A DNA stretch of 64,000 bases, taken from the NCBI GenBank assembly GCA_963848635.1, contig CAWKEA010000005.1, positions 111,341 through 175,340 of the forward strand, given 5' to 3'. The DNA comes from an uncultured bacterium. GTDB taxonomy: Bacteria; Patescibacteriota; Minisyncoccia; Phycocordibacterales; PALSA-1337. Positions 1 through 64,000 of this stretch are shown here, piece by piece. A program made the translations under genes and the position numbers. Each line of letters starts with the position of its first letter. The first letter of the stretch is position 1. Below the pieces are notes generated by a model. The model was not told the DNA's origin and made no database searches. It worked only from the letters and a program-made list of their open reading frames with translations.

Positions 1-14
1 TTTCAATTATATAC

Positions 15-1670
15 ATGAACAATTTCTTTCTAAAAATAAAAGCCTTCGTGGTCGGGCATAAAGTCTGGAGCGCATTGATAGTCGTCGTTATAGTCGGTGG
101 CGGATATTATCTCATACAAAAGGAGAAGTCGGCTCAGACAACGACGACGTATACTCTTTCGACCGCATCAAAAGGCACCGTCATCACTACGATCACCGGA
201 ACGGGACAGGTTTCGGCAAAAAATGAGGCTATCGTCGATGCCCAAACCGCGGGCACTATCGATGCGATCGATGTCGCAGTCGGTCAAAATGTCAGAGCTG
301 GGCAGACATTGGCCCATATAGATTCGACGAGCGCGCAACAAGCCCTGGCGAGCGCACAGATCACCTATGATCAATTGGTACAGCCGCCTACTACGGGGAA
401 TGTGCTGAACGCGCAAAATTCTCTGACGCAAGCCTACAGTAGCGCGTTTAGCTCGGTTGCGAGCACGTTCACGGATCTGCAGACCATCATGCCGGGCCTC
501 CATGACATGCTCTATGGCCAAAGCGGTTTTTTGAGCGATCAGCATTCTTCCTATTTGACGACGACCGGGCAAACATACCGCGACACAGCTGGACAAGAGT
601 TCGACAAAGCTAACGCTGAGTATCAGGCAACCTTGGCCGAATACAAGGGAGTATCGCTCACGAGCGCGACATCAAGCATCGCACAGCTCTTGAACGACAC
701 TCAGATGATGGCGGCAGACGCCGTCAAGGCATTGAAAGACGTCCAAAACACCATCACCTTCATCGTCCAAAGCCAACCAAGCTATGACACGAAAGACGTC
801 TCCACAGCCGAGTCCAGCGTGACAAGCTGGCTCAGCCCGGCAACCTCCGATAATTCGTCCTTGGTGTCATCCCAAAGCAATATCGCCACGAACGCCAATA
901 ATTTGAACACCCTCCTTACGGGACCCGACGCGCTCCAAGTGCAAGCACAGCGATTGTCATTGAGTGAAGCGCAACAGAATTACGCCTACGAAGATGTCAT
1001 GGCGCCATTCGATGGAACGGTTGCGCTCATAGACGTCACCCCGGCGGAGCAAGTATCCAATGGCGCGGCGATCGCGACCGTCGTCACATCGAACGAATAC
1101 GCGACGATCTCCCTCAACGAAGTCGATGCGGCAAAAGTATCAGCCGGTCAAAAAGCGACTCTCACCTTTGACGCGATAAACAACCTTTCGATCGCCGGCA
1201 CGGTCAGCGAGATCGATGGCGTCGGAACGGTCAGCCAAGGCGTCGTCACGTATAACGTCAAGATTGCCTTTGACAGCGAGGACAGCCGTATCAAGCCGGG
1301 AATGAGCGTCAATGCGACCATCATCACGGCGGCGGATCAAGACGTCATCATCGTCCCTTCTTCGGCAGTAAAAACCCAAGGAAATATCTCATACGTGCAA
1401 GAGCTCGGCCAGAAGTATTCAGCCGCACAAGAAGCCGCTGGTATCACCTCGATTACGGCTCCAAAAAACGTGCCTGTCACGACAGGCCTGTCAGACGATA
1501 CGAATACTGAGATCGTCTCGGGCTTGTCCGTCGGAGATCAAGTCATAACAAAGACCGTTGTCACGACCGGCGCGACGGCAAGCACAAAAACCGCGGCGAC
1601 AGCGGCCACGACGCGCACGGGCGGCGGAGGTTTCGGCGGCGGCGGCGCGAGCGTATTAAGGGCGCTTTGA
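15..1670 (+). CDS. HlyD-family periplasmic adaptor of a MacA-like efflux system; N-terminal TM anchor, Ser/Thr-rich body, C-terminal Gly-rich tail
   Basis: ORF-track protein has a signal-anchor, long coiled/beta adaptor-like sequence and ends in GGGGFGGGG; it sits directly upstream of the ABC ATPase and FtsX permease. Confidence 0.7.
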   Translation: MNNFFLKIKAFVVGHKVWSALIVVVIVGGGYYLIQKEKSAQTTTTYTLSTASKGTVITTITGTGQVSAKNEAIVDAQTAGTIDAIDVAVGQNVRAGQTLAHIDSTSAQQALASAQITYDQLVQPPTTGNVLNAQNSLTQAYSSAFSSVASTFTDLQTIMPGLHDMLYGQSGFLSDQHSSYLTTTGQTYRDTAGQEFDKANAEYQATLAEYKGVSLTSATSSIAQLLNDTQMMAADAVKALKDVQNTITFIVQSQPSYDTKDVSTAESSVTSWLSPATSDNSSLVSSQSNIATNANNLNTLLTGPDALQVQAQRLSLSEAQQNYAYEDVMAPFDGTVALIDVTPAEQVSNGAAIATVVTSNEYATISLNEVDAAKVSAGQKATLTFDAINNLSIAGTVSEIDGVGTVSQGVVTYNVKIAFDSEDSRIKPGMSVNATIITAADQDVIIVPSSAVKTQGNISYVQELGQKYSAAQEAAGITSITAPKNVPVTTGLSDDTNTEIVSGLSVGDQVITKTVVTTGATASTKTAATAATTRTGGGGFGGGGASVLRAL

Positions 1671-1676
1671 TTCAAA

Positions 1677-2426
1677 TTGAAAAGTAAAAATGCAAAAGCT
1701 AAAGTCAAAAAACAGTATCTGATGATCGATATACGAAACATAACAAAGACATACGTTGATGATAGCGGAGGCTATCAGGCCTTGAAAGGCGTCAGCTTCA
1801 CCATAAAGGACGGCGAATTCGTGGCGATCATGGGGCCGTCAGGCTCAGGCAAGTCGACGCTCATGCATATTCTCGGCTGTCTCGACACGCCGACATCAGG
1901 AGAGTATTTTCTCGATGAAAAAGACGTTTCGAAGCTGACCGACGAGGAGCTTGCCGACATACGCCGAGAAAAGATAGGTTTCGTTTTCCAATCCTTCAAT
2001 CTTCTGCCGCGAGCCACGGTGCTTCGCAACGTAACCTTGCCCCTCATCTACGCGGGAGTCGAGGAAAAAGAACGTGAAAAACGCGCAGTCGCTTCCCTGC
2101 TTGCTGCTGGCATGGTCGAGACGCATTTCATGCACAAGTCGAACCAGCTCTCAGGCGGCCAAATACAGCGCGTGGCCATAGCAAGGGCCCTCGTCAATAA
2201 TCCGACGCTCATTCTAGCTGATGAGCCTACGGGCAACCTCGATACAAAAACAAGCGAAGTCGTTTTGGCCACTTTCCAAAAGCTGAACGAGGAGCAAGGG
2301 AGAACGATAGTATTGATCACGCATGAGCCTGACATCGCTCTCCATGCTAAACGAATCATCATGATACGCGATGGGCTCATCGTCGAAGACAAAACGTCGC
2401 ATACGCAAAAAGTGATAAAATCATGA
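1677..2426 (+). CDS. ABC transporter ATP-binding protein, MacB/LolD-like
   Basis: Walker A GPSGSGKST, ABC signature LSGGQ, Walker B ILADEPTG; 4-bp overlap with the permease gene. Confidence 0.9.
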   Translation: MKSKNAKAKVKKQYLMIDIRNITKTYVDDSGGYQALKGVSFTIKDGEFVAIMGPSGSGKSTLMHILGCLDTPTSGEYFLDEKDVSKLTDEELADIRREKIGFVFQSFNLLPRATVLRNVTLPLIYAGVEEKEREKRAVASLLAAGMVETHFMHKSNQLSGGQIQRVAIARALVNNPTLILADEPTGNLDTKTSEVVLATFQKLNEEQGRTIVLITHEPDIALHAKRIIMIRDGLIVEDKTSHTQKVIKS

Positions 2427-3646
2427 CTACTAAAGACATATTCCATGAAACATATTCTGCCCTGTCCGCGAACAAAGTGCGGTCTGGTTTGACGATACTT
2501 GGCATCGTGATTGGCATCGGTTCGGTAATCGCCATGATTTCGATCGGCCAAGGAGCTCAGGGCTCGATCCAGTCGAGCATCCAATCGATCGGCTCGAACC
2601 TCATAATGGTCATGCCGGGCGCCCAACGAACGCCAGGCGTAACTGTCTCTACTGGCCGTGGCGCGGCGCGCACTCTCACCAACGAGGACGCGGCGGCTGT
2701 CGTAGCTGGCGTCAGCAATGTCACAGCTGTAGCCCCCCAGCTTTCTGGCCGCTATCAGATCACGGCAAAAGGCACCAACACGAACACTTCAGTGGACGGA
2801 GTGACTTCAGCCTATCCGCAGGTGCGCGCTGTCGCGATAGCCGAAGGAACATTTATCACTGACCAGCAAAATACGAGCCTAGCCAAAGTCGCCGTGCTCG
2901 GACCGACGACCGCAAGCGATCTTTTTGCCACAGGCACCGATCCTGTCGGACAGACCATTACGATCAAAAGCCTCGAATTCAAAGTCATCGGCGTCACGGT
3001 GGCCAAGGGCGGGTCCGGCTTTAACAATCAAGACGACATGGTCTACATACCTCTTACATCCGCGCAGAGATATCTCGCCGGAGCTGATTATCTTTCAGAG
3101 CTCGATATTGAAGCGGACAGCCAGACAGATATGACGCAAGTGCAAAATGACACTACCAGTTTGCTCCTTTCTCGCCACAATATCTCCGACCCGACCCTGG
3201 CCGACTTTACCACCCTAAACCAGGCTGACATAGTCGCTGCTGCGTCCTCTGTGACAAGCACATTTACTGTCCTCCTCGCCGCAGTGGCCGGCATCTCGCT
3301 CGTCGTTGGCGGCATAGGCATCATGAACATGATGCTGACGACGGTCACCGAACGCACGCGCGAGATCGGCTTGCGCAAAGCCATCGGCGCGAAAAAGAAA
3401 GACATATCGACGCAATTTTTGGCAGAAGCTGTCATGTTGACATTCGTTGGCGGCATCGTCGGCATTCTCCTTGGTATCGGCATCGCTTACGGTATCTCAT
3501 ATTTAGGCCTGATCCAGACGCAGATAACTTGGGAGCCAATAGCTCTCGGCTTCGGCGTTTCTGCCGTCATCGGCATTGTTTTCGGATATTATCCGGCCCA
3601 GCGCGCCGCTCGGCTCAATCCGATAGAGGCTTTGAGGTATGAATAA
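2423..3646 (+). CDS. ABC transporter permease, FtsX/MacB family
   Basis: N-terminal TM, large periplasmic domain, three C-terminal TM helices; third member of the adaptor-ATPase-permease operon. Confidence 0.85.
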   Translation: MTTKDIFHETYSALSANKVRSGLTILGIVIGIGSVIAMISIGQGAQGSIQSSIQSIGSNLIMVMPGAQRTPGVTVSTGRGAARTLTNEDAAAVVAGVSNVTAVAPQLSGRYQITAKGTNTNTSVDGVTSAYPQVRAVAIAEGTFITDQQNTSLAKVAVLGPTTASDLFATGTDPVGQTITIKSLEFKVIGVTVAKGGSGFNNQDDMVYIPLTSAQRYLAGADYLSELDIEADSQTDMTQVQNDTTSLLLSRHNISDPTLADFTTLNQADIVAAASSVTSTFTVLLAAVAGISLVVGGIGIMNMMLTTVTERTREIGLRKAIGAKKKDISTQFLAEAVMLTFVGGIVGILLGIGIAYGISYLGLIQTQITWEPIALGFGVSAVIGIVFGYYPAQRAARLNPIEALRYE

Positions 3647-3769
3647 AACAGGTATAAGCGGAAGAGTCTACGCTCAATTTCCAGCTAAAAATATCTCAAA
3701 TATCTAAGAGAATCATGTTCAAGATGCGAATGGGAAGCATAAGATATAATGTTTTTTGCACATATCTGC

Positions 3770-3843
3770 AATTGCGAATCGTTTGCAATTAGTTGACGAA
3801 AGTAAGCCATATAATCGTACCTAATTGCGAATCATTCGCAATT
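3770..3843. promoter_or_regulatory. Two 21-bp palindromes AATTGCGAA-N3-TT(C/T)GCAATT, 53 bp apart, flanking a TTGACG/TATAAT-like element
   Basis: 3770-3790 aattgcgaatcgtttgcaatt and 3823-3843 aattgcgaatcattcgcaatt read directly from the sequence, in the gap between convergent genes. Confidence 0.4.
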
Positions 3844-3953
3844 ATAAAAAATTCAAAAACGACTTCCTCGTAGCAAGACGTAGCGACATGCGCGGCATAT
3901 AGTTAGTCAATCCCCCTATCGACCGTCATCCGCCGAGAATATCAAAATCAAGT

Positions 3954-4967
3954 TTATTTTTTCGCTATGATAGTCTTTTTATACACATCCAAATGCTCCA
4001 TAGCGATGCCGGTTCCTTTCGCGACGCAGAACAGCGCATCCTCGGCGAGGACCGCCTTGACTCCCGTCCGACGGTAGACAAGCTCGGGAAAATTGCGGAG
4101 CATGGACGAGCCGCCCGTCATGATGATGCCATGGTCGATGATGTCTGAAGCGAGCTCGGGCGGCGTTTCCTGAAGGACGTCCTTCATGGCTTTTATCATG
4201 TCGCGCAGTTCTTTGACGATGGCTTTTGTGATCTCGTTCGTGCGCAATTCGACGGAACGCGGCAGACCAGTGATGAAATCGCGGCCTTTGACCGTCATGA
4301 CGAGCTCCTCATCGAGGGGCACGGCAGAGCCGATCTTGATCTTTATGTCTTCGGCCATCTGATCGCCGATACCGAGGTTGTGGGTCTTTTTTATATAATC
4401 AGCTATAGCCGCATCGATCTTATTGCCTGCTACTTTGACCGAAGCAGACGAAACAATGCCGCCAAGCGAGATGACGGCCACGTCGGTCGTTCCGCCGCCG
4501 ATATCAACGACCATATGCCCGCGAGCTTCATGGATAGGAATGCCCGCGCCGATGGCAGCAAGAACTGGTTCCTTGACAACATAGGCATTGCGAGCGCCAG
4601 CGCGCAGAGCGGCCTCGACAACGGCGCGACGCTCTGTCGATGTGATCGATGCCGGTACAGATACGATGACGTCCGGTTTCCAAATATTCCATTTTCCGAG
4701 AGCCTTGTCGATAAAATAGCGGAGCATCGCTTCTGTTACGCGATAATCCGCGATGACGCCGTCACGCATCGGCTTGTAAGCGATGATGGTGTCAGGCGTG
4801 CGTCCGACCATTTCCTTTGCTTCTATGCCGACAGCGAGGACTTTTTTGTCGATTTGGGAAATAGCAACGACTGAAGGCTCGTTCAAAACGATGCCTTTGC
4901 CGGGCACAAAAACGAGCGTATTGGCCGTGCCAAGGTCGATACCGAGCTGTTTAGAGAAGAAAGCCAT
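3954..4967 (-). CDS. mreB: Rod shape-determining protein MreB, actin homolog (paralog 1)
   Basis: GIDLGTANTLVFV phosphate-1 motif, DIGGGTTD, actin-fold conservation throughout; likely real start MAFFSKQLGIDLG at 4967 rather than the track start 5063. Confidence 0.85.
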   Translation of the reverse strand: MAFFSKQLGIDLGTANTLVFVPGKGIVLNEPSVVAISQIDKKVLAVGIEAKEMVGRTPDTIIAYKPMRDGVIADYRVTEAMLRYFIDKALGKWNIWKPDVIVSVPASITSTERRAVVEAALRAGARNAYVVKEPVLAAIGAGIPIHEARGHMVVDIGGGTTDVAVISLGGIVSSASVKVAGNKIDAAIADYIKKTHNLGIGDQMAEDIKIKIGSAVPLDEELVMTVKGRDFITGLPRSVELRTNEITKAIVKELRDMIKAMKDVLQETPPELASDIIDHGIIMTGGSSMLRNFPELVYRRTGVKAVLAEDALFCVAKGTGIAMEHLDVYKKTIIAKK

Positions 4968-5040
4968 TTGTGGATGGACTATATCACAAAATAGCCATGA
5001 ATCAAAGAATATAATCGATAAAAAATAAAAGAAAAAGCCC

Positions 5041-6378
5041 TCAATCCATGACTTCTTCACCATGAACTCTCCTTATATCAACGCCGAGAGCAGTCAAAGT
5101 CTCTTCGAGCGATTCATAGCCGCGATCTATGAGATGAACGTTATGTACAACAGAATTTCCTTTTGCAAGGAGGGCTGCGAGAACTATTGCAAAGCCCGCG
5201 CGGATGTCGTGGGCTGTGAGCTCTTGGCCGGCGGACAAAGCTTTGTATGAGGTCGGACCAGTGACAAGGATCTCGCGAGAATTCATGACTTTAATATTTG
5301 CACCAAGATTGTTTAAATCGTCGACATACTTGAACCTTCCCTCGAAGATAGTTTCAAAGACGATACTCTCGCCTTTTATTTGGGACAAGTAGACTGCGGC
5401 GATCGGCTGGAGGTCGGTCGGAAAGCCTGGATATTCGTGCGTGCGAATGCTTGCAGATTTAAAAGAAGAATTCTTAAGTTTACCGTTCCCCTTTACCCTA
5501 ATAAAATCTTTTCCTATTTCAAGGGGTACGCCGGAGCTTGCAAGAAAATTTGTCGTCGCTTCCAAATGCTTTGGCTCGCATTTTGAGACGAGGAGGTCGT
5601 CCGCGCACAGAGCTCCGAGAAAAAGAAAGCTGGCCGCTTCGATCCGATCTGGAATCGCTCTATATGATTTTTTGGCCTTTAATGGTTTTCCGCCGCGAAT
5701 CGTCATCGTCGTCGTACCTGCACCATCGATTTTTGCTCCGCATTCATTCAGCCATTTTGCGACGCTCTCGATCTCTGGCTCCATGGCGCAATTCTTGAGA
5801 GTTGTTGTCCCCTTTGCCAAAACAGCCGCCATCATTAGGGTTTCTGTGCCAGTGACAGTCTGGATCGGAAAGAAGATATCCGCCCCTCTCAAGCCGTCTT
5901 TCGGCGCGGTTATCTTGAACATGCCGTCTTTTTCAAGAACGATCGCGCCCATTTTCTTGTATGCTGTGATAAAGAGATCGACTGGTCGCGCGCCGATGAC
6001 ACAGCCGCCAGGCGACGGAAAAGAGACCTCGCCGTAACGCGCGAGTATAGGACCGGTCGTTACAATAGACGAGCGCATGCTCTGCGAGATAAGAGGATCG
6101 AGATCGGCAGAAGAAAGATCCGAGGCATCGATCGAAAGCATATCCCTGCCGCCGCTTTTTCGCTTTTCCACCTTCGCGCCAAGTCCTACGAGCAGGTCAG
6201 ACATGCTATCGATATCGGCTGTGAGGGAAATATTTCGGATATCGATCGCGTCTTTAAAAAGGATGCTCGCCGCCATCGCCTTCAAAATAGCGTTTTTCGC
6301 GCCCTTGATTCGCACTTCGCCGCGCAAGGCCTTCTTGCCCGCGAGGCCTTTTACGACGAATGAGTCAGTTTGGGACAT
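5041..6378 (-). CDS. murA: UDP-N-acetylglucosamine 1-carboxyvinyltransferase MurA
   Basis: VKGLAGKK...RIKGAKNAILKAMAASIL N-terminus, conserved along the whole length; probable start MSQTDS at 6378. Confidence 0.9.
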   Translation of the reverse strand: MSQTDSFVVKGLAGKKALRGEVRIKGAKNAILKAMAASILFKDAIDIRNISLTADIDSMSDLLVGLGAKVEKRKSGGRDMLSIDASDLSSADLDPLISQSMRSSIVTTGPILARYGEVSFPSPGGCVIGARPVDLFITAYKKMGAIVLEKDGMFKITAPKDGLRGADIFFPIQTVTGTETLMMAAVLAKGTTTLKNCAMEPEIESVAKWLNECGAKIDGAGTTTMTIRGGKPLKAKKSYRAIPDRIEAASFLFLGALCADDLLVSKCEPKHLEATTNFLASSGVPLEIGKDFIRVKGNGKLKNSSFKSASIRTHEYPGFPTDLQPIAAVYLSQIKGESIVFETIFEGRFKYVDDLNNLGANIKVMNSREILVTGPTSYKALSAGQELTAHDIRAGFAIVLAALLAKGNSVVHNVHLIDRGYESLEETLTALGVDIRRVHGEEVMD

Positions 6379-6501
6379 AAGCACAGTATATATTTTTTTA
6401 GGGAAAAGAAAAGGCAAAAATCTCTTGAGAAAGCCGATAGATAAATGGTTTTCAATATATGAAATTCCCTAATCAGGGGCGGTTTTGTATACCCAGCTTG
6501 A

Positions 6502-6870
6502 GTGTTGCGCTTCAAAGTCGTATCTGCCATAATTTCGATTATGACATTCATTAAAAAACACAAATATGCTCTAACCTCTTTGCTTGTCAGTATTCTCTTG
6601 ATCTTTTATTGGGTATCATTGTCCGCAGTAGTTCCTGTGGTCTATCCAGGATATGAATCATTCCAATGGGTAATATTCATGAATCTACCACTACCGATTA
6701 CTTCAATTTTAATTATCGTCGCGATATTATTTGGTATCCTAAGTATTGTGAAAAAAGAACCTAGAAGGTTAGGATATATGTCTACTATAATAGGAATAGT
6801 ACCGCTAGGAATGATGATTCTTTATTTTTTAGCTGTAAATTTGATCTGTACTGGCGGATCGGGTTGTTGA
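6502..6870 (+). CDS. Small multi-TM membrane protein, hypothetical, in an AT-rich segment
   Basis: Three or four hydrophobic helices; GC content far below the neighbours. Confidence 0.4.
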   Translation: MLRFKVVSAIISIMTFIKKHKYALTSLLVSILLIFYWVSLSAVVPVVYPGYESFQWVIFMNLPLPITSILIIVAILFGILSIVKKEPRRLGYMSTIIGIVPLGMMILYFLAVNLICTGGSGC

Positions 6871-6930
6871 AATCCATTAATATAATTTGATTGTTTAATA
6901 TCAACTTCGTTTCAGACAGAATTCTGTTCA

Positions 6931-6962
6931 TAATAAAAAAGGGCCCATCTTTCGATGTGCCC
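6931..6962 (-). terminator. Rho-independent terminator downstream of the HAF-repeat gene
   Basis: On the minus strand agggcacatcgaaagatgggccct followed by tttttt. Confidence 0.6.
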
Positions 6963-6981
6963 TGTGATAACCAAAGAACTG

Positions 6982-9696
6982 TTACTGCGCCACTGCCCTA
7001 TAGAAACGTATAGGATAGTTCGTTGCACTCGGATCCATGAATTCGGCTGTCCCCGTAATATTTTGGAGAATAGCGATGTTCACCCAATTCGTGCCAATGA
7101 GGTTAGTCGTGGCTTGGATGTAATAACTGTCAGGCTGACCGACGAGTTGATAGACCCGACCACTCGCTGTATTTGTCACAGAGAGTACAGGCTGTTGAGT
7201 GATTCCTGAAGCATCCACTTCGATATTTGTAATTGTGGTATTCGGATCTGCTGAGGTGAAGGGATCAAGATGGAATCCAAGCACATGGCTCGTACCCACA
7301 GTCGATATCGGCATAGGTAGACTATAGTGTTGGAGACCTGTATTGACGGCGGCTTCATCAATGAGACCGAGCAGATTCGTATCCCAATATACCGACAAGA
7401 GTCCACGACCACCCTCAACACTCGCAAAATCAGCGTCGAATGACAAGAGGTTGACGCTATTTGTTGGAGTAACCACAATTGAAACCCATGCCGGCGTCGA
7501 ATCAGCCGTCAGCCCCGCGAATCCAGAAGACGTCGTTACTGTCCCGTTCTGGCTTTGCCACGTCGAGGACGCAGAGAAGTCGGGAACGATTACTTTTATG
7601 GCATCAGCTAAGATACGCGAGATACAGGACGAATATACGGGACCCAGATTTGTCATTGATCCATAGGATACACCGTCGCCAATCTTATAGAGATTAATAG
7701 CCTTGGCCCAACCACCGCCTTCCATACTCAAAGGAAAGCCGAAGCCGTCGTATGACGGTGGATTCGTGATCGAGTTTTGGTAGAACGTCACCGGCCAACC
7801 GTGGCTCGATTCCACTTGATAGCAGGGACTCGTCAGGTCAGATGACGAGACATATCCAGGAACTTGCTTAGCGGCGCTCGGGTCGAGCGTCGTCACGTTA
7901 ACATTGTAAGCGTTGGCGAGAGGCATGCCGGTCCAATTGCCGGTCCAATCGTCAGCCAGGTAACAGTCAGACCAGTCGGCCGCTTGACCATATGAATTGG
8001 CTTCTTCATATGTCGATCCTACATACGGGTCGAGGAAGGTGCATTGGATAGTTAATGGCGTAGACGCGATGAGCGAGCTAATCCTCATCTCTTCCGCCGC
8101 CGACTCTATGAGCTCTGATCCAGCGCTGTGGGCGATGAAGTGGACATTCGTCCAGCCCTTCGCTGTGATGTCGTTTCCGAGTATCTTTCCGATCTGATTG
8201 GCATTATTGAGGGCAGTCCCTGGGTTTGGTGTGAATGCTCCCGCTATCCATTTTATGCCGATAACTCGCCAATTGTTCAATCCATTGTTATGCAGATACT
8301 GAGCAATCGAATTCGACATCGTATCGACCCATGTAGTGCTTGCCTCGGGTTTTGAATAATCAGCGGGATAAATGATACCGTGAGTAATAACCACCAATCC
8401 TTCATCGGACGTACCCTTGATCGGCGCTTTCGGATACACAGGCAGGTTTGTCTGCACAGCGGTAGCAGCTGTCACTGACCCAAATGGTAATGGATTGAGA
8501 AGGAAGGCGTGGTCCTGACCAGCTGGATTTATTCCGCCACCAACAATTTGTCCAGAATTATTTATACATTCAGCTGATACAAGTATCCAACCAGAGTTGG
8601 TCACAATCAGGTTATTCAGATCATACATGACTGTTCCGTAATATAGCAGTGGGTGGAAACTATTGTTTGCATAAGCATAGCCAACTATTTGACCGCTGTC
8701 ATTAATTGAGCAAGCAATATTTTCAGTACTACCTGGGAACCTTCCTAGATCTTGCATTGAACCATTTTGATAAAGAAAGGCGTCATCAGCAACATTGTTA
8801 CTTGTAAGTGAATCTCCAACTATCTGACCGTTATTGTTTATGGCCCATGCACTACTAGTATCACCTCCCAATGTTCCGATATCATGCATTGAACCATTCT
8901 GATATAAGAATGCGTGAAGAGGAAAAGGGACTTTGGCTGATAATGATGCCCCGACAACTTGAGCCTTATTATTGATGCCATAAGCGAGGCTAAAACCACT
9001 CGACCCCAACAATGTGCCAAGATCTTGCATTGAACCGTTCTGCCACAAGAATGCATGTTCAGATCCACCACTATTAGGTGAGTACCCAACAATTTGACAA
9101 TTATCGTTGATACTATAAGCTACAGTCCAATTAGTGCCTCCTAAAGTGCCTAGACTTTTCATTGAACCATTTTGATAAAGGAAAGCACGTGGGATACTAT
9201 CACCGTTTGTGGATGAGTATCCTACGACTTGACCGTTATTATTGATCCCATTAGCATAACCGAAACTACTACCTGGTAAAGTACCGATGTCTCGCATTAT
9301 TCCGTTCTGCCACAAGAATGCATGTCCTGAATTACCGACTACCTGTCCAGTATTATTTATTCCAGAAGCCGAACTTACATAGCCGCTTAATGCTCCAAGA
9401 TCAATCACTGCATACGTTGGTGGCAATCCTTGTTGACTATCCATCGGAGACACACCGCCATCCATCGGACTTGCTTTTGCAAGTTTCGCCTTATTCGCTT
9501 GTATCCTGGCAGTAATTGCCGGAGATATCGGCGGAGGCATGATGAGCTGTATATTTTGCTCCAATTGTGCCTGTCGTGCGGCAATCTGCGCAGGGGTGAG
9601 CTTGCTGACGCTCGTCTGTCCAATCATATTTCCAACTGACAATAAGGCCGTGAACAGGATCACAACCACAGTTTTAAGGATTACATTTATTTTCAT
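6982..9696 (-). CDS. Large secreted protein: signal peptide, Q-rich linker, about eight HAF-family extracellular repeats, lipase/esterase-like alpha/beta-hydrolase domain, C-terminal beta-rich domain
   Basis: Repeated HAFLWQNGSMQDLGTL-type units; VVITHGI...HFIAHSAGS (GxSxG-like) hydrolase motif; start MKINVILKTVVVILF at 9696. Confidence 0.7.
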   Translation of the reverse strand: MKINVILKTVVVILFTALLSVGNMIGQTSVSKLTPAQIAARQAQLEQNIQLIMPPPISPAITARIQANKAKLAKASPMDGGVSPMDSQQGLPPTYAVIDLGALSGYVSSASGINNTGQVVGNSGHAFLWQNGIMRDIGTLPGSSFGYANGINNNGQVVGYSSTNGDSIPRAFLYQNGSMKSLGTLGGTNWTVAYSINDNCQIVGYSPNSGGSEHAFLWQNGSMQDLGTLLGSSGFSLAYGINNKAQVVGASLSAKVPFPLHAFLYQNGSMHDIGTLGGDTSSAWAINNNGQIVGDSLTSNNVADDAFLYQNGSMQDLGRFPGSTENIACSINDSGQIVGYAYANNSFHPLLYYGTVMYDLNNLIVTNSGWILVSAECINNSGQIVGGGINPAGQDHAFLLNPLPFGSVTAATAVQTNLPVYPKAPIKGTSDEGLVVITHGIIYPADYSKPEASTTWVDTMSNSIAQYLHNNGLNNWRVIGIKWIAGAFTPNPGTALNNANQIGKILGNDITAKGWTNVHFIAHSAGSELIESAAEEMRISSLIASTPLTIQCTFLDPYVGSTYEEANSYGQAADWSDCYLADDWTGNWTGMPLANAYNVNVTTLDPSAAKQVPGYVSSSDLTSPCYQVESSHGWPVTFYQNSITNPPSYDGFGFPLSMEGGGWAKAINLYKIGDGVSYGSMTNLGPVYSSCISRILADAIKVIVPDFSASSTWQSQNGTVTTSSGFAGLTADSTPAWVSIVVTPTNSVNLLSFDADFASVEGGRGLLSVYWDTNLLGLIDEAAVNTGLQHYSLPMPISTVGTSHVLGFHLDPFTSADPNTTITNIEVDASGITQQPVLSVTNTASGRVYQLVGQPDSYYIQATTNLIGTNWVNIAILQNITGTAEFMDPSATNYPIRFYRAVAQ

Positions 9697-9788
9697 ATCT
9701 ATCTTCTCTTTCTTTTTGTATTTTGTGTATTTTATTTTCAAAGACGACATACAGCAGGTATATCGTCGGGCTAGCAACTAGAACTTAA

Positions 9789-10852
9789 GTTTTAATAATT
9801 CTCGAGGAATATTTTGATATAATTTGCACATGAAAAAAAGAAACAAAAAAGACTCACAAATTGTGACCGTCATGAGATTCATATATTAATCAGAAAGGGA
9901 TATACTCAAAGTGAGATTGCTGACAGAATTGGAGTAACACAAGGTGCGATCTCATATGAAATCAATCAGAAGACAAGAGATGATCGTTTGTACGATTCAG
10001 AATACTCAAGACACGTCACATACGTTCGTAAGCATCACAAACGTACTCGTGGCAATACGATTGCAGAACACCCAGATCTTCGAAAGACAGTAACCGAATA
10101 TCTAATGGACGACCAATCACCAGAACTGCTCTCTGGAAGGCTTAGAAAGCTTCATGCAGATATTCCATACGTATCAGGCAGAACGATCCGTAAATTCATC
10201 AAAAGTCCATATGGAAGAAGAATCAAAGCAAAGAGAAACAAAATCCACAGAAGAAGAGGTAAAAGAAGGTTGAAATTTGAAATCACTAACAAACGTATGA
10301 TCGACAAAAGACCAAAGTATATCAAGGACAGAAAGAGAATCGGTGATACCGAGGGTGACTTCATTGCTTCAGGTAAAACTGGTCTGGGTATGCTTCTAGT
10401 TGTAACTGACAGAAAGAGTCGTGCACCATTCCTTGAGAAGATATGTCCTGTATCAATCAGGACGATGGAAAATGGTTTCAGAAGAATCAAAAGACGTTTT
10501 CCTGAGTTAAAAACAGTAACTCTCGACAATGATATCTTGTTCATCCACCACAAAGAGCTCGAGAGGAAATTCCATATCAAAATCTACTTCTGTCACAAGC
10601 ACTCACCTTGGGAAAAACCACTAGTGGAGAACAGAAACAAACTGATTAGAAGATACATTCCTAAAGGATCTGACATTTCAAGATATACACGCTATTACAT
10701 TCAAAAATTGGAAGCAAAATTGCAGAGACGCATCATGAAATGTTTAGACTACAAATTACCCAAGGAAATACTCGAAGAACATCGTAAACGAAAAAAGAAG
10801 CCCTAATCGCTTCCTTTCTGTTAGATTTTCCTTCTTAGAAAAATATTAAAAC
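9789..10852 (+). mobile_element. IS30-family insertion sequence, about 1064 bp, with imperfect terminal inverted repeats (gttttaata...)
   Basis: Left end gttttaataattctcgagga at 9789; right end reverse-complement gttttaatatttttctaaga ending at 10852, about 16/21 identical; encloses the IS30 transposase. Confidence 0.65.
9830..10806 (+). pseudogene. IS30-family DDE transposase, split by a 1-nt frameshift in an A7 run right after the ATG
   Basis: N-terminal HTH KRLTNCDRHEIHILIRKGYTQSEIADRIGVTQGAISYEI lies in a different frame from ATG 9830; one extra A in run 9833-9839 would restore MKKKKQKRLT...; downstream GDTEGDF catalytic region is intact. Confidence 0.7.
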
Positions 10853-10933
10853 GTGGGGTGTGGGTGCCGCTAATGCCTACACTGAGGTATACTATAGTAA
10901 ATAAGTTCTGTCAACCACTCAAAATCTGCTATA

Positions 10934-12862
10934 ATGGCAGACATGAACATCCTCGAGATAATACCGATCGCCCGTGGCACGCGCGTCGAGACGCTGTCGT
11001 ATTTTACCAGTGAGAATCCGCCATTAGGCGCTATCGTCGACATCCCTCTGCGCGGCAAGACTGTCCACGGAGTAGTCGCGGCCGTGCGGTCAGCGGCCGA
11101 GATGAAAGCCGACTTGAAGACTGCCCCGTTTTCCTTGAAAAAGATCGAAAAAGTAAAGTCACGGGATTTCTTGCCCGCGGCTGTCATCGAAGCCGCACGG
11201 CTCGAAGCCGATTATGCAGGCGCGACCGTCGGCGCCGTGCTGAAATCGATGGTGCACGAGAGCATCTTTGCGGCAAGCGGAAAATTGGTGAATGCCCGTG
11301 CTGTGGGACAGAAAGCACCCGAGGGCGAGGCCTCAAAGCCGTCTGTCCATGTCCTCCAGGGCGATGACGACGACCGTTATGGGGCATATCGCAGTATGAT
11401 CCGCCAGGAATTTGCCCGAAAGAAGTCGCTTTTCTTTATGGCACCGACAGTCGAAGAAGCCATCTATTTGAATGCTATTCTTGAGAAAGGCATCGAGAAA
11501 TATATATTTCTCATCCATCAAGGGATGACGGCGAAAAAGATATGCGAACAATGGAACAAGGCGGTCCGAGAAGATCATCCTATAGTCATGATCGCGACCG
11601 GAAGCTTTATGGCGTTTTGGAGGGACGACCTTGAAACGCTGGTCGTAGAGCGCGAGAGCATGCGCGGCTGGAAAAGTCAGCGCAGACCGTATATCGACTT
11701 GCGCCATGCTATCGAGACATATGCCAAAAAAGCTGGCCTTAGGCTTTATATCGGCGATCTAGCCGTGCGGGTCGAGACGTCGCGCAGGCAGGACCAAGGG
11801 GAGATCGAAGCTGGATCCCTCTTCAAGTCCCGTTCAGTCTCGATGGCGCATGACGCCGTGATAGATATGAAACAATACAAGGGCGGCTCATCATTCCGCA
11901 TATTCTCGGAGCTTGCCGAGGCTTTACTGCAAAGGACGATCGAAGAAAACGCCCATATGGTCATCATTGCGGCGCGCAAGGGCCTTGCGCCTTCGACCGT
12001 CTGCGGCGACTGCCATTCGATCGTCGTCTGCAATAGTTGCGGCGCGCCCGTTGTCCTCCATGAGAGCAAAAAAACGGGCAAGGCAGAAGAAAGCGGCCTG
12101 ACATATTTTCTGTGCCACCATTGCGGCGAACGGCGACGGACCGAAGAATATTGCAAAACGTGCGGCTCGTGGAAGCTCGGCACGGTCGGCATCGGTATCG
12201 ATCTGGCACGGAAAAAGATCTTTGACCTTTTCCCCGGCGCCAACGTTTTTCAGCTCGATTCTGACAGCGCTCCGACGCCGAAAAAGATCAGGGAAACTAT
12301 CGAAAAATTCAAAGGAACGCCCGGTTCGATCCTTCTCGGAACCGAACTGCTCGTGAACCACTTGCACGAGAAGATACCCTATGCGGCGGTTGTGACGCTC
12401 GATTCGCTCCTTTCCTTGCCCGATTTCCGCATCAGCGAGCGCATCTTCTACATGCTCCTGCGATTGCGCGCCCTGACCGAACGAGAGCTCGTGGTACAGA
12501 CGAGAAAACCCGAAGAAAAGACGTTCGAATTCGCCGGCAAAGGCAATATAACCGATTTTGTCCGCCATACCCTCGGTGAGCGAAAGCAATTCGATTGGCC
12601 GCCATACTCCATTCTGATCAAGCTCTCGATCGAAGGCAAGCGCGACGAGATAGCGGCTGAGATGGAAAAGATAAAAAATCTCATCGCGCCTTTCGAGATA
12701 GACATCTTCCCATCATTCACTGCCGGTATCCGCGGAAATTCCCTACTTCATGGGGTTATGAGACTGCCAAGCGGCTCGTGGCCGCACCACGGCCTTCTTG
12801 CCAAATTGCGCGATCTCCCGCCTGCTGTCTCTGTGAATGTCGATCCGGAGAGCTTATTATGA
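10934..12862 (+). CDS. priA: Primosomal protein N' (PriA) homolog with degenerate ATPase/helicase motifs
   Basis: PriA-like N-terminus and Cys-rich zinc-binding region CGDCHSIVVCNSCG...CHHCG...CKTCGS, but Walker A replaced by GDDDDRYG, DEEH by VERE, and GRAGR by LRLRAL. Confidence 0.6.
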   Translation: MADMNILEIIPIARGTRVETLSYFTSENPPLGAIVDIPLRGKTVHGVVAAVRSAAEMKADLKTAPFSLKKIEKVKSRDFLPAAVIEAARLEADYAGATVGAVLKSMVHESIFAASGKLVNARAVGQKAPEGEASKPSVHVLQGDDDDRYGAYRSMIRQEFARKKSLFFMAPTVEEAIYLNAILEKGIEKYIFLIHQGMTAKKICEQWNKAVREDHPIVMIATGSFMAFWRDDLETLVVERESMRGWKSQRRPYIDLRHAIETYAKKAGLRLYIGDLAVRVETSRRQDQGEIEAGSLFKSRSVSMAHDAVIDMKQYKGGSSFRIFSELAEALLQRTIEENAHMVIIAARKGLAPSTVCGDCHSIVVCNSCGAPVVLHESKKTGKAEESGLTYFLCHHCGERRRTEEYCKTCGSWKLGTVGIGIDLARKKIFDLFPGANVFQLDSDSAPTPKKIRETIEKFKGTPGSILLGTELLVNHLHEKIPYAAVVTLDSLLSLPDFRISERIFYMLLRLRALTERELVVQTRKPEEKTFEFAGKGNITDFVRHTLGERKQFDWPPYSILIKLSIEGKRDEIAAEMEKIKNLIAPFEIDIFPSFTAGIRGNSLLHGVMRLPSGSWPHHGLLAKLRDLPPAVSVNVDPESLL

Positions 12863-12894
12863 CGAGACATCGTCGCAGGTTTCATCTGTTTCAT

Positions 12895-13623
12895 CTATTG
12901 AACGATCTTGCGAGCATTGCCCTCCTTCTTGCGTTCAAGGAAAAAAAGACCCATGATAAATGAGATCAGGTACTTGAATTCAAGGTTGAGGATGCCTTCT
13001 TTTTTAAACCTCCGTGCTGACGTCTTTATAGTGAGATGAGGGCTGAATATGACTTTTCCGACTTTCGTCAATCGTCTTGCCGTATCTGTGTCGTCTCCGT
13101 AAAACACTATATCTGTATTGAAACCTCCGACCGCTTCGAGCGAGCTTGCGCGCATGAAGCTGTTTCCGCCATTCATGATCGCCCCCGCACCGAAAAATTG
13201 CGCAATCGCGCTGATGGGCGTATATATCCATTTCTGGACTTGCAAAGAAAGATACCTGAACAACGTCCCGTAATCATAATAATCGTATGGACCGCCGGCA
13301 CCGGACACTTTTGGATCGTTAAAAAAGGCGGCCCCTTTCGACAACCAGTCTTTGTCCGGCACGCAGTCGGCATCCATACGAACGAGTATATCCCCTTTTG
13401 ATTCCGTTCTTCCTCTCTCACAAGCTGACATCGTTCCCTTCCTACTTTCAGAAACGAGCTTGGCCTTTTGAAAGGATCGAGCGATCTTGGCAGTGCCGTC
13501 AGTGCTCGCGTTATCCACGACAATAACCTCGAAATCAGGATAATCTTGGGCAAGGACTGCCTCGAGAGTCTTTCCCAAGTATTGTTCTTCATTGTATGCG
13601 GGGATTATGACTGATATTTTCAT
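12895..13623 (-). CDS. Family 2 glycosyltransferase
   Basis: MKISVIIPAYNEE...VIVVDNASTDGT...DADC, the GT-A fold signature. Confidence 0.85.
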   Translation of the reverse strand: MKISVIIPAYNEEQYLGKTLEAVLAQDYPDFEVIVVDNASTDGTAKIARSFQKAKLVSESRKGTMSACERGRTESKGDILVRMDADCVPDKDWLSKGAAFFNDPKVSGAGGPYDYYDYGTLFRYLSLQVQKWIYTPISAIAQFFGAGAIMNGGNSFMRASSLEAVGGFNTDIVFYGDDTDTARRLTKVGKVIFSPHLTIKTSARRFKKEGILNLEFKYLISFIMGLFFLERKKEGNARKIVQ

Positions 13624-13705
13624 ATAATGTGTTGTGGATTGAATAAAATCTGTGGAATCATGGGACCAGAATGATCCGCATGCGCCGTATGGATTTTATA
13701 GGCTG

Positions 13706-14432
13706 TCATCGTATCACCTTCCATTCCTTGACATATGCTCTCTTGAACAAGAACATCCAGACGGTATTCATGAACCAGAGCGACAAAAGCCGCGTCCAGC
13801 CCGTCTTATGAGCGCGCCGGCCGGTATGAAAGACCTTGAGCCTCGGATCAAGCCTGACTTTGCCCAACTTTGAAAGGCGCGAGAACAATTCTATGTCTTC
13901 GGCCGCGACGAGCTTTGGGTCATAGCCGCCTGCCTTTTTGAAGACGCTCGTCCTCATCATCTGGAATTCGCCGCCGGGCGATACCCCATAGCAGAGGACG
14001 TTGTTCAAGAAGCTCATCCATATATTCTGGGATATGAATATGATCTTATCGGCCAACGTCTCTGATTCCGGTAAGACGCGGAGCCATCCAGTGAGGGCCA
14101 CGAGCTTTTTTTCTTTAGTTAAAATCTTCGAGAGCAGTCGCAAAGAATTCTCCAGAATGAGTGACACTACAATCAGCATCCATGAACGCCAAAAAATCGC
14201 CTGCCGCCACGGCTGCTCCGGCATTGCGGCCCGCCGCTATCGTCTGGCGCTCCGGCCCCGCATGCTCGACAACCTTGTCGGCATATTTTTTGGCGATCTC
14301 GACTGTCTTGTCAGTGCTTGCTCCATCCGTGACGATGATCTCGTGCGGCAGAGATAGATTATTTTTGAGCGACGTCAAAGTCTTTTCGATGACGCTTTCC
14401 TCGTTTTTAGTCGGAATGATGATGGATATCAT
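13706..14432 (-). pseudogene. Family 2 glycosyltransferase split into two frames (105-aa N-terminal part and 172-aa C-terminal part)
   Basis: N-terminal part MISIIIPTKNEE...DADCSVTHSGEFFATALEDF ends at TAA 14115 and continues in the +1 frame as ...KLVALTGW; shift next to a T4/A7 run around 14105-14135. Confidence 0.7.
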
Positions 14433-14453
14433 GATGAATTATGATGCGTTCAT

Positions 14454-15053
14454 TTATTTTACCGTCTCCGCCATCCTTGCCTTCATATACTTGCCCCATC
14501 CTCCAAGGCCAAAGAAAAATACGACAACGAGCGCGATGACGAAGAGCGCGCCGAGGACTCCATTGATCTTTATATAAAGGTCGCCCAAAAAGTAGCCGAC
14601 GACTATGAGGAATCCTGTCCAGAAGAATTGGCCAAGAAAATTAAGCGATATATAGCGCTTGAACGGGATCTTGACGATGCCGGCTGTCACGAGAGTGACA
14701 AGAGCGAATCCGAAGCCCATAGTCACTTTTGATATGATCAAGATAGAATTCTGATGCTTGTGGAATATGCGCGTGACCGAGGTCACGCCGGATTCGGTGA
14801 TGCTGAAATATTTTCCAAAACGCTTGATGAAAGGATAGCCGAAGCGATAGCCGATCGTATACCAGAATGTATCGCCTAAAAGGTCGCCGACCATAAGAGC
14901 GATATATATCGGCGTAAATGGGACGAGACCGAGCTTGTAAAGAACGCCGCAGAGCATTGCCAAGATCGGTCCTTCGGCAAAAGACGCGACGGCGATGATG
15001 GCATATGTCCAATAATCGTGATTTTGGACAAAGCCGATGAGTAATTGCTCCAT
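14454..15053 (-). CDS. DedA/VTT-family membrane protein
   Basis: Length, TM pattern and G-rich DedA core; sequence-based family guess. Confidence 0.7.
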   Translation of the reverse strand: MEQLLIGFVQNHDYWTYAIIAVASFAEGPILAMLCGVLYKLGLVPFTPIYIALMVGDLLGDTFWYTIGYRFGYPFIKRFGKYFSITESGVTSVTRIFHKHQNSILIISKVTMGFGFALVTLVTAGIVKIPFKRYISLNFLGQFFWTGFLIVVGYFLGDLYIKINGVLGALFVIALVVVFFFGLGGWGKYMKARMAETVK

Positions 15054-15099
15054 AGGTCTTTATTGTACAATCAAATCGTCTGTAAGCCCAGGAACAGCG

Positions 15100-15286
15100 A
15101 ATATCTCGATATGCTCATAAAAGCCTTGAATGACCTCCTCCCCGGGTTCTCGCTTCGCTTCACCCGGGGTTTCCTTGGGAAGGCGCAGAAGCGTGACTAG
15201 CTCCGCTCGTCGGGCTCGCTTCGGTTCCATTCATCCCCGGACTGCGGAAGCCCCGTGTCTTCCTTGCCCGGGGTTTCCTGGTATAT
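15100..15286. other. GC-rich structured intergenic segment with nested inverted repeats (ccccggg N16 cccgggg; repeated cccggggtttcctgg)
   Basis: Seen directly: ccccgggttctcgcttcgcttcacccgggg and a second copy of cccggggtttcctgg 100 nt away; lies upstream of dedA on the minus strand. Confidence 0.4.
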
Positions 15287-15317
15287 AAAAAAAATCGGCA
15301 GGTTTCTGCCGATTTTA
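15287..15317 (-). terminator. Rho-independent terminator (bidirectional form) downstream of the pilin-like gene
   Basis: aaaaaaaatcggcag gttt ctgccgatttt: 8-bp perfect stem with A-run and T-run. Confidence 0.8.
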
Positions 15318-15353
15318 TGCATAAGCTCTCTCAACCTTGGCAAATAAAACCTA

Positions 15354-15866
15354 TCATCTCGTCACAGAAATAGGACCTTTACTGTCGGGAAGCTCGCTTT
15401 GTGCGTCAACCGTTATATGGCCGTTCGCGTCTTTGAGTATCGTATATCCTGTATCGTATGTTGAAGGGTCTGTGTAAGAGCCCTTTGTCGGATCATATGG
15501 CAGTGACGAGATATAATTCGGCACAAGGCAGGCCGCCAGATCGCCGCCATTCACGTCGCCGCTTTTTATCTCGGTAAAATTAGGGTTGATTCCAAGAATG
15601 GAAGCAGTGCCGTTACATGTCAGAACGCCTTGGTGCTCAGCCATATTTTCATCGACTCCGTTCAATATCGCGGCTATGTTAGCCATGCGTTGCGTATCTC
15701 TGGCCAATGCGAACTGCCGGGATGGATTGATGGCTACGATGACTACGGCCGCCAAAATAGCGATGATGCCGATGACGACGAGCAGTTCGATCAACGTGAA
15801 GCCTCGAGCGAATGTCCGCTGATTGAATACGCCCTTGATCGACTTGGCATATGCTTTGCCGGCCAT
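15354..15866 (-). CDS. Type IV pilin-like protein (prepilin with N-terminal methylation motif)
   Basis: ...RG FTLIELLVVIGIIAILAAVV cleavage and methylation motif; the track ORF extends to 15947, likely start M at 15866. Confidence 0.8.
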   Translation of the reverse strand: MAGKAYAKSIKGVFNQRTFARGFTLIELLVVIGIIAILAAVVIVAINPSRQFALARDTQRMANIAAILNGVDENMAEHQGVLTCNGTASILGINPNFTEIKSGDVNGGDLAACLVPNYISSLPYDPTKGSYTDPSTYDTGYTILKDANGHITVDAQSELPDSKGPISVTR

Positions 15867-16261
15867 GCGGCGGACAGACGTATCCTCCGGCCTATATTTC
15901 GACTGACGAGAGCCTTTGTTAATGCTGGCGAAATATTTTTTCTTCATATTTTTATCAAATAATTACCATTAATGACAAAATTATACGCGCCAGACATTAA
16001 GAAAAGTTAAAATAAATATAAAGAATATTTTAACTTCAATAATTATTTTAATTTCATGATGTTTAACCAGCCGAGTGAGTGAATCCTTTTCTAAAAAGCA
16101 CCAAAAAAATCCGTATAATCATACGATTATGAGATGTTTTCTACGAGGTTTAGCCACAAAATTGATCATTTTTGGACTCAATCTTAGAATTATACGACTC
16201 AAAAACACGTGATTTTAAAAATGACATACCCCTTGTTTCAAAGATTGACACTAAATGCGAC

Positions 16262-16488
16262 ATTAGTGATAGTCCTGCTTGCCGTTCAAGATCAAGTTCG
16301 CTTCGGTCATTGCTTCTTCAGGGGCAAGCTCGTCTTTTTCCATCTTTTCAATAATTTGGTCGAGTGACCCGAATTCGCTCGTCGTTCGCGCCCATCAGAG
16401 CTATGCACTGACGTATCTCTTCGATCGACGTAAAAGCAGAATCTTTGGTTATTGGCGTCGTTTCGATATGTGGATGGATATGTTCCAT
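16262..16488 (-). CDS. Small hypothetical ORF coupled to the upstream ATPase, apparently frameshifted (MEHIHPHIETT... then ...DQIIEKMEKDELAPEEAM...)
   Basis: ATG three nt after the ATPase stop; two consecutive frames each look protein-like; the C-terminal part has a weak XseB-like LExGDLPLEEA resemblance. Confidence 0.3.
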
Positions 16489-16491
16489 GTT

Positions 16492-19268
16492 TTATTTTTT
16501 ATACTTCTCGTTTATCTGCGCTTCTATCTCCGCGCGATCCTTGCCATAGGTCAAGTATGATAATTCTTTCAGCTTGCCTGCGATATCGCGATCGCCTTTT
16601 GGAATGTTCGGCACTGCTATATTGAATGGCTTCACAGGAATGCCTTTTGCGAGGATCTTTACATATGCGTTGAAGTTGTCGATATTGAGAATATCTTTTT
16701 GGGTAAAGACGGGCTCGAATTGCTTTGCAAGGAATTCAGCGTCTTCGGTGCCGACGCGGAAGATGGCCATGGATCCGACGTTGCCGAAGACGGCGTTCTT
16801 TATCTTTTCATCGAGCTGTTTGATGAATTGGTGCGCGATGTTAAGCGACAATTTATATTTGCGCGCTTCGGACAAGATCGTCGAGATGGAATCGGTGGTG
16901 ATATTCTGGAATTCATCGACATACAGATAGAACGGCGGCAGATCCTTGCCCAATCGAATCGACGCGCGACAGAGCAGCCATGAGGATCTTGCCGATCAAA
17001 ATGAGGCCGATGAGGTTCGCGTTGATGTCGCCAAGGCGGCCTTTGGACAGATTGACGAGCAGGATCTTCTTATTGTCCATGATGTCGCGGAAATTGAAGG
17101 TCGATTTTTCCTGGGCGATGACCGGGCGCATGATATCGTTGGCCAGGAAATTGTCGAATTTGGAGACGATGTACGGCACGATGTTGGCGAGCGACGCCTC
17201 ACCGCCAGCTTTGTCCGCCACCTCGCGCCAGAACTGGATGACAAGCGGATTCTTGCACGTGGCCAATTTCGATTCGCGGAAAGCCTTGTTTGAAAGGACG
17301 CGCGAAACGTCGATGAGCGTGTTATTTGACGAAGGGTCATCAATGGTAAGGAGGACCGCATTGCGGAAATATTGCTCGAACATAGGCCCGCCTGCGGTCT
17401 TCATATCAAAAAGCTTGTTGAATATTGAGAGCATCTCGTTCACGACGAAGGTCTTTTGCTCGGGATAGCGAGTATCATATTCGAGCATGTTCAAGCGCCA
17501 TCGGCCGCGCAGTATAGGCAGGATCGAAATAGATGACGTCCTCGAACCGGTTCGGCGGCACGAGGGAAAGGATGTCTTCGACGTCGGATCCGTGCGGGTC
17601 GATAAAACAGAGGCCATTCCCTTTTTGCATGTCCTGAAGGATCATGTCCTTGAGGAGAGTCGTCTTGCCGGTGCCTGTCTGGCCGATGACGTAAAAATGG
17701 CGCAAGCGGTCTTCGTCGGTCGTGAACACCTTTGTCTCGCGGCCTCGGTCGCTGTTTTTGCCGAGATAGGTGCCCGATTGCGGCAAGTCCATCGGCGCGG
17801 GAGCAGAGCCTGATTTCGTCAATTTGACCTGCGATGTCGAAATGCGGCCAGCGACCGGCAAATGCATGACGGTGGCCAACTCGCGGAGAGAAAGCGGGCA
17901 ATCGTAATCGCCATCGAATCGCCGATATGTGAAGGTATCGAGCTCTTTTTCGAGCTTGCCCTTTGTCGCGCGCGCGAATTCAAAGCGATTGCCAAGCGTA
18001 TTCTCGAACTGGCTGAAAGAGGCCTCGAGGTCGGTCAAGATCGCATCTGCCTTCTCTTGGCTTTCCGCCGAAGCGACGATGCGGATGTTGGTCGACAGAA
18101 TAGGCGAAGCGAGCTTGCTCTGTATCTCTTTCATCCCGAGCTCGTCCTCTGGACGCGGCCCTTTCTGAGACTTTTTTTCTTCTTTTTTCTTTTCCTTGTC
18201 CTCCTTGCTCGTCGTAAGATTGTTCAAAAGGCCGACCATGCCGGAAGCGGCGCCCTTTATAGCCTTGTGGCCGAGAGAATAGGCGATATCGATCGCTTCG
18301 CTGAGCTTTTCGCCTTTTTGTATCTTCTCAAGCGCTTTCCTATATTTATCTGAAAAAAATCCGCCGACAGGATTGAAAACGATCTGAATGCATCCTCCTT
18401 CGCCGTCCTTGTCGATCTTTGAGAAACTGTTCAAAAGCGCATTGATCGGGTCATGGTCGAACTGCTCATATGTCTTTATGGGAAAGATATGATTCCGCGC
18501 CTGCCGTGCATATGAAGCCGCCACAGCCCCTTTTTCATTGAAGATATTGAAATCGTCCTTGTGCTCGGTTATTTTCGCGTCGGGAAATATCGAAAGGATC
18601 TGCTTTTCGAAAAGATTGCGCTTCTCGTCTGGCACGGCGGCATAAAAGACAAAATCGTCGCTGTGATTGGCCACGGCGATCTCAAAGGCAAAGATGCTGT
18701 TCACGCCGCCGCTATTGACTGACATTCCCGCGTAGAACTGTTCCATGGATGAAAGGAGCTCTTTGAGCGGCTTCTGCGTCCCGTCTTTCTTTTCATTTTC
18801 CGGCACAAGGATCTCGAACAGCGACATCTTGAGAGAGCTCCACAGATCGTCTTTCTCTTTCAAGCCGCCGATGATAAAGCCGGATTTTATATATTGCACG
18901 AGCAATCGATGGAAGTCGTCGGAGACGTGCGGGTCATCCATCTTTTCGACGACGGAAAGGGTCGCATGGATGCCTTTCGTCTCAAGCATGCCGAGAAGCT
19001 CGTTCATCTTTCCATCGTGCGCTTCCGGCGCGAGGTCGAGCACGACGGCCTCCATCTCCGGCGTCGGCACGATGTATTTTTCGTGCAAAACCTCGTCAGG
19101 CTTTTTCTCGGCATATTTCACGACTTCCTCGCGCGCCACATGCTCGACGCTCCCATCTGGCGTCTTTTCGAGCAGGTCGCGCTCGCGCCTTGCGATCATC
19201 TCGCGCAGATATGCGATCTCCTCCTGCGGATTGGTGAATTTTTCCTGCGTGCCTGTTAGGTTTTCCAT
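16492..19268 (-). pseudogene. VirB4/TrbE/CagE-family type IV secretion ATPase with a 440-aa N-terminal domain, split into three frames (two frameshifts near 17490 and 16935)
   Basis: Walker A GQTGTGKTT, then in the next frames ...LLVNLSKGRLGD...ILMAALSR and ...PPFYLYVDEFQNI...EARKYKLSLNIAHQFIKQL, the VirB4-type Walker B and RK..QS motifs. Confidence 0.65.
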
Positions 19269-19290
19269 GGATGGATTATATCAAACCTAT

Positions 19291-19593
19291 CTATATCCCC
19301 AACCCTGCCTTCAAATCCTGCTTTTTCTTTTCGGCAGTGAGAGTCTTCTCGGCATCCTCGATCTCGGCAAAAGCGGCGAGCGCCTCTTTTTGCAGAGCGG
19401 CCTTTTTCTCAACCTCGTCAGCCTCTTTCTCGAGCGCATCAAAGAAGAAAGCGGAAATGATCCTCACCTGAGTCTGTTCAGGAAACTCTTTGAGATGGTC
19501 TATGATGAAATCCTTTGCCGCTCGCTCGTCGCCGGTATCGACTACCCTCATGAATTGATCGCGGATTGATTTTGTAGCGTCAGTTGTGCTCAT
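19291..19593 (-). CDS. Hypothetical alpha-helical protein, 100 aa
   Basis: ORF lies between the 366-aa protein and the ATPase in the same orientation with short gaps. Confidence 0.5.
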   Translation of the reverse strand: MSTTDATKSIRDQFMRVVDTGDERAAKDFIIDHLKEFPEQTQVRIISAFFFDALEKEADEVEKKAALQKEALAAFAEIEDAEKTLTAEKKKQDLKAGLGI

Positions 19594-19612
19594 AGTAGTA
19601 TAAGTTTAATGG

Positions 19613-20713
19613 TTAATTGAGGGTGCTCTTGTCGAAGCCGGCGAACATCGTGTCGAACAGAGCGCTGAATATAGACGCCCAAAAGCCGCCTTTTGCGGCG
19701 ATCGCCCCTTTCCTTTCATTCACTCGTTCTCTCATAAATCCATCGCGGTGAAGACCTTTTTCTTGATCAGTCAATTGATTCCATATAGCATCATCTAGAT
19801 TATTTGTTGCATTGCTTCTCCATTTTTTAAAATCAGCCTTTATTGTCGCCTCATCGACCACTTCTTTCTTGATGTCATTCATTCCAAAGACTTCTTTCTT
19901 TTTCGGTTCCCCGGCCATCTCGCGGTTGAGCGCCTCCAGCATGTCTTGGTTCCCTTTTATGCTGAGAGCCAATACAGATCCGATCTCTCTTTTCCAATGG
20001 TCAAGCTCGGCAAACGCCGCCTCCAAATCTGTCTTCATCTCGACGAGCTGTCGGATCCTCTTGCCTGAAGTGAGCGCCTTCCAAAAGCCTGCATTTTCCA
20101 CGGCCAGCTTGTTGATGGCTTTTTTGCGTTCGACATCGTCGGATATCGCCGCGGCTTTCAGATATTTTTCTGGATTGATGCCTTGTTTTTTGCACAGATC
20201 TTCGACTTTGTCATTGAGCTCCTTGAATTGGCCATTCCTTGAATTCTGAAGGACTTTGACGCTGAGAGATATCTCTCTGAACCTGCTCGGATCGCTGACC
20301 GCTATCTTTTTGATCGTTTCATGGGATATCTTGACGATACCATCGGCGCCGACCTCCTGCATGATCCTTTGGATATCGGGATTATTTTTTGCTATCTGCT
20401 GTACCAGTTCAGGCGTCAGCTCGCTTTTTATGGCCTCCGCTTCACGCATTTTCTCGGAAAACGCGTCACGCGCTTCAGCTATCTTTTTCACATCGTCGGC
20501 CTCCATTTTTCCAGAAACCAGCCTGGCGAGCATTTCCTTGTCGTCAGGGTCTCCCGACTGTTCGATCATCTCGCCGAAAAGAGCGCTCGATTCCTTGCCG
20601 CTCAATATTTCCTTGACCGTGAGCGTATCCACCGGCTCTTCCGGTATGCCAGCCTTCTCTCGTCTGTCTTTTTCGAGCCTATCCTTCTCTTCGCTGAATA
20701 TGTCGATTTTCAT
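19613..20713 (-). CDS. Hypothetical coiled-coil-rich protein, 366 aa, first gene of the ATPase operon
   Basis: Charged helical sequence with no recognisable catalytic motifs. Confidence 0.5.
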   Translation of the reverse strand: MKIDIFSEEKDRLEKDRREKAGIPEEPVDTLTVKEILSGKESSALFGEMIEQSGDPDDKEMLARLVSGKMEADDVKKIAEARDAFSEKMREAEAIKSELTPELVQQIAKNNPDIQRIMQEVGADGIVKISHETIKKIAVSDPSRFREISLSVKVLQNSRNGQFKELNDKVEDLCKKQGINPEKYLKAAAISDDVERKKAINKLAVENAGFWKALTSGKRIRQLVEMKTDLEAAFAELDHWKREIGSVLALSIKGNQDMLEALNREMAGEPKKKEVFGMNDIKKEVVDEATIKADFKKWRSNATNNLDDAIWNQLTDQEKGLHRDGFMRERVNERKGAIAAKGGFWASIFSALFDTMFAGFDKSTLN

Positions 20714-20792
20714 GGTAGTGCTGTATTAGTAGTATAAATAAAAGGACGTCCTAATCATATAATGCTTGCGCCTTCTTGTGAAGCCGTCTTCT

Positions 20793-22472
20793 TCACAGCT
20801 CCCTCGGCTCTGGAACGACGATCTTTGCCTTCCATATCTTTGAATGGAGCGTGCGCCAGACCTCTGATATCTCGGGGTTTTTCATCATGATGAAAATACC
20901 TGCGCAGACCGCAATGCCGAATAATCCAGCCAGAAATCCTTGCATGAAGACGTTGAATGTCGTAGTCAAGGGGAAGAATATATTAAAGAATCGCAGGCCG
21001 AGGTATGCGGCGTAGCCGCCTATCACGGCTGACGATAGGCTTTGGAAAAAGACGTCGCCGAGGCGCCGGGAAAAGCCCGGGAAGTCACGATCGAAGATAT
21101 ACCAATGGAGAAAGGTGTTAACGATCGCACCGATGGAAAAAGCCAAGGGCAACATGAGCACTCCGACGCCGACCTGGTCGGAGACCTTGAGGAGCGATTG
21201 GATGAAATACTGGAACATGGGCCATGCATAATATGCTTTGTCGAGAAAATACCCCATACCCGCGATGAGCAGTGCGGAAAATATATTGACGATGAGCGGC
21301 TTCCTCGTCAGGCCTTGGGAATAATACGCGCGCACATAGAGGAGGATAAGCCCCTGGCCGACGATGGAGATGATAAAGAGGGCGAGGGCGGCGGCGGTAA
21401 GGCGCGTGTCGTTCCAGTCGAAAGCTCCCGCACCGAGGATGACACGGACGATATTGGCTCGCAGGACGATGAAGAGCGCCGTGACTGGCAGTGACCAAAA
21501 TATGATATGGCGCGCCGAAGTGGCCATCTCTGTGAGGAATTCTTCTCGTTTGCCGCTTGAAAATAATTTTGACAGCGTCGGAAATGCGGCCGAAGAATAG
21601 CTGACGCCGATGATGGTGAGCGGCACTGACTCGATAGAATTAGCGAAATTGAAGATAGAAATCGATCCTCCTGCCATGAACGACGCCAATGCTATGAGAA
21701 AAAACGAGGCCAGCTGGTTAGCTGAAAGGGTCAACGTCCGCGGCAAAGACAAGAAGAACACCTTGCGTATGCTGGGCCAATCTACCGCCCAGGTGAAATG
21801 CGGGAAGACCCGCGTCCGCACGATGAATGGGATCTGCACTGCCATATGCATGCACGCACCGAGGGCGACGCCCCAGACTAATCCAGCGAGACCAAGATAG
21901 CGGTAAAAGACCACCGCACCGATTATCATGCCGAGATTGTAGAGGATCGGCGACAATGAATAGATCAGGAAGCGCCGATTCATCTGCGTCACGCTCGAAA
22001 AAAAATTCGATAGGCCAAGAAAGAACGGCGAAAGCAACATGATGCGCATCGCGGCGACGAGAGACGAAAAATCGGCGTCATGGGCAAAGCCTGGCAGAAA
22101 CGTCCGCACAAGCCATGGCGCCAGGATATAGGCGACGATGGAGACGACGACGATAGCCGCAAAAAAGACAGTGAAGACTGAATCGATGAATTTCTTGCCC
22201 TTTTCATCGCTCTCGTCGAAATATCCGATCAGAAAAGGGATAAGCACAGAGGCAGAGACGGTCGAGGCGATAGTGGTATAGATGAGGTCTGGTATGCGGA
22301 AAGCCGCATAAAAGAGGTCAAGGGTGTGCCCCGCTCCGAACATGAATGCCAGTATCCGATCGCCGACCAGGCCAAGGACTTGCGAGGCAAGAGCAAAAAA
22401 AGCGAGAAGATATGCGGCCTCATGAAGGCCGCGTATCTCACTGCCGAGGGCCGCAAAGAACTTTTTGACCAT
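20793..22472 (-). CDS. murJ: Lipid II flippase MurJ (MviN)
   Basis: Fourteen-TM MOP-family profile; N-terminal RGLHEAAYLLAFFALASQVLGLVGDRILAFMFGAG...DLFYAAFRIPDL. Confidence 0.8.
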   Translation of the reverse strand: MVKKFFAALGSEIRGLHEAAYLLAFFALASQVLGLVGDRILAFMFGAGHTLDLFYAAFRIPDLIYTTIASTVSASVLIPFLIGYFDESDEKGKKFIDSVFTVFFAAIVVVSIVAYILAPWLVRTFLPGFAHDADFSSLVAAMRIMLLSPFFLGLSNFFSSVTQMNRRFLIYSLSPILYNLGMIIGAVVFYRYLGLAGLVWGVALGACMHMAVQIPFIVRTRVFPHFTWAVDWPSIRKVFFLSLPRTLTLSANQLASFFLIALASFMAGGSISIFNFANSIESVPLTIIGVSYSSAAFPTLSKLFSSGKREEFLTEMATSARHIIFWSLPVTALFIVLRANIVRVILGAGAFDWNDTRLTAAALALFIISIVGQGLILLYVRAYYSQGLTRKPLIVNIFSALLIAGMGYFLDKAYYAWPMFQYFIQSLLKVSDQVGVGVLMLPLAFSIGAIVNTFLHWYIFDRDFPGFSRRLGDVFFQSLSSAVIGGYAAYLGLRFFNIFFPLTTTFNVFMQGFLAGLFGIAVCAGIFIMMKNPEISEVWRTLHSKIWKAKIVVPEPREL

Positions 22473-22477
22473 GCCGT

Positions 22478-24934
22478 TTATTGTCCTGCCGTGTTGCTTG
22501 TGCCTGAGTCGGCAGAAGTCTTGCCTTCGACCGGTGGAGAAGTCCTTTTTTCTGGGGTCGAGACAGGGGGAGCCTGATTTGCAAACGCGCTCTTGCCGCC
22601 CTTTAGGTTCGACAGGATGCCAGCGACGTCCGCATTGTCTGGATTTGTCTTTGACAATTGCTCGAATTGCGCGATCGCATCGGCGTTATCCCCTGTCTTT
22701 GAATATGAGAGCCCGAGGAAATATTGGGCATTAGCATAATTAGGACTCAAGGAGACAGCTTGGGAGAGAGACGCGACGGCGTCGGAATACTCTCCGGCAT
22801 TGTATTGCAAAAGGCCGAGCTCGAAGAATGCTGTCGGATCATTTGGAGTCAATTGGGTAGCGAATTTGACCGAAGTGATAGCGTCTGCAGTATTGCCTTC
22901 TGCCACTTGGATCTGCGACAAAAGATATACCGCATCAGTGTAATTATTTTTGAGCTGAAGGGCTCGAACCAATATAGCTTGTCGCATCGCTGTATTTGCT
23001 CTGTCCGGCGGCTGTTTGGGCAAGGTCGAGGTACAGCAAAGGGCTATACGGATTATACTTGAGAGCATTGGTATACGCGGTGACGGCCGCGGCATAGGCG
23101 CCATTGATCTGGAGCCCCGCAGCTATTGAGTAGACCTGCGCTTCGGACAGATAATTATGGTAATCCGATGGATCGTGCTTGACCGCATCGACTGCGTTAG
23201 CGGCTCCTTCATTGACGAGAGCCCCTATCTGCTGGATTTGTGCCTGTGTCGGCTTTGCGCTCGAGCCAGCGGAATATATCGTTGTGCGATCATGCGCACC
23301 GCTGTGAGATCCGTTTGAGCCAAGGCCTGATCGTATATGTCTTCATGGTCCAAAGCCAAAGCTTTGTAAAAGTAGTTATGGGCTTTGGACATGCCAACAG
23401 ACGACAATGGAGAAGCGGAAATGTCAGCGACCCCGGCGGTAAAGTATCCGAAAGCAGTAGCCCTCATCGCATATACGACGAAGCCCGCGATCAGCACAAG
23501 AAGGATGATCGCTCCAAAAGACCTACCATAGAGCCTCGTTTTCCCTTCCCACTTGGAAGGAAGCGCGACCAGCCTCATATCTCCGGACCGAATGCATGAA
23601 CCGAAAAAGATTCCAATAAAGACGAATGTCAGAAAGAAATTGACGTACGAAGGGACATATACCAGATCGATATAAAGCAGGAATGCTCCCGCAAAGAACG
23701 ATGAGAAAGAGATAAAGGGCAAGAATATGCCGTTTCCCTGATCATCTGATGATTTGTCCGCCCGGACAGCAGGGCCTTTGCGGAGTACCTTCACGCCTGT
23801 ACGGATAAAGTAGACGTACAAGAGGCATAGGAGCACAATGCCTGACAAGCCGAGGGAAAGGGCTGTGGTCAGAACGATGCTTGAGCCATTTGAGAATTCA
23901 GTGGACCACAATTGGGTCAGATTTATAGCCAAAGGCTTGTACAGGAGATATTCCTTGGCGAACGTGTTTGGACCAGAGCCGAGAATAGGAGACACGTTCA
24001 TGATGCTTGTGCCGATGTTGAGAGTCGTCTGCCACGACAGAGGCGTCTCAGAATATCCTACCTTCAAAGCGCTGGCGAGAGGGTTCGTGACGCTGTTTCC
24101 TTGCCATACCATAAATACTGCCACGATGAAGACGATGCCGGAAAAGACTGGCAGGCGTTTGCTGACCGGAATGTCCTTTTTCTCATTGAAAAGCCTATGG
24201 AAAATGAGGGCAAGGAAAACCAGGGCGATGCCGAGCCAAACCGACGGCAAGCCAGCAATCAAGAGAAAGAAGAATGGGACTGCGAACAAAACGCCTGCCG
24301 CGCATTTGACGGCCTTGCTCATCGGAAAATACAGGAACGCAATGCCGAGAAGTATAAATATGATGCCGGAGAATATACCTAGGTTGTACCACGTGCCGAG
24401 GGGCGTAGTAGCGGCTCCGATAAATAGGCCGAAAGAGAGCGCCGATGGGTCTGCCAGCTTTATGATCTGGAAAAGGGTTACAACCAAGAAGCTAGAGAAT
24501 AGCGCTGTATATATCGTTAGCGCGCGAGACGAGCTACGCGAGGAATAAAGAGCCGTCAAGAGGAGAGCAATGCCCAGTATGATCATGAAGGCCGCTGTCG
24601 GATATTCGAATCCTTGGCCGAAAAAATATTTCAGGAAATCACCGCTCCAAGCGGAGGATAGCGCGAGAAGGACAACAAAAATGACGCTGATATACGATAT
24701 TGGATTGGCTATCCATTCAAAGGACTTTATCTTCCAGCGGGAGATAGCATACAGTATCGCCGAAACAAGAACGCCGAATGCAAGGAGATAGCCTTTGACT
24801 GCATTCTGTTCCAAATATGGAATAGGAATGACCACGATTGGTGCAAGAAAGATAAGAGCTGTCAAGATGCCATAGCCCCAAGATTCGAGCTTCGAGCTTG
24901 GTACTGCTTGGGCTGGTATTTGTTCTGGATTCAT
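22478..24934 (-). pseudogene. O-antigen-ligase-like (Wzy_C-type) polytopic membrane protein with a long C-terminal TPR domain, interrupted by at least two frameshifts (about 23250 and 22950)
   Basis: A 569-aa 12-TM ORF ends in a TPR-like tail; TPR-like reading continues in a second frame (..AYAAAVTAYTNALKYNPYSPLLYLDLAQTAAGQSKYSDAT) and then in the 22478-23104 ORF frame. Confidence 0.55.
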
Positions 24935-25204
24935 AGTTGTTATGCAGATTACTAGTTAATAATTGTTAATAAAAACTGCATTCAGCGCCTTATACTTATA
25001 AATCAACCGACTTATTTTATGCGTATGACGGAAAGTATATCATGGCTCAACAAGAAACATATGCACATAATCGGTCAGACTGTGGAAATCATATATCGAT
25101 CCCCTGTTGTAAATCCGCTTTTCGTCATCATGACATTTGGTATTGCTTGAGAAATATCAATGAACAAGCACATATAAAAACCCCTTCGTGCGAAGAGGTT
25201 TTTA

Positions 25205-25622
25205 TATGCCCTGCCGATAAGCCGAATTTTGTCATGCCTGCCTTAACGGCAGACAAGGACGGTCATCTATCTAGGACGCGCGTCGCCGCGCGCCTCAAGC
25301 GACTCTCTCTGCTTTGCGCGAAGCTCTGCAGAGTGCGGTCTTGCACCGAAGTAAGGATTTAGCCGTTGCACTTCCGCATCTCTGCGGAATTCATCCGCCA
25401 CTGCTCGCACGCGAGCTTTGGCGGATGCCTTCACCTTTCGGATCAGGCGTCACTGTTCGCACCTCGCACATTGCTGTGTACAGGCGTTACCTGTTACCCT
25501 TGTGCTCCCTTGAACGACATGGATGCCATTCGCCGCTTTCGCGGCCGGAAGCCGGTGTTCGGACTTTCCTCACTCGCTCCAAACCAAGGTCTGGACCAAG
25601 CGCGATCGTCTGGCAGGGCAAA
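25205..25622 (-). ncRNA. rnpB: RNase P RNA, bacterial type A
   Basis: Minus strand reads ...GAGGAAAGUCCGAACACC (P4 5' strand), AAGGGUAACAGGUAACGCCUG (GGUAAG-type module), GACAAAAUUCGGCUUAUCGG (P4 3' strand ACAnAAnnCGGCUUA), and P1 ends UGCCCUGCC/GGCAGGGCA. Confidence 0.85.
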
Positions 25623-25657
25623 ATAACTATACCATGCTGACGCGTATTTGGCTATAT

Positions 25658-25686
25658 ATAGAAAGCGCCGACCTGTGAGGGCGGCG
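25658..25686 (-). terminator. GC hairpin (gcgccg N9 cggcgc) downstream of ORF 25707-26213
   Basis: agcgccgacctgtgagggcggcgcgct read from the sequence. Confidence 0.4.
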
Positions 25687-25706
25687 CGCTGAAGGATTTT
25701 GATTGA

Positions 25707-26213
25707 TTAGAAGCGTACCGGTTCACGAGATACAAGGGCCGGGTGCGTACAGCGCATATATTCCATGTATTCGACCCACTTGTCTCTGTATTTGACTTCG
25801 GTATGTTGGACGATCTGGCTCTGTTTCAACAGATCCTTGACACATCCCTCATTCATCCCGAGCTTCAACAAAACCACAAAAGCCAGGGTGATCGACGACT
25901 CACAAAACGGCTTACCTGGTAAAAGCCTGAAGCGCAATTCGACATTGTCACGATGGGAGATGGTCGAAACTATGTTCGATCCCCCGATAGTCGCCAAGAT
26001 GTCTCTGATCTGAAGATGTTCAACTTGGCCTGCCATCCCTCCAGACGGTAAACAGGCCTTGATGATCGCCACATTCGTTCTTCCATCCGATTGGCACAAG
26101 AACGAATACAGATTGCAGTGATCACCATCCCCTGGCGAACTCTTGAGCCTGACAAACGGTCGGTATGTGTTGTGACCGATGATGCTCACTGTCGTACAAG
26201 TACGTCTTTTCAT
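25707..26213 (-). CDS. Hypothetical protein, 168 aa (IIGHN...GDGDH motifs)
   Basis: ORF with protein-like composition; no confident family assignment. Confidence 0.45.
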   Translation of the reverse strand: MKRRTCTTVSIIGHNTYRPFVRLKSSPGDGDHCNLYSFLCQSDGRTNVAIIKACLPSGGMAGQVEHLQIRDILATIGGSNIVSTISHRDNVELRFRLLPGKPFCESSITLAFVVLLKLGMNEGCVKDLLKQSQIVQHTEVKYRDKWVEYMEYMRCTHPALVSREPVRF

Positions 26214-26460
26214 AGCTATAACAGCTGTCTACTGAACTCAGGATTTTATATCAAGAGTGATTGGAATTCTAACCAATTCTTTTAAAGAACAGCTGAACGT
26301 AAATTACCATACAAATATTGTATTGTCCACTCGACGTTCTTTTTCTCAAAAGGCAACGCTTGCGCTAATATCAGCATCAGCACGGGTTCTATTCTTTTTC
26401 CTTTTACATATTTTTGATTGCCGCTTTCCCATCCCAGCCTCCTCATATTCCTAATACATA

Positions 26461-26652
26461 AAAGTTGACAAGAAAGTTGTCAACTTTTATGGACAAGAAA
26501 AAAACGCCTCACAGGAAGCGTTTGAAACGGTCATGGGAAACTACATCATACTGAGTGGATTCCCTTCAATTTCCTTGGCAACAAAAAGTTGACAAGAATC
26601 TTGCCAACTTTCAACGGCAAGAAAAAAGCGCCGGCCGGGTGACGGCTGGCGC
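26461..26652 (-). repeat. Two tandem copies, 122 bp apart, of a module consisting of a minus-strand terminator hairpin with T-run plus a TTGACA-containing palindrome (agttgacaa N5 ttgtcaact)
   Basis: Unit 1 at 26461-26523 and unit 2 at 26583-26652 share aaagttgacaagaa..ttg.caactt...caagaaaaaa plus a GC hairpin. Confidence 0.6.
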
Positions 26653-26673
26653 GATGTGAATACCGATTACACG

Positions 26674-27105
26674 TTAACCTTCCATCCCAAACGAATCTGG
26701 ATAATGACGTATCGGTTCGAGCCTGGCATATTCGCGATCAGCGTGCCGTCGGCCGATAATGATTTTGTCGCCTTTCTCTTTCTGGCCAAGAATCCATCGA
26801 CAATAGAGCACTTTGCCGCTCTGATCGGTCGAATCATATCCGACCTTGACAGCGCAGTATCCGAGCAAGGATCGCACATTGTTGCCTCTGATGAACAAAG
26901 TTGCTGGTCCGAGTCCACTCAAATACGTCCACTCGCTACTTGCACCGTCCTTGTTTTTTGTGCCGCCCCATGACGAACCACCGAAGCCCCAGCCAAACGT
27001 GTTCGAGATAACGCGGCATACGTGTCCACAGATTTTTTGAATGAGCATAATTTCCTTTCTTTTGGAATTTAAACCAAGGATATGATTGATTTGGGTAATT
27101 GTCAA
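26674..27105 (-). CDS. Hypothetical secreted protein, possibly an RlpA-like double-psi beta-barrel
   Basis: Weak resemblance only (GYDSTDQSGKVLYCRWILG...IIIGRRHADREY); overlaps the rarA stop by 4 nt. Confidence 0.35.
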   Translation of the reverse strand: MTITQINHILGLNSKRKEIMLIQKICGHVCRVISNTFGWGFGGSSWGGTKNKDGASSEWTYLSGLGPATLFIRGNNVRSLLGYCAVKVGYDSTDQSGKVLYCRWILGQKEKGDKIIIGRRHADREYARLEPIRHYPDSFGMEG

Positions 27106-28274
27106 GATTTCCTCTTCAGGTATTTCTTCCCTTTCAATTTCTCCGGCAGGTAGCCGCTCTTGTCGTATTTTTCATAGCCTTTGCCATAATTCAGATCTTT
27201 CATCAATTTCGTCGGCGCGTTGCGGATGCGGAGCGGAATGGGCAAGTTCCCTGTCTTCTTTACATCAGACAAAGCCTCCATGTAGGCGTCGTAGGCACTG
27301 CGGTCTTTGGCGGCGAGGGCAAGGTAGGCCACGCCGTGCGCGAGGTTCTCGCGGCATTCGGGCAGCCCGATATATTCGACAGCGGCAAAGACGGCGTTGG
27401 CGACGACGAGGGCTGTCGGCTGGGCGAGGCCGATGTCTTCGCTGGCGAACACGACCATGCGGCGGGCGATGAACTTGGGGTCTTCGCCGCCTTCGAGCAT
27501 GCGGGCCAGATAGTATATGGCGGCGTCAGCGTCGCCGGCGCGCATGCTTTTGATGAAGGCGCTGATGGTGTCGTAGTGCTCTTCTCCTTTTTTATCGAAA
27601 CGGATAAAGGAATGCTCGAAGGTGTTCTTGAGATTCTCCAGCGTTATCGGCCCGTAGAGGCGCTGGCAATTCTCGATAGCGGTGATGGCGATGCGCGCGT
27701 CGCCGTTCGACAGTGCCGCCAGCCATTCGAGGGCGTCCTTGCCTACTTTTATCTTGGTCCTCTTTACGATGGCCTTGATATCCGCCTCGGTCAGCGGTTG
27801 CAGGACAAAGACCCTGCAGCGCGACAGGAGCGCGGGGATGACCTCAAAGCTGGGATTCTCCGTCGTCGCGCCGATGAGGGTGAGCCGGCCGGACTCCACA
27901 TAGGGCAAAAGAAAATCCTGCTGGGCCTTGTTGAAGCGGTGGATCTCGTCGAGGAATAGCACTTTTGGGCGGCCTTCGAGCAAGGTGTCCGGTTCGTCGA
28001 TGATCTTCCTTATGTCTTCTTTCCCTGCCGAAACAGCAGAGAGCTCATATATCCTGGCATTGACCGCCTTCGCATAGATCCTGGCAATCGTCGTCTTGCC
28101 AGTGCCGGGTGGGCCCCACAATAGAAAAGAAAACAGATGCTTGTCATCAATGGCTTTGCGGAGCGGTTTTCCTTGGCCCACTAAATGCTCTTGACCGACA
28201 AAGTCTTTGAGAGTTTGAGGCCGAATCTTGTTTGCGAGGGGTTCCATGACGTAAGTATACGCTTTTTTGTGCAT
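27102..28274 (-). CDS. rarA: Replication-associated recombination protein A (RarA/MgsA), AAA+ ATPase
   Basis: [16 protein letters not shown] Walker [11 protein letters not shown] Walker B, sensor motifs and C-terminal MgsA helical domain. Confidence 0.9.
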
Positions 28275-28322
28275 GAAAAAAGAGCCACTCGTGAGAGCGG
28301 CCCTTGAAACTAACGTGGAGGG

Positions 28323-29054
28323 TTACCGAGGAACCAGAACGGCAGCAAAGCAATGTTCAGGCCAGGGACCGACAGGAATAGGCTTGAGGCCGAGTGTGAT
28401 CAAACCTTTCTTGTTTGATGTCAAAGCTGGCGCAAGCACGTATTTCTTATCCAAGGAATTGCCTAAAAAGACAGTCCCGAGAAAGAAAAGCGTCTCGTTA
28501 GCCCATTCATCTGAGAACGGCGGTCCTGAAAAGACGCCTTGAGCCCGGAAATTTTCTCCTGTGAGCCATCGAGCTGCCGCCAAATTCAGATCATAGTAGT
28601 GAGGTGCTGGACTGTCGAGACGATCTCGCGAATACATTCCGTCCACAATACATGAGCCAGTCGGTTGGTAAACTGCGACCTTCATGTCGCCGAGAATGAG
28701 GCCACCCCCTTCGCACTCGAGAGTCCATATTCCCAAACCGATATCCGAAATGGCTTTGCTGATGCTGACATCCTCCGGAGCGATAACCGGTTCCAGGTGA
28801 TTGATATTCCAACCGCGATCCAAATTGACCGTCTCCCAGTCTTGTTCTGGAAGAGGAATCGTACCGCGGAGAGCGCCGAGGAACTGCTCGAGGATCCTGT
28901 CGTTGACAGTCCGCATGCAGACCAAGTCATATTGTGTAGCGCCCACCTCACGCAGCTTGCAGAGGAATTTGTGAAGGTGTCCTGCTTCTCTGCCGAGCTC
29001 ATTGGTATTGTCGTGAGCGTTTACCTTAACCGTAGTGTTTGGCTTACCATTCAT
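28323..29054 (-). CDS. Hypothetical protein, about 243 aa
   Basis: ORF with a likely start at MNGKPNTT; flanked by a diverged duplicate of the rarA 5' end, so probably an inserted gene. Confidence 0.45.
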   Translation of the reverse strand: MNGKPNTTVKVNAHDNTNELGREAGHLHKFLCKLREVGATQYDLVCMRTVNDRILEQFLGALRGTIPLPEQDWETVNLDRGWNINHLEPVIAPEDVSISKAISDIGLGIWTLECEGGGLILGDMKVAVYQPTGSCIVDGMYSRDRLDSPAPHYYDLNLAAARWLTGENFRAQGVFSGPPFSDEWANETLFFLGTVFLGNSLDKKYVLAPALTSNKKGLITLGLKPIPVGPWPEHCFAAVLVPR

Positions 29055-29179
29055 GGTATTTGCCTTTCTTTTTTGCGGCGTATCCCTGAGGGAAATGCCT
29101 TTGTTAATGAGCAATCAAGCCCTTGAAATCACACGATTCCAAGGCTGGTCACTTCGTGATCTACTATACCACGATTTGT

Positions 29180-29270
29180 ATGTATTTGCAAGATACCGCC
29201 TGCCCGACGAATTCAGCCAGATTTTGCTGGCGAATTTTTGAGGCGAGGGGTTCCATGGCGTAAGGATACT
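29180..29270 (-). repeat. Diverged duplicate of the rarA promoter and 5' coding end (MEPLASKIRQQNLAEFVGQAV... then stop)
   Basis: gcgaggggttccatggcgtaaggatac at 29239-29268 matches gcgaggggttccatgacgtaagtatac at the true rarA start, 28233-28259; translated similarity continues for about 20 aa. Confidence 0.6.
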
Positions 29271-29304
29271 CTCAAAAATAAGAAATCTATACTATAATTA
29301 TTCC

Positions 29305-30582
29305 TTATTTTTCCATCTCTTCCTTTAAAAATTCTCGCGCACCGGGTGTAGTCATCCATATATTGCCTTGAGCTTGCCAGTATAGCCATGCCTCGTCTTC
29401 GCCACCGACTCTTACTCGGCCAGGGATAAGTTCAGGTTGTGGATGTTCTATTTTTAATATCTCCTTGAATACATGCAAGTTATATTTTTTATGCATTTTT
29501 ATAGCCGCCTTGACTTCATCGAGCCGTCCAAGCTTGTACAGAGCCAGAATTTTTCCTGTAACAAGTTCTTGTACCATATCTTCGGGATATTTCTCCGATA
29601 AAACCAGAAGCTTTTCGAGCTTGCCAGTCTTGAGGTAAGCTGTAGCCAGAAAAGCGCGCATCCCTTGATTGTCATTCGGATTGAGAGCGATCATCTCTTC
29701 GTAGAGCGGTATTGCCTGCAATGGGCCATCCTCGGTATCGACAAAAGTTGCGTACTCTCCCAGCAAAAGCATAAACGGCCTATTTTCAAGCATTGCCCAC
29801 ATTAAAATATCTTTACCTAACTTGAAATCTTTAGGCAATAAAGCTCGACCTGCAGTAATTGAGTTTTCTAAAACATTCCTTGCGCTCTTCGCATCTCCTC
29901 TCATAAAAGCGTTCTTGGCAATGCGAATCGCTCCTTCAAAAAATAAAGGATGCTTTTCAACAGCAATCTTCATCATCTCGACTATATCTTCTGCATTATC
30001 TAAAAGCATCCTATCCTCCATGAGCTGTTCATCGAGTTCTTCACCGATATCTTCATCAATAGCATCTAAATCACGGATCATGCTACGCAACATTTGAATC
30101 TCGATTGGATACTCAAATTCCCATTCATTTTTTGCTCTTTTCACGATTCGAACATCTTTCGGAAATCGTTTTGAAAATATTTCATAAAAATTGCGGCGAT
30201 ATTTCAACGGCAGATCGGCTGCTGTATTTTTTTCTCCTTTGCTCTCTTTCCTACTGCGTTCAACCATCTCGCGCGGAGATAGACCGTTCAATGAATTGTG
30301 CGGAAAATGATTCCAGGCCTCCATAACAAGATCTGCTCCTTTTTGAAAGTCTTTTTGAGATGCATTTTCAAGAAGAAACGTGATCATTCGTGATGGCAAC
30401 TTTATATCATCATCGTTCCAAATCATATCTTTCATATCGTCTACTGTCAATTTCTCGTGGATATTCAACGTGGAAAGAAAGCGGCCTAATCTTTCCTCAA
30501 ACTCCATGAGATCGAAATAAATATCGCTCTTCAACAAATGAATATCAGGTATAACTTTTTTTGTTTTGATGATTTTTTTCAT
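29305..30582 (-). CDS. Hypothetical protein, 425 aa, with TPR-like helical repeats in the C-terminal half
   Basis: Helical-repeat sequence; no catalytic motifs seen. Confidence 0.5.
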   Translation of the reverse strand: MKKIIKTKKVIPDIHLLKSDIYFDLMEFEERLGRFLSTLNIHEKLTVDDMKDMIWNDDDIKLPSRMITFLLENASQKDFQKGADLVMEAWNHFPHNSLNGLSPREMVERSRKESKGEKNTAADLPLKYRRNFYEIFSKRFPKDVRIVKRAKNEWEFEYPIEIQMLRSMIRDLDAIDEDIGEELDEQLMEDRMLLDNAEDIVEMMKIAVEKHPLFFEGAIRIAKNAFMRGDAKSARNVLENSITAGRALLPKDFKLGKDILMWAMLENRPFMLLLGEYATFVDTEDGPLQAIPLYEEMIALNPNDNQGMRAFLATAYLKTGKLEKLLVLSEKYPEDMVQELVTGKILALYKLGRLDEVKAAIKMHKKYNLHVFKEILKIEHPQPELIPGRVRVGGEDEAWLYWQAQGNIWMTTPGAREFLKEEMEK

Positions 30583-30604
30583 GATTCGATGATATCATAC
30601 ACCC

Positions 30605-30643
30605 ATCCCAGCTGCCATTTGAAGTGTGTGGTGACGAGCTCTA
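30605..30643. repeat. Direct repeat A: copy of the last about 36 bp of the histidine phosphatase gene (encodes ..LVTTHFKWQLGW)
   Basis: gctgccatttgaagtgtgtggtgacgagct is 29/30 identical to 32030-32059. Confidence 0.8.
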
Positions 30644-30653
30644 ATAATGGCCG

Positions 30654-30941
30654 TTATGATTCTTGCATATAATCTATCACGATTTCGATTATTTTTTTGA
30701 CGGTCTCATTGCAGTTCTTGAATGAAATCTTATCTATGATCTCACCGCCAAGGACTCGAATGACATCGCTTATGAGCGCGTGTACGAATGATTGCGTCGC
30801 TGAATCGACGCCGACAAAATCTAAAGTCACTTCCTCGCCTTTTTCTAAAGCAGGGATTATCTTCTCTTTTCGTAAAGATTGTGCGATGTCTTTATTTTCT
30901 GCAAATGAGCCGACATGATCGATGAGTTTTATTATTAGCAT
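30654..30941 (-). CDS. STAS-like small protein (DUF4325-like), predicted partner of the upstream GHKL ATPase
   Basis: 95 aa; ..IIPALEKGEEVTLDFVGVDSATQSFVHALISDVIRVLG.. resembles STAS-like single-domain proteins encoded next to HATPase_c proteins. Confidence 0.55.
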   Translation of the reverse strand: MLIIKLIDHVGSFAENKDIAQSLRKEKIIPALEKGEEVTLDFVGVDSATQSFVHALISDVIRVLGGEIIDKISFKNCNETVKKIIEIVIDYMQES

Positions 30942-30968
30942 GATATTTTTTGTATACTATTGGATGGA

Positions 30969-31931
30969 TTAAATAAATTTTGGTTTGCGGTATCGTTCAA
31001 CCCGTCTTTCCCTGACTGCCTTTCTGTAGGTATCTCTGATAAGGTCAAGCAAAGCATTGAATTCATTCGTTGAGTCGAGCGATATGTCTATCCCGATTAC
31101 GGTTCCCCGCCAAACAGGCATATCTGGACTTTCCGAGTGCCTATCAAATACAGGATCTGCATGCAGCATCAACTCCTTTTCCTCCTTTCTACGTAATAGT
31201 TTATACATACCCATGCCACTATATATGACAAAAAAATCCCGATTAGTATAAGCGATAGATTTTATGAAGAATAGACCAGCACCAGCATTCTGAGCAGTAC
31301 CACCACCACGCGACGTTGTACCAGTAACCCCCGGCATCATTGCAAGTTTGATCGCATCGATATCGTCACTCGTCGCATGCGCACGGCTCAAACTCTTTCG
31401 TATGCCGATGCCAGTGTCAGCGATGCCGATACGGATCGAGTTGCTTTTCTTAAAGTATTGAGCGCATAGGATCGCGCCGTCTTTCGTCTCCGCGTGCTCC
31501 AAAACATTTCGAACGAGCTCACTGACGATATATCTGATAGGTTCTGCCTGTTGTGGCGCTAGATGCAGCATTGGTATCATCTCTGTGATAAATCTCGTCA
31601 ACTGATCCGAGTTCGTTATTTGCGTTAACGGCACGAATCTGCCTGACGGATCATGCTCGGTGATTTTCATGCCAGATTCAACTCCTAAAAAATTGAATAG
31701 GCCCATTCTTTCGAGGTAATGTCCTGATCTTGCGGTGATTTTTTGGCATTCAATATTTTTCTTACCTAATTTTACGGCAAGAGAAGCGATCATACTCAAA
31801 GCAACAGGATGTAGCCATATCCATTTATCGGCAGCCGTTATCGAAAGCCTATAGGAATCACTAGGATCAAACCCTGTAATGAATTGGTCTATGTTTCCCA
31901 GAAAAGCACCGTGTGGTAAATGTATCTTCAT
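30969..31931 (-). CDS. GHKL-superfamily ATPase (histidine-kinase/anti-sigma-kinase-like HATPase_c) with a 130-aa N-terminal extension
   Basis: N-box SELVRNVLEHA, G1 box IADTGIGI, G2 box GGGTAQNAGAGLFF; no HisKA/phosphoacceptor domain. Confidence 0.7.
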   Translation of the reverse strand: MKIHLPHGAFLGNIDQFITGFDPSDSYRLSITAADKWIWLHPVALSMIASLAVKLGKKNIECQKITARSGHYLERMGLFNFLGVESGMKITEHDPSGRFVPLTQITNSDQLTRFITEMIPMLHLAPQQAEPIRYIVSELVRNVLEHAETKDGAILCAQYFKKSNSIRIGIADTGIGIRKSLSRAHATSDDIDAIKLAMMPGVTGTTSRGGGTAQNAGAGLFFIKSIAYTNRDFFVIYSGMGMYKLLRRKEEKELMLHADPVFDRHSESPDMPVWRGTVIGIDISLDSTNEFNALLDLIRDTYRKAVRERRVERYRKPKFI

Positions 31932-32003
31932 ACCGGGAATTCTACATTATACACGAAAATTAGCAATTTTCTATAATTCCCGGTGATTTAAGCCATAATT
32001 TAA

Positions 32004-32582
32004 CTACTTCATATCGTAACACCACCCTGGCTGCCATTTGAAGTGCGTGGTGACGAGCTTTTCATACGGCGTGCCCTCGAGGATATGCTGGATGGCGTAC
32101 TGGGTGGCGCGGTGGCCGATGATCATGACTCTCTTGCCGGAATAGTCGCGGGCGAGGTCATCGAGAAAGGACTTCATGCGCGCCAGGGTTTGGTCATAGC
32201 TCTCGCCATTCGGGAACGGGACATGGAGGCGGCCGGGCTTTTCCGCGTCGACGACTTCGCTCGGCTTTTGGGTCAGGTCGCCATAGTCGCATTCGCGTAG
32301 ACGTTTATCGCGGATTATAGGCCAACGATTTCCAAAGCCGATCTCTGCCGAACGATAGGCGCGAGCCAGGTCCGAGGTGAAGACCGCGTCGAAATGGTCG
32401 TCCTTGTACCTCTCGCCCATCTCGCGCGATTGCTGCTCGCCGAGTGGCGACAAAGCCACGTCGTTCCAGCCCGAGGAAAGGTGGGCTTCATTGTCGAACG
32501 TCGTGCCGTGCGCTTCAAAGATGAGGCCTACGGCTCTCTGAGCCTCAGGCTCGAATGAGGTGAGGGGTTTGGGCATGTGCAA
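32004..32582 (-). CDS. Histidine phosphatase superfamily protein (phosphoglycerate-mutase-like); catalytic RHG appears as AHG
   Basis: GLIFEAHGTTFDN...SPLGEQQSREMG...DAVFTSDLARA follows the branch-1 histidine phosphatase layout. Confidence 0.65.
   Translation of the reverse strand: MHMPKPLTSFEPEAQRAVGLIFEAHGTTFDNEAHLSSGWNDVALSPLGEQQSREMGERYKDDHFDAVFTSDLARAYRSAEIGFGNRWPIIRDKRLRECDYGDLTQKPSEVVDAEKPGRLHVPFPNGESYDQTLARMKSFLDDLARDYSGKRVMIIGHRATQYAIQHILEGTPYEKLVTTHFKWQPGWCYDMK
32024..32061. repeat. Direct repeat B: the native 3' end of the histidine phosphatase gene, partner of repeat A
   Basis: Same as repeat A; the two repeats bracket 30644-32023. Confidence 0.8.
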
Positions 32583-32715
32583 AGTATATACCAGACCCCT
32601 TGATTTTCAAGCTGCTTTGATGTATATTCTTAGAGTCTTTCGGTCGTACCATTTGACCGAAAGGGTTTTACATCCAAGGGCAGTCCTCCTCGCGGAGGGC
32701 TGCTTTCGTTACTGC

Positions 32716-33282
32716 CTATTCGAGCTGTTGTCGACGCTTTAACTCCCTGCCCCAGATATCATCTGTAATGTCGAGCACATCGAAATATCCGTCTGTTCCT
32801 GTCTTTAATTCTTGTGAGATATTGTTCTTTGAGGAGAATACGAAGACTTTCTTGCCGCCGTTGCGGACATACGAGACGAGCGCCAAGAAATCAGAATCGC
32901 CGGAGAATAGGACTGCTGTGTCGTATTTTTTCATATGAGTGATCACATCTATAGTTATTTCAACGTCCATGTTGCCTTTTTCTTCGATAGCTTCTCCGGT
33001 CGATGTCGTTACGGTTATCCGCTTCAGCTCTTTTTTGCGAACGGTTATGCCCAGTCCTTTTTTCATATAGGTGAAGAATTTATGCTTGCCATCGAGGTCA
33101 TAATCCCTCGTGCCTTCTTTTGGATAGGCTGTGTAATAGAAGAACTCGACAGATGAACCCTCGAGCTTTGTCTTGAGCACCTCCTTCAACTTTGCATAAT
33201 CAAAAAAGCGACCCTTGGTCTTCTGGGCTTGCCAAACGTTCGATGCGTCTATGAATACCGAGATCCTGTTTTTACTGGACAT
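32716..33282 (-). CDS. NYN/LabA-like (PIN-fold) nuclease domain protein
   Basis: ISVFIDASNVW...FSGDSDF acidic NYN motifs. Confidence 0.7.
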   Translation of the reverse strand: MSSKNRISVFIDASNVWQAQKTKGRFFDYAKLKEVLKTKLEGSSVEFFYYTAYPKEGTRDYDLDGKHKFFTYMKKGLGITVRKKELKRITVTTSTGEAIEEKGNMDVEITIDVITHMKKYDTAVLFSGDSDFLALVSYVRNGGKKVFVFSSKNNISQELKTGTDGYFDVLDITDDIWGRELKRRQQLE

Positions 33283-33448
33283 TCTGACAATTATACCATT
33301 TTCTTTGTTTCAGCTGAAATAAATACAAATTGACGGCCTAATGATTACACCGAAATGATCTCGAACTTATCATCTATGACCAAAACGGCTTAATGGTACT
33401 TTTGTGAGGCTGTATCGGAATGTATAACAAAATATACACTCTAAATTG

Positions 33449-33491
33449 AATGTATAAAAATACTTGACTTTTTTATACATTCGTATATGAT
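33449..33491 (+). promoter_or_regulatory. fic promoter (TTGACT, 16-nt spacer, TATGAT) embedded in a perfect 12-bp inverted repeat operator AATGTATAAAAA-N9-TTTTTATACATT
   Basis: Inverted repeat 33449-33460 and 33470-33481, both read directly; -35 at 33464-33469, -10 at 33486-33491, ATG at 33515. Confidence 0.6.
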
Positions 33492-33514
33492 TGTATTATT
33501 AACTAACATAAACA

Positions 33515-34630
33515 ATGCCTAATTTCATTGGAGAGAAGGAAATATTCGATATCAAAATCAAATCCACCTTAGAAAACATGGAGGTTCTAAAGAAACTTGA
33601 GACGGCGTCACGCTGTATAGGAGAGGTCAACAACATCGTCTCAAATGTTCTAGAATTTGATTTCATCATTTCAGCCCTAAAAAATATAGAGGCTCTTAAT
33701 AGTGCCCGCATAGAGGGAACGACTGGAAATCTCAAGGATCTATACCTTGAAGAGTCTCTCGATTTCGAAAAGAAGAAACGCCTGAAGCTTTTTAGCGCTG
33801 TAAACTACAAGCTCACAATGAGCGAGCTAGAAGACATCGTCAAAGGACACAAGGTTGTCGATTTGTCCTTGATCCGACATTTGCATAAACTTCTCACCGA
33901 AAATGATCCATCGACCCAAGGAACTCCGGGTAGCTTTAGAAATGTTGAGGTAAAGATACAAAACAGTAAGCTGGGAGATTTTTACCCCGTGCATCCAACA
34001 AAAATGCAGGATTTCACGTCAAGGCTGGTGGCTGAGATTGATTCCAGATCTGCTTTCCCTTCTCTGTTGCAAACGGGAATAACCCACTATCAATTTGAAT
34101 CTATACATCCATTTGAGGATGGAAATGGTAGGACTGGCAGATTGCTCATCATCGCGCAATTGCTTATCGATAAATCTCTCATATCTGCAGTATTGAATTT
34201 GAGTCAGTACTTTGATACTCATCGAGAAGAATACGTCGCTGCGCTAAGATCTGTGAGCGATAAAGCTGATTTCACTGATTGGATACTATTCTTTCTTGAA
34301 GCAATCATATGCCAGACTGTGCATAATATTGACCTTATTAAAAAACTAAGATCTCTAAAAGAGAGCAACGAAATGCTCATAAATGAAAATACCCGTTCTT
34401 CGGCGGCTTTGCACGTGTTGAACCATTCTCTCAATGAGCTATATATCACGATAACGAGCGCGGAGGCATTTCTTCGAAAGAAAAAAGTTAAGGGTGATTT
34501 GAGACAAATGGCAAGAAATAATATCTTATTGCTCAAAAAAATTGGCATCCTAGACATAACTACTTACAAAAAAGGCCGTTCTCAAGCTTATGTGCATAAG
34601 CAGCTTAAAGATATGTTGATGAGACCATAG
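33515..34630 (+). CDS. Fic/Doc-family protein (Fido), class II, with N-terminal inhibitory helix
   Basis: Active-site HPFEDGNGRTGR; inhibitory motif SARIEG ((S/T)xxxE(G/N)) near the N-terminus. Confidence 0.85.
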   Translation: MPNFIGEKEIFDIKIKSTLENMEVLKKLETASRCIGEVNNIVSNVLEFDFIISALKNIEALNSARIEGTTGNLKDLYLEESLDFEKKKRLKLFSAVNYKLTMSELEDIVKGHKVVDLSLIRHLHKLLTENDPSTQGTPGSFRNVEVKIQNSKLGDFYPVHPTKMQDFTSRLVAEIDSRSAFPSLLQTGITHYQFESIHPFEDGNGRTGRLLIIAQLLIDKSLISAVLNLSQYFDTHREEYVAALRSVSDKADFTDWILFFLEAIICQTVHNIDLIKKLRSLKESNEMLINENTRSSAALHVLNHSLNELYITITSAEAFLRKKKVKGDLRQMARNNILLLKKIGILDITTYKKGRSQAYVHKQLKDMLMRP

Positions 34631-34721
34631 TCATATTGATATCGATCAATGTATACTATAGATATGTCTGCGGGTCGTCAGACCTATCTGGCTTATATTA
34701 AAGTCGGAGACAGGCATACTA

Positions 34722-34750
34722 AAGGGCGTCACTTATGGTGGCGTTTTTTA
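34722..34750 (+). terminator. Probable rho-independent terminator for fic
   Basis: gggcgtcacttatggtggcg followed by tttttt. Confidence 0.5.
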
Positions 34751-34854
34751 GTGTGTCTTCGTTGTTAATAAATGTGATATAATATTTTTGAGTAACCTCG
34801 CCGGACTATATGTCCGGTTTTTCCGTCTTTACCTTAATACATATCCAGCACTTT

Positions 34855-35643
34855 TCATTTAATTATCGGAAACAATGCTTCCTTCCCTTCGGTCCATTCT
34901 TTGTAGAGATGCTTGTTCGCAGCGATGAAATCGAGGTTGTTGAAATCATACTTCGTGCTGCCGATATTGGCGACGATGCCGCCCGCTTCGGAAACGAGGA
35001 GCGAGCCGGGAGCGTAATCATAATCCTCTCCATATGGATTTAAGCAAATCCTTCCCTCGAGCTTGCCGGTGGCCACGAGGACGTATTCATATCCCGAGGT
35101 CACAGCCCTGAAGAATTTCGTCTTCTGTGAAAATTTGAGGAACTTCTCCATATTTTCCGGCCTGTCTCGCTTTTCGATCTGCGACTCATACGCCGCATAT
35201 GAATTGGATACCGGGCGCTCGCTCACATGGATACGCTCGTCGTTCATATAGGCACCCTCGCCGCGCCGCGCGTGATAGACGACATCATTGATGAAGTCGT
35301 AGATGATGCTGAAATTGACCCGGGCCTCCTCGATGAGAGCGAGCATCGTCGTGCAGAACGGCAAGCCACGGATATAATGCGCAGTGCCGTCTATCGGATC
35401 GGCTATCCAAAACCGCTTGGCCTTCCTGTTGCCGCCAAACTCCTCGCCGACAAAGTCCGCTTCCGGATCGATCTTCTTTAGCTCTCTCGCATAATACCGT
35501 TCGATCTCCTCGTCGAGCTCTGTCACGACATTGGCCGCAGAGCTGTCTTTTTGCTTCGTCGCCTCAATCTTGCCCCAGTGCGGCAAGAGCATGGCTCGCG
35601 TGCCGCGAACCATTCGTATCACCTGTTCGTCTTTTGTTTTCAT
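34855..35643 (-). CDS. Inositol monophosphatase family protein (SuhB/CysQ-like)
   Basis: WIADPIDGTAHYIRG metal-binding motif and the IMPase fold pattern. Confidence 0.8.
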   Translation of the reverse strand: MKTKDEQVIRMVRGTRAMLLPHWGKIEATKQKDSSAANVVTELDEEIERYYARELKKIDPEADFVGEEFGGNRKAKRFWIADPIDGTAHYIRGLPFCTTMLALIEEARVNFSIIYDFINDVVYHARRGEGAYMNDERIHVSERPVSNSYAAYESQIEKRDRPENMEKFLKFSQKTKFFRAVTSGYEYVLVATGKLEGRICLNPYGEDYDYAPGSLLVSEAGGIVANIGSTKYDFNNLDFIAANKHLYKEWTEGKEALFPIIK

Positions 35644-35843
35644 GCCTTTATCCTACTACCACCAGATTTTTTGTCTATTGGAGAAAGAAAAGTCCCACAC
35701 CGCTCTTTTCAGGGAGTGCAGGACATATGAACTGGCAAGAGCGGTCAGAACCTGAGCGAAACATTCGCCGTGTAGAGAATGAAATCCTTGTACACGACGC
35801 CACCGAACGATTACGAACGACCTGTTGACTTTTCTAGTTTATT

Positions 35844-36782
35844 ATGTTAAGATTGAATCAGAAACACCGAACAGCTTTCATAAACAAACAAAGGCTGAAC
35901 AGAGTCTTTGACAACAAAAAAAGGAATCATATGAGTCTATTATTCGCATTGCTTGGCATGGTCATAGGGGCGTTGTACACATGGTGTATATGCCCCACCA
36001 ACTACATAGCCATGGTTATCGGCGCGGTCATCTTCGGCACGATAACATTGTGCCTGTATAAAATGCAGCGCACCAGGATTTGGTTTGCTTTGTTCGTACG
36101 GAGACATCCTTGGACATTGCCTGTATTTTTTTTCCTGGTCTTGCTCGTGCCCATAGTCAGTTTGGGAATAAGCCACCGGCACAATGGAGGAAGCGACAAG
36201 AACCAGCCAACTGTCCTGTCGAAAACCGAGACCAATGATCTCTCGGTCGCAGTTGCGTCGACGAATGTCACCGCCATCGCGGCTCCCCTGCCGAAAAACT
36301 CGATCATCATAAATATCGGCGGCGGAAGCATCGGATCGGCCATCGCGACGATCATGCAGAACCGTCAGCTATCGCAACCCCAACAGTTACAACAGCCGCA
36401 ACCGCCGACCGTGATCATCGTGACGAACACGGTCATCTACAGGACGGAAGAAAAAGCCGCCTTGGACGACCAACAATCCGCGATACCGTTGCCGGAGCCT
36501 AATCCGAACGGGTATGTTGAGAGAGAATACGTGATCCCGCCGAACGGATATCAGACCTTCTCAACTTCACCAAATACAGTCGTCTGCGCCTACTGCCCAT
36601 ATGCTGACAGCGACCGCGACGCGATCAGACTGTACTACGACGGCAAACCAGCGTCAGAATATCCTGAATACAGGAATTATGGTTCAGTCCAGGGGTTCAG
36701 CAGGTATGGGTTTCAAAACCAGGGCCAGCGGAGTATCCCGATAAGGATCAGGACCTCGTCTTCCGGACAAAGAAGGCGATGA
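35844..36782 (+). CDS. Hypothetical membrane protein with a Q/P-rich linker (the start may be the internal Met near 35931)
   Basis: Two or three TM helices then a low-complexity region. Confidence 0.45.
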   Translation: MLRLNQKHRTAFINKQRLNRVFDNKKRNHMSLLFALLGMVIGALYTWCICPTNYIAMVIGAVIFGTITLCLYKMQRTRIWFALFVRRHPWTLPVFFFLVLLVPIVSLGISHRHNGGSDKNQPTVLSKTETNDLSVAVASTNVTAIAAPLPKNSIIINIGGGSIGSAIATIMQNRQLSQPQQLQQPQPPTVIIVTNTVIYRTEEKAALDDQQSAIPLPEPNPNGYVEREYVIPPNGYQTFSTSPNTVVCAYCPYADSDRDAIRLYYDGKPASEYPEYRNYGSVQGFSRYGFQNQGQRSIPIRIRTSSSGQRRR

Positions 36783-36886
36783 TGGTAACAGAATACACAA
36801 AAGAGGGACGCTCGCGCTTCCCTCTTTTTTTCTTGCACCATTCTCTCTTTGCTTGATCTATATCTGTCTTTCTGTATACCGATCGG

Positions 36887-37153
36887 CTACAGCGGCGACG
36901 AGATATTCAGCGTATTCGCGATGAGCCGGATTATTCCATAGGCCCCCAACATGATGAACATGCCGATCGCAGAGTACAGTATATGCATCTGGCCGGTCGC
37001 GCGCCCTTCTGGGCTATCGGCACTTCTTATGAGCTTGTATACTCCCCAGATAAAGTAGACGAAAGCCAGTCCGAACAATAAAAGCAATCCTGGCTCGATT
37101 ATATTCGAAATGATCGGCGCAAGAATGGTTGACAGAGTGGAATTCGAGTTCAT
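36887..37153 (-). CDS. Small two-TM protein, paralog P1 of a five-member family with VirB2/TrbC-like topology
   Basis: Helix, short G/E/K loop, helix, then TxTF-like end, shared with the four upstream genes. Confidence 0.55.
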   Translation of the reverse strand: MNSNSTLSTILAPIISNIIEPGLLLLFGLAFVYFIWGVYKLIRSADSPEGRATGQMHILYSAIGMFIMLGAYGIIRLIANTLNISSPL

Positions 37154-37184
37154 GTGAGGACTATGATGGCGTTCTGCCTACAGG

Positions 37185-37565
37185 CTACTGGATTTGCGGA
37201 ACGGTCGGAATCTCGTTGGCATTGAGACCGTTGTTCGCGGTATTGAATGTCGAAGTCAAAAGATGCACAAGACCCCAGATACAGAGAATGATGGCGAGAC
37301 CGCCGATGCCCCAGAGAGCATTGTTGCGCCATTTCTTTGCGTTTTCGCCTCCGCTATCGACGATCCACACGACGACGCTGACGATGATCCATAGCACAGC
37401 CAGAGCTATCAAGACATCGATTGCTACATCGAACAGATACGTGAGACGTTGAGCCAACGTAGTGGCATCACTGATAGAACTCGGATTGACGCCTGACGGA
37501 GCGATAGACTGGGCAAAAGCGACTGACGGACCAAAAGAAACGAGTGCGATTATGAATTTTTTCAT
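37185..37565 (-). CDS. Secreted two-TM protein, paralog P2 (signal peptide plus C-terminal TM hairpin)
   Basis: MKKFIIALVSFGPSVAFAQ signal peptide; ..LIALAVLWIIVSVVVWIVDSGGENAKKWRNNALWGIGGLAIILCIWGLVHLLTSTF. Confidence 0.6.
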   Translation of the reverse strand: MKKFIIALVSFGPSVAFAQSIAPSGVNPSSISDATTLAQRLTYLFDVAIDVLIALAVLWIIVSVVVWIVDSGGENAKKWRNNALWGIGGLAIILCIWGLVHLLTSTFNTANNGLNANEIPTVPQIQ

Positions 37566-37696
37566 AGTTATTGGTTAATTCGATTAACTGCTCAAGTATA
37601 CCAGATTCAAGAGGTTTCAAGTATTGCGGCTGTGGATTATCGTATGGACGGGTTCGGTGCCGATTTTATTGTACGGATCAGCTGTTAAAGGATTAT

Positions 37697-38134
37697 TTAG
37701 TGAACAGTGATCGTATTGTTCGCGGTCGGCTGAGAGGCGGCGCCAGACGAGCCCGACGACGTGCATGAGGAGGCATTACTGCCGAACATATTGCCGAACG
37801 TCGTAGGCGCGGAATTGTTGAGGCTGAACGTATTCGTCACCAGATTGACGAGGCCCCAGAAGCAGACGATGACGGCGAATCCGATGATCCCCCAAAGGAT
37901 ATATGTCCCGCGCTCCTTGGTCTCTTTTTCAGTAAAGAAATACCGGAAGACATTGAAGATGAAGACGACCATCGCCAGGCCGATGATTATCTTGATGGCG
38001 GTGTTGAAATATCCGAGGGCTGACTGAGATATGGTGCAGAGCGTGACTGTCTGCGCCAAAGCGAACGAAGGGGCAACAGCGAGAGAGATGACTGCTATCG
38101 CTTGGGCGGTCTTTCTTTGAAAAAAATATTTCAT
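37697..38134 (-). CDS. Secreted two-TM protein, paralog P3
   Basis: Signal peptide; ..IIIGLAMVVFIFNVFRYFFTEKETKERGTYILWGIIGFAVIVCFWGLVNLVTNTF. Confidence 0.6.
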   Translation of the reverse strand: MKYFFQRKTAQAIAVISLAVAPSFALAQTVTLCTISQSALGYFNTAIKIIIGLAMVVFIFNVFRYFFTEKETKERGTYILWGIIGFAVIVCFWGLVNLVTNTFSLNNSAPTTFGNMFGSNASSCTSSGSSGAASQPTANNTITVH

Positions 38135-38191
38135 GGTTGTTTTATTATATCGATTTCTATTGTAATGGGCATGCTTTGTTCTGTCCGCGAT

Positions 38192-38599
38192 CTATTGCGT
38201 CGGGAGAAGCCCCGTTTGCACGACCCCGGCCGAAGTCAACGTGCTCTCAATGACCGAGACGATGACTTTTGCCCCGATGAGTATGGCCGTGCCGACCGAA
38301 ACCCATATGAACCAGCTCCATGCTTTATTGATCTCTTCTGGCTTGCCTTGGGCAAATATGAATTTAAAGCCGACATAGACATACATAATGACGGCTATGA
38401 CGGCGCCGATCGGAATGGCGATATTGACCGCGCTTGTGAGAAGCGTAGTGATGCTCGTCGCCTGGAGCGGATTACAGATCGCGGCAGAGCCGGACGAGCA
38501 CGGAACTGATGTCTGTGCGGAGGCGGCGAATGGCGCGCACGTGGCTAGAGCATTCAAAACAAGAGCGCTGACATAGAAAGCTGTGATTATTTTTTTCAT
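38192..38599 (-). CDS. Secreted two-TM protein, paralog P4
   Basis: Signal peptide; ..IPIGAVIAVIMYVYVGFKFIFAQGKPEEINKAWSWFIWVSVGTAILIGAKVIV. Confidence 0.6.
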   Translation of the reverse strand: MKKIITAFYVSALVLNALATCAPFAASAQTSVPCSSGSAAICNPLQATSITTLLTSAVNIAIPIGAVIAVIMYVYVGFKFIFAQGKPEEINKAWSWFIWVSVGTAILIGAKVIVSVIESTLTSAGVVQTGLLPTQ

Positions 38600-38600
38600 A

Positions 38601-39728
38601 TTATTGTCCTAAAAATGTGGTAATGCCTGTCTGATTCGTCGAACTGCCATTCGTGCCGGTCGTGAGCCAGCTGACGATAGTATACACCGAAACCCACGCA
38701 ATGAGCATGATACCGAAACCGATTCCAGCGGCCGTGAAGATGCCGTTCGCCTTGCTACGATTGCCCGGCGTGCCTAATATGTAGAGAACCCCACCATAAG
38801 CGAATAGGACGATCGCTATAGGGATGGCTATGGCGAAAAGCCAATTGACAATAGTACGGCCCTCGATCAAGAGCTCGCTAAAATCACAGGTAGGAAGGCT
38901 ATTGTCCGTATTGTTCGGATTCGAAAGGTCGGTCGCGCCCTTGCATTTGACGAGACCCGTAGGGCCGGTGGCATTTGTGTTCGTGTTCGTGTTTGTGTTC
39001 GCCGATGCTGAAGTATTCGCAGTTCCATTCGTGTTTCCAGAAGTTGAAGGACCTGTGCCGACATTCACAGTAGGAGCGTTGACGATATTTTGGCCGCAAA
39101 AACCTGTGTTTGGGTTATAGGTATAGCCTGACTGGCAGTTTGTAGTGCTGTTCATAGGTAGAGCGCAATATCCAAGAACTGAATTATAGACATAGCCATA
39201 GGAGCAACTATTGTTGCTGGTATTTGAATTTGAAGAAGAAGTGCTTGGGGCAGGGACTATAGTCAAGAGGACCGGAGAATCAGTGACATACGTTTCGAGC
39301 GACGGATTATCGGTCGTATAGTCCAAGATAAGCCCATATGTTCCCTGGTGAGATCCGATACTGCTCGGGTTGATCGCATAGGTCGTAGTGGCTCCGGTCG
39401 TCGGAACTCTCTGGAGAAGGAGCGTGCCGGTAGCGAATGTCGACGGATCGGCCAAATATATCTCAATAGAAGGGTTAGACTGATTTGAAAACGAGGGCAA
39501 GGATCCGACCAGGACATAGCCGCTCTGCCCTATCTGCCATGTCGCCGAATTGTTATTGGTGCCGGTGCCATCGTAGTTGAGCGGATAGAACGGCACCTCT
39601 TGCGCACTGCTCTGGGCGATGTTCTGCGCATAAGCAGTCGACGCGACAGGCGCAGTGGAGATGGCGACGAGCGCAATTGCCGCGACAATGAAATAGCTTG
39701 CTAGAGAGATTTTTCTGATATGTTTCAT
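38601..39728 (-). CDS. Large S/T/N-rich, Cys-containing extracellular protein with the same C-terminal two-TM hairpin (paralog P5); contains an (NT)n repeat
   Basis: Signal peptide, low-complexity ectodomain, C-terminal ..NWLFAIAIPIAIVLFAYGGVLYILGTPGNRSKANGIFTAAGIGFGIMLIAWVSV. Confidence 0.6.
   Translation of the reverse strand: MKHIRKISLASYFIVAAIALVAISTAPVASTAYAQNIAQSSAQEVPFYPLNYDGTGTNNNSATWQIGQSGYVLVGSLPSFSNQSNPSIEIYLADPSTFATGTLLLQRVPTTGATTTYAINPSSIGSHQGTYGLILDYTTDNPSLETYVTDSPVLLTIVPAPSTSSSNSNTSNNSCSYGYVYNSVLGYCALPMNSTTNCQSGYTYNPNTGFCGQNIVNAPTVNVGTGPSTSGNTNGTANTSASANTNTNTNTNATGPTGLVKCKGATDLSNPNNTDNSLPTCDFSELLIEGRTIVNWLFAIAIPIAIVLFAYGGVLYILGTPGNRSKANGIFTAAGIGFGIMLIAWVSVYTIVSWLTTGTNGSSTNQTGITTFLGQ
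38974..39000. repeat. Hexanucleotide microsatellite (ttYgtg) x4-5 inside P5, encoding NTNTNTNTN
   Basis: gcatttgtgttcgtgttcgtgtttgtgttcgcc read directly. Confidence 0.7.
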
Positions 39729-41017
39729 TGGCTTTGCAATGACAGATTATATTGGCCGTCAGCGTCCTGTATCGCTTGATGGACGCTTTTTGATCCGCTT
39801 GTCACCGATTCTACCATAGCTTCAAATATAGCACTCGACTGCGTCGGGTCAATGTCAGCCCACGATCTCGTTATCAATGCGGCATTATAAAAGATAGACA
39901 GATACGGATCGGTCGTACCGGCGGCTATCAGATCGCGGCGCGCGGGCGGCAGATATGTCAAGCTGACGAGCATCGAGAGATTCGAAGGGTCCGTGAGGAC
40001 CTGAATGACGTTATACGTGTTCGTCGGGTTGCTCGAGCTCTTGACGATGGACAAGCCGTATATCGTTCCGTATTCGGTCCTTATGGAACCGTTTTTGACC
40101 TGCGGCAAAGGCGCGGCATCGAAATTGATGTTCGGATTCTTGTTCCGCAGTTGGTTTATCTCCGAGGCGAATCCAAAATAGACAGCCAGATTGCCAGAGA
40201 GGAAATCAGTGTCTGCGGAAGGCAGAGCGCGATTCCATGAATAGTCGGGCGACGTAGGATCGGTGAATTGAGTGAAGAAATCCAATACTTGCGTCGTCGA
40301 ATCCTCGCCTTGAAACGCCGAGCTGTTGCCAAGCGCGCTCGAAATACCGCCAGAAGCGGAAACCGTCACTGGATTGCCGAGCTGAAGCAAAAGACTGCCT
40401 AATATCTCGCGGGCATGCGGAATGTTCGCGAATTCGCCCAGTGCGACGAGGCTTTTCTGTATATTGCTATTCGAGTCTTTTACCGTTAGCTGAGAGACAA
40501 GCCCTGGAAATTGATCCCAGTATTGAGGATAGGTCGCTTGACCGGCATTCGTGAATGAGTCTTTGTTCCAGTACATGACCAAAGGATCGATGAGAATAGG
40601 CAATCCGAGAACGCCTTGAGCGCCGAGATACAATTGCGTCCCGCCGACATACGTATCCATGAACGTCCTCTGTGAAAGGACGTTGTAAGGTATCGGGACT
40701 ATCTTGCCGGCATAGCGTGAAAGGAGGTCTTGCGGAAGGAGAACAGCATCAGGGCCTGAACCAGAAGCCAAAGCATTGATGAACTCCGTATTGAAGCTCG
40801 TCGGATCAACTTGAACGTAATTTATCTGGAGCTGTTGCGCGCGCGCCAGATTGATTTCTTGAACATATTTTTCGATCGCGGCGGCTGGCAAAGTCCCCCA
40901 TATCGTCACCGATGGCAATGTGGTGCTTTGACCGCCTTTGTAGGTGGCAAAGGCGACAGCGCCGCCGATGATAGCGACGATGAATAGTGCAAGGACGATG
41001 ATCTGGAATTTTGTCAT
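39725..41017 (-). CDS. ABC transporter extracellular solute-binding protein (family 1-like) with N-terminal TM anchor
   Basis: Anchor helix followed by a periplasmic-binding-protein-like sequence of about 400 aa. Confidence 0.6.
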   Translation of the reverse strand: MTKFQIIVLALFIVAIIGGAVAFATYKGGQSTTLPSVTIWGTLPAAAIEKYVQEINLARAQQLQINYVQVDPTSFNTEFINALASGSGPDAVLLPQDLLSRYAGKIVPIPYNVLSQRTFMDTYVGGTQLYLGAQGVLGLPILIDPLVMYWNKDSFTNAGQATYPQYWDQFPGLVSQLTVKDSNSNIQKSLVALGEFANIPHAREILGSLLLQLGNPVTVSASGGISSALGNSSAFQGEDSTTQVLDFFTQFTDPTSPDYSWNRALPSADTDFLSGNLAVYFGFASEINQLRNKNPNINFDAAPLPQVKNGSIRTEYGTIYGLSIVKSSSNPTNTYNVIQVLTDPSNLSMLVSLTYLPPARRDLIAAGTTDPYLSIFYNAALITRSWADIDPTQSSAIFEAMVESVTSGSKSVHQAIQDADGQYNLSLQSQ

Positions 41018-41062
41018 AAAAAATTATAGGATAGGATTTATTTTCTTCATGGCAAGCGTCTT

Positions 41063-41590
41063 TTATTGATTTCTGACAAAAACCAGCCCGTAATGATGGT
41101 CTCCTGCTGTAAATGTCTTTTCCAAGGCAAACCCGCTTTTATTGAAAAGATCTTCAGCGACACTGCGAGCAAGACAGTTCTTTGGGCTCAAGGGACTGCC
41201 CGGCAACCAATCAACCACAAGGAGCTTTCCGCTGGGTTTGAGGATGCGCTTTATCTCGAGAGCAAGATTGTCCCGATCTTTCTGCTCTATCTGGAAGAGC
41301 GTATTCGCGAGAACCGCCCTGTCGACCAATCCTTCGCGGAGCTTTGTGCCGCCGATCGTGTCGATCGAGCCCCATATGGCCTCAATATTATGAACTTTCC
41401 CGGCTGAAGCGCTCGATTTGATCAAGCCGAGAAGGTCTTTTTGAACCTCGACGGCGTAGACCCGGCCGCTCGTTCCGACGCGTCGCCCGGCGGCGATCGA
41501 ATAGTACCCCGCTCCGGCGCCCAAGTCGGCTATTTTCATCCCTTCGACAAGCCCAAGCTGTGCCAGATTTTTGTCAGGATCGGAGAACAT
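41063..41590 (-). CDS. Class I SAM-dependent methyltransferase
   Basis: Motif I ADLGAGAGYYS; acidic motif II VYAVEV. Confidence 0.8.
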   Translation of the reverse strand: MFSDPDKNLAQLGLVEGMKIADLGAGAGYYSIAAGRRVGTSGRVYAVEVQKDLLGLIKSSASAGKVHNIEAIWGSIDTIGGTKLREGLVDRAVLANTLFQIEQKDRDNLALEIKRILKPSGKLLVVDWLPGSPLSPKNCLARSVAEDLFNKSGFALEKTFTAGDHHYGLVFVRNQ

Positions 41591-41764
41591 AGGTGCATTA
41601 TAGCGCGTAATGGCGACAAATGTGCGCTCGTTTGGGGATAATTTTGCGAGAGGATACTATAAATAACGCCCTATGACCGAGACAATATCTCATCGATATT
41701 TTTTGAATAAATTGCAAGTATAAAAATTTTTGTTTTTGAGCCGTCTCGTGGGACGCTTGACTTG

Positions 41765-41783
41765 GCGGGCGATCGAGGAATCG
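41765..41783 (-). repeat. 19-nt direct duplicate of the tRNA-Trp 3' end (T-loop 3' part, T-stem, acceptor 3' strand)
   Basis: gcgggcgatcgaggaatcg is identical to 41935-41953 inside the tRNA gene. Confidence 0.8.
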
Positions 41784-41893
41784 GTCACAGGTCTCGCCGA
41801 CATGCGGCTCGCCTGCGACCCCGCCTCCTTTGCCGCGGTTCGCTACGCTCACATCGCGGCTTCAGTCCGGCTTTCTCATCCTCTCGTCTGCAG

Positions 41894-41933
41894 AAATCAA
41901 AACAGCACAGCAGAAGCCGTACTGTTTTGATTT
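41894..41933 (-). terminator. Strong hairpin terminator immediately 3' of tRNA-Trp
   Basis: aaatcaaaacag N16 ctgttttgattt: 12-bp perfect inverted repeat. Confidence 0.7.
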
Positions 41934-41935
41934 TG

Positions 41936-42006
41936 CGGGCGATCGAGGAATCGAACCTCGGAATGCGGTTTTGGAGACCGCCGGTATGCCACTTACCTAA
42001 TCGCCC
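41936..42006 (-). tRNA. tRNA-Trp (anticodon CCA)
   Basis: GGGCGAT acceptor, D-arm GGTA/TACC, anticodon stem GCGGT/ACCGC with loop CTCCAAA, T-arm CGAGG TTCGATT CCTCG, acceptor ATCGCCC, discriminator G. Confidence 0.85.
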
Positions 42007-42102
42007 ATTGTTTAGACCCTTAAACGAAAAAGAGAGCAGTTCAATACTACCCTCTTTTTCCCGGCGATGCAAAATGCCTTATTGCTTCGACAAGCGGCTT
42101 CT

Positions 42103-42258
42103 TTATTTCTTGGCCTCTTTGAAGACGACGTGCTTGCGCAGTTTCTTGCTGTATTTCTTGAGCTCGATCTTCTTTTCAACTTTCTTCTTGTTCTTGCGCG
42201 ACCAATAGACCTCGCCGGTAGCCTTGTTCTTGAGCTGTATGAGTTGATTTTGTGACAT
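42103..42258 (-). CDS. rpmG: 50S ribosomal protein L33
   Basis: 51-aa ORF MSQNQLIQLKNKATGEVYWSRKNKKKVEKKIELKKYSKKLRKHVVFKEAKK; below the ORF-track length cutoff. Confidence 0.7.
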   Translation of the reverse strand: MSQNQLIQLKNKATGEVYWSRKNKKKVEKKIELKKYSKKLRKHVVFKEAKK

Positions 42259-42367
42259 GATTATATTGAGACTTGTGCTAGCAATCTAACAAATAGAGCG
42301 CTTTTTGGCAAGTCTCACGAGGTCTCACGAGGTCGGACCTTGGTAAAAACATAGGTCGGACCTTGTA

Positions 42368-44107
42368 CTATTTGAAATACTCCGGCGTGTTCGCGTTCAT
42401 CCAATCGAGCGTATATCTCATGACCGCCGCGCCGCCAATCTCGTTCGCGATCGGCCCGCGCTCCATGACGACGGCAAAGGCATACTCCGGATTGTTATAG
42501 GGCCAAAAGCCCGTGATCCATGCGTTATCAGTGAGCTTCGTCGTGCCGAGTTCGGCTGTGCCTGATTTTGCGGCGATATCGACGTACGGAACGTTCAAAG
42601 CGCCGTCCGTGCCATTAGAGCTATCGACACCCTGACGAAGACCTTCACGAACGATCCTGAAATCTGCCGCTGGCAGATCGACATTGCGCAGAACGGTCGG
42701 AGCCGTATCGACGCCAATAGGAGCTGTGCCGAGCTTTAGTATGGTCGGATTAAGGAGATCTCCGCCGTTCGCGATGGCCGCCACGGCCCGGACCATCTGG
42801 ACGGGCGAGACTTGGAAGCCGTATTGACCGATGGCCGTATGATACGTATCGCCGATACGCCAGGTGCTATCATCAGGAAATGTCGCCGCTTTCCATGTGG
42901 GCGAAGGGACAAGGCCTGCCGCACCGCTGAAAAAGGAATCATCGATCGCCTGGCCAAAGCCGAACAAAGAAAAATATTGGTCGAGCTTTGTTATGCCGAG
43001 GCCTTTTTGGTTTTGGTAACCGCCGCCGACTTCATAGAAATAGACGTCGGAAGAGACAGAGAGTGCATCTTCCATATCCACCCAGCCTTGCGGCCTCCAG
43101 TCATGGAAGACGCTCGATTGGCTCGGATCATACGGATTTGGTATCGAGATAGAACCGGTCGAAAGGATCTTTGTCAATGGATCGATGACATGCTCGTTCA
43201 AAGCGCCCATCGCCACGTACGGCTTGACCGTAGATCCTGGAGCATAAAGCCCGTCTATGGCGCGATCGAGAAATGGGTTCTGAGGATCATTGAGAAAAGA
43301 ATCTATTGCTGATGCGTCAGTCTTGTCGGTCATGATCTGCGAATCATATTCGGGGTAGCTCGTCATGGCTATGACTTCGCCTGTATGGACATTCATGATG
43401 ATGCCGGAGCCGCCCTGAAAGCCATGGGCTGTCGCGACAGCTTCGATGTTTCGATAGAGATCATTCTGGACGCGTGAATCGATCGAAAGGGTCACATTCT
43501 GCCCGGCTATGGCGGGTCTGACGACATTTTGTGACTGCAGAGCGCCCCTTGCATCGACTTCGACGAGACGTAGTCCGTTCTCTCCTTGCAAGACATTGTT
43601 GAAGTATTTTTCCGCGCCGTCTTCCCCGGTAAAATCTTCCTGATAGTAAAACCCGGAGCTGTCTTTCGATGGGTATTGGATGTAGCCGAGGGTCTGCGAT
43701 AGACCCGTCGATGTGGCATATTCTCGCTGTGGCACGTCGGGGTCGCCTGCGGAGCCCGGCACATTCCAAGCTAGCTCGATGCCGTTCCTATCATAGATGA
43801 GGCCGCGCGTCGCGAACAACGGAGTCGAGTGGAGCGTGTTATCAACCGCTTCTGCAGCATAGACCGTCCCCTCGAATATCTGGAGGAACAATGCTCGACC
43901 AGCGAATAAAGCAAGGATGAGAGCCGTTATGCCGCCCAGTATGAAAAGATTGGCTGTCGAAATCGGCCTTTCCAATCGGCCTTCGAATTGATCGGTATCG
44001 AAATGCGGTATGTTCCTCGAGTCAGCCAAAATCTCCTCGGGAAATATCTCGCCGCGGTTATGCCTCTGCCTTTTGTTGAGCGAACGTCTTTTGATGAAGT
44101 TAATCAT
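42368..44107 (-). CDS. mrdA: Penicillin-binding protein 2 (MrdA-type class B transpeptidase)
   Basis: SxxK APGSTVKP, KSGT box KSGTAELG; start ATG 44107 overlaps the mreD stop (ATGA). Confidence 0.85.
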   Translation of the reverse strand: MINFIKRRSLNKRQRHNRGEIFPEEILADSRNIPHFDTDQFEGRLERPISTANLFILGGITALILALFAGRALFLQIFEGTVYAAEAVDNTLHSTPLFATRGLIYDRNGIELAWNVPGSAGDPDVPQREYATSTGLSQTLGYIQYPSKDSSGFYYQEDFTGEDGAEKYFNNVLQGENGLRLVEVDARGALQSQNVVRPAIAGQNVTLSIDSRVQNDLYRNIEAVATAHGFQGGSGIIMNVHTGEVIAMTSYPEYDSQIMTDKTDASAIDSFLNDPQNPFLDRAIDGLYAPGSTVKPYVAMGALNEHVIDPLTKILSTGSISIPNPYDPSQSSVFHDWRPQGWVDMEDALSVSSDVYFYEVGGGYQNQKGLGITKLDQYFSLFGFGQAIDDSFFSGAAGLVPSPTWKAATFPDDSTWRIGDTYHTAIGQYGFQVSPVQMVRAVAAIANGGDLLNPTILKLGTAPIGVDTAPTVLRNVDLPAADFRIVREGLRQGVDSSNGTDGALNVPYVDIAAKSGTAELGTTKLTDNAWITGFWPYNNPEYAFAVVMERGPIANEIGGAAVMRYTLDWMNANTPEYFK

Positions 44108-44355
44108 ATTCTCGTCTTCTCTTTTACTATCTCGATCGCGATAAAGAGGATAAGGGAGGTAATTATACCGTACATCGAGTGAAGCCCATACAGCGAATCG
44201 AACGCAAGCCCCCAGATGACGATCTCGTAATACGGAGCGAAAATACAGGCGCATGCGACCGCAAGGATGATCACGGACCATGAGGACGACCATGCGATCA
44301 AAAAGACCATGAGAACATCCGCCGCTAGTCTTCCGATGAGTGCATATTTATTCAT
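44104..44355 (-). CDS. mreD: Rod shape-determining protein MreD
   Basis: 83-aa polytopic membrane protein between mreC and PBP2. Confidence 0.65.
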   Translation of the reverse strand: MNKYALIGRLAADVLMVFLIAWSSSWSVIILAVACACIFAPYYEIVIWGLAFDSLYGLHSMYGIITSLILFIAIEIVKEKTRI

Positions 44356-44371
44356 ATTTGTCTCTTTGAGG

Positions 44372-45247
44372 TCAGCGGCCTTTCGGAGAAGTCGGAGAAG
44401 TCGTAGAAGTCGACGAGGCGGTCATGACAGAACCGGAAAAAGGCTTGGGCCGTGGAACATTCGTCCCGACGAGCATAAAAAGCGATTGATACGGATTTAT
44501 GCCTTCGCTGAATAATATCCTTTCAAAGGGCTGTTCGGGATTTGAAATGACAGCGTCGACAGCGCCAAACGGCGAAGAAGAAACTGCCGGGATGATCACC
44601 TCGTCACCCATGGATACGCCCGATTCACGGGAGACCGATGCGGAAAAGAATCCGCCGCCTTGCCCGGCCGCCGTCGCCGGTACATGGGCTGAACCGACAA
44701 GGACATCGTAGCTCGTTCCCGGCGAGGAATAAAGCTCGGCCTTTGAAGAATGTGCATCGGCTTCGACGATCTGACCGACGGGGATAGATCCTACAGAATA
44801 TACCGAATCGCCAATTGACACGCCAAGAGTCGAACCGATATCCAAGATGAGATAATCGTAGCCAGAGCCCGGAGGTCTGCGCAGGACATCGGCCAGAACA
44901 AGATCGTTCGTACCGCCAGACCGGCCGAGGAGAGACCTCAGTTCATTTACCTCGTCCAACAAGGCTTTCGAGCTTGATGCTGTGGCTTGGTCCTGTGCAA
45001 GCTGTTCCTGAAGAGCCTGATTCTCTTGCTCTAATTGCGTCTCCGATGTCATGCCGGAAACAGCGGAATCTTTGCCTGACCACAACGGCAAAAAAAGATG
45101 CGAGAAAGCCGAAGAAAGCGTGCGAGGAGATGCTAATTGGATGATCAGAACGATAAGGACGAAGGCAACGGCAAAAGCGATCGGCCGAGAGATCATCCGG
45201 CCGCTCTTCTGCCGACGTGAAAAATTATTTTGGTCGCGCGATCTCAT
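44372..45247 (-). CDS. mreC: Rod shape-determining protein MreC
   Basis: N-terminal TM, coiled coil (QLEQENQALQEQLAQ), beta-rich C-terminal domain; directly downstream of mreB. Confidence 0.8.
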   Translation of the reverse strand: MRSRDQNNFSRRQKSGRMISRPIAFAVAFVLIVLIIQLASPRTLSSAFSHLFLPLWSGKDSAVSGMTSETQLEQENQALQEQLAQDQATASSSKALLDEVNELRSLLGRSGGTNDLVLADVLRRPPGSGYDYLILDIGSTLGVSIGDSVYSVGSIPVGQIVEADAHSSKAELYSSPGTSYDVLVGSAHVPATAAGQGGGFFSASVSRESGVSMGDEVIIPAVSSSPFGAVDAVISNPEQPFERILFSEGINPYQSLFMLVGTNVPRPKPFSGSVMTASSTSTTSPTSPKGR

Positions 45248-46283
45248 CTTCGTTTTGTATGAGGACGTCTTTGTATTTGTCGAGATCCTCGAGGATTATG
45301 CCCGTGCCGCGCGCGATGGCCGTCAATGGGTCGTCAGCGATATGGACGGGGATCTGCAGAGTGTGCGCGATGAGCTCATCAAGTCCTTTTATGAGCGCGC
45401 CGCCGCCGACAAGATATGCTCCGCGGCGCATGACATCGGACAGAATCTCCGGCGGAGTCGTTTCCAGGACTTCTTGGGCCGCCTGCACGAGCACGTCAAT
45501 GCTCGCGCCCATGGCTTCTCGTATATCAGAATCAGTGATGACGACCTCCCGCGGCAAACCAGTGATGAGATCACGACCGCGAATGGGGATCTCGAGCGCC
45601 TCCTTTGGGACGACGGCGCCGACGGCGATCTTTATCTCTTCTGCTGTCTTTTCGCCGATGAGGATCTTGAATTCGTTCCGTATATAGGAAATGATGTCGG
45701 TATTGAGCTTGTCTCCGGCGATCTTGATGTTCTTTGAACGGACGATGCCGCCGAGCGAGATGACGGCAATGTCGGTGGTGCCGCCTCCGATATCGATGAC
45801 CATAGAACCGATAGGCTCATGTATAGGAAGGCGTATGCCGATGGCGCCAGCCATAGGCTCTTCGACGATATAGACTTCACGTGCGCCCGCATTCCTCGTG
45901 GCGTCGCGGACGGCGCGGACCTCGACGTTCGTCACGCCCGAGGGAACTCCAACGACGACGCGCGGGCCGAGCGTTTTCTTTGAGAATTCTTCTGCCTTGC
46001 GCACGAGATACGAGATCATCTCTTCAGTTATCTCGAAATCAGAGATGACGCCGTCGACCAAGGGACGGACCGCTTTTATATGCGCCGGAGTGCGGCCGAG
46101 CATGTCTTTTGCTTCCCTGCCTACGGCTACGACACGGCCGGTCTTTTCATTGACGGCGACGACCGAAGGCTCATTGACGACGATTCCATGGCCCGCCAAA
46201 TACACGAGGGTATTGGCAGTGCCGAGGTCTATGCCTATATCATTGGAAAAACGGCCGTATATTTTTTGAAGGAAATCATTCAT
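45225..46283 (-). CDS. mreB: Rod shape-determining protein MreB (paralog 2, head of the mreBCD-mrdA operon)
   Basis: IGIDLGTANTLVYL, DIGGGTTDIAVISLGG; start MNDFLQKIYG at 46283. Confidence 0.9.
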   Translation of the reverse strand: MNDFLQKIYGRFSNDIGIDLGTANTLVYLAGHGIVVNEPSVVAVNEKTGRVVAVGREAKDMLGRTPAHIKAVRPLVDGVISDFEITEEMISYLVRKAEEFSKKTLGPRVVVGVPSGVTNVEVRAVRDATRNAGAREVYIVEEPMAGAIGIRLPIHEPIGSMVIDIGGGTTDIAVISLGGIVRSKNIKIAGDKLNTDIISYIRNEFKILIGEKTAEEIKIAVGAVVPKEALEIPIRGRDLITGLPREVVITDSDIREAMGASIDVLVQAAQEVLETTPPEILSDVMRRGAYLVGGGALIKGLDELIAHTLQIPVHIADDPLTAIARGTGIILEDLDKYKDVLIQNEDEIARPK

Positions 46284-46371
46284 GAGTGAAAGGTAGCTGT
46301 ATCCTATCACCAGTCCTGAAAATGGCAAATTTTCGATGCGTTCACAGCCGGCAATCATGCACGCCGACCCG

Positions 46372-46968
46372 TTATCCTGCATTAAAAACGCTCATGGCCT
46401 TTTCTCGGCCTTCCTTTACGATCATCTCGATCGCCTCGGAGGATTTTTTTGCCGCTTTTTTGATCTCCTTGATCTCATCGTCTTTGTATTTTCCTAGAAT
46501 GAATTTGAGGACCTTTTCATCGCCGTGCGGGACTTTGGCGTTTCCCTTGGCGTTTTCGGCGGCCGTGCCGATGCGGATGCGGATGAAGCCTTCGGTCCCG
46601 AGCGCTTTGATGATAGATTCGAGGCCGTTATGTCCGCCAGAGCTTCTGTTGAAAGAGATCTTGATGCGGCCGATCGGCAGTTGGAAATCATCATATATGA
46701 CGACCAGCTTTTCGGCCGATTTCTTGCTTTTGACGAGACGGGCGAGAGCCGAACCGCTCTTGTTCATGAATGTCTCCGGCTCGACGAATATGATCTTTTC
46801 CTTGCCGATCTTTCCGTTTGAGACGAGCGCATTGACTTTCTTGTCAAAAGAAAGCTCGTCGGCATCAAACTGCTCCCGAACAGCGTCAAGGACGATACGG
46901 CCCGTATTGTGCCGCGTCATCTCATATTCTTCTCCAGGATTTCCGAGGCCTGCGATTATGTATGGCAT
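46372..46968 (-). CDS. pth: Peptidyl-tRNA hydrolase
   Basis: MPYIIAGLGNPGEEYEMTRHNTG N-terminal signature with catalytic His. Confidence 0.9.
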   Translation of the reverse strand: MPYIIAGLGNPGEEYEMTRHNTGRIVLDAVREQFDADELSFDKKVNALVSNGKIGKEKIIFVEPETFMNKSGSALARLVKSKKSAEKLVVIYDDFQLPIGRIKISFNRSSGGHNGLESIIKALGTEGFIRIRIGTAAENAKGNAKVPHGDEKVLKFILGKYKDDEIKEIKKAAKKSSEAIEMIVKEGREKAMSVFNAG

Positions 46969-47073
46969 AGTATGGTACAAGTATAAAATCGAACGGCCGT
47001 AAAGTCAAAAGCGCCTTTCCGGCGCCTTGAGCAAAGATCGGCAAAGGGTCTCCCTTGCGCTTCTTTTAAATTT

Positions 47074-48205
47074 TTAAACCGTGGCTTTTTCTCCGGCGAC
47101 GCGATAGCGGTTGTCTTTGTCTTTCTTGAAATATTTCGAGTTCTGGAGATTGACGGCAATAGTGTTCTCCTTGACATAGCGCTCCTTCAAGACTTTTGTG
47201 ATGATCTCGTCTTTGGTGAGCGGGCCGTTCTTTTCGATGATCTTTCTGATGACGTCCTTTACGACGCCCGACATATAGCCCCATTCTGACAGAGCATAGA
47301 GGCCGCGGCCGACGAGGACGAAACGAGGGTCTTTGATGAGCTCGTTATGAGTCGTGGCGACATGAGCCTTTTTCTTGAAAATTTTTGTGATCTGGTTGGC
47401 GACTTCGCGGAAATGTATCGGCGAACCGTGCTTTCGGATGACGAGGAACGCGTAATCTCGCACGCCCTTGGTCTTTATGTTCGGAGAATGAGCGACGCCC
47501 CATTCGCCGAGAGCGTTCTTGCCGATCTTCTTTGAGAGGTTGAGCCAGCGCTTGATGATCTCCTGATTCTTGTATTTTTCCGAAACATCGCCGAGGTGCT
47601 CGATGAATTTGTTCACCATCTCCGATTCAGGGAGGAGGTCGTCGTTCGAGAGACTGCCATAGAGCTTCTTGAGCGATCCCTCGACGTCTCCGGCGAGCTT
47701 CTCGTCGACATGCCAACGATGATGGAATTCATCGTCTTCCTTGCGCTTGCGGAAAGCCGTCGCCAAGGACAAGGAGAAAATACACATGGTTCTGAAGGCT
47801 CTGGTCTTTTGAGGCCGAGCCCAAAAAATCGTCTTCGACGACGATGCCGCCGAGCGAACGGAGCAGGTCTTCGAGCTCGATGAACGTCTTGGACTCGCTC
47901 TTGTAGGCGTCTGATTTGCGCACAACGTCGAGAGCGTAGTTCTCTATCTGACGGACGCGCTCGCGAGTGATGCCGTATTTTTTGCCGATAGCGTCGAGCG
48001 TCAGCTTGTCAGTCGACTTGCCGAGGCCGAAGCGTCCGACGACGACATCCCGTGCGCGGTCAGGCAGAGCCGCCAGAAGCTTCTTGACTACGATTTTCGG
48101 CTTGAACGTTGTGTTTGATGATGGCATGGATAAAAATGGGTAAATATGCGCTTGGCTTATTTGATAAGTAGTATATGTTCTATCATCTCCTTGTATGAAA
48201 GTCAA
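47074..48205 (-). pseudogene. Protein with N-terminal sigma-70 region-4-like HTH and an uncharacterised C-terminal domain; reading frame switches around 47800
   Basis: LTLDAIGKKYGITRERVRQIENYAL in the 47729-48205 frame; the protein-like sequence continues in the overlapping 47074-47925 frame. Confidence 0.45.
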
Positions 48206-48300
48206 TTCTTTGGGCTAATGATGATTTTGTTGAACTATAAATATACATTAACCTAATTACAATGTCAATCGAATAGCCCGTCGATTCCTGTCGGGAGCGG

Positions 48301-51300
48301 CTATGCGAGAGGGATATTTGGGCAGACGATATTGATCAACCTTCCTTTTACAAGGATGATCCTTGATGGCGTCCCTCCATTGAGCCATTTTTTGACTGAT
48401 TCGAGCGCCAGTGCGGCGGTTTTGACGGCCTCATCAGAAGCATCGGCACTGACGTCCATTTCAGCCCTGGTTTTGCCGTTTATCTGCACGGCAATCTTGA
48501 TGCTTGACCCGACCAAGAGCGCCGGATCATATGCTGGCCAGGATTGCGCATGGATCGAGCCTTTGTTTCCAAGCACGCTCCAAAGCTCTTCGGTGATATG
48601 CGGCGCGAATGGCGCGAGAAGTTGCAAGAAAATGCCATAATTTTCTTTCGACACGGTTCCTTCGCCTGCAGCAGCTTTCTTGTCCTCCGTAGCTTTAGCG
48701 GAGGAGGATTCAAACTCGTTCAAGAGGATCATGAGAGCCGAGACGGCGGTGTTGAAGCGCATTGATTCGATGTCCTCGGAGACTTTTTTGATCGTTTTGT
48801 GGACAAGGGGGATGAGCTTTGGGTTTTCATTTTTGAGTTTTGCATTTTGAGTTTTGCATTTTTCTTGCAGTTTCCACACACGTTCAAGGAAACGGCGACA
48901 GCCGACGATGCCGTTCTCGTCCCAACTGATCGCCTGATCGAACGGACCCATGAACATCTCGTAGAGGCGCAGTGAATCGGCGCCGACGTTTTTGACGATT
49001 GCGTCGGGATTGATGACATTGCCGCGGGATTTCGACATCTTTTCTCCGCCGGGACCGAGGACGAAACCGTGCGCAGGTGCGCTTTGATATACGGTTCGGA
49101 TGTCGGAACGAGCCCTTGATCAAAGAGGAATTTGTGCCAGAAGCGCGAATAGAGGAGGTGCAAAGTGACGTGTTCCATGCCGCCGTTGTACCAATCGACC
49201 GGCGTCCAATGCTTCAATTTTTTCATATCAGCGAATTTCGTCGCGTTCTTTGGATCTGTATAGCGCAGATAATACCAGCTCGAGCCTGCCCAATTCGGCA
49301 TAGTGTCCGTTTCGCGCTTTGCTTTACCTTTACATTTAGGACATTTTACATTCACCCACTTTGAAATAGCCGCAAGCGGCGATTCGCCTGTTTCGGTCGG
49401 CTTGTAGTTTTTGACCGGCGGCAATTTGACCGGCAAGTCTTTTTCAGGAACCGGCACGATGCCGCATTTTTCGCAGTGAACGACGGGAATCGGCTCGCCC
49501 CAATATCGCTGGCGCGAGAATATCCAATCGCGCAGTTTGAACCTGTTCACCCATTGGCCGCAGGCGTATGCAGTGATCTCTTTCCTTATTTCGGCGCTTT
49601 TCTTGTCATTGAAACTGCCAGAATTTATGAGCAATCCTTCGCCGATGAAAGCGATATCAGTCTCGGAATGCAATCGAGCGAGCCAGAGCGGCAATTCCGA
49701 ATTGACCATCTTGCCGGGGATGAAATCAGCGGGGTCAATCCAGAGTATCTGGTTGCCTTCGCCGTTCTCGTCCGTTATCGGCACCCGCGCGTCGCTCTTC
49801 AATTCAAAGTAAAGGCCTGTGGCGATGGCGATCCTGTTCTCATCCTTGTGCTTGGCGAAATATTCGGCGCGCACCGGAGAGCCGAGCTTCTTCTTGAACT
49901 CGATATCGGTGTAGCCTGTCTCCTCCCTGACTTCCCTTTTTGCCGCTTCCACAAAATCCTCGCCAGCCTCGACACCGCCGATGACGACGGTATCCCAGCC
50001 ATGCTTGTCGTTTCGTATGATCAAATATTTTTTCTTGAGAGGGTCAAAGACGATCGCGTGCACGTTCGTCCGTATCTTGGACGGCTTGTCCGCGCGCGGC
50101 GGGTTCACATGGTCGACGATGCACGGCATTATGGCTTCCTTTATCGGTAAATCATATTTCTTGGCAAAGGCAAGATCACGGTCGTCGTGCGCTGGCACGG
50201 CCATCACGGCGCCGGTGCCGTAATCGGCAAGTACGTAGTCGGCGATGTATACGGGCACTTCTTCGCCGTTAACGGGATTTATCGCTTTGACTCCTTTCAA
50301 TTCGACGCCCATTTTTTCGCGGGTTGCATCGGTGCGTTCGATATCGCTTTCTTTCTTTGTCCTCGTTATATAGATAAGAGCCTCGCTCCTGTTTTTAATC
50401 AAAGGAAGAAAATCGCGGACCAGCGGATGCTCGGGAGCGAGCACGAGATATGTCACGCCGAACAAAGTGTCTGGGCGGGTAGTGAAGACCGTGATCGATG
50501 GCACGACGGCTTTCAATATTTCAGGTTCTTGATCTGCACGAAAATGCTCTCCATTGCTCTTTGTCTCTATGAGGCGAGCTTTCAAATTATTCGAAAGATG
50601 GCGAATATATTCGATTCTGAATTCTTCTTTAAGATCAGAGAGGATCGATATCTTTCCATTGGCCAAGCGTCGAATGAGATCATAATCTATATTCCAAGTA
50701 AAATTCTTCCAGTATGGTCTAGATTCAGCTTTGGGAAAAGAAGGATCGATTGCAGGAGAAACAAGAACAAGCCCAAAGATCGGTTTGTTCAACTTCATCA
50801 ATGCTTTCATCGCAACTACAGAGCCAAGCGAATGAGCGACGATGACGGTATTTTCATCGATCTTGCAATTTTGCAACACATATTCGACTTGTTCCGATTC
50901 TCTTGGATCCTCTGTGTTTGGAAGTTCGGGGATCTCAACTTCGTGACCGCGGCTTTCAAGTTCTGACTTGAGCCAGGCCCGAAAACTTCCTTTGGCGCTT
51001 CCTCTAAAACCATGAAGCAAAATGTATTTTAGTTTTTGCGGGCTCTTGAGTTCAAAGCTTATCTCCGCGCCTTCGCTCTTTCCGATCCAATTCCTCTGTT
51101 GGGCCTTGATCTCCGGCAAGTAATTCACCAGATCGAGGTCTTTGTCGAGGCGGTCGGCATATTTCGTGATGGCGAGCATCCACTGCTCCTTCTCGCGCTT
51201 TTCGACCGGCGTGCCGCAACGCTCGCATTTGCCGTCGACGACTTCCTCGTTGGCAAGGCCGATCAGGTCTTTCGGGCACCAATTGATGGCCATTTTTTTC

Positions 51301-51752
51301 TTGTAAGCGAGGCCATTCTTCAAGAATTGAAGGAAGATCCATTGCGTCCATTTATAGTAGTTCGGATCGGTCGTATTTATCTCGCGCGACCAATCAAAGG
51401 AAAAGCCGAGCGATTTCAATTGCTTGCGAAAAATAGCGGTGTTTTTCTTTGTGACGACGGCTGGCTGTATGCCGGTCTTGATCGCATAGTTCTCTGTCGG
51501 CAAACCAAAGGCATCCCAACCGATTGGATAGAGGACGTTGTAGCCTTCGCGGCGGCGCTTGCGCGAGATGATGTCCATGGCCGTGTTGCTCCTGATGTGC
51601 CCGACATGAAGGCCGTCGCCGGATGGGTATGGAAATTCGATGAGCGAATACCATTTCGGCTTCTTGGACGTGTCGCTCGCGACAAAAGCCTTTTTCTTGT
51701 CCCATTCCTTTTGCCATTTCGGCTCGATTTTTTTGTGGTCGTAGGGTTTCAT
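48301..51752 (-). CDS. leuS: Leucyl-tRNA synthetase with two in-frame inserted domains (alpha/beta-hydrolase at about 50499-51035, NUDIX at about 49659-50123) and an apparent frameshift at about 49069-49082 before the KMSKS motif
   Basis: HIGH-region PYPSGDGLHVGHIR, CP1 editing motifs TTRPDT and GTGAVMAVPAHD, KMSKSRGN in the downstream frame; inserted HGFRGS..VAHSLGS..D..H serine-hydrolase unit and Nudix box GGVEAGEDFVEAAKREVREETG. Confidence 0.85.
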
Positions 51753-51774
51753 GTGAGATTATATTAGATAAGAT

Positions 51775-52482
51775 TTACTGCTTCTTTTCAAAAGTAAATA
51801 TTGTACAAACATATTCATCACTATTTATCTTGTCCTTTTTGACTAGCTTCAATCCATTGTCTTCGAGGAGATCCTTATAATAATCTTCCTCTCTATCGTA
51901 ATCGATAACGGTGCCCATATCAGGAATCTCAACATAATGGAGATATTCTTTGTATTCCTTGCCTTTGAAATCAATGACATTTTTTTCTATAAAAAGATCT
52001 TTTTGAGTTTCAAGCTTGTTTCTTAGATATTCTTCGCTCGAGACTACCATGATCAACTTCCCGTTTTCATTGAGCATCGCCGATATCTTCTGAGCGACAT
52101 TGCTTAAATCGGCTTCTATGAAATGAGGAAAGACATATATAGCAGTGACGAAATCAAACTTTTCGCTTATCTTTAAATCCTGAAATGTATCTGGATATAT
52201 TTTTACATTGTTCTTGCTTATATCGCTTTTTGAGAAGTAGTCGAGACTCTTTTTTGAAGGCTCACAACCAGTAATAAAGACGTCATCGCCATATCTTTTC
52301 TTTAACATTCTTATAAAAAAACCGATTCCAGAGCCAATATCAAATAGCTTGAAGGGCGCTTTCTTATTTGAAATTATCTCATCAAGAATGAATTTGTTTA
52401 CAGCGACATTCAAGTGAGTCTTGTCCTGATTCACCCAGTTGATTTTGTTGTATTGCTGAAAGAAAAAGTTACGATTTTTCAT
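51775..52482 (-). CDS. Class I SAM-dependent methyltransferase in a strongly AT-rich segment
   Basis: Motif I LFDIGSGIGFF; AT content clearly higher than the flanking leuS and secA. Confidence 0.65.
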   Translation of the reverse strand: MKNRNFFFQQYNKINWVNQDKTHLNVAVNKFILDEIISNKKAPFKLFDIGSGIGFFIRMLKKRYGDDVFITGCEPSKKSLDYFSKSDISKNNVKIYPDTFQDLKISEKFDFVTAIYVFPHFIEADLSNVAQKISAMLNENGKLIMVVSSEEYLRNKLETQKDLFIEKNVIDFKGKEYKEYLHYVEIPDMGTVIDYDREEDYYKDLLEDNGLKLVKKDKINSDEYVCTIFTFEKKQ

Positions 52483-52520
52483 CTTTGAGATATTAACACG
52501 GAAATTGTTTGCATCAAACC

Positions 52521-53102
52521 TCAATCTTTTATCTTCTTTATCCCAAGAATAACCAAGATAACGAGAGCAACCGCGAGGACACCAAATCGCAGATAATCGT
52601 TCATATCCGACCAATAGCGGACCGAAGCGACGACGAGCGCGAGCACGCCGCCGAGCGAAAGGCCGAGCGAGACTGCGGCAGACTTTTGGATGAAGAAGCC
52701 GACAATGAGCGAGATCACTCCCAAAATAACGAGGACGACGAACACATTGCGATTATATACGCTATCTGCAGTAGTGAAATTCTTTTGGCAGGTAAAGTTG
52801 ACGTCGCAGTAGCCAGCAGGTTGTTCGATTACAACTTTGGAAAGTGTTCCTTGCGGCGTTGGAGCTGGAACGGCATAAGCGGCATTGCTCGTCCAACCGC
52901 CGCCGACAGCAACGCATTCGGCCTGTGTTGAGGGCGGCGTTGTCACTTGGGCAACCGGACAGAAATTCTCGAACGTTGGCACGTTATAAAAAACCTTTAT
53001 GCCATAGACGAAAAAGAGGTTGAGCACAATGACGATTCCAAGAATCAAAAGCCATTTCAAGACTTTACTTGGCTGAGAGAATGATGTGTTTTGTATTTCC
53101 AT
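52521..53102 (-). CDS. Hypothetical membrane protein (start MEIQNTSF at 53102)
   Basis: N-terminal TM, Cys-containing ectodomain, C-terminal TM helices. Confidence 0.5.
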   Translation of the reverse strand: MEIQNTSFSQPSKVLKWLLILGIVIVLNLFFVYGIKVFYNVPTFENFCPVAQVTTPPSTQAECVAVGGGWTSNAAYAVPAPTPQGTLSKVVIEQPAGYCDVNFTCQKNFTTADSVYNRNVFVVLVILGVISLIVGFFIQKSAAVSLGLSLGGVLALVVASVRYWSDMNDYLRFGVLAVALVILVILGIKKIKD

Positions 53103-53214
53103 GATAGATATATGATACGCCGATATCCCCTCTTGCACAAATACGAGATCAGATCTAGTGCAAGAAAAAAGCCCTCGATCTTTTTGAGATCGCAGGCTTT
53201 TTAGGAAACTACGT

Positions 53215-53415
53215 CTATATTGACGACGCTGACGACGCACCACGCACAATCGTAATGACAAGAATAAGCACGATGGCCAGGATGATCCAAGCAAGAAAAC
53301 TAAAGCCTTTGTGCTCTGCAGAACCAGAACCACTATGGTTATGGTCGAGGATCATTCCACGTGATGTGTCGATGTCAAGGAATCCGAAATGTACACGGCG
53401 ACGGAAACGATTCAT
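53215..53415 (-). CDS. Small membrane protein with C-terminal TM helix, hypothetical
   Basis: 66-aa ORF ending in AWIILAIVLILVITIV. Confidence 0.4.
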   Translation of the reverse strand: MNRFRRRVHFGFLDIDTSRGMILDHNHSGSGSAEHKGFSFLAWIILAIVLILVITIVRGASSASSI

Positions 53416-53584
53416 ATAATGCCTTTCTGTTTATTTTTTGAAGAACCGCAAAAACTCTATCGCCATCGATACTACCATACAACACAGTTGACGTCAAGGT
53501 ACCGCTCGTGATGTGATGTATCTGTCATATTCTATATAGTTTGACGAAACTCGGCTTTACAAAACCAAACGATAGCGCTCTTCT

Positions 53585-56326
53585 TTATTTACCCGCCGTC
53601 AATTTCTGATGCTCTTCGGTATTTTTTAGCCCGCAATTCTTGTATTTCTTGCCACTGCCGCACGGACATAGGTCATTACGACCGATTTCAGGCTTCTTTT
53701 GAGCAAGCGAGCCCCCCGAAGCCGGACTTTCGGCATGAGTGATAGCATCAGCGTCTGAACGGACTTCCTGCAATTTGGGAGCTTGCGGCGTGATGACGCC
53801 GCCAGCGACATGTGGCAAGAGCTCAAGGATCTTGTTGTTGATGGCGTCCTGCATCTCACGGAAAAGGCGAAGGCCCTCTTTTTTATATTCAACCAAAGGA
53901 TCGCGCTGGCCGTAAGCGCGCAAGTTGACGGATGACCGCGTATAATCCATGAGCTCGAGATGCTCGACCCAGAACATATCGATGACCTGGAGCATGAGCT
54001 GACGGACGACCTGTAGGAAGCGCTCGCGTCCGATATCGGCGATCTTTTTGTCGACGATCGAATGCATTTGAGAAGATCCATCCAAGGCGCTCACGAGACC
54101 CCCTCGATCTTTTGGAGTCGCTCCGCTTGTGATCTCAATGACCTCATCCAATTTCTCCTCGACCACATCTGGTGTGCCGGTCAAAAGAGCGCGGCGGCGA
54201 TCATAGACTGCCTTTCTCTGCGTATTCAAAACGTCGTCGTACTGGAGGATGTTCTTGCGCGAATCGAAATTGAAGCCTTCTATCTTTGTCTGAGCGCTCT
54301 CGAGGGCGCGGCTGACGATGGAATTCTGTATCGGCTCGTCTTCGGGCATGCCGAGGCGGTTCATGAGGCCTTTTATCTTGTCGCCAGCGAAGACGCGCAT
54401 GAGCGAATCTTCGAGAGAGACCATGAACTGCGTCTTGCCAGGATCGCCCTGACGGCCGGAACGGCCGCGGAGCTGATTGTCGATGCGACGCGCCTCGTGG
54501 CGCTCGGTGCCGAGGACGAAAAGGCCGCCGATGCTTTTTACTTTTTCATATGCATCTGTCGAGCCAGGATTGCCGCCAAGCTTGATATCGACGCCGCGGC
54601 CCGCCATATTCGTGGCGATAGTAACGCCGCCAGGGCGGCCTGCCTGGGCGATGATCTCGCCTTCGCGCTCGTGGTTCTTCGCGTTCAAAATCTCGTGCTG
54701 TATGCCTTCTGCTTTTAGAAATTGCGACAGAACCTCGTTTTTCTCGATGGAAACCGTGCCAACGAGCACCGGCTGGCCCACAGCATTCAGCTCTTTTATC
54801 TTGCGGGCGATGGCCTTGAATTTGCCCATCTCCGTACGGAACATGAGATCAGTCTCGTCGATGCGGGCAGTCGGTCTGTTCGGCGGCACTACGACCACAT
54901 CGAGGCCATAGACCTTGTAGAATTCCTCGCCGGAAGTGGCCGCAGTCCCTGTCATGCCAGCGAGCTTTTTATAAAGCCTGAAATAATTCTGGAACGTAAT
55001 GGAGGCGAACGTGCGCGACTCTTTTTGAACGGCTACGCCCTCTTTTGCCTCGATGGCCTGATGCAAGCCTTCCGACCAACGGCGGCCTGGCTGTAGGCGG
55101 CCGGTGAACGTATCGACTATGACTATCTCGTTGTTCTTTACGACATAATCCTGGTTGAGATGATAGAGGCCTTTGGCTTTGATGGCAGTCTCGAGATGAT
55201 GGACGTATTTGATGCCTTTGTCAGTATATATGTTGTCTATGCCGAGCTTCTTCTCGGCTTTTTCTATGCCAAGAGGGGTAAGGGTGACCGCGCGATGCTT
55301 TTCCTCGACGATGTAGTCTTCGTCTTCCTTGAAAGAAGAGACCATGCCGGCGAATATCTGGTACAAGTTCTCCGATTCGGCCGCGGGAGCCGAGATGATG
55401 AGCGGCGTACGCGCCTCGTCTATGAGGATGGAATCGATCTCGTCGACGATGGCGAAATTAAACGGGCGCTGGCGCAGTCTGGCTGGGTCATATTCGAGAT
55501 TGTCGCGCAAGTAATCAAAGCCGAACTCGTTGTTCGTGCCATACGTGATGTCGGCATTATATGCTTCCTGGCGCGTGCACGGACGGAGGAATTCATGGAC
55601 GACTTTGAATGAGCCGATCTGGTCGACTTCTTTGATTAAAGAGTCATTTGCATTGCTTCGCGGAACCGAAGCATTCGGGAGCACGGATATTTTCTTGCTA
55701 GAAAATTCCTCGTGCTCGCTCCGTCGAGCTCGCAAGGCTCCCTCATTGCTTGGTTCCGCTTCGCCCTGCCTATGCTTTGGATCATATATAAAAGAAGCCT
55801 CGTGGTTCACCACGCCGACCGAAAGTCCGAGCGCATTGTAGATCTGTCCCATCCAGACAGCGTCGCGGCGCGAGAGGTAGTCGTTCACGGTGACAACATG
55901 CACGCCGCGGCCAGTGAGCGCATTCAAATAGACCGGCAAGGTGGCCACGAGCGTCTTGCCTTCGCCTGTGCGCATCTCTGCGATATTGCCATTATGAAGA
56001 ATCGCTCCGCCCATGATCTGGACATCGAAATGCCTCTGTCCGAGCGTCCTTTTTGCCGCTTCGCGAACGCAGGCGAAAGCTTCCGGCATGATCTCATCAA
56101 GGATCTCTTTTTCAGCCTGCAGTCTCTCTCCCTCGGCGGCCGCCAGCAATCTTTCACCGGCCATCTTTGCCGTTATCCGGTCTTTGAAATGGGAGGTTTT
56201 AGCCTTGAGCTGTTCATCAGATAACGACGAGATGGCACTTTCAAGCTCGTTCGTCTGCGCCACGACAGGCTCATACGCCTTTATCTTGCGGCTTTGACCA
56301 TTGAAAATAGTGTTTAAAAACGACAT
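53585..56326 (-). CDS. secA: Preprotein translocase ATPase SecA
   Basis: 913 aa; DEAD-like motor motifs, C-terminal zinc finger CPCGSGKKYKNC. Confidence 0.95.
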   Translation of the reverse strand: MSFLNTIFNGQSRKIKAYEPVVAQTNELESAISSLSDEQLKAKTSHFKDRITAKMAGERLLAAAEGERLQAEKEILDEIMPEAFACVREAAKRTLGQRHFDVQIMGGAILHNGNIAEMRTGEGKTLVATLPVYLNALTGRGVHVVTVNDYLSRRDAVWMGQIYNALGLSVGVVNHEASFIYDPKHRQGEAEPSNEGALRARRSEHEEFSSKKISVLPNASVPRSNANDSLIKEVDQIGSFKVVHEFLRPCTRQEAYNADITYGTNNEFGFDYLRDNLEYDPARLRQRPFNFAIVDEIDSILIDEARTPLIISAPAAESENLYQIFAGMVSSFKEDEDYIVEEKHRAVTLTPLGIEKAEKKLGIDNIYTDKGIKYVHHLETAIKAKGLYHLNQDYVVKNNEIVIVDTFTGRLQPGRRWSEGLHQAIEAKEGVAVQKESRTFASITFQNYFRLYKKLAGMTGTAATSGEEFYKVYGLDVVVVPPNRPTARIDETDLMFRTEMGKFKAIARKIKELNAVGQPVLVGTVSIEKNEVLSQFLKAEGIQHEILNAKNHEREGEIIAQAGRPGGVTIATNMAGRGVDIKLGGNPGSTDAYEKVKSIGGLFVLGTERHEARRIDNQLRGRSGRQGDPGKTQFMVSLEDSLMRVFAGDKIKGLMNRLGMPEDEPIQNSIVSRALESAQTKIEGFNFDSRKNILQYDDVLNTQRKAVYDRRRALLTGTPDVVEEKLDEVIEITSGATPKDRGGLVSALDGSSQMHSIVDKKIADIGRERFLQVVRQLMLQVIDMFWVEHLELMDYTRSSVNLRAYGQRDPLVEYKKEGLRLFREMQDAINNKILELLPHVAGGVITPQAPKLQEVRSDADAITHAESPASGGSLAQKKPEIGRNDLCPCGSGKKYKNCGLKNTEEHQKLTAGK

Positions 56327-56349
56327 TAGGATGATATTCTAGCACATTC

Positions 56350-57495
56350 TTAGTAAATATAAATGACTTCCCTCTCGATATCGATACCCGTTTTCTCTTT
56401 AACCGCTTTTTCGACCTCTCGTGCGACTTTTTCCACATCATCAAAGCTCGCGCCGCCATAGTTAACGATGACCAGGGCCTGTGTCTCGTGGATGCCTGCC
56501 GCGCCAAATCGTTTTCCCTTCAATCCGCAGACTTTGTCGATGATCCAAGCGAGCGGCACTTTTACACGCTCATCTGTGCCCTCGGCAGTTTCGGGAAAAC
56601 CTGGAAGCTCTGGATATTTTTCCTTTAGTTCCTTGAATTTCTTGTTTGAAATGATCGGGTTTTTGAAAAAAGAGCCTGCTGTGCCGACTTTTTTCACATC
56701 AGGCAATTTTGCCATGCGGATAGCGATGACTGCATCGCGCACCTCGGATATCGAAGGAATAGCCTTTGAAAATTTAGACTTGGAATTTATCTGGAGCTTG
56801 GGATTTTGCGCTTGGGATTTTCTTTGGCTACCGACCATTCTGCCTTGACCATTTTTATCGAAGTATTCCGACAGATCTCTGTATGAGATGTCAGGCTCAG
56901 CATTTTTCATTAACTTAAAGAGGACTGAGACGATGACATATCTGCCCTTTTTATGCTTGAAGATGCTGTCGCGGTAAGAAAAACCGCATTCTTCTTTTGA
57001 TATGGTCTTGAGACTGCGAGCTTTGGTATCAAAAACTTCGACGCTCTCGATCATGTCGCCCGCTTCGACTCCATACGCGCCGATATTCTGCACAGGCGCC
57101 GCCCCGACAGTGCCGGGAATGAACGAGAGATTCTCAAGGCCGCCGTAATTCCTCTCGACGCACCATGCGACAAAGCCGTCCCAATCTTCCCCTGCGCCGG
57201 CGCGGATATGGACAAAATTCGGATCACGAAGGCTTCGAGCGGCGCTTTCGACTTCTATCCCCTTTATCTCCATCTTTATCACAAGGCCGTCGAATTCTTT
57301 GTCCGAGACGAGGATGTTCGATCCGCCGCCGAGAATGCAGATTTTGAGCGACTTTTCTTTTACAAAATCAGCTGCCGTTTTGAGTTCTTCCTTTTCCCTT
57401 ATCACAGCGAAAAACCGCGCCGGACCGCCGATGTGGAATGTCGTCAGGTCTTTGAGGGACTGCCCATGGAGCATCTTCATGAGAGAAGTATACAT
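56350..57495 (-). CDS. murB: UDP-N-acetylenolpyruvoylglucosamine reductase MurB (with an internal insertion of about 35 aa)
   Basis: FAD-binding LKDLTTFHIGGPARFF...ILGGGSNIL and C-terminal MurB domain. Confidence 0.85.
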   Translation of the reverse strand: MYTSLMKMLHGQSLKDLTTFHIGGPARFFAVIREKEELKTAADFVKEKSLKICILGGGSNILVSDKEFDGLVIKMEIKGIEVESAARSLRDPNFVHIRAGAGEDWDGFVAWCVERNYGGLENLSFIPGTVGAAPVQNIGAYGVEAGDMIESVEVFDTKARSLKTISKEECGFSYRDSIFKHKKGRYVIVSVLFKLMKNAEPDISYRDLSEYFDKNGQGRMVGSQRKSQAQNPKLQINSKSKFSKAIPSISEVRDAVIAIRMAKLPDVKKVGTAGSFFKNPIISNKKFKELKEKYPELPGFPETAEGTDERVKVPLAWIIDKVCGLKGKRFGAAGIHETQALVIVNYGGASFDDVEKVAREVEKAVKEKTGIDIEREVIYIY

Positions 57496-57679
57496 CTAAT
57501 CAAGTAATCAGGAGAGACGAAAAAAATTGACCGATGCCGAAAATGCGCACGAAACGCATTTCCATGCATCGACGAGATGATTGCACCGAATGTCGGCGAA
57601 CGGGTGTTGTCTCCAAAATAAAATGTGTATAATTTATGTGAGTACAGCCGTCCGCCGGCATTTGGAACAATCCTCTGAA

Positions 57680-57708
57680 ATTATAGCTTAGACCTGGAGC
57701 GTAGACAA
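57680..57708 (-). promoter_or_regulatory. Sigma70-like promoter on the minus strand (TTGTCT, 17 nt, TATAAT) about 180 nt upstream of murB
   Basis: Minus strand reads cttgtctacgctccaggtctaagctataat. Confidence 0.5.
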
Positions 57709-57768
57709 GCAGAAATCAGGAAGACTGCTGGATATTGGCATTGGAATCATCAGCGAAGCGAGCAACGC

Positions 57769-59217
57769 TTATTTTGTCTCGGTGCTTGTGGATACTGCAA
57801 CGGAGATATGGGCGGACGAGGACGGGATAGTGTGGATCCAGAACGGCACGATCGAGATCTGTGCGCTTGATATGACTGAGCTATATTGGTTGAAGATGGA
57901 ATTGCTGGTGGACAACGGTTTTCCTTCCAATTGCGCCTTTATCTTGTCTGGATCGAGAGCGCCGTCGATACTGAGATCGCCGGAAAGAGCGAACTCGATC
58001 GATTTTGCGGACGAAGACAATGCCTGCCCGGCGGTCGGCGTAAAAACAAGGGATGAAAGGCCGTTGATCGTATAATCATCAGCAGGAAATCGAGCGATCT
58101 CGCTCTTTGCAAGGGTGTTTTCGAGATCGGTCTCCTTGAAGATGATGCCGGTGGCGATAGCTTGCATCGACGCATCCGCTACGCTTGAACTAGCGCTTGA
58201 CGACTGGGCTATCGAGCCTATCGTCGTCGATGAAAGCGCGATGCTGGCCGCCTTTGGATACAAGATATAGCCCGACGGCACCATGCCAACGAGCGCATTT
58301 TGGGCCGCCGACATAAGATTCGACGACAGCGTCGCAGTTACAGCGTTCAATGCCGCGCTCGGCACGATCATCTTCGGTCCGGATGATCCGCCGGTCGCAT
58401 CGGTCGTCATATGGCTATAAAATATGCTCGCCTTTGCAGTTCCTTGCCATGCAACTATCGTCAAGTCGCCTTTAAGGCTGGAAAGAGAAAGATCATAAGC
58501 TGGTCCAGGAGCGCTCGCGATGATTTTCACCCCAACAGTGCCAATTGATTTTGAAGAGGCGGCCGGGATGACGACGGTCGAGACAGTCTTGTAGACGAGG
58601 CCTCTGCCGTCCTCGAGCCGTGTGCCAGCGATTATCTTTTGAGGCGAAGGGCTCGCCGCGTTTATGAGCACGGCCATTGCCGTGGCGTATGTACTCACCG
58701 TTCCGCCTAGAGTAGCCTGCACTGACGTATGAGCAATCGTGGTCGTCGAGATCGTTTCAAAAGAAAGGTCGGGCGATTCGGCGTTTTGAACTGCCGTGAA
58801 CGTCCCGTTGATTGGCACGTCCTCCGATTGCAGAGTTATGATGACATGAGCCCGAGCCATAAAAACCGAAATAGCATAGACAATGGCAATGCATGAGATA
58901 ATGACGACTCCGCCTATGATCCATTTCCAATTCCGACCAGACGCGGATTTCTTTGGATTTTGGGGCGGTCTTGGTCCGTCAATAGCAGGCTCTTGTGGTG
59001 CGGCTGGAACCGAAGCAGAAGGAGCGGGAAAATCACGTTTCTCTTGCCCAGTATGATCCAAATGAAGAGGGACTCGTATGCCTATATCTTCACGGCTGAT
59101 GCCTGCGTATGCGGTATTTTGTGGATTTTTTTCTTCTGGTCCTTCGCTCAAATTGACTTCGCGTATAGATCGACGCTTTGAAGAGACTATGTCTTGAACG
59201 ATTTTTTTTGAAACCAT
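57769..59217 (-). CDS. Hypothetical membrane-anchored protein with Pro-rich linker and S/T/A-rich ectodomain
   Basis: Single TM WKWIIGGVVIISCIAIVYAISVF then low-complexity beta-rich sequence. Confidence 0.5.
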   Translation of the reverse strand: MVSKKIVQDIVSSKRRSIREVNLSEGPEEKNPQNTAYAGISREDIGIRVPLHLDHTGQEKRDFPAPSASVPAAPQEPAIDGPRPPQNPKKSASGRNWKWIIGGVVIISCIAIVYAISVFMARAHVIITLQSEDVPINGTFTAVQNAESPDLSFETISTTTIAHTSVQATLGGTVSTYATAMAVLINAASPSPQKIIAGTRLEDGRGLVYKTVSTVVIPAASSKSIGTVGVKIIASAPGPAYDLSLSSLKGDLTIVAWQGTAKASIFYSHMTTDATGGSSGPKMIVPSAALNAVTATLSSNLMSAAQNALVGMVPSGYILYPKAASIALSSTTIGSIAQSSSASSSVADASMQAIATGIIFKETDLENTLAKSEIARFPADDYTINGLSSLVFTPTAGQALSSSAKSIEFALSGDLSIDGALDPDKIKAQLEGKPLSTSNSIFNQYSSVISSAQISIVPFWIHTIPSSSAHISVAVSTSTETK

Positions 59218-59252
59218 GATGGCTAAAGTTATTCTTTCTTGCTCTGATTATA

Positions 59253-60437
59253 CTATAATCTCCGTGCCAACGGCAATGCCGCAACATAGAGGCTCGTGGA
59301 CAGATCGACGGAGACAGCCGGGATAGGTTCGACGTACAAAGCCATGATGCCAGCGTCAGCGCGCATCACTGAAACTGCCGACGCGGATTTCTTGAGGGCC
59401 TCCACAAAAGCGGAGCAGAGATGCCCTGCCGATATATATATGACGGACGGCAATGCCAATTCGCCTCCTTCAGAGATTATATTGATGATTCCATGCGTCC
59501 ATTCGGGCATGATCTGTTCGAGGAAAGATCTTGCCATATCCTCCGCATGGCTGTCATTTGCATTGCTATCCAAAAGCGTCAAAGTCGAAACAGCCGCGGC
59601 CTCGCCTGCTTCACGGGCAAAATCGCGCACAAGAGTGGCGGTGCCAAAAGGCAATGAGCCGCTGGTCACGCAGACTCCTTGTCGGACGACAAGGATATCG
59701 GTCAGCTCCCCGTGGATCTGCAACCAAACGTAATCGACATGTTGCGGCATGGCCGAACGCAACGCAAGGTAGCGCAAGATGACCGCTGAATGAAAGATCT
59801 CGTCCCCAGCTCGGATAGATCTGTTGATGCATGATTTTATGTCATTCAGCAATTTGCGCGAAGCGAATGAAAAGACCATGGTGCCTTGGAGCGACCGCGC
59901 GCGTTTGCCTTCATAATCGACTACTGGATAGCCGTTTATTTTGATCTCGAATATTTTAGCATCGATCACGACGCTATCGCCCGCGCTAAAGATCTTTGCC
60001 GAAGCTGTTTTCTCGTCAAGAAGGAGATTCGTCACGGTCGACTGCCGCATGACGGTCTCTTGCTCGAATTTTTTCTCGACACAGGACAATTTCGAGATTA
60101 TCCACGGAGAGGACAAAACGACATGGATGCGGTCGAAGCGCATCTGATCGATCAGCTTTTTCTCCATGAGGCCGACCATCGAAGCTTGGGCTTTCGAAGC
60201 GGCTTGCTCGAGCATCTTCAGCATCGCCCTTGTCAGATGCGGACCCCTATATACGCCATCGACATGGATCTTGTGCTCGATCTCGCTTTCGGCATGATAG
60301 ACGACGCGAGGCGTCTTGCCTGTCTCATAGACGATGATCGAAGCGGAGACTGAGTCGCTCTCGATGTCGAAGACGATCTCGGTCGAGATGGGAGATTTCT
60401 TGGTAAAGAAAGACATGGGTGAATTATAGCATGGCAC
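59253..60437 (-). CDS. Hypothetical protein, 394 aa (possibly an actin-like ATPase fold; weak)
   Basis: ORF with balanced composition; no confident motif. Confidence 0.4.
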   Translation of the reverse strand: MPCYNSPMSFFTKKSPISTEIVFDIESDSVSASIIVYETGKTPRVVYHAESEIEHKIHVDGVYRGPHLTRAMLKMLEQAASKAQASMVGLMEKKLIDQMRFDRIHVVLSSPWIISKLSCVEKKFEQETVMRQSTVTNLLLDEKTASAKIFSAGDSVVIDAKIFEIKINGYPVVDYEGKRARSLQGTMVFSFASRKLLNDIKSCINRSIRAGDEIFHSAVILRYLALRSAMPQHVDYVWLQIHGELTDILVVRQGVCVTSGSLPFGTATLVRDFAREAGEAAAVSTLTLLDSNANDSHAEDMARSFLEQIMPEWTHGIINIISEGGELALPSVIYISAGHLCSAFVEALKKSASAVSVMRADAGIMALYVEPIPAVSVDLSTSLYVAALPLARRL

Positions 60438-60473
60438 AAAACCATAGATGTGGAAATTGACGGGTCCGAAGCC

Positions 60474-62453
60474 TTATGCGAGCGCCGCCTTTATCCTCCG
60501 CACCCCTTGCGAGCTGGCTTCTTCTTTTTGGATCTTGAAGCGCCATTTCCCTTCGGGACCGGCCAGTTCGGACGTATTTTTGACATGAGGGCCGCCGCAG
60601 AATTCTTTTGAATACGCGTTCTTTAGATCGTCGATCGTTGGAGGGTTCGATGCAGGGCCGATAAAGTAGATCGAGATCCGATCTCCGTATTTTTCGCCGA
60701 AGAAATGCCGCGCGCCTGTTTTTTCGGCTTCCGCTCGAGGCACGATGATCTGGTTCACCGGCAGAGCGGCCTTGATCTTTTCATTGACGATCTCTTCCAC
60801 TTTTTTCTTTTGCTCGTCAGTGAGCTTTACGCCGTTAAAGTCATAGCGCAGACGTTCGGCCGTGATATTCGAGCCTTTTTGGCTTCCTGATTCCTCACCC
60901 AAAACATCATGGAGAGCCTGTTGAAGGAGGTGCGTCGCGGTATGATATCGGACCACCATCGGATCGTTCGCGTCAGCGAGGCCGCCCTTGAATTTTTGTT
61001 CGGCGCCGGCGCGCGAGAGGTCTTGGTGCTTTTTGAATTCTTCATGAAAGCCTTTCTCATCGACGTTAATTCCCTTCTCTTTTGCGATATCGACGATAAG
61101 TTCAAGCGGTAAGCCGTAAGTTTGAAATATCTTGAAAGCGGCCAATCCTGGCATTATTTTCGGCATTTTTTCTAAATTTGACTGAGTTTCAACATCAGAG
61201 CTTCCTGTTAAAGCCGGGCCTCGAGTCCACAGATCAAATTCTTTTATCATCTCTTTATCAAGTTCCTTCGTTCCAAGCACGAGCGCCTCTGCGAACTTTT
61301 CCGATTCCTCGATGAGAACCTTCTTTATCAAAGCCGACTTCTCCACAAGCTCCGGATAGCTCTCCTTATATATCGAAATAAACGTATCGACGAATTTCGA
61401 TATTTCAGCCGCAGGGAGCTTTTTTGCCGCAGTATTCATGACAGCGCGGCGGATGAAGCGGCGGAGGATGTAGCCGCGATCGGTGTTCGACGGAATGACG
61501 CCATCTGTTATAAGGAAAATACTTGCCCGCAGATGGTCGGCAACGATGCGCTTGCTTCGGAGAGGCGTTTTCTCATCATTCAAAAGATCCATGACCGGCT
61601 TGAACAAATCAGTGTCGTAGGTATTGTCAGAACCGCTCAATGTGATCGTGAGCCGTTCAAGACCGGCGCCGGTGTCGACGGACGGCTTTGGGAGCTTGCC
61701 GACGATCTTGCCGTCTTTCTTTTCATATTGCATAAAAACGTCGTTCCACACTTCGACCACCTCTTGCGCGGCGTCAGCCTTTGCGTAATCCTCATGCGTC
61801 AAAAGCGCGCCTTTGTGCGTGTTCTTTATGTCATAGAACATCTCGGTATCGGGGCCGCACGGGCCGTTGTCGCCCGCTTCCCACCAATTGTTTTCCGCGG
61901 GCAGATAGAAGATACGACCAGCCTCGCCTTTGCTCGTATCGCCGCCGGCTTCTACTTTATTTTTCTTGAAAACATCGCGCCAGATGTCGGCGGCCTCGTC
62001 ATCGCGCGGGGCATTCTCATCGCCTGCAAAGACGCTGACATAGAGGCGCGTCGGATCGAGCCCGAGGCCTTGATCGCCTTTTGGCGCGTCGATCGGATTC
62101 GTCAGGAATTCAAAGCTCCAGCCGATAGCCTCGCGCTTGAAGTAATCGCCGAGAGACCAATTGCCGAGCATCTGGAAAAAAGTATGATGAGTCTTGTCGC
62201 CGACTGTGTCGATATCGACCGTGCGCAGACATTTCTGGATGTCTACAAGGCGAGCGACTCGCGCGCCATCCGCTGAAGCATACGGCTTGCCGAGCAAATA
62301 CGGCACCAAGGGCTGCATGCCGGCAGTATTGAAAAGCGTCGCGTTCGTCAGGCCTTTTTCGTCAGGCGTAACGAGCGAAGCCGACTGGATGACGGTGTGT
62401 CCCCTCTTCTCAAAAAAAGAAAGGAACCTCTGGCGTATTTCCGATGATTTCAT
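60474..62453 (-). CDS. alaS: Alanyl-tRNA synthetase, short form lacking the C-terminal C-Ala domain
   Basis: Class II catalytic core, editing-domain motifs HTATHLL and CGGPHV; 659 aa. Confidence 0.85.
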   Translation of the reverse strand: MKSSEIRQRFLSFFEKRGHTVIQSASLVTPDEKGLTNATLFNTAGMQPLVPYLLGKPYASADGARVARLVDIQKCLRTVDIDTVGDKTHHTFFQMLGNWSLGDYFKREAIGWSFEFLTNPIDAPKGDQGLGLDPTRLYVSVFAGDENAPRDDEAADIWRDVFKKNKVEAGGDTSKGEAGRIFYLPAENNWWEAGDNGPCGPDTEMFYDIKNTHKGALLTHEDYAKADAAQEVVEVWNDVFMQYEKKDGKIVGKLPKPSVDTGAGLERLTITLSGSDNTYDTDLFKPVMDLLNDEKTPLRSKRIVADHLRASIFLITDGVIPSNTDRGYILRRFIRRAVMNTAAKKLPAAEISKFVDTFISIYKESYPELVEKSALIKKVLIEESEKFAEALVLGTKELDKEMIKEFDLWTRGPALTGSSDVETQSNLEKMPKIMPGLAAFKIFQTYGLPLELIVDIAKEKGINVDEKGFHEEFKKHQDLSRAGAEQKFKGGLADANDPMVVRYHTATHLLQQALHDVLGEESGSQKGSNITAERLRYDFNGVKLTDEQKKKVEEIVNEKIKAALPVNQIIVPRAEAEKTGARHFFGEKYGDRISIYFIGPASNPPTIDDLKNAYSKEFCGGPHVKNTSELAGPEGKWRFKIQKEEASSQGVRRIKAALA

Positions 62454-62472
62454 GGGTGAAATATAGCAGATT

Positions 62473-63990
62473 TCATGTCAAGATGTCATCTTGACATGGG
62501 AGATTCAATCCTTGGGAAATCATTTTTCTCGTCAATTTTTCGAGCCTTGCGATATCGTCCTCGATCTCCTTGAGCCCTTCCTTCCAAAAGCCCGGCTTCG
62601 AGACGTCGATGCCGATCTCTTTCAAGATGTTTTCCGGCGAATCCTTGCCGCCAGCGGAAAGGAATTGTTCGATCTTTGACCAAAATGACTTGTCTTGCTT
62701 GTAGCGGCGCAAAAGCGCTTTCGACACGAGCATCCCGTAAGCATACGTATAGACATAAAAGAAGCGACGGATATGAGACCACTGCACGAACATATAGCCG
62801 TCATCTATCTTCATATCAAAAACAGGTCCCAAGTACGCCGACATGTGCTTGTTGTGCATTTCGGCTAGCTTTTCAGCGCCGACGAAGCCTTCTTTACGAA
62901 TGCTGTCATGGATATCTTTTTCATAATTAAAGGCAGCGATCTGGCGCATGATCGTCGATATCTCGTCGTTTATCTTTTCCTGAAGGACGATAGTCTTTTC
63001 TTTATCGGACAGCTTGTCGAATACGGCTTCAAAGGCGATTGCTTCAAAAAGCGTGCTGGCGGTTTCAGCCAAGGCTGTGGAATAGTGGCAATACATCGGG
63101 CCTTGTGCTTTTGAGAATTGGGTATGGAACGAATGGCCCATCTCATGGGCAAAGGTCGTCAAAGAATGCAGATCTCCGACATGATTCAAGAGGACGAATG
63201 TCGGCAACGAGTAATGCCCCCAGCTATATGCTCCGCCGCTCTTGCCGATACGAGGAAAGACATCGATCTGACCGTTATCGACGAATGATTGCAACATATC
63301 AGAGTACTTCGGATCGATGGCTCCAAACGTCTTTTTCAAGATATCGAGGGACTCATCGAAAGAAAATTTTTCATGTATCGCTCCAATTTTTACATTGCGA
63401 TCGCAATACGACAGATGTTCCAGACCGAGAAGTTTCGCCTTGAGCTTGTAGAACCTATGAGCCGTCGGAAACGATTCAGTGACAGTACGGACCAGCGTCT
63501 CGACGACTTTGGGGTCATTGTGATAACCCTTGACTGTATTTTCGTGCGGATATGAATAACGGCGCAATTCATCGTTTATTTTTTTGTTCGTCACCACAGC
63601 ATTGATCTCAGCCTCTGAAAAAGAAGAGACCGCTTTTAATTGCTCCGTGATGAGAGCATTCAGCCTGCGTCTTGATACGGCTTGTGCGATGTTTGGGATC
63701 TTGCCGCTAGCTCCAGCGACAGATATCTTCTTGCCCTCCCACTCGACCGAACGCAGATTCAGCATGCGCTCATTGCCATCGATCCACATATCATACGCTG
63801 GCAATGACTTCAGATTCATAATCTTTTCCTCTGGCACTGAAAGCTTGTGGAGAGACCCCTCAAATATCCTTCGCAAGAATACGCGGTATTTCGAGAACGA
63901 TGCATCTCTTAAAATAGTTTTTTGCCTGGTCGTATCTATGTCACCGAGCGAGTTTGTGAAGAACTCAAGCTTGTTCTCTGCCTGGGTCAA
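62473..63990 (-). CDS. pepF: Oligoendopeptidase F-like M3 metallopeptidase (N-terminus may run past the window edge)
   Basis: HEMGHSFH zinc-binding motif with the surrounding M3 fold pattern. Confidence 0.8.
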   Translation of the reverse strand: MTQAENKLEFFTNSLGDIDTTRQKTILRDASFSKYRVFLRRIFEGSLHKLSVPEEKIMNLKSLPAYDMWIDGNERMLNLRSVEWEGKKISVAGASGKIPNIAQAVSRRRLNALITEQLKAVSSFSEAEINAVVTNKKINDELRRYSYPHENTVKGYHNDPKVVETLVRTVTESFPTAHRFYKLKAKLLGLEHLSYCDRNVKIGAIHEKFSFDESLDILKKTFGAIDPKYSDMLQSFVDNGQIDVFPRIGKSGGAYSWGHYSLPTFVLLNHVGDLHSLTTFAHEMGHSFHTQFSKAQGPMYCHYSTALAETASTLFEAIAFEAVFDKLSDKEKTIVLQEKINDEISTIMRQIAAFNYEKDIHDSIRKEGFVGAEKLAEMHNKHMSAYLGPVFDMKIDDGYMFVQWSHIRRFFYVYTYAYGMLVSKALLRRYKQDKSFWSKIEQFLSAGGKDSPENILKEIGIDVSKPGFWKEGLKEIEDDIARLEKLTRKMISQGLNLPCQDDILT

Positions 63991-64000
63991 ACGATTAGAC

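Follow-up and report, generated by a model that had tools for sequence, protein, structure and literature searches.

The window, a 64,000-nt stretch of DNA, carries on its minus strand (48301..51752) a leuS gene encoding a bacterial-type leucyl-tRNA synthetase (LeuRS) of 1149 aa once two inserted bases are removed; as sequenced, the gene is interrupted. Coordinates are positions in the window, all features of the gene lie on the minus strand, and residue numbers refer to the window LeuRS protein (WIN). The repaired protein scored 956.3 bits against the NCBIfam model TIGR00396 leuS_bact (cut-off 548.4) and matched Thermus thermophilus (Tt) LeuRS (PDB: 1H3N, E = 4e-207) in four collinear blocks. 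LeuRS structures were also the top Foldseek matches of the AF2 model (E = 4e-50). The gene is a syntenic housekeeping gene of a Patescibacteria (CPR) bacterium. The order of leuS followed by a Sigma70_r4/HARE-HTH gene was found with a plain leuS in loci L001 and L007 and with an insert-bearing leuS in L009, L024, and the window. Since the same syntenic position holds either a plain or an insert-bearing leuS in relatives, the window gene is not a paralogue.

The conserved part of the protein may be considered in terms of four segments. Residues 1-237 (51042..51752; GC3 = 0.71) cover the N-terminal half of the Rossmann catalytic core, with the HIGH motif, here HVGH (residues 49-52, 51597-51608), the cysteines of ZN1, and the initial strand of CP1 (AEISFEL). 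Residues 420-541 (50130..50495) form the CP1 editing core with the motifs TTRPDT (residues 424-429, 50466-50483) and GTGAVMAVPAHD (residues 512-523, 50184-50219). The match of this segment to PF13603 (189 bits) spans model positions 22-143 of 185, which places both of the inserts described below inside the Pfam envelope. The editing residues T424, T425, R426, D428, T429, and D523 (of AHD) are invariant across 41 homologues. Residues 700-890 (49083..49655) contain the end of CP1, the remaining half of the catalytic core, and the ZN2 hairpin (CPKCKG), and align to Tt LeuRS 375-579. Residues 893-1149 (48301..49074) lie in a shifted frame and contain KMSKS, the anticodon-binding domain (PF08264), and the C-terminal tRNA-binding domain, aligning to Tt 637-876. 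In the alignment to 1H3N, Tt 580-636 has no counterpart, and the leucine-specific domain is thus absent from the window LeuRS. The synthetic and editing motifs are intact. An earlier note on this DNA had described a LeuRS at 48301-51752, and HVGH, TTRPDT, GTGAVMAVPAHD, HGFRGS, AHSLG, GGVEAGEDFVEAAKREVREETGY, and KMSKS were all found where it placed them.

The reading frame is broken just ahead of KMSKS (49027-49041), which as sequenced lies in another frame than the upstream part. Three-frame translation identified two single-base insertions 7-8 nt apart, at about 49082/49083 and 49075. The window DNA from 49088 to 49067 reads ATCAAAGCGCACCTGCGCACGG, the corresponding DNA of the closest relative (P0004) reads ACAAAGCGCACCGCTCACGG, and homologous proteins align at this site as EPY[IT]KRTAHGFVLG. 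Removal of the two bases yields an intact LeuRS of 1149 codons, free of stops and of any further shift. As sequenced, the two 1-nt insertions (49067-49088) deprive the gene of the uninterrupted reading frame expected of leuS_bact. The earlier note had assigned KMSKS and the anticodon-binding end to a 1007-aa ORF; this assignment fails, since both lie in another frame past the insertions. The last 117 residues of that ORF, past ...EPYIK (residue 890), are out-of-frame junk, while the true C-terminal 257 residues are encoded at 48301..49074; the ORF listed there (48301..49038) has the M of KMSKS as its start. A naturally split alpha/beta LeuRS of the Aquifex type consists of two complete ORFs with their own starts and intact motifs. 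This possibility was rejected, as the first ORF here ends in out-of-frame residues and the second would start inside KMSKS.

The adjoining Sigma70_r4/HARE-HTH gene is also frameshifted (about 47745), although it is intact in L024. There are thus three frame-breaking indels within about 1.35 kb, the nearer pair of which falls in short base runs. Since the neighbouring gene is affected as well, an assembly error is likely, and the break in leuS is probably an assembly indel error or a sequencing artefact. It is rather improbable that the window copy is a real pseudogene, with LeuRS function lost or supplied elsewhere, or that the inserts are an assembly chimera. A pseudogene would account for the two extra bases, for the frameshift in a neighbour that is intact in L024, and for two unusual substitutions at conserved acidic sites of the window NUDIX domain. 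However, leuS is an essential, single-copy gene found here at its syntenic locus, the remaining motifs are all intact, and the other codons are undisturbed. The indel cluster itself fits local assembly error and local decay equally, short base runs being a common pattern of consensus error. A chimeric origin of the inserts is excluded: the same architecture, in frame at both junctions, was recovered in assemblies from JGI, ENA, NCBI, and Logan, and the design recurs in dozens of independent Patescibacteria assemblies with its catalytic residues conserved.

Insert 1 (residues 238-419, 50496..51041) is a complete cassette for a YdeN/RBBP9-type serine hydrolase. Its 182 aa stand in place of four residues (Tt 239-242) in the first CP1 hairpin. 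The insert scored 38-42 bits against Ser_hydrolase PF06821 (cut-off 22), with the single-sequence match covering model positions 2-94, and the family profile matched YdeN (1UXO, E = 9e-23, YdeN 6-172) and RBBP9 (E = 5e-19, 19-184) over their full length. An HG motif (residues 247-248) opens the sequence HGFRGS, the nucleophile S308 lies in AHSLG (306-310; 50823-50837), and the acid and histidine are E376 (50625-50627; also D373) and H403 (50544-50546). All 50 embedded copies compared keep S308, H403, H247-G248, and D or E at 376. Together with a pLDDT of 90-97 for this region in an 890-aa AF2 model, these data uphold the proposal of the earlier note that such a hydrolase is inserted at the entry to CP1. 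With B. subtilis YdeN (1UXO) and human RBBP9 (2QS9/9FCR), insert 1 shares a length of about 185 aa, the HG motif, a GxSxG-type elbow, and a Ser-acid-His triad. Whereas these relatives are free proteins, insert 1 is internal to another enzyme, and its elbow is AHSLG with Glu as the acid in the window copy. RBBP9 removes amino acids that have a free alpha-amine (PMC8866121), and a reference in PMC7730578 lists it as an enzyme that activates valacyclovir, a nucleoside analogue esterified with an amino acid. No confident equivalent of the amine-anchoring Glu108 of RBBP9 was mapped in insert 1. The composition of the insert is foreign, with a GC3 of 0.39 compared to 0.65 in the remainder of the gene (p = 1e-10).

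Insert 2 (residues 542-699, 49656..50129; GC3 = 0.73) is a type A NUDIX cassette that follows the editing core, its 158 aa standing in place of 12 residues (Tt 363-374). The Nudix box GGVEAGEDFVEAAKREVREETGY (residues 592-614, 49911-49979) fits GX5EX7REUXEEXGU at every position from G592 to Y614, and the box residues are 93-100% conserved among 105 embedded copies. The insert scored 46-51 bits against PF00293 (cut-off 21.1). AF2 modelled it with a pLDDT of 88.4 and a pTM of 0.83 (84-93 pLDDT within the 890-aa model), and Foldseek matched it to many NUDIX hydrolase structures with a probability of 1.0. From the Pfam score, the confident fold, and the conserved box, the NUDIX hydrolase that the earlier note had read at this position is confirmed. 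The X-loop carries Y631-F632 with AxHKxxNR after it, in line with a family signature of [FY][FY]AxHKxxNR. The position 17 residues past the box is Y631 in the window and aromatic in 96 of the 105 copies (53 Phe, 43 Tyr), a correlative marker only. A Tyr at about this distance is described as a mark of ApnA hydrolases (Dunn et al. 1999, as cited in PMC5389931). The window copy deviates at two conserved acidic positions, with N663 where 100 of 105 copies have E and Q668 where 84 of 105 have E or D. None of the equivalogs for characterised Ap4A hydrolases or RppH was reached, the best NCBIfam matches (NudB, RppH, NudE) being far below their cut-offs. The PDB fold matches are otherwise generic, with Ndx1 (an Ap6A hydrolase), Ap4A hydrolases, and RppH among the nearest, while the best PDB sequence matches of the NUDIX profile include the decapping enzymes AvrM14 and Dcp2. 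Small NUDIX hydrolases such as Ndx1 (1VC8), Aquifex Ap4A hydrolase (3I7U), E. coli RppH (4S2W), and an E. faecalis protein (2AZW) share the fold (TM to target 0.64-0.76), the canonical box, and the +17 aromatic residue; however, identity to insert 2 is only 15-26%, and the insert 2 family has its own signature and is found mostly inside aminoacyl-tRNA synthetases (aaRSs). The substrate specificity of a NUDIX domain is not readable at the sequence level.

Both inserts are in frame, with junctions at ...ELKS|PQKL and ...VVPS|ITVF for insert 1 and ...KEAI|MPCI and ...SETD|IAFI for insert 2. Inteins are recognised by a Hint domain, an N-terminal Cys or Ser, a C-terminal His-Asn with a +1 nucleophile, and often a homing endonuclease. 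The inserts have no Pfam match to Hint or endonuclease domains, adopt hydrolase folds, and have the junctions given above; an intein reading was rejected. The view of the earlier note that both are in-frame enzymatic domains and not inteins agrees with these results, with Pfam scores above the gathering cut-offs, and with the conserved catalytic residues. Of the checks that it suggested, the mapping on 1H3N placed both insertion points within CP1, and the search for inserts in CPR homologues was strongly positive. Both cassettes keep their catalytic residues and are predicted to fold as independent domains nested in CP1 surface loops.

Compared to the bacterial LeuRSs of known structure from T. 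thermophilus (1H3N/2BYT), E. coli (4AQ7), and N. gonorrhoeae (6Q89), the window protein has the same collinear class Ia core with HIGH and KMSKS, CP1 in the bacterial position with its T-rich motif and conserved Asp, and the ZN1, ZN2, anticodon-binding, and C-terminal domains. It differs in carrying two whole enzymes in CP1, with nothing comparable at these loops in the solved structures, and in the missing leucine-specific domain. Other aaRSs also gained extra catalytic modules by domain insertion (CP1, INS, and AlaX-type editing modules, the NF040702 IleRS with an N-acetyltransferase, and the appended domains of eukaryotes). The modules described here differ in belonging to general hydrolase superfamilies, in being nested inside CP1, and in being swapped like cassettes. 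CP1 is itself an insertion (PMC13114784), and a 2026 survey of 48,551 insertion events classed it as insertion-exclusive with zero host events (PMC13114784).

The hydrolase-bearing LeuRS belongs to a large family and is not a one-off. Among 120 homologues, 27 architectures were found that combine NUDIX-A, NUDIX-B, serine hydrolase, HAD, and several unknown modules at five or more sites, including 214, 234, 544, the mid region, and the ZN2 hairpin. Since the query itself carried inserts, insert-bearing LeuRSs are over-represented in this set. The sites are all in loops outside the conserved motifs, most of them in or beside CP1, and the insertions are always internal, with no N-terminal fusion among the 120. 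WIN and P0004 are 93% (residues 1-237), 87%, and 88% identical in their core segments, compared to 47% and 27% in the inserts; identity at third codon positions is 27% in insert 2 and 60% in the core. Relocation is seen in P0005, which is 85-92% identical in its core and carries the WIN-type NUDIX (79% identity) at site 214. One NUDIX cluster (at least 50% identity) is found seven times at site 544 and 17 times at site 214. Among the 150 best representatives of NUDIX clusters at 50% identity, 119 are LeuRSs or LeuRS fragments, 30 are free-standing, and one is a ProRS, an unrelated class II enzyme with an internal NUDIX of the same family. Members of the insert family occur in CPR bacteria and, probably, in a DPANN archaeon. 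With modules replaced or relocated at sharp boundaries between close relatives, the inserts behave, as judged from these alignments, as exchangeable cassettes. The anatomy and cassette evolution described here are considered very probable.

In other lineages, the modules are separate genes directly upstream of leuS. This arrangement was found for six of the nine nearest free-standing homologues examined, whose wider neighbourhoods are of at least four kinds. Free serine hydrolases lie 5-48 nt upstream (P0121, P0122, P0125), and free NUDIX genes lie 2 nt (P0196), 578 nt (P0187), or one small ORF (P0188) away. The remaining three do not adjoin leuS, and a serine hydrolase homologue is part of a phage-like gene cluster. 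A HAD-like gene is found 18 nt upstream of leuS in L024, and another follows a free serine hydrolase-NUDIX fusion, which is adjoined by an ORF with a faint match to LAGLIDADG proteins. In the window, a low-GC methyltransferase gene is directly upstream of leuS and pth is two genes away.

These observations may be read as exchangeable hydrolase cassettes, nested in CP1, that act as accessory enzymes tethered to LeuRS. As a whole, this statement is offered tentatively, at slightly less than an even chance. A real functional link of the modules to aaRSs is, on balance, probable, while the specific chemistries proposed for them are doubtful. The modules would work with the synthetase and would not replace CP1 editing. 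The most likely role of the NUDIX domain would be that of a (di)nucleoside-polyphosphate pyrophosphohydrolase, removing the ApnA-type compounds that aminoacyl-adenylate chemistry yields on the side; Ap3-5N are made mainly by aaRSs (PMC7705103). The serine hydrolase would most likely cleave an ester or amide of an alpha-aminoacyl group whose amine is free, such as an aminoacyl ester, stray or wrongly made, on a nucleoside or the end of a tRNA, or a by-product related to these. The leuS linkage, the ProRS host, and the X-loop aromatic residue lend circumstantial support to the putative Ap4A hydrolysis or extra proofreading that the earlier note suggested. That one and the same module works at sites 214, 234, and 544 and in the mid region speaks against an exact geometric fit to the editing or synthetic pocket and is compatible with simple tethering or with co-expression. 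Fast replacement and a foreign GC signature are also unusual for a core quality-control function, and LeuRS is not known to be among the strongest producers of Ap4A.

The same mobility suggests that position is not critical, as would be expected if the modules were ordinary house-cleaning enzymes (nucleotide sanitisers, a generic esterase, a phosphatase) mechanistically unrelated to aminoacylation, for which LeuRS is a tolerant scaffold. Streamlined CPR genomes would first have placed them in the leuS operon and then in permissive LeuRS loops, gaining constitutive expression and stability. This is a possible but unlikely explanation. The loop location of every site, the free-standing homologues away from leuS, the generic NUDIX fold matches, and the known role of aaRSs as favoured hosts of domain insertion (PMC13114784) are consistent with it. 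However, 120 of the top 150 NUDIX cluster representatives are aaRS-bound, including the unrelated ProRS, and the spot directly upstream of leuS is kept across at least four wider neighbourhoods. Simple loss of a stop codon would also yield N-terminal fusions, for which the count was 0 of 120.

Turnover of cassettes between near-identical cores could also reflect an arms race in epibiotic bacteria, with the cassettes neutralising something directed at LeuRS or tRNA, be it a toxin, an antimetabolite, or a signalling nucleotide; nucleotide alarmones, aminoacyl-nucleotide antibiotics, and modified 3' ends of tRNA are candidate targets. The foreign GC3 of insert 1 beside a low-GC methyltransferase gene, the homologue in a phage-like cluster, the faint LAGLIDADG-like ORF, and the spread across CPR bacteria and, probably, a DPANN archaeon point in this direction. 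Against this, neither insert had a meaningful PADLOC match, PHROGs matches were generic, and the modules are fixed in a housekeeping gene across many lineages. We know of no LeuRS-directed toxin that is a substrate of NUDIX or alpha/beta-hydrolases, and this role is considered improbable. Similarly improbable is an action on tRNA, in which the serine hydrolase would provide an additional cis-editing or deacylase site for aminoacyl-tRNAs that CP1 leaves, and the NUDIX would act like RppH or Dcp2 on the 5' end of tRNA or RNA beside the acceptor stem. CP1, in or beside which most sites lie, does receive the tRNA 3' end, alpha-aminoacyl groups are cleaved by the RBBP9 family, and the profile and fold matches include AvrM14, Dcp2, and RppH. 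However, the fully intact CP1 editing residues leave no obvious editing gap, pth is two genes away, and the variable sites, which include the mid region and ZN2 hairpin, are at odds with a single geometry directed at tRNA. The mature tRNA 5' end is also a monophosphate.

The searchable literature contains no description of a LeuRS with exchanged, moved, or upstream-encoded hydrolase modules, nor an earlier report tying the NUDIX or serine-hydrolase superfamilies to aaRSs. LeuRS is among the best-studied enzymes in biology, and CP1 is the textbook example of an inserted editing module. Here, CP1 itself hosts complete and apparently active enzymes from unrelated superfamilies, a nesting that is unrecorded for CP1 in the 2026 survey. 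With one cassette at several sites and several cassettes at one site on near-identical scaffolds, the family is a natural experiment in domain insertion, and its permissive loops are useful for engineering LeuRS fusions. It also provides a testable assignment through guilt by association for two orphan enzyme families, the YdeN/RBBP9-type hydrolases and a NUDIX clade almost confined to aaRSs. Should ApnA or aminoacyl esters prove to be the substrates of the modules, this LeuRS would be the first synthetase with clearance of by-products hard-wired into it. In a broader and speculative view, which we consider unlikely as it stands, aaRS-embedded cassettes would be an unrecognised accessory system of ultra-small symbionts (CPR and, probably, DPANN). 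Horizontally exchanged NUDIX, serine-hydrolase, HAD, and unknown modules, entering and changing places among permissive loops of LeuRS and at least one ProRS, would couple aminoacylation to the destruction of a specific by-product, toxin, or signal of nucleotide or aminoacyl type, and would represent a new synthetase-linked quality-control or conflict system and not accidental fusions.

The leuS gene of the window (51752..48301, minus strand) encodes a leucyl-tRNA synthetase (LeuRS), but an unusual variant. With its reading frame repaired, the protein matches NCBIfam leuS_bact at 956 bits (cut-off 548) and aligns with T. thermophilus LeuRS (PDB: 1H3N, E = 4e-207) in four collinear blocks, pairing residues 1–237, 420–541, 700–899 and 904–1143 with T. 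thermophilus residues 1–238, 243–362, 375–579 and 637–876, respectively. The HIGH, KMSKS and TTRPDT motifs, the Asp of AHD and the zinc cysteines are all present and are invariant in 41 homologues. An AF2 model covering residues 1–890 (pLDDT = 82.7, pTM = 0.69) returned LeuRS structures as its top Foldseek matches (E = 4e-50). Taken together, the profile, alignment and structure searches uphold the LeuRS identity proposed in the earlier note. Unlike the T. thermophilus enzyme, in which a leucine-specific domain (residues 580–636) precedes KMSKS, and unlike E. coli LeuRS, which also has this domain before KMSKS, the window LeuRS contains no counterpart. The domain is missing from the window LeuRS and from all of its Patescibacteria relatives, where the consensus reads HGLILAEGGEKMSKS.

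The earlier note had described one 1007-aa ORF that included KMSKS, which proved incorrect. In the ORF listing, the minus strand has a 1007-aa ORF (51752..48729) that overlaps a 245-aa ORF (49038..48301), the second starting at the M of KMSKS. From a three-frame translation, the LeuRS reading exits the 1007-aa ORF after ...LVPTSEPYIK and resumes in another frame, the one holding KMSKS (48301..49074), as AHGFVLGPGGEKMSKSRGNV. Fourteen homologues align at the break site as EPY[IT]KRTAHG[FL].L., and the DNA of P0004, the closest relative of the window LeuRS, reads ACAAAGCGCACCGCTCACGG where the window reads ATCAAAGCGCACCTGCGCACGG. The lesion therefore consists of two separate 1-nt insertions, 7–8 nt apart, within 49067–49088; an 8-nt tandem duplication (GCGCACCT) was ruled out as the cause because the homologues retain 'KRT' there. 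Deletion of both extra bases restores an intact 1149-aa LeuRS. The next gene downstream, encoding a Sigma70_r4 and HARE-HTH protein (48205..47074, minus strand), likewise has its frame broken near 47745, where a 1-nt shift at GGCTTTCCGCAAG leaves two overlapping ORFs; its orthologue in L024, the locus of P0004, is a single 350-aa ORF. A programmed frameshift and a naturally split LeuRS were both ruled out: no slippery site is present, the second ORF would begin within KMSKS, and the neighbouring gene is shifted too. The clustering of three frame-breaking indels in approximately 1.35 kb (two in leuS and one in the Sigma70_r4/HARE-HTH gene), the position of the leuS pair in short base runs and the otherwise clean state of an essential gene suggest that these breaks are consensus errors.

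Two blocks of the protein have no equivalent in the T. thermophilus structure: insert 1 (residues 238–419) stands in place of residues 239–242, and insert 2 (residues 542–699; 49656–50129) in place of residues 363–374. The match to the Pfam editing domain (PF13603) is confined to residues 419–544 and to model positions 22–143 of 185; thus, both inserts lie within the CP1 envelope. The serine alpha/beta-hydrolase and NUDIX domains that the earlier note had placed here were both recovered.

Insert 1 matches Pfam Ser_hydrolase (PF06821) at 38–42 bits (cut-off 22), the single sequence reaching no further than the model's first half. A profile built from 20 embedded serine hydrolases spans the full length of B. 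subtilis YdeN (PDB: 1UXO, E = 9e-23) and human RBBP9 (E = 5e-19). Within 50 embedded copies, H247-G248, S308 (at the elbow AHSLG/GHSLG) and H403 are invariant, residue 376 is always Asp or Glu (Glu in the window), and D373 is found in 44. AF2 confidence is 90–97 throughout the insert. The GC3 of insert 1 is 0.39 versus 0.65 in the remainder of leuS (Fisher p = 1e-10), and the dip matches the insert boundaries.

Insert 2, with a native-like GC3 of 0.73, matches Pfam NUDIX at 46–51 bits (cut-off 21). Its Nudix box, GGVEAGEDFVEAAKREVREETGY, is an exact fit to GX5EX7REUXEEXGU, and the key residues of the box are conserved at 93–100% in 105 embedded copies. Modeled alone with AF2 (pLDDT = 88.4, pTM = 0.83), the insert was matched by Foldseek to NUDIX hydrolases with a probability of 1.0, the best being 2AZW, NudI, the T. 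thermophilus Ap6A hydrolase Ndx1, MutT1, RppH and Ap4A hydrolases. A sequence-profile search of the PDB gave weak and mixed matches to AvrM14, 2AZW, lupin Ap4A hydrolase, Dcp2 and DIPP, and no NCBIfam equivalog was reached. With respect to substrate class, NCBIfam, the PDB profile search and Foldseek returned generic, weak or mixed matches only. The embedded family shares an X-loop signature, [FY][FY]AxHKxxNR, that begins 17 residues past the box and corresponds to Y631-F632 in the window. The window copy has N663 versus Glu in 100 of 105 copies, and Q668 versus Glu or Asp in 84 of 105; position 668 is still Glu in its closest relatives. Judged from these substitutions, the activity of the window NUDIX may be weakened.

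A search with the full-length LeuRS returned thousands of LeuRS matches, the best 120 of which were analysed; this sample is biased since the query is itself insert-bearing. All 120 belong to Patescibacteria, some of them to Taylorbacteria and Kaiserbacteria MAGs, and derive from JGI, ENA, NCBI and Logan assemblies, so that the insertions are indeed shared by CPR homologues from several assembly sources. An intein or an assembly chimera was rejected as the source of the inserts on the strength of the hydrolase Pfam matches and the recurrence of the same design in other assemblies. Lengths range from approximately 945 aa (NUDIX only), via approximately 1120–1170 aa (NUDIX and serine hydrolase, as in the window), up to 1300–1722 aa. 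Insertions occur at approximately 214, 234, 544, 713/763 and 810 in window numbering, and classification of each inserted block against reference modules yielded 27 distinct architectures. Four module types are of recognised kinds, namely NUDIX-A, NUDIX-B (whose box has Q in place of E and A in place of R), serine hydrolase and HAD; another four, of 110–125 aa, are without any Pfam match. The latter are found in P0005, P0009, P0018 and P0038 (site 544), in P0035, in P0081 (site 713) and in P0118 (site 763); the modules designated U125, V110 and X713 had no match in Pfam, and an ASCH-like identity for the 121-aa module of P0118 was dropped for want of Pfam support. The four, classed as unknown domains, occupy the same LeuRS loops as the hydrolases.

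The modules are exchanged as cassettes. Between the window LeuRS and P0004, amino acid, nucleotide and third-codon-position identities are 93%, 84% and 62% for the N-terminal core, 87%, 77% and 48% for CP1, and 88%, 81% and 61% for the mid-core. They fall sharply at the insert edges, to 47%, 56% and 38% for insert 1 and to 27%, 41% and 27% for insert 2, where the third-position value is at the level of random sequence. The divergence of the inserts is beyond neutral and therefore indicates replacement, not relaxed drift. The window NUDIX is 79% identical to the NUDIX found at site 214 of P0005 (residues 213–369), where it is flanked by ...LLEGLDAVEY and PLLDLPEIKAQQRNWIG. P0005 has a core 85–92% identical to that of the window and, at site 544, an unrelated module of 125 aa. 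Of the copies in one NUDIX cluster (≥50% identity), 17 occupy site 214 and 7 occupy site 544; a second cluster is spread over site 214 (10 copies), site 234 (6) and site 544 (1). A search of the cassette boundaries for direct or inverted repeats as a trace of transposition gave only short chance matches.

The modules are also tied to aminoacyl-tRNA synthetase (aaRS) genes when free-standing. The nearest free-standing homologues are proteins of approximately 160–190 aa from CPR and DPANN assemblies. Contig context was examined for nine of these. Six of the nine genes shortly precede leuS and share its strand, with at least four kinds of wider surroundings: the serine hydrolases P0121, P0122 and P0125 (5, 24 and 48 nt upstream, respectively) and the NUDIX proteins P0196 (2 nt), P0187 (578 nt) and P0188 (one small ORF between). 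The other three are away from leuS, one of them in a phage-like cluster. There (contig L023), the serine hydrolase homologue P0126 (31% identity) lies in a series of approximately 18 short ORFs that share a strand and include one for a Lar_restr_allev protein, in what looks like a phage or mobile-element context. In L024, the insert-bearing leuS is preceded, at a distance of 18 nt, by a 127-aa HAD_2-like gene (5599–5982); thus, all three hydrolase types occur directly upstream of leuS in some genome. P0173 (325 aa; L010, 1362–2755) is a free-standing serine hydrolase–NUDIX fusion. The gene after it begins MKPVLFIDFDGTL and has the HAD DxDxT motif; the ORF before the fusion has a faint LAGLIDADG_3 match. 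The position preceding the Sigma70_r4/HARE-HTH gene is held by a plain leuS in some genomes and by an insert-bearing leuS in others, and the decorated LeuRS is therefore the housekeeping copy. When the NUDIX profile was searched against 1.84 billion cluster representatives, 161 clusters were found at E ≤ 1e-30. The best 150 comprise 119 LeuRSs or LeuRS fragments, 30 free-standing proteins and one ProRS, P0365 (643 aa). This archaeal-type ProRS, whose nearest relative is a Pacearchaeota (DPANN) protein (45% identity), carries the NUDIX at residues 398–515, between the anticodon-binding and C-terminal domains.

Several other genes of the window were noted. Directly upstream of leuS is a SAM-dependent methyltransferase (51775–52614, minus strand) with a GC of 0.345 and a GC3 of 0.39 versus approximately 0.5 and 0.6 for the window. 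It shares the composition of insert 1, is absent from the corresponding position in L024 and, judged by composition, is probably a recent foreign acquisition. The second gene downstream of leuS encodes a peptidyl-tRNA hydrolase (Pth, 178 bits; 46372–46980, minus strand), and genes for MreB, MreC and PBP2 come next; L024 has the same order, leuS–sigma/HARE–MreB–MreC–PBP2, without pth. The window contains two MreB paralogues (3954–5063 and 45225–46382, both minus strand) and a short AlaRS of 659 aa (60474–62453, minus strand) with a catalytic-domain match in two separate stretches. At 16492–19268 (minus strand) is what may be another frameshift-broken gene: three ORFs of 597, 234 and 153 aa overlap on one strand, and a TraG-D_C match in the last of them suggests a type IV coupling protein.

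Insert-bearing sequences are already public, and the annotation given by some pipelines is 'leucyl-tRNA synthetase/ADP-ribose pyrophosphatase/predicted esterase'. Full-text literature searches identified no paper describing a LeuRS or other aaRS with NUDIX, hydrolase or CPR insertions, and aaRSs go unmentioned in a 2017 review of the Nudix clan. In a 2026 survey, the LeuRS editing domain is reported to be insertion-exclusive with zero host events (PMC13114784).

Two other explanations may be considered for the presence of hydrolases within LeuRS. In the main one, LeuRS is only a tolerant scaffold for the co-expression of house-cleaning enzymes. The variable insertion sites favour such a scaffold; however, the NUDIX clade is specific to aaRSs and the operon position by leuS is conserved, both of which speak against it. 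A role in conflict or immunity would account for the rapid turnover of the cassettes, but PADLOC and PHROGs, searched for anti-phage defence or phage origin of the inserts, gave no meaningful match and lend this role no support.

The favoured reading is that the inserts would be tethered accessory hydrolases of LeuRS, and it draws on what is common to the synthetases and on the activities of related hydrolases. To our knowledge, what class I LeuRS and class II ProRS have in common is limited to the chemistry of the adenylate and the acceptor end of the tRNA, and no aaRS-specific compounds other than Ap3-5N have the NDP-X structure cleaved by NUDIX enzymes. RBBP9 is the one characterised relative of the serine hydrolase known to us, and the bond concerned in valacyclovir activation is, in its chemistry, that of a nucleoside aminoacyl ester. 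Ap3-5N arise chiefly from aaRSs (PMC7705103), and an X-loop Tyr approximately 17 residues past the Nudix box correlates with ApnA hydrolase activity (PMC5389931). RBBP9 takes off amino acids bearing a free alpha-amine (PMC8866121) and is cited, in the reference list of PMC7730578, as a valacyclovir-activating enzyme. The data establish the anatomy of the gene, the conserved catalytic residues, the exchange of cassettes and their tie to aaRS genes, and the chemistry is inferred. The NUDIX would thus act on ApnA-type by-products and the serine hydrolase on aminoacyl esters, an assignment of substrates that is put forward tentatively. That the modules are functionally linked to the aaRSs is the sounder proposition, and one that we regard as reasonably likely.
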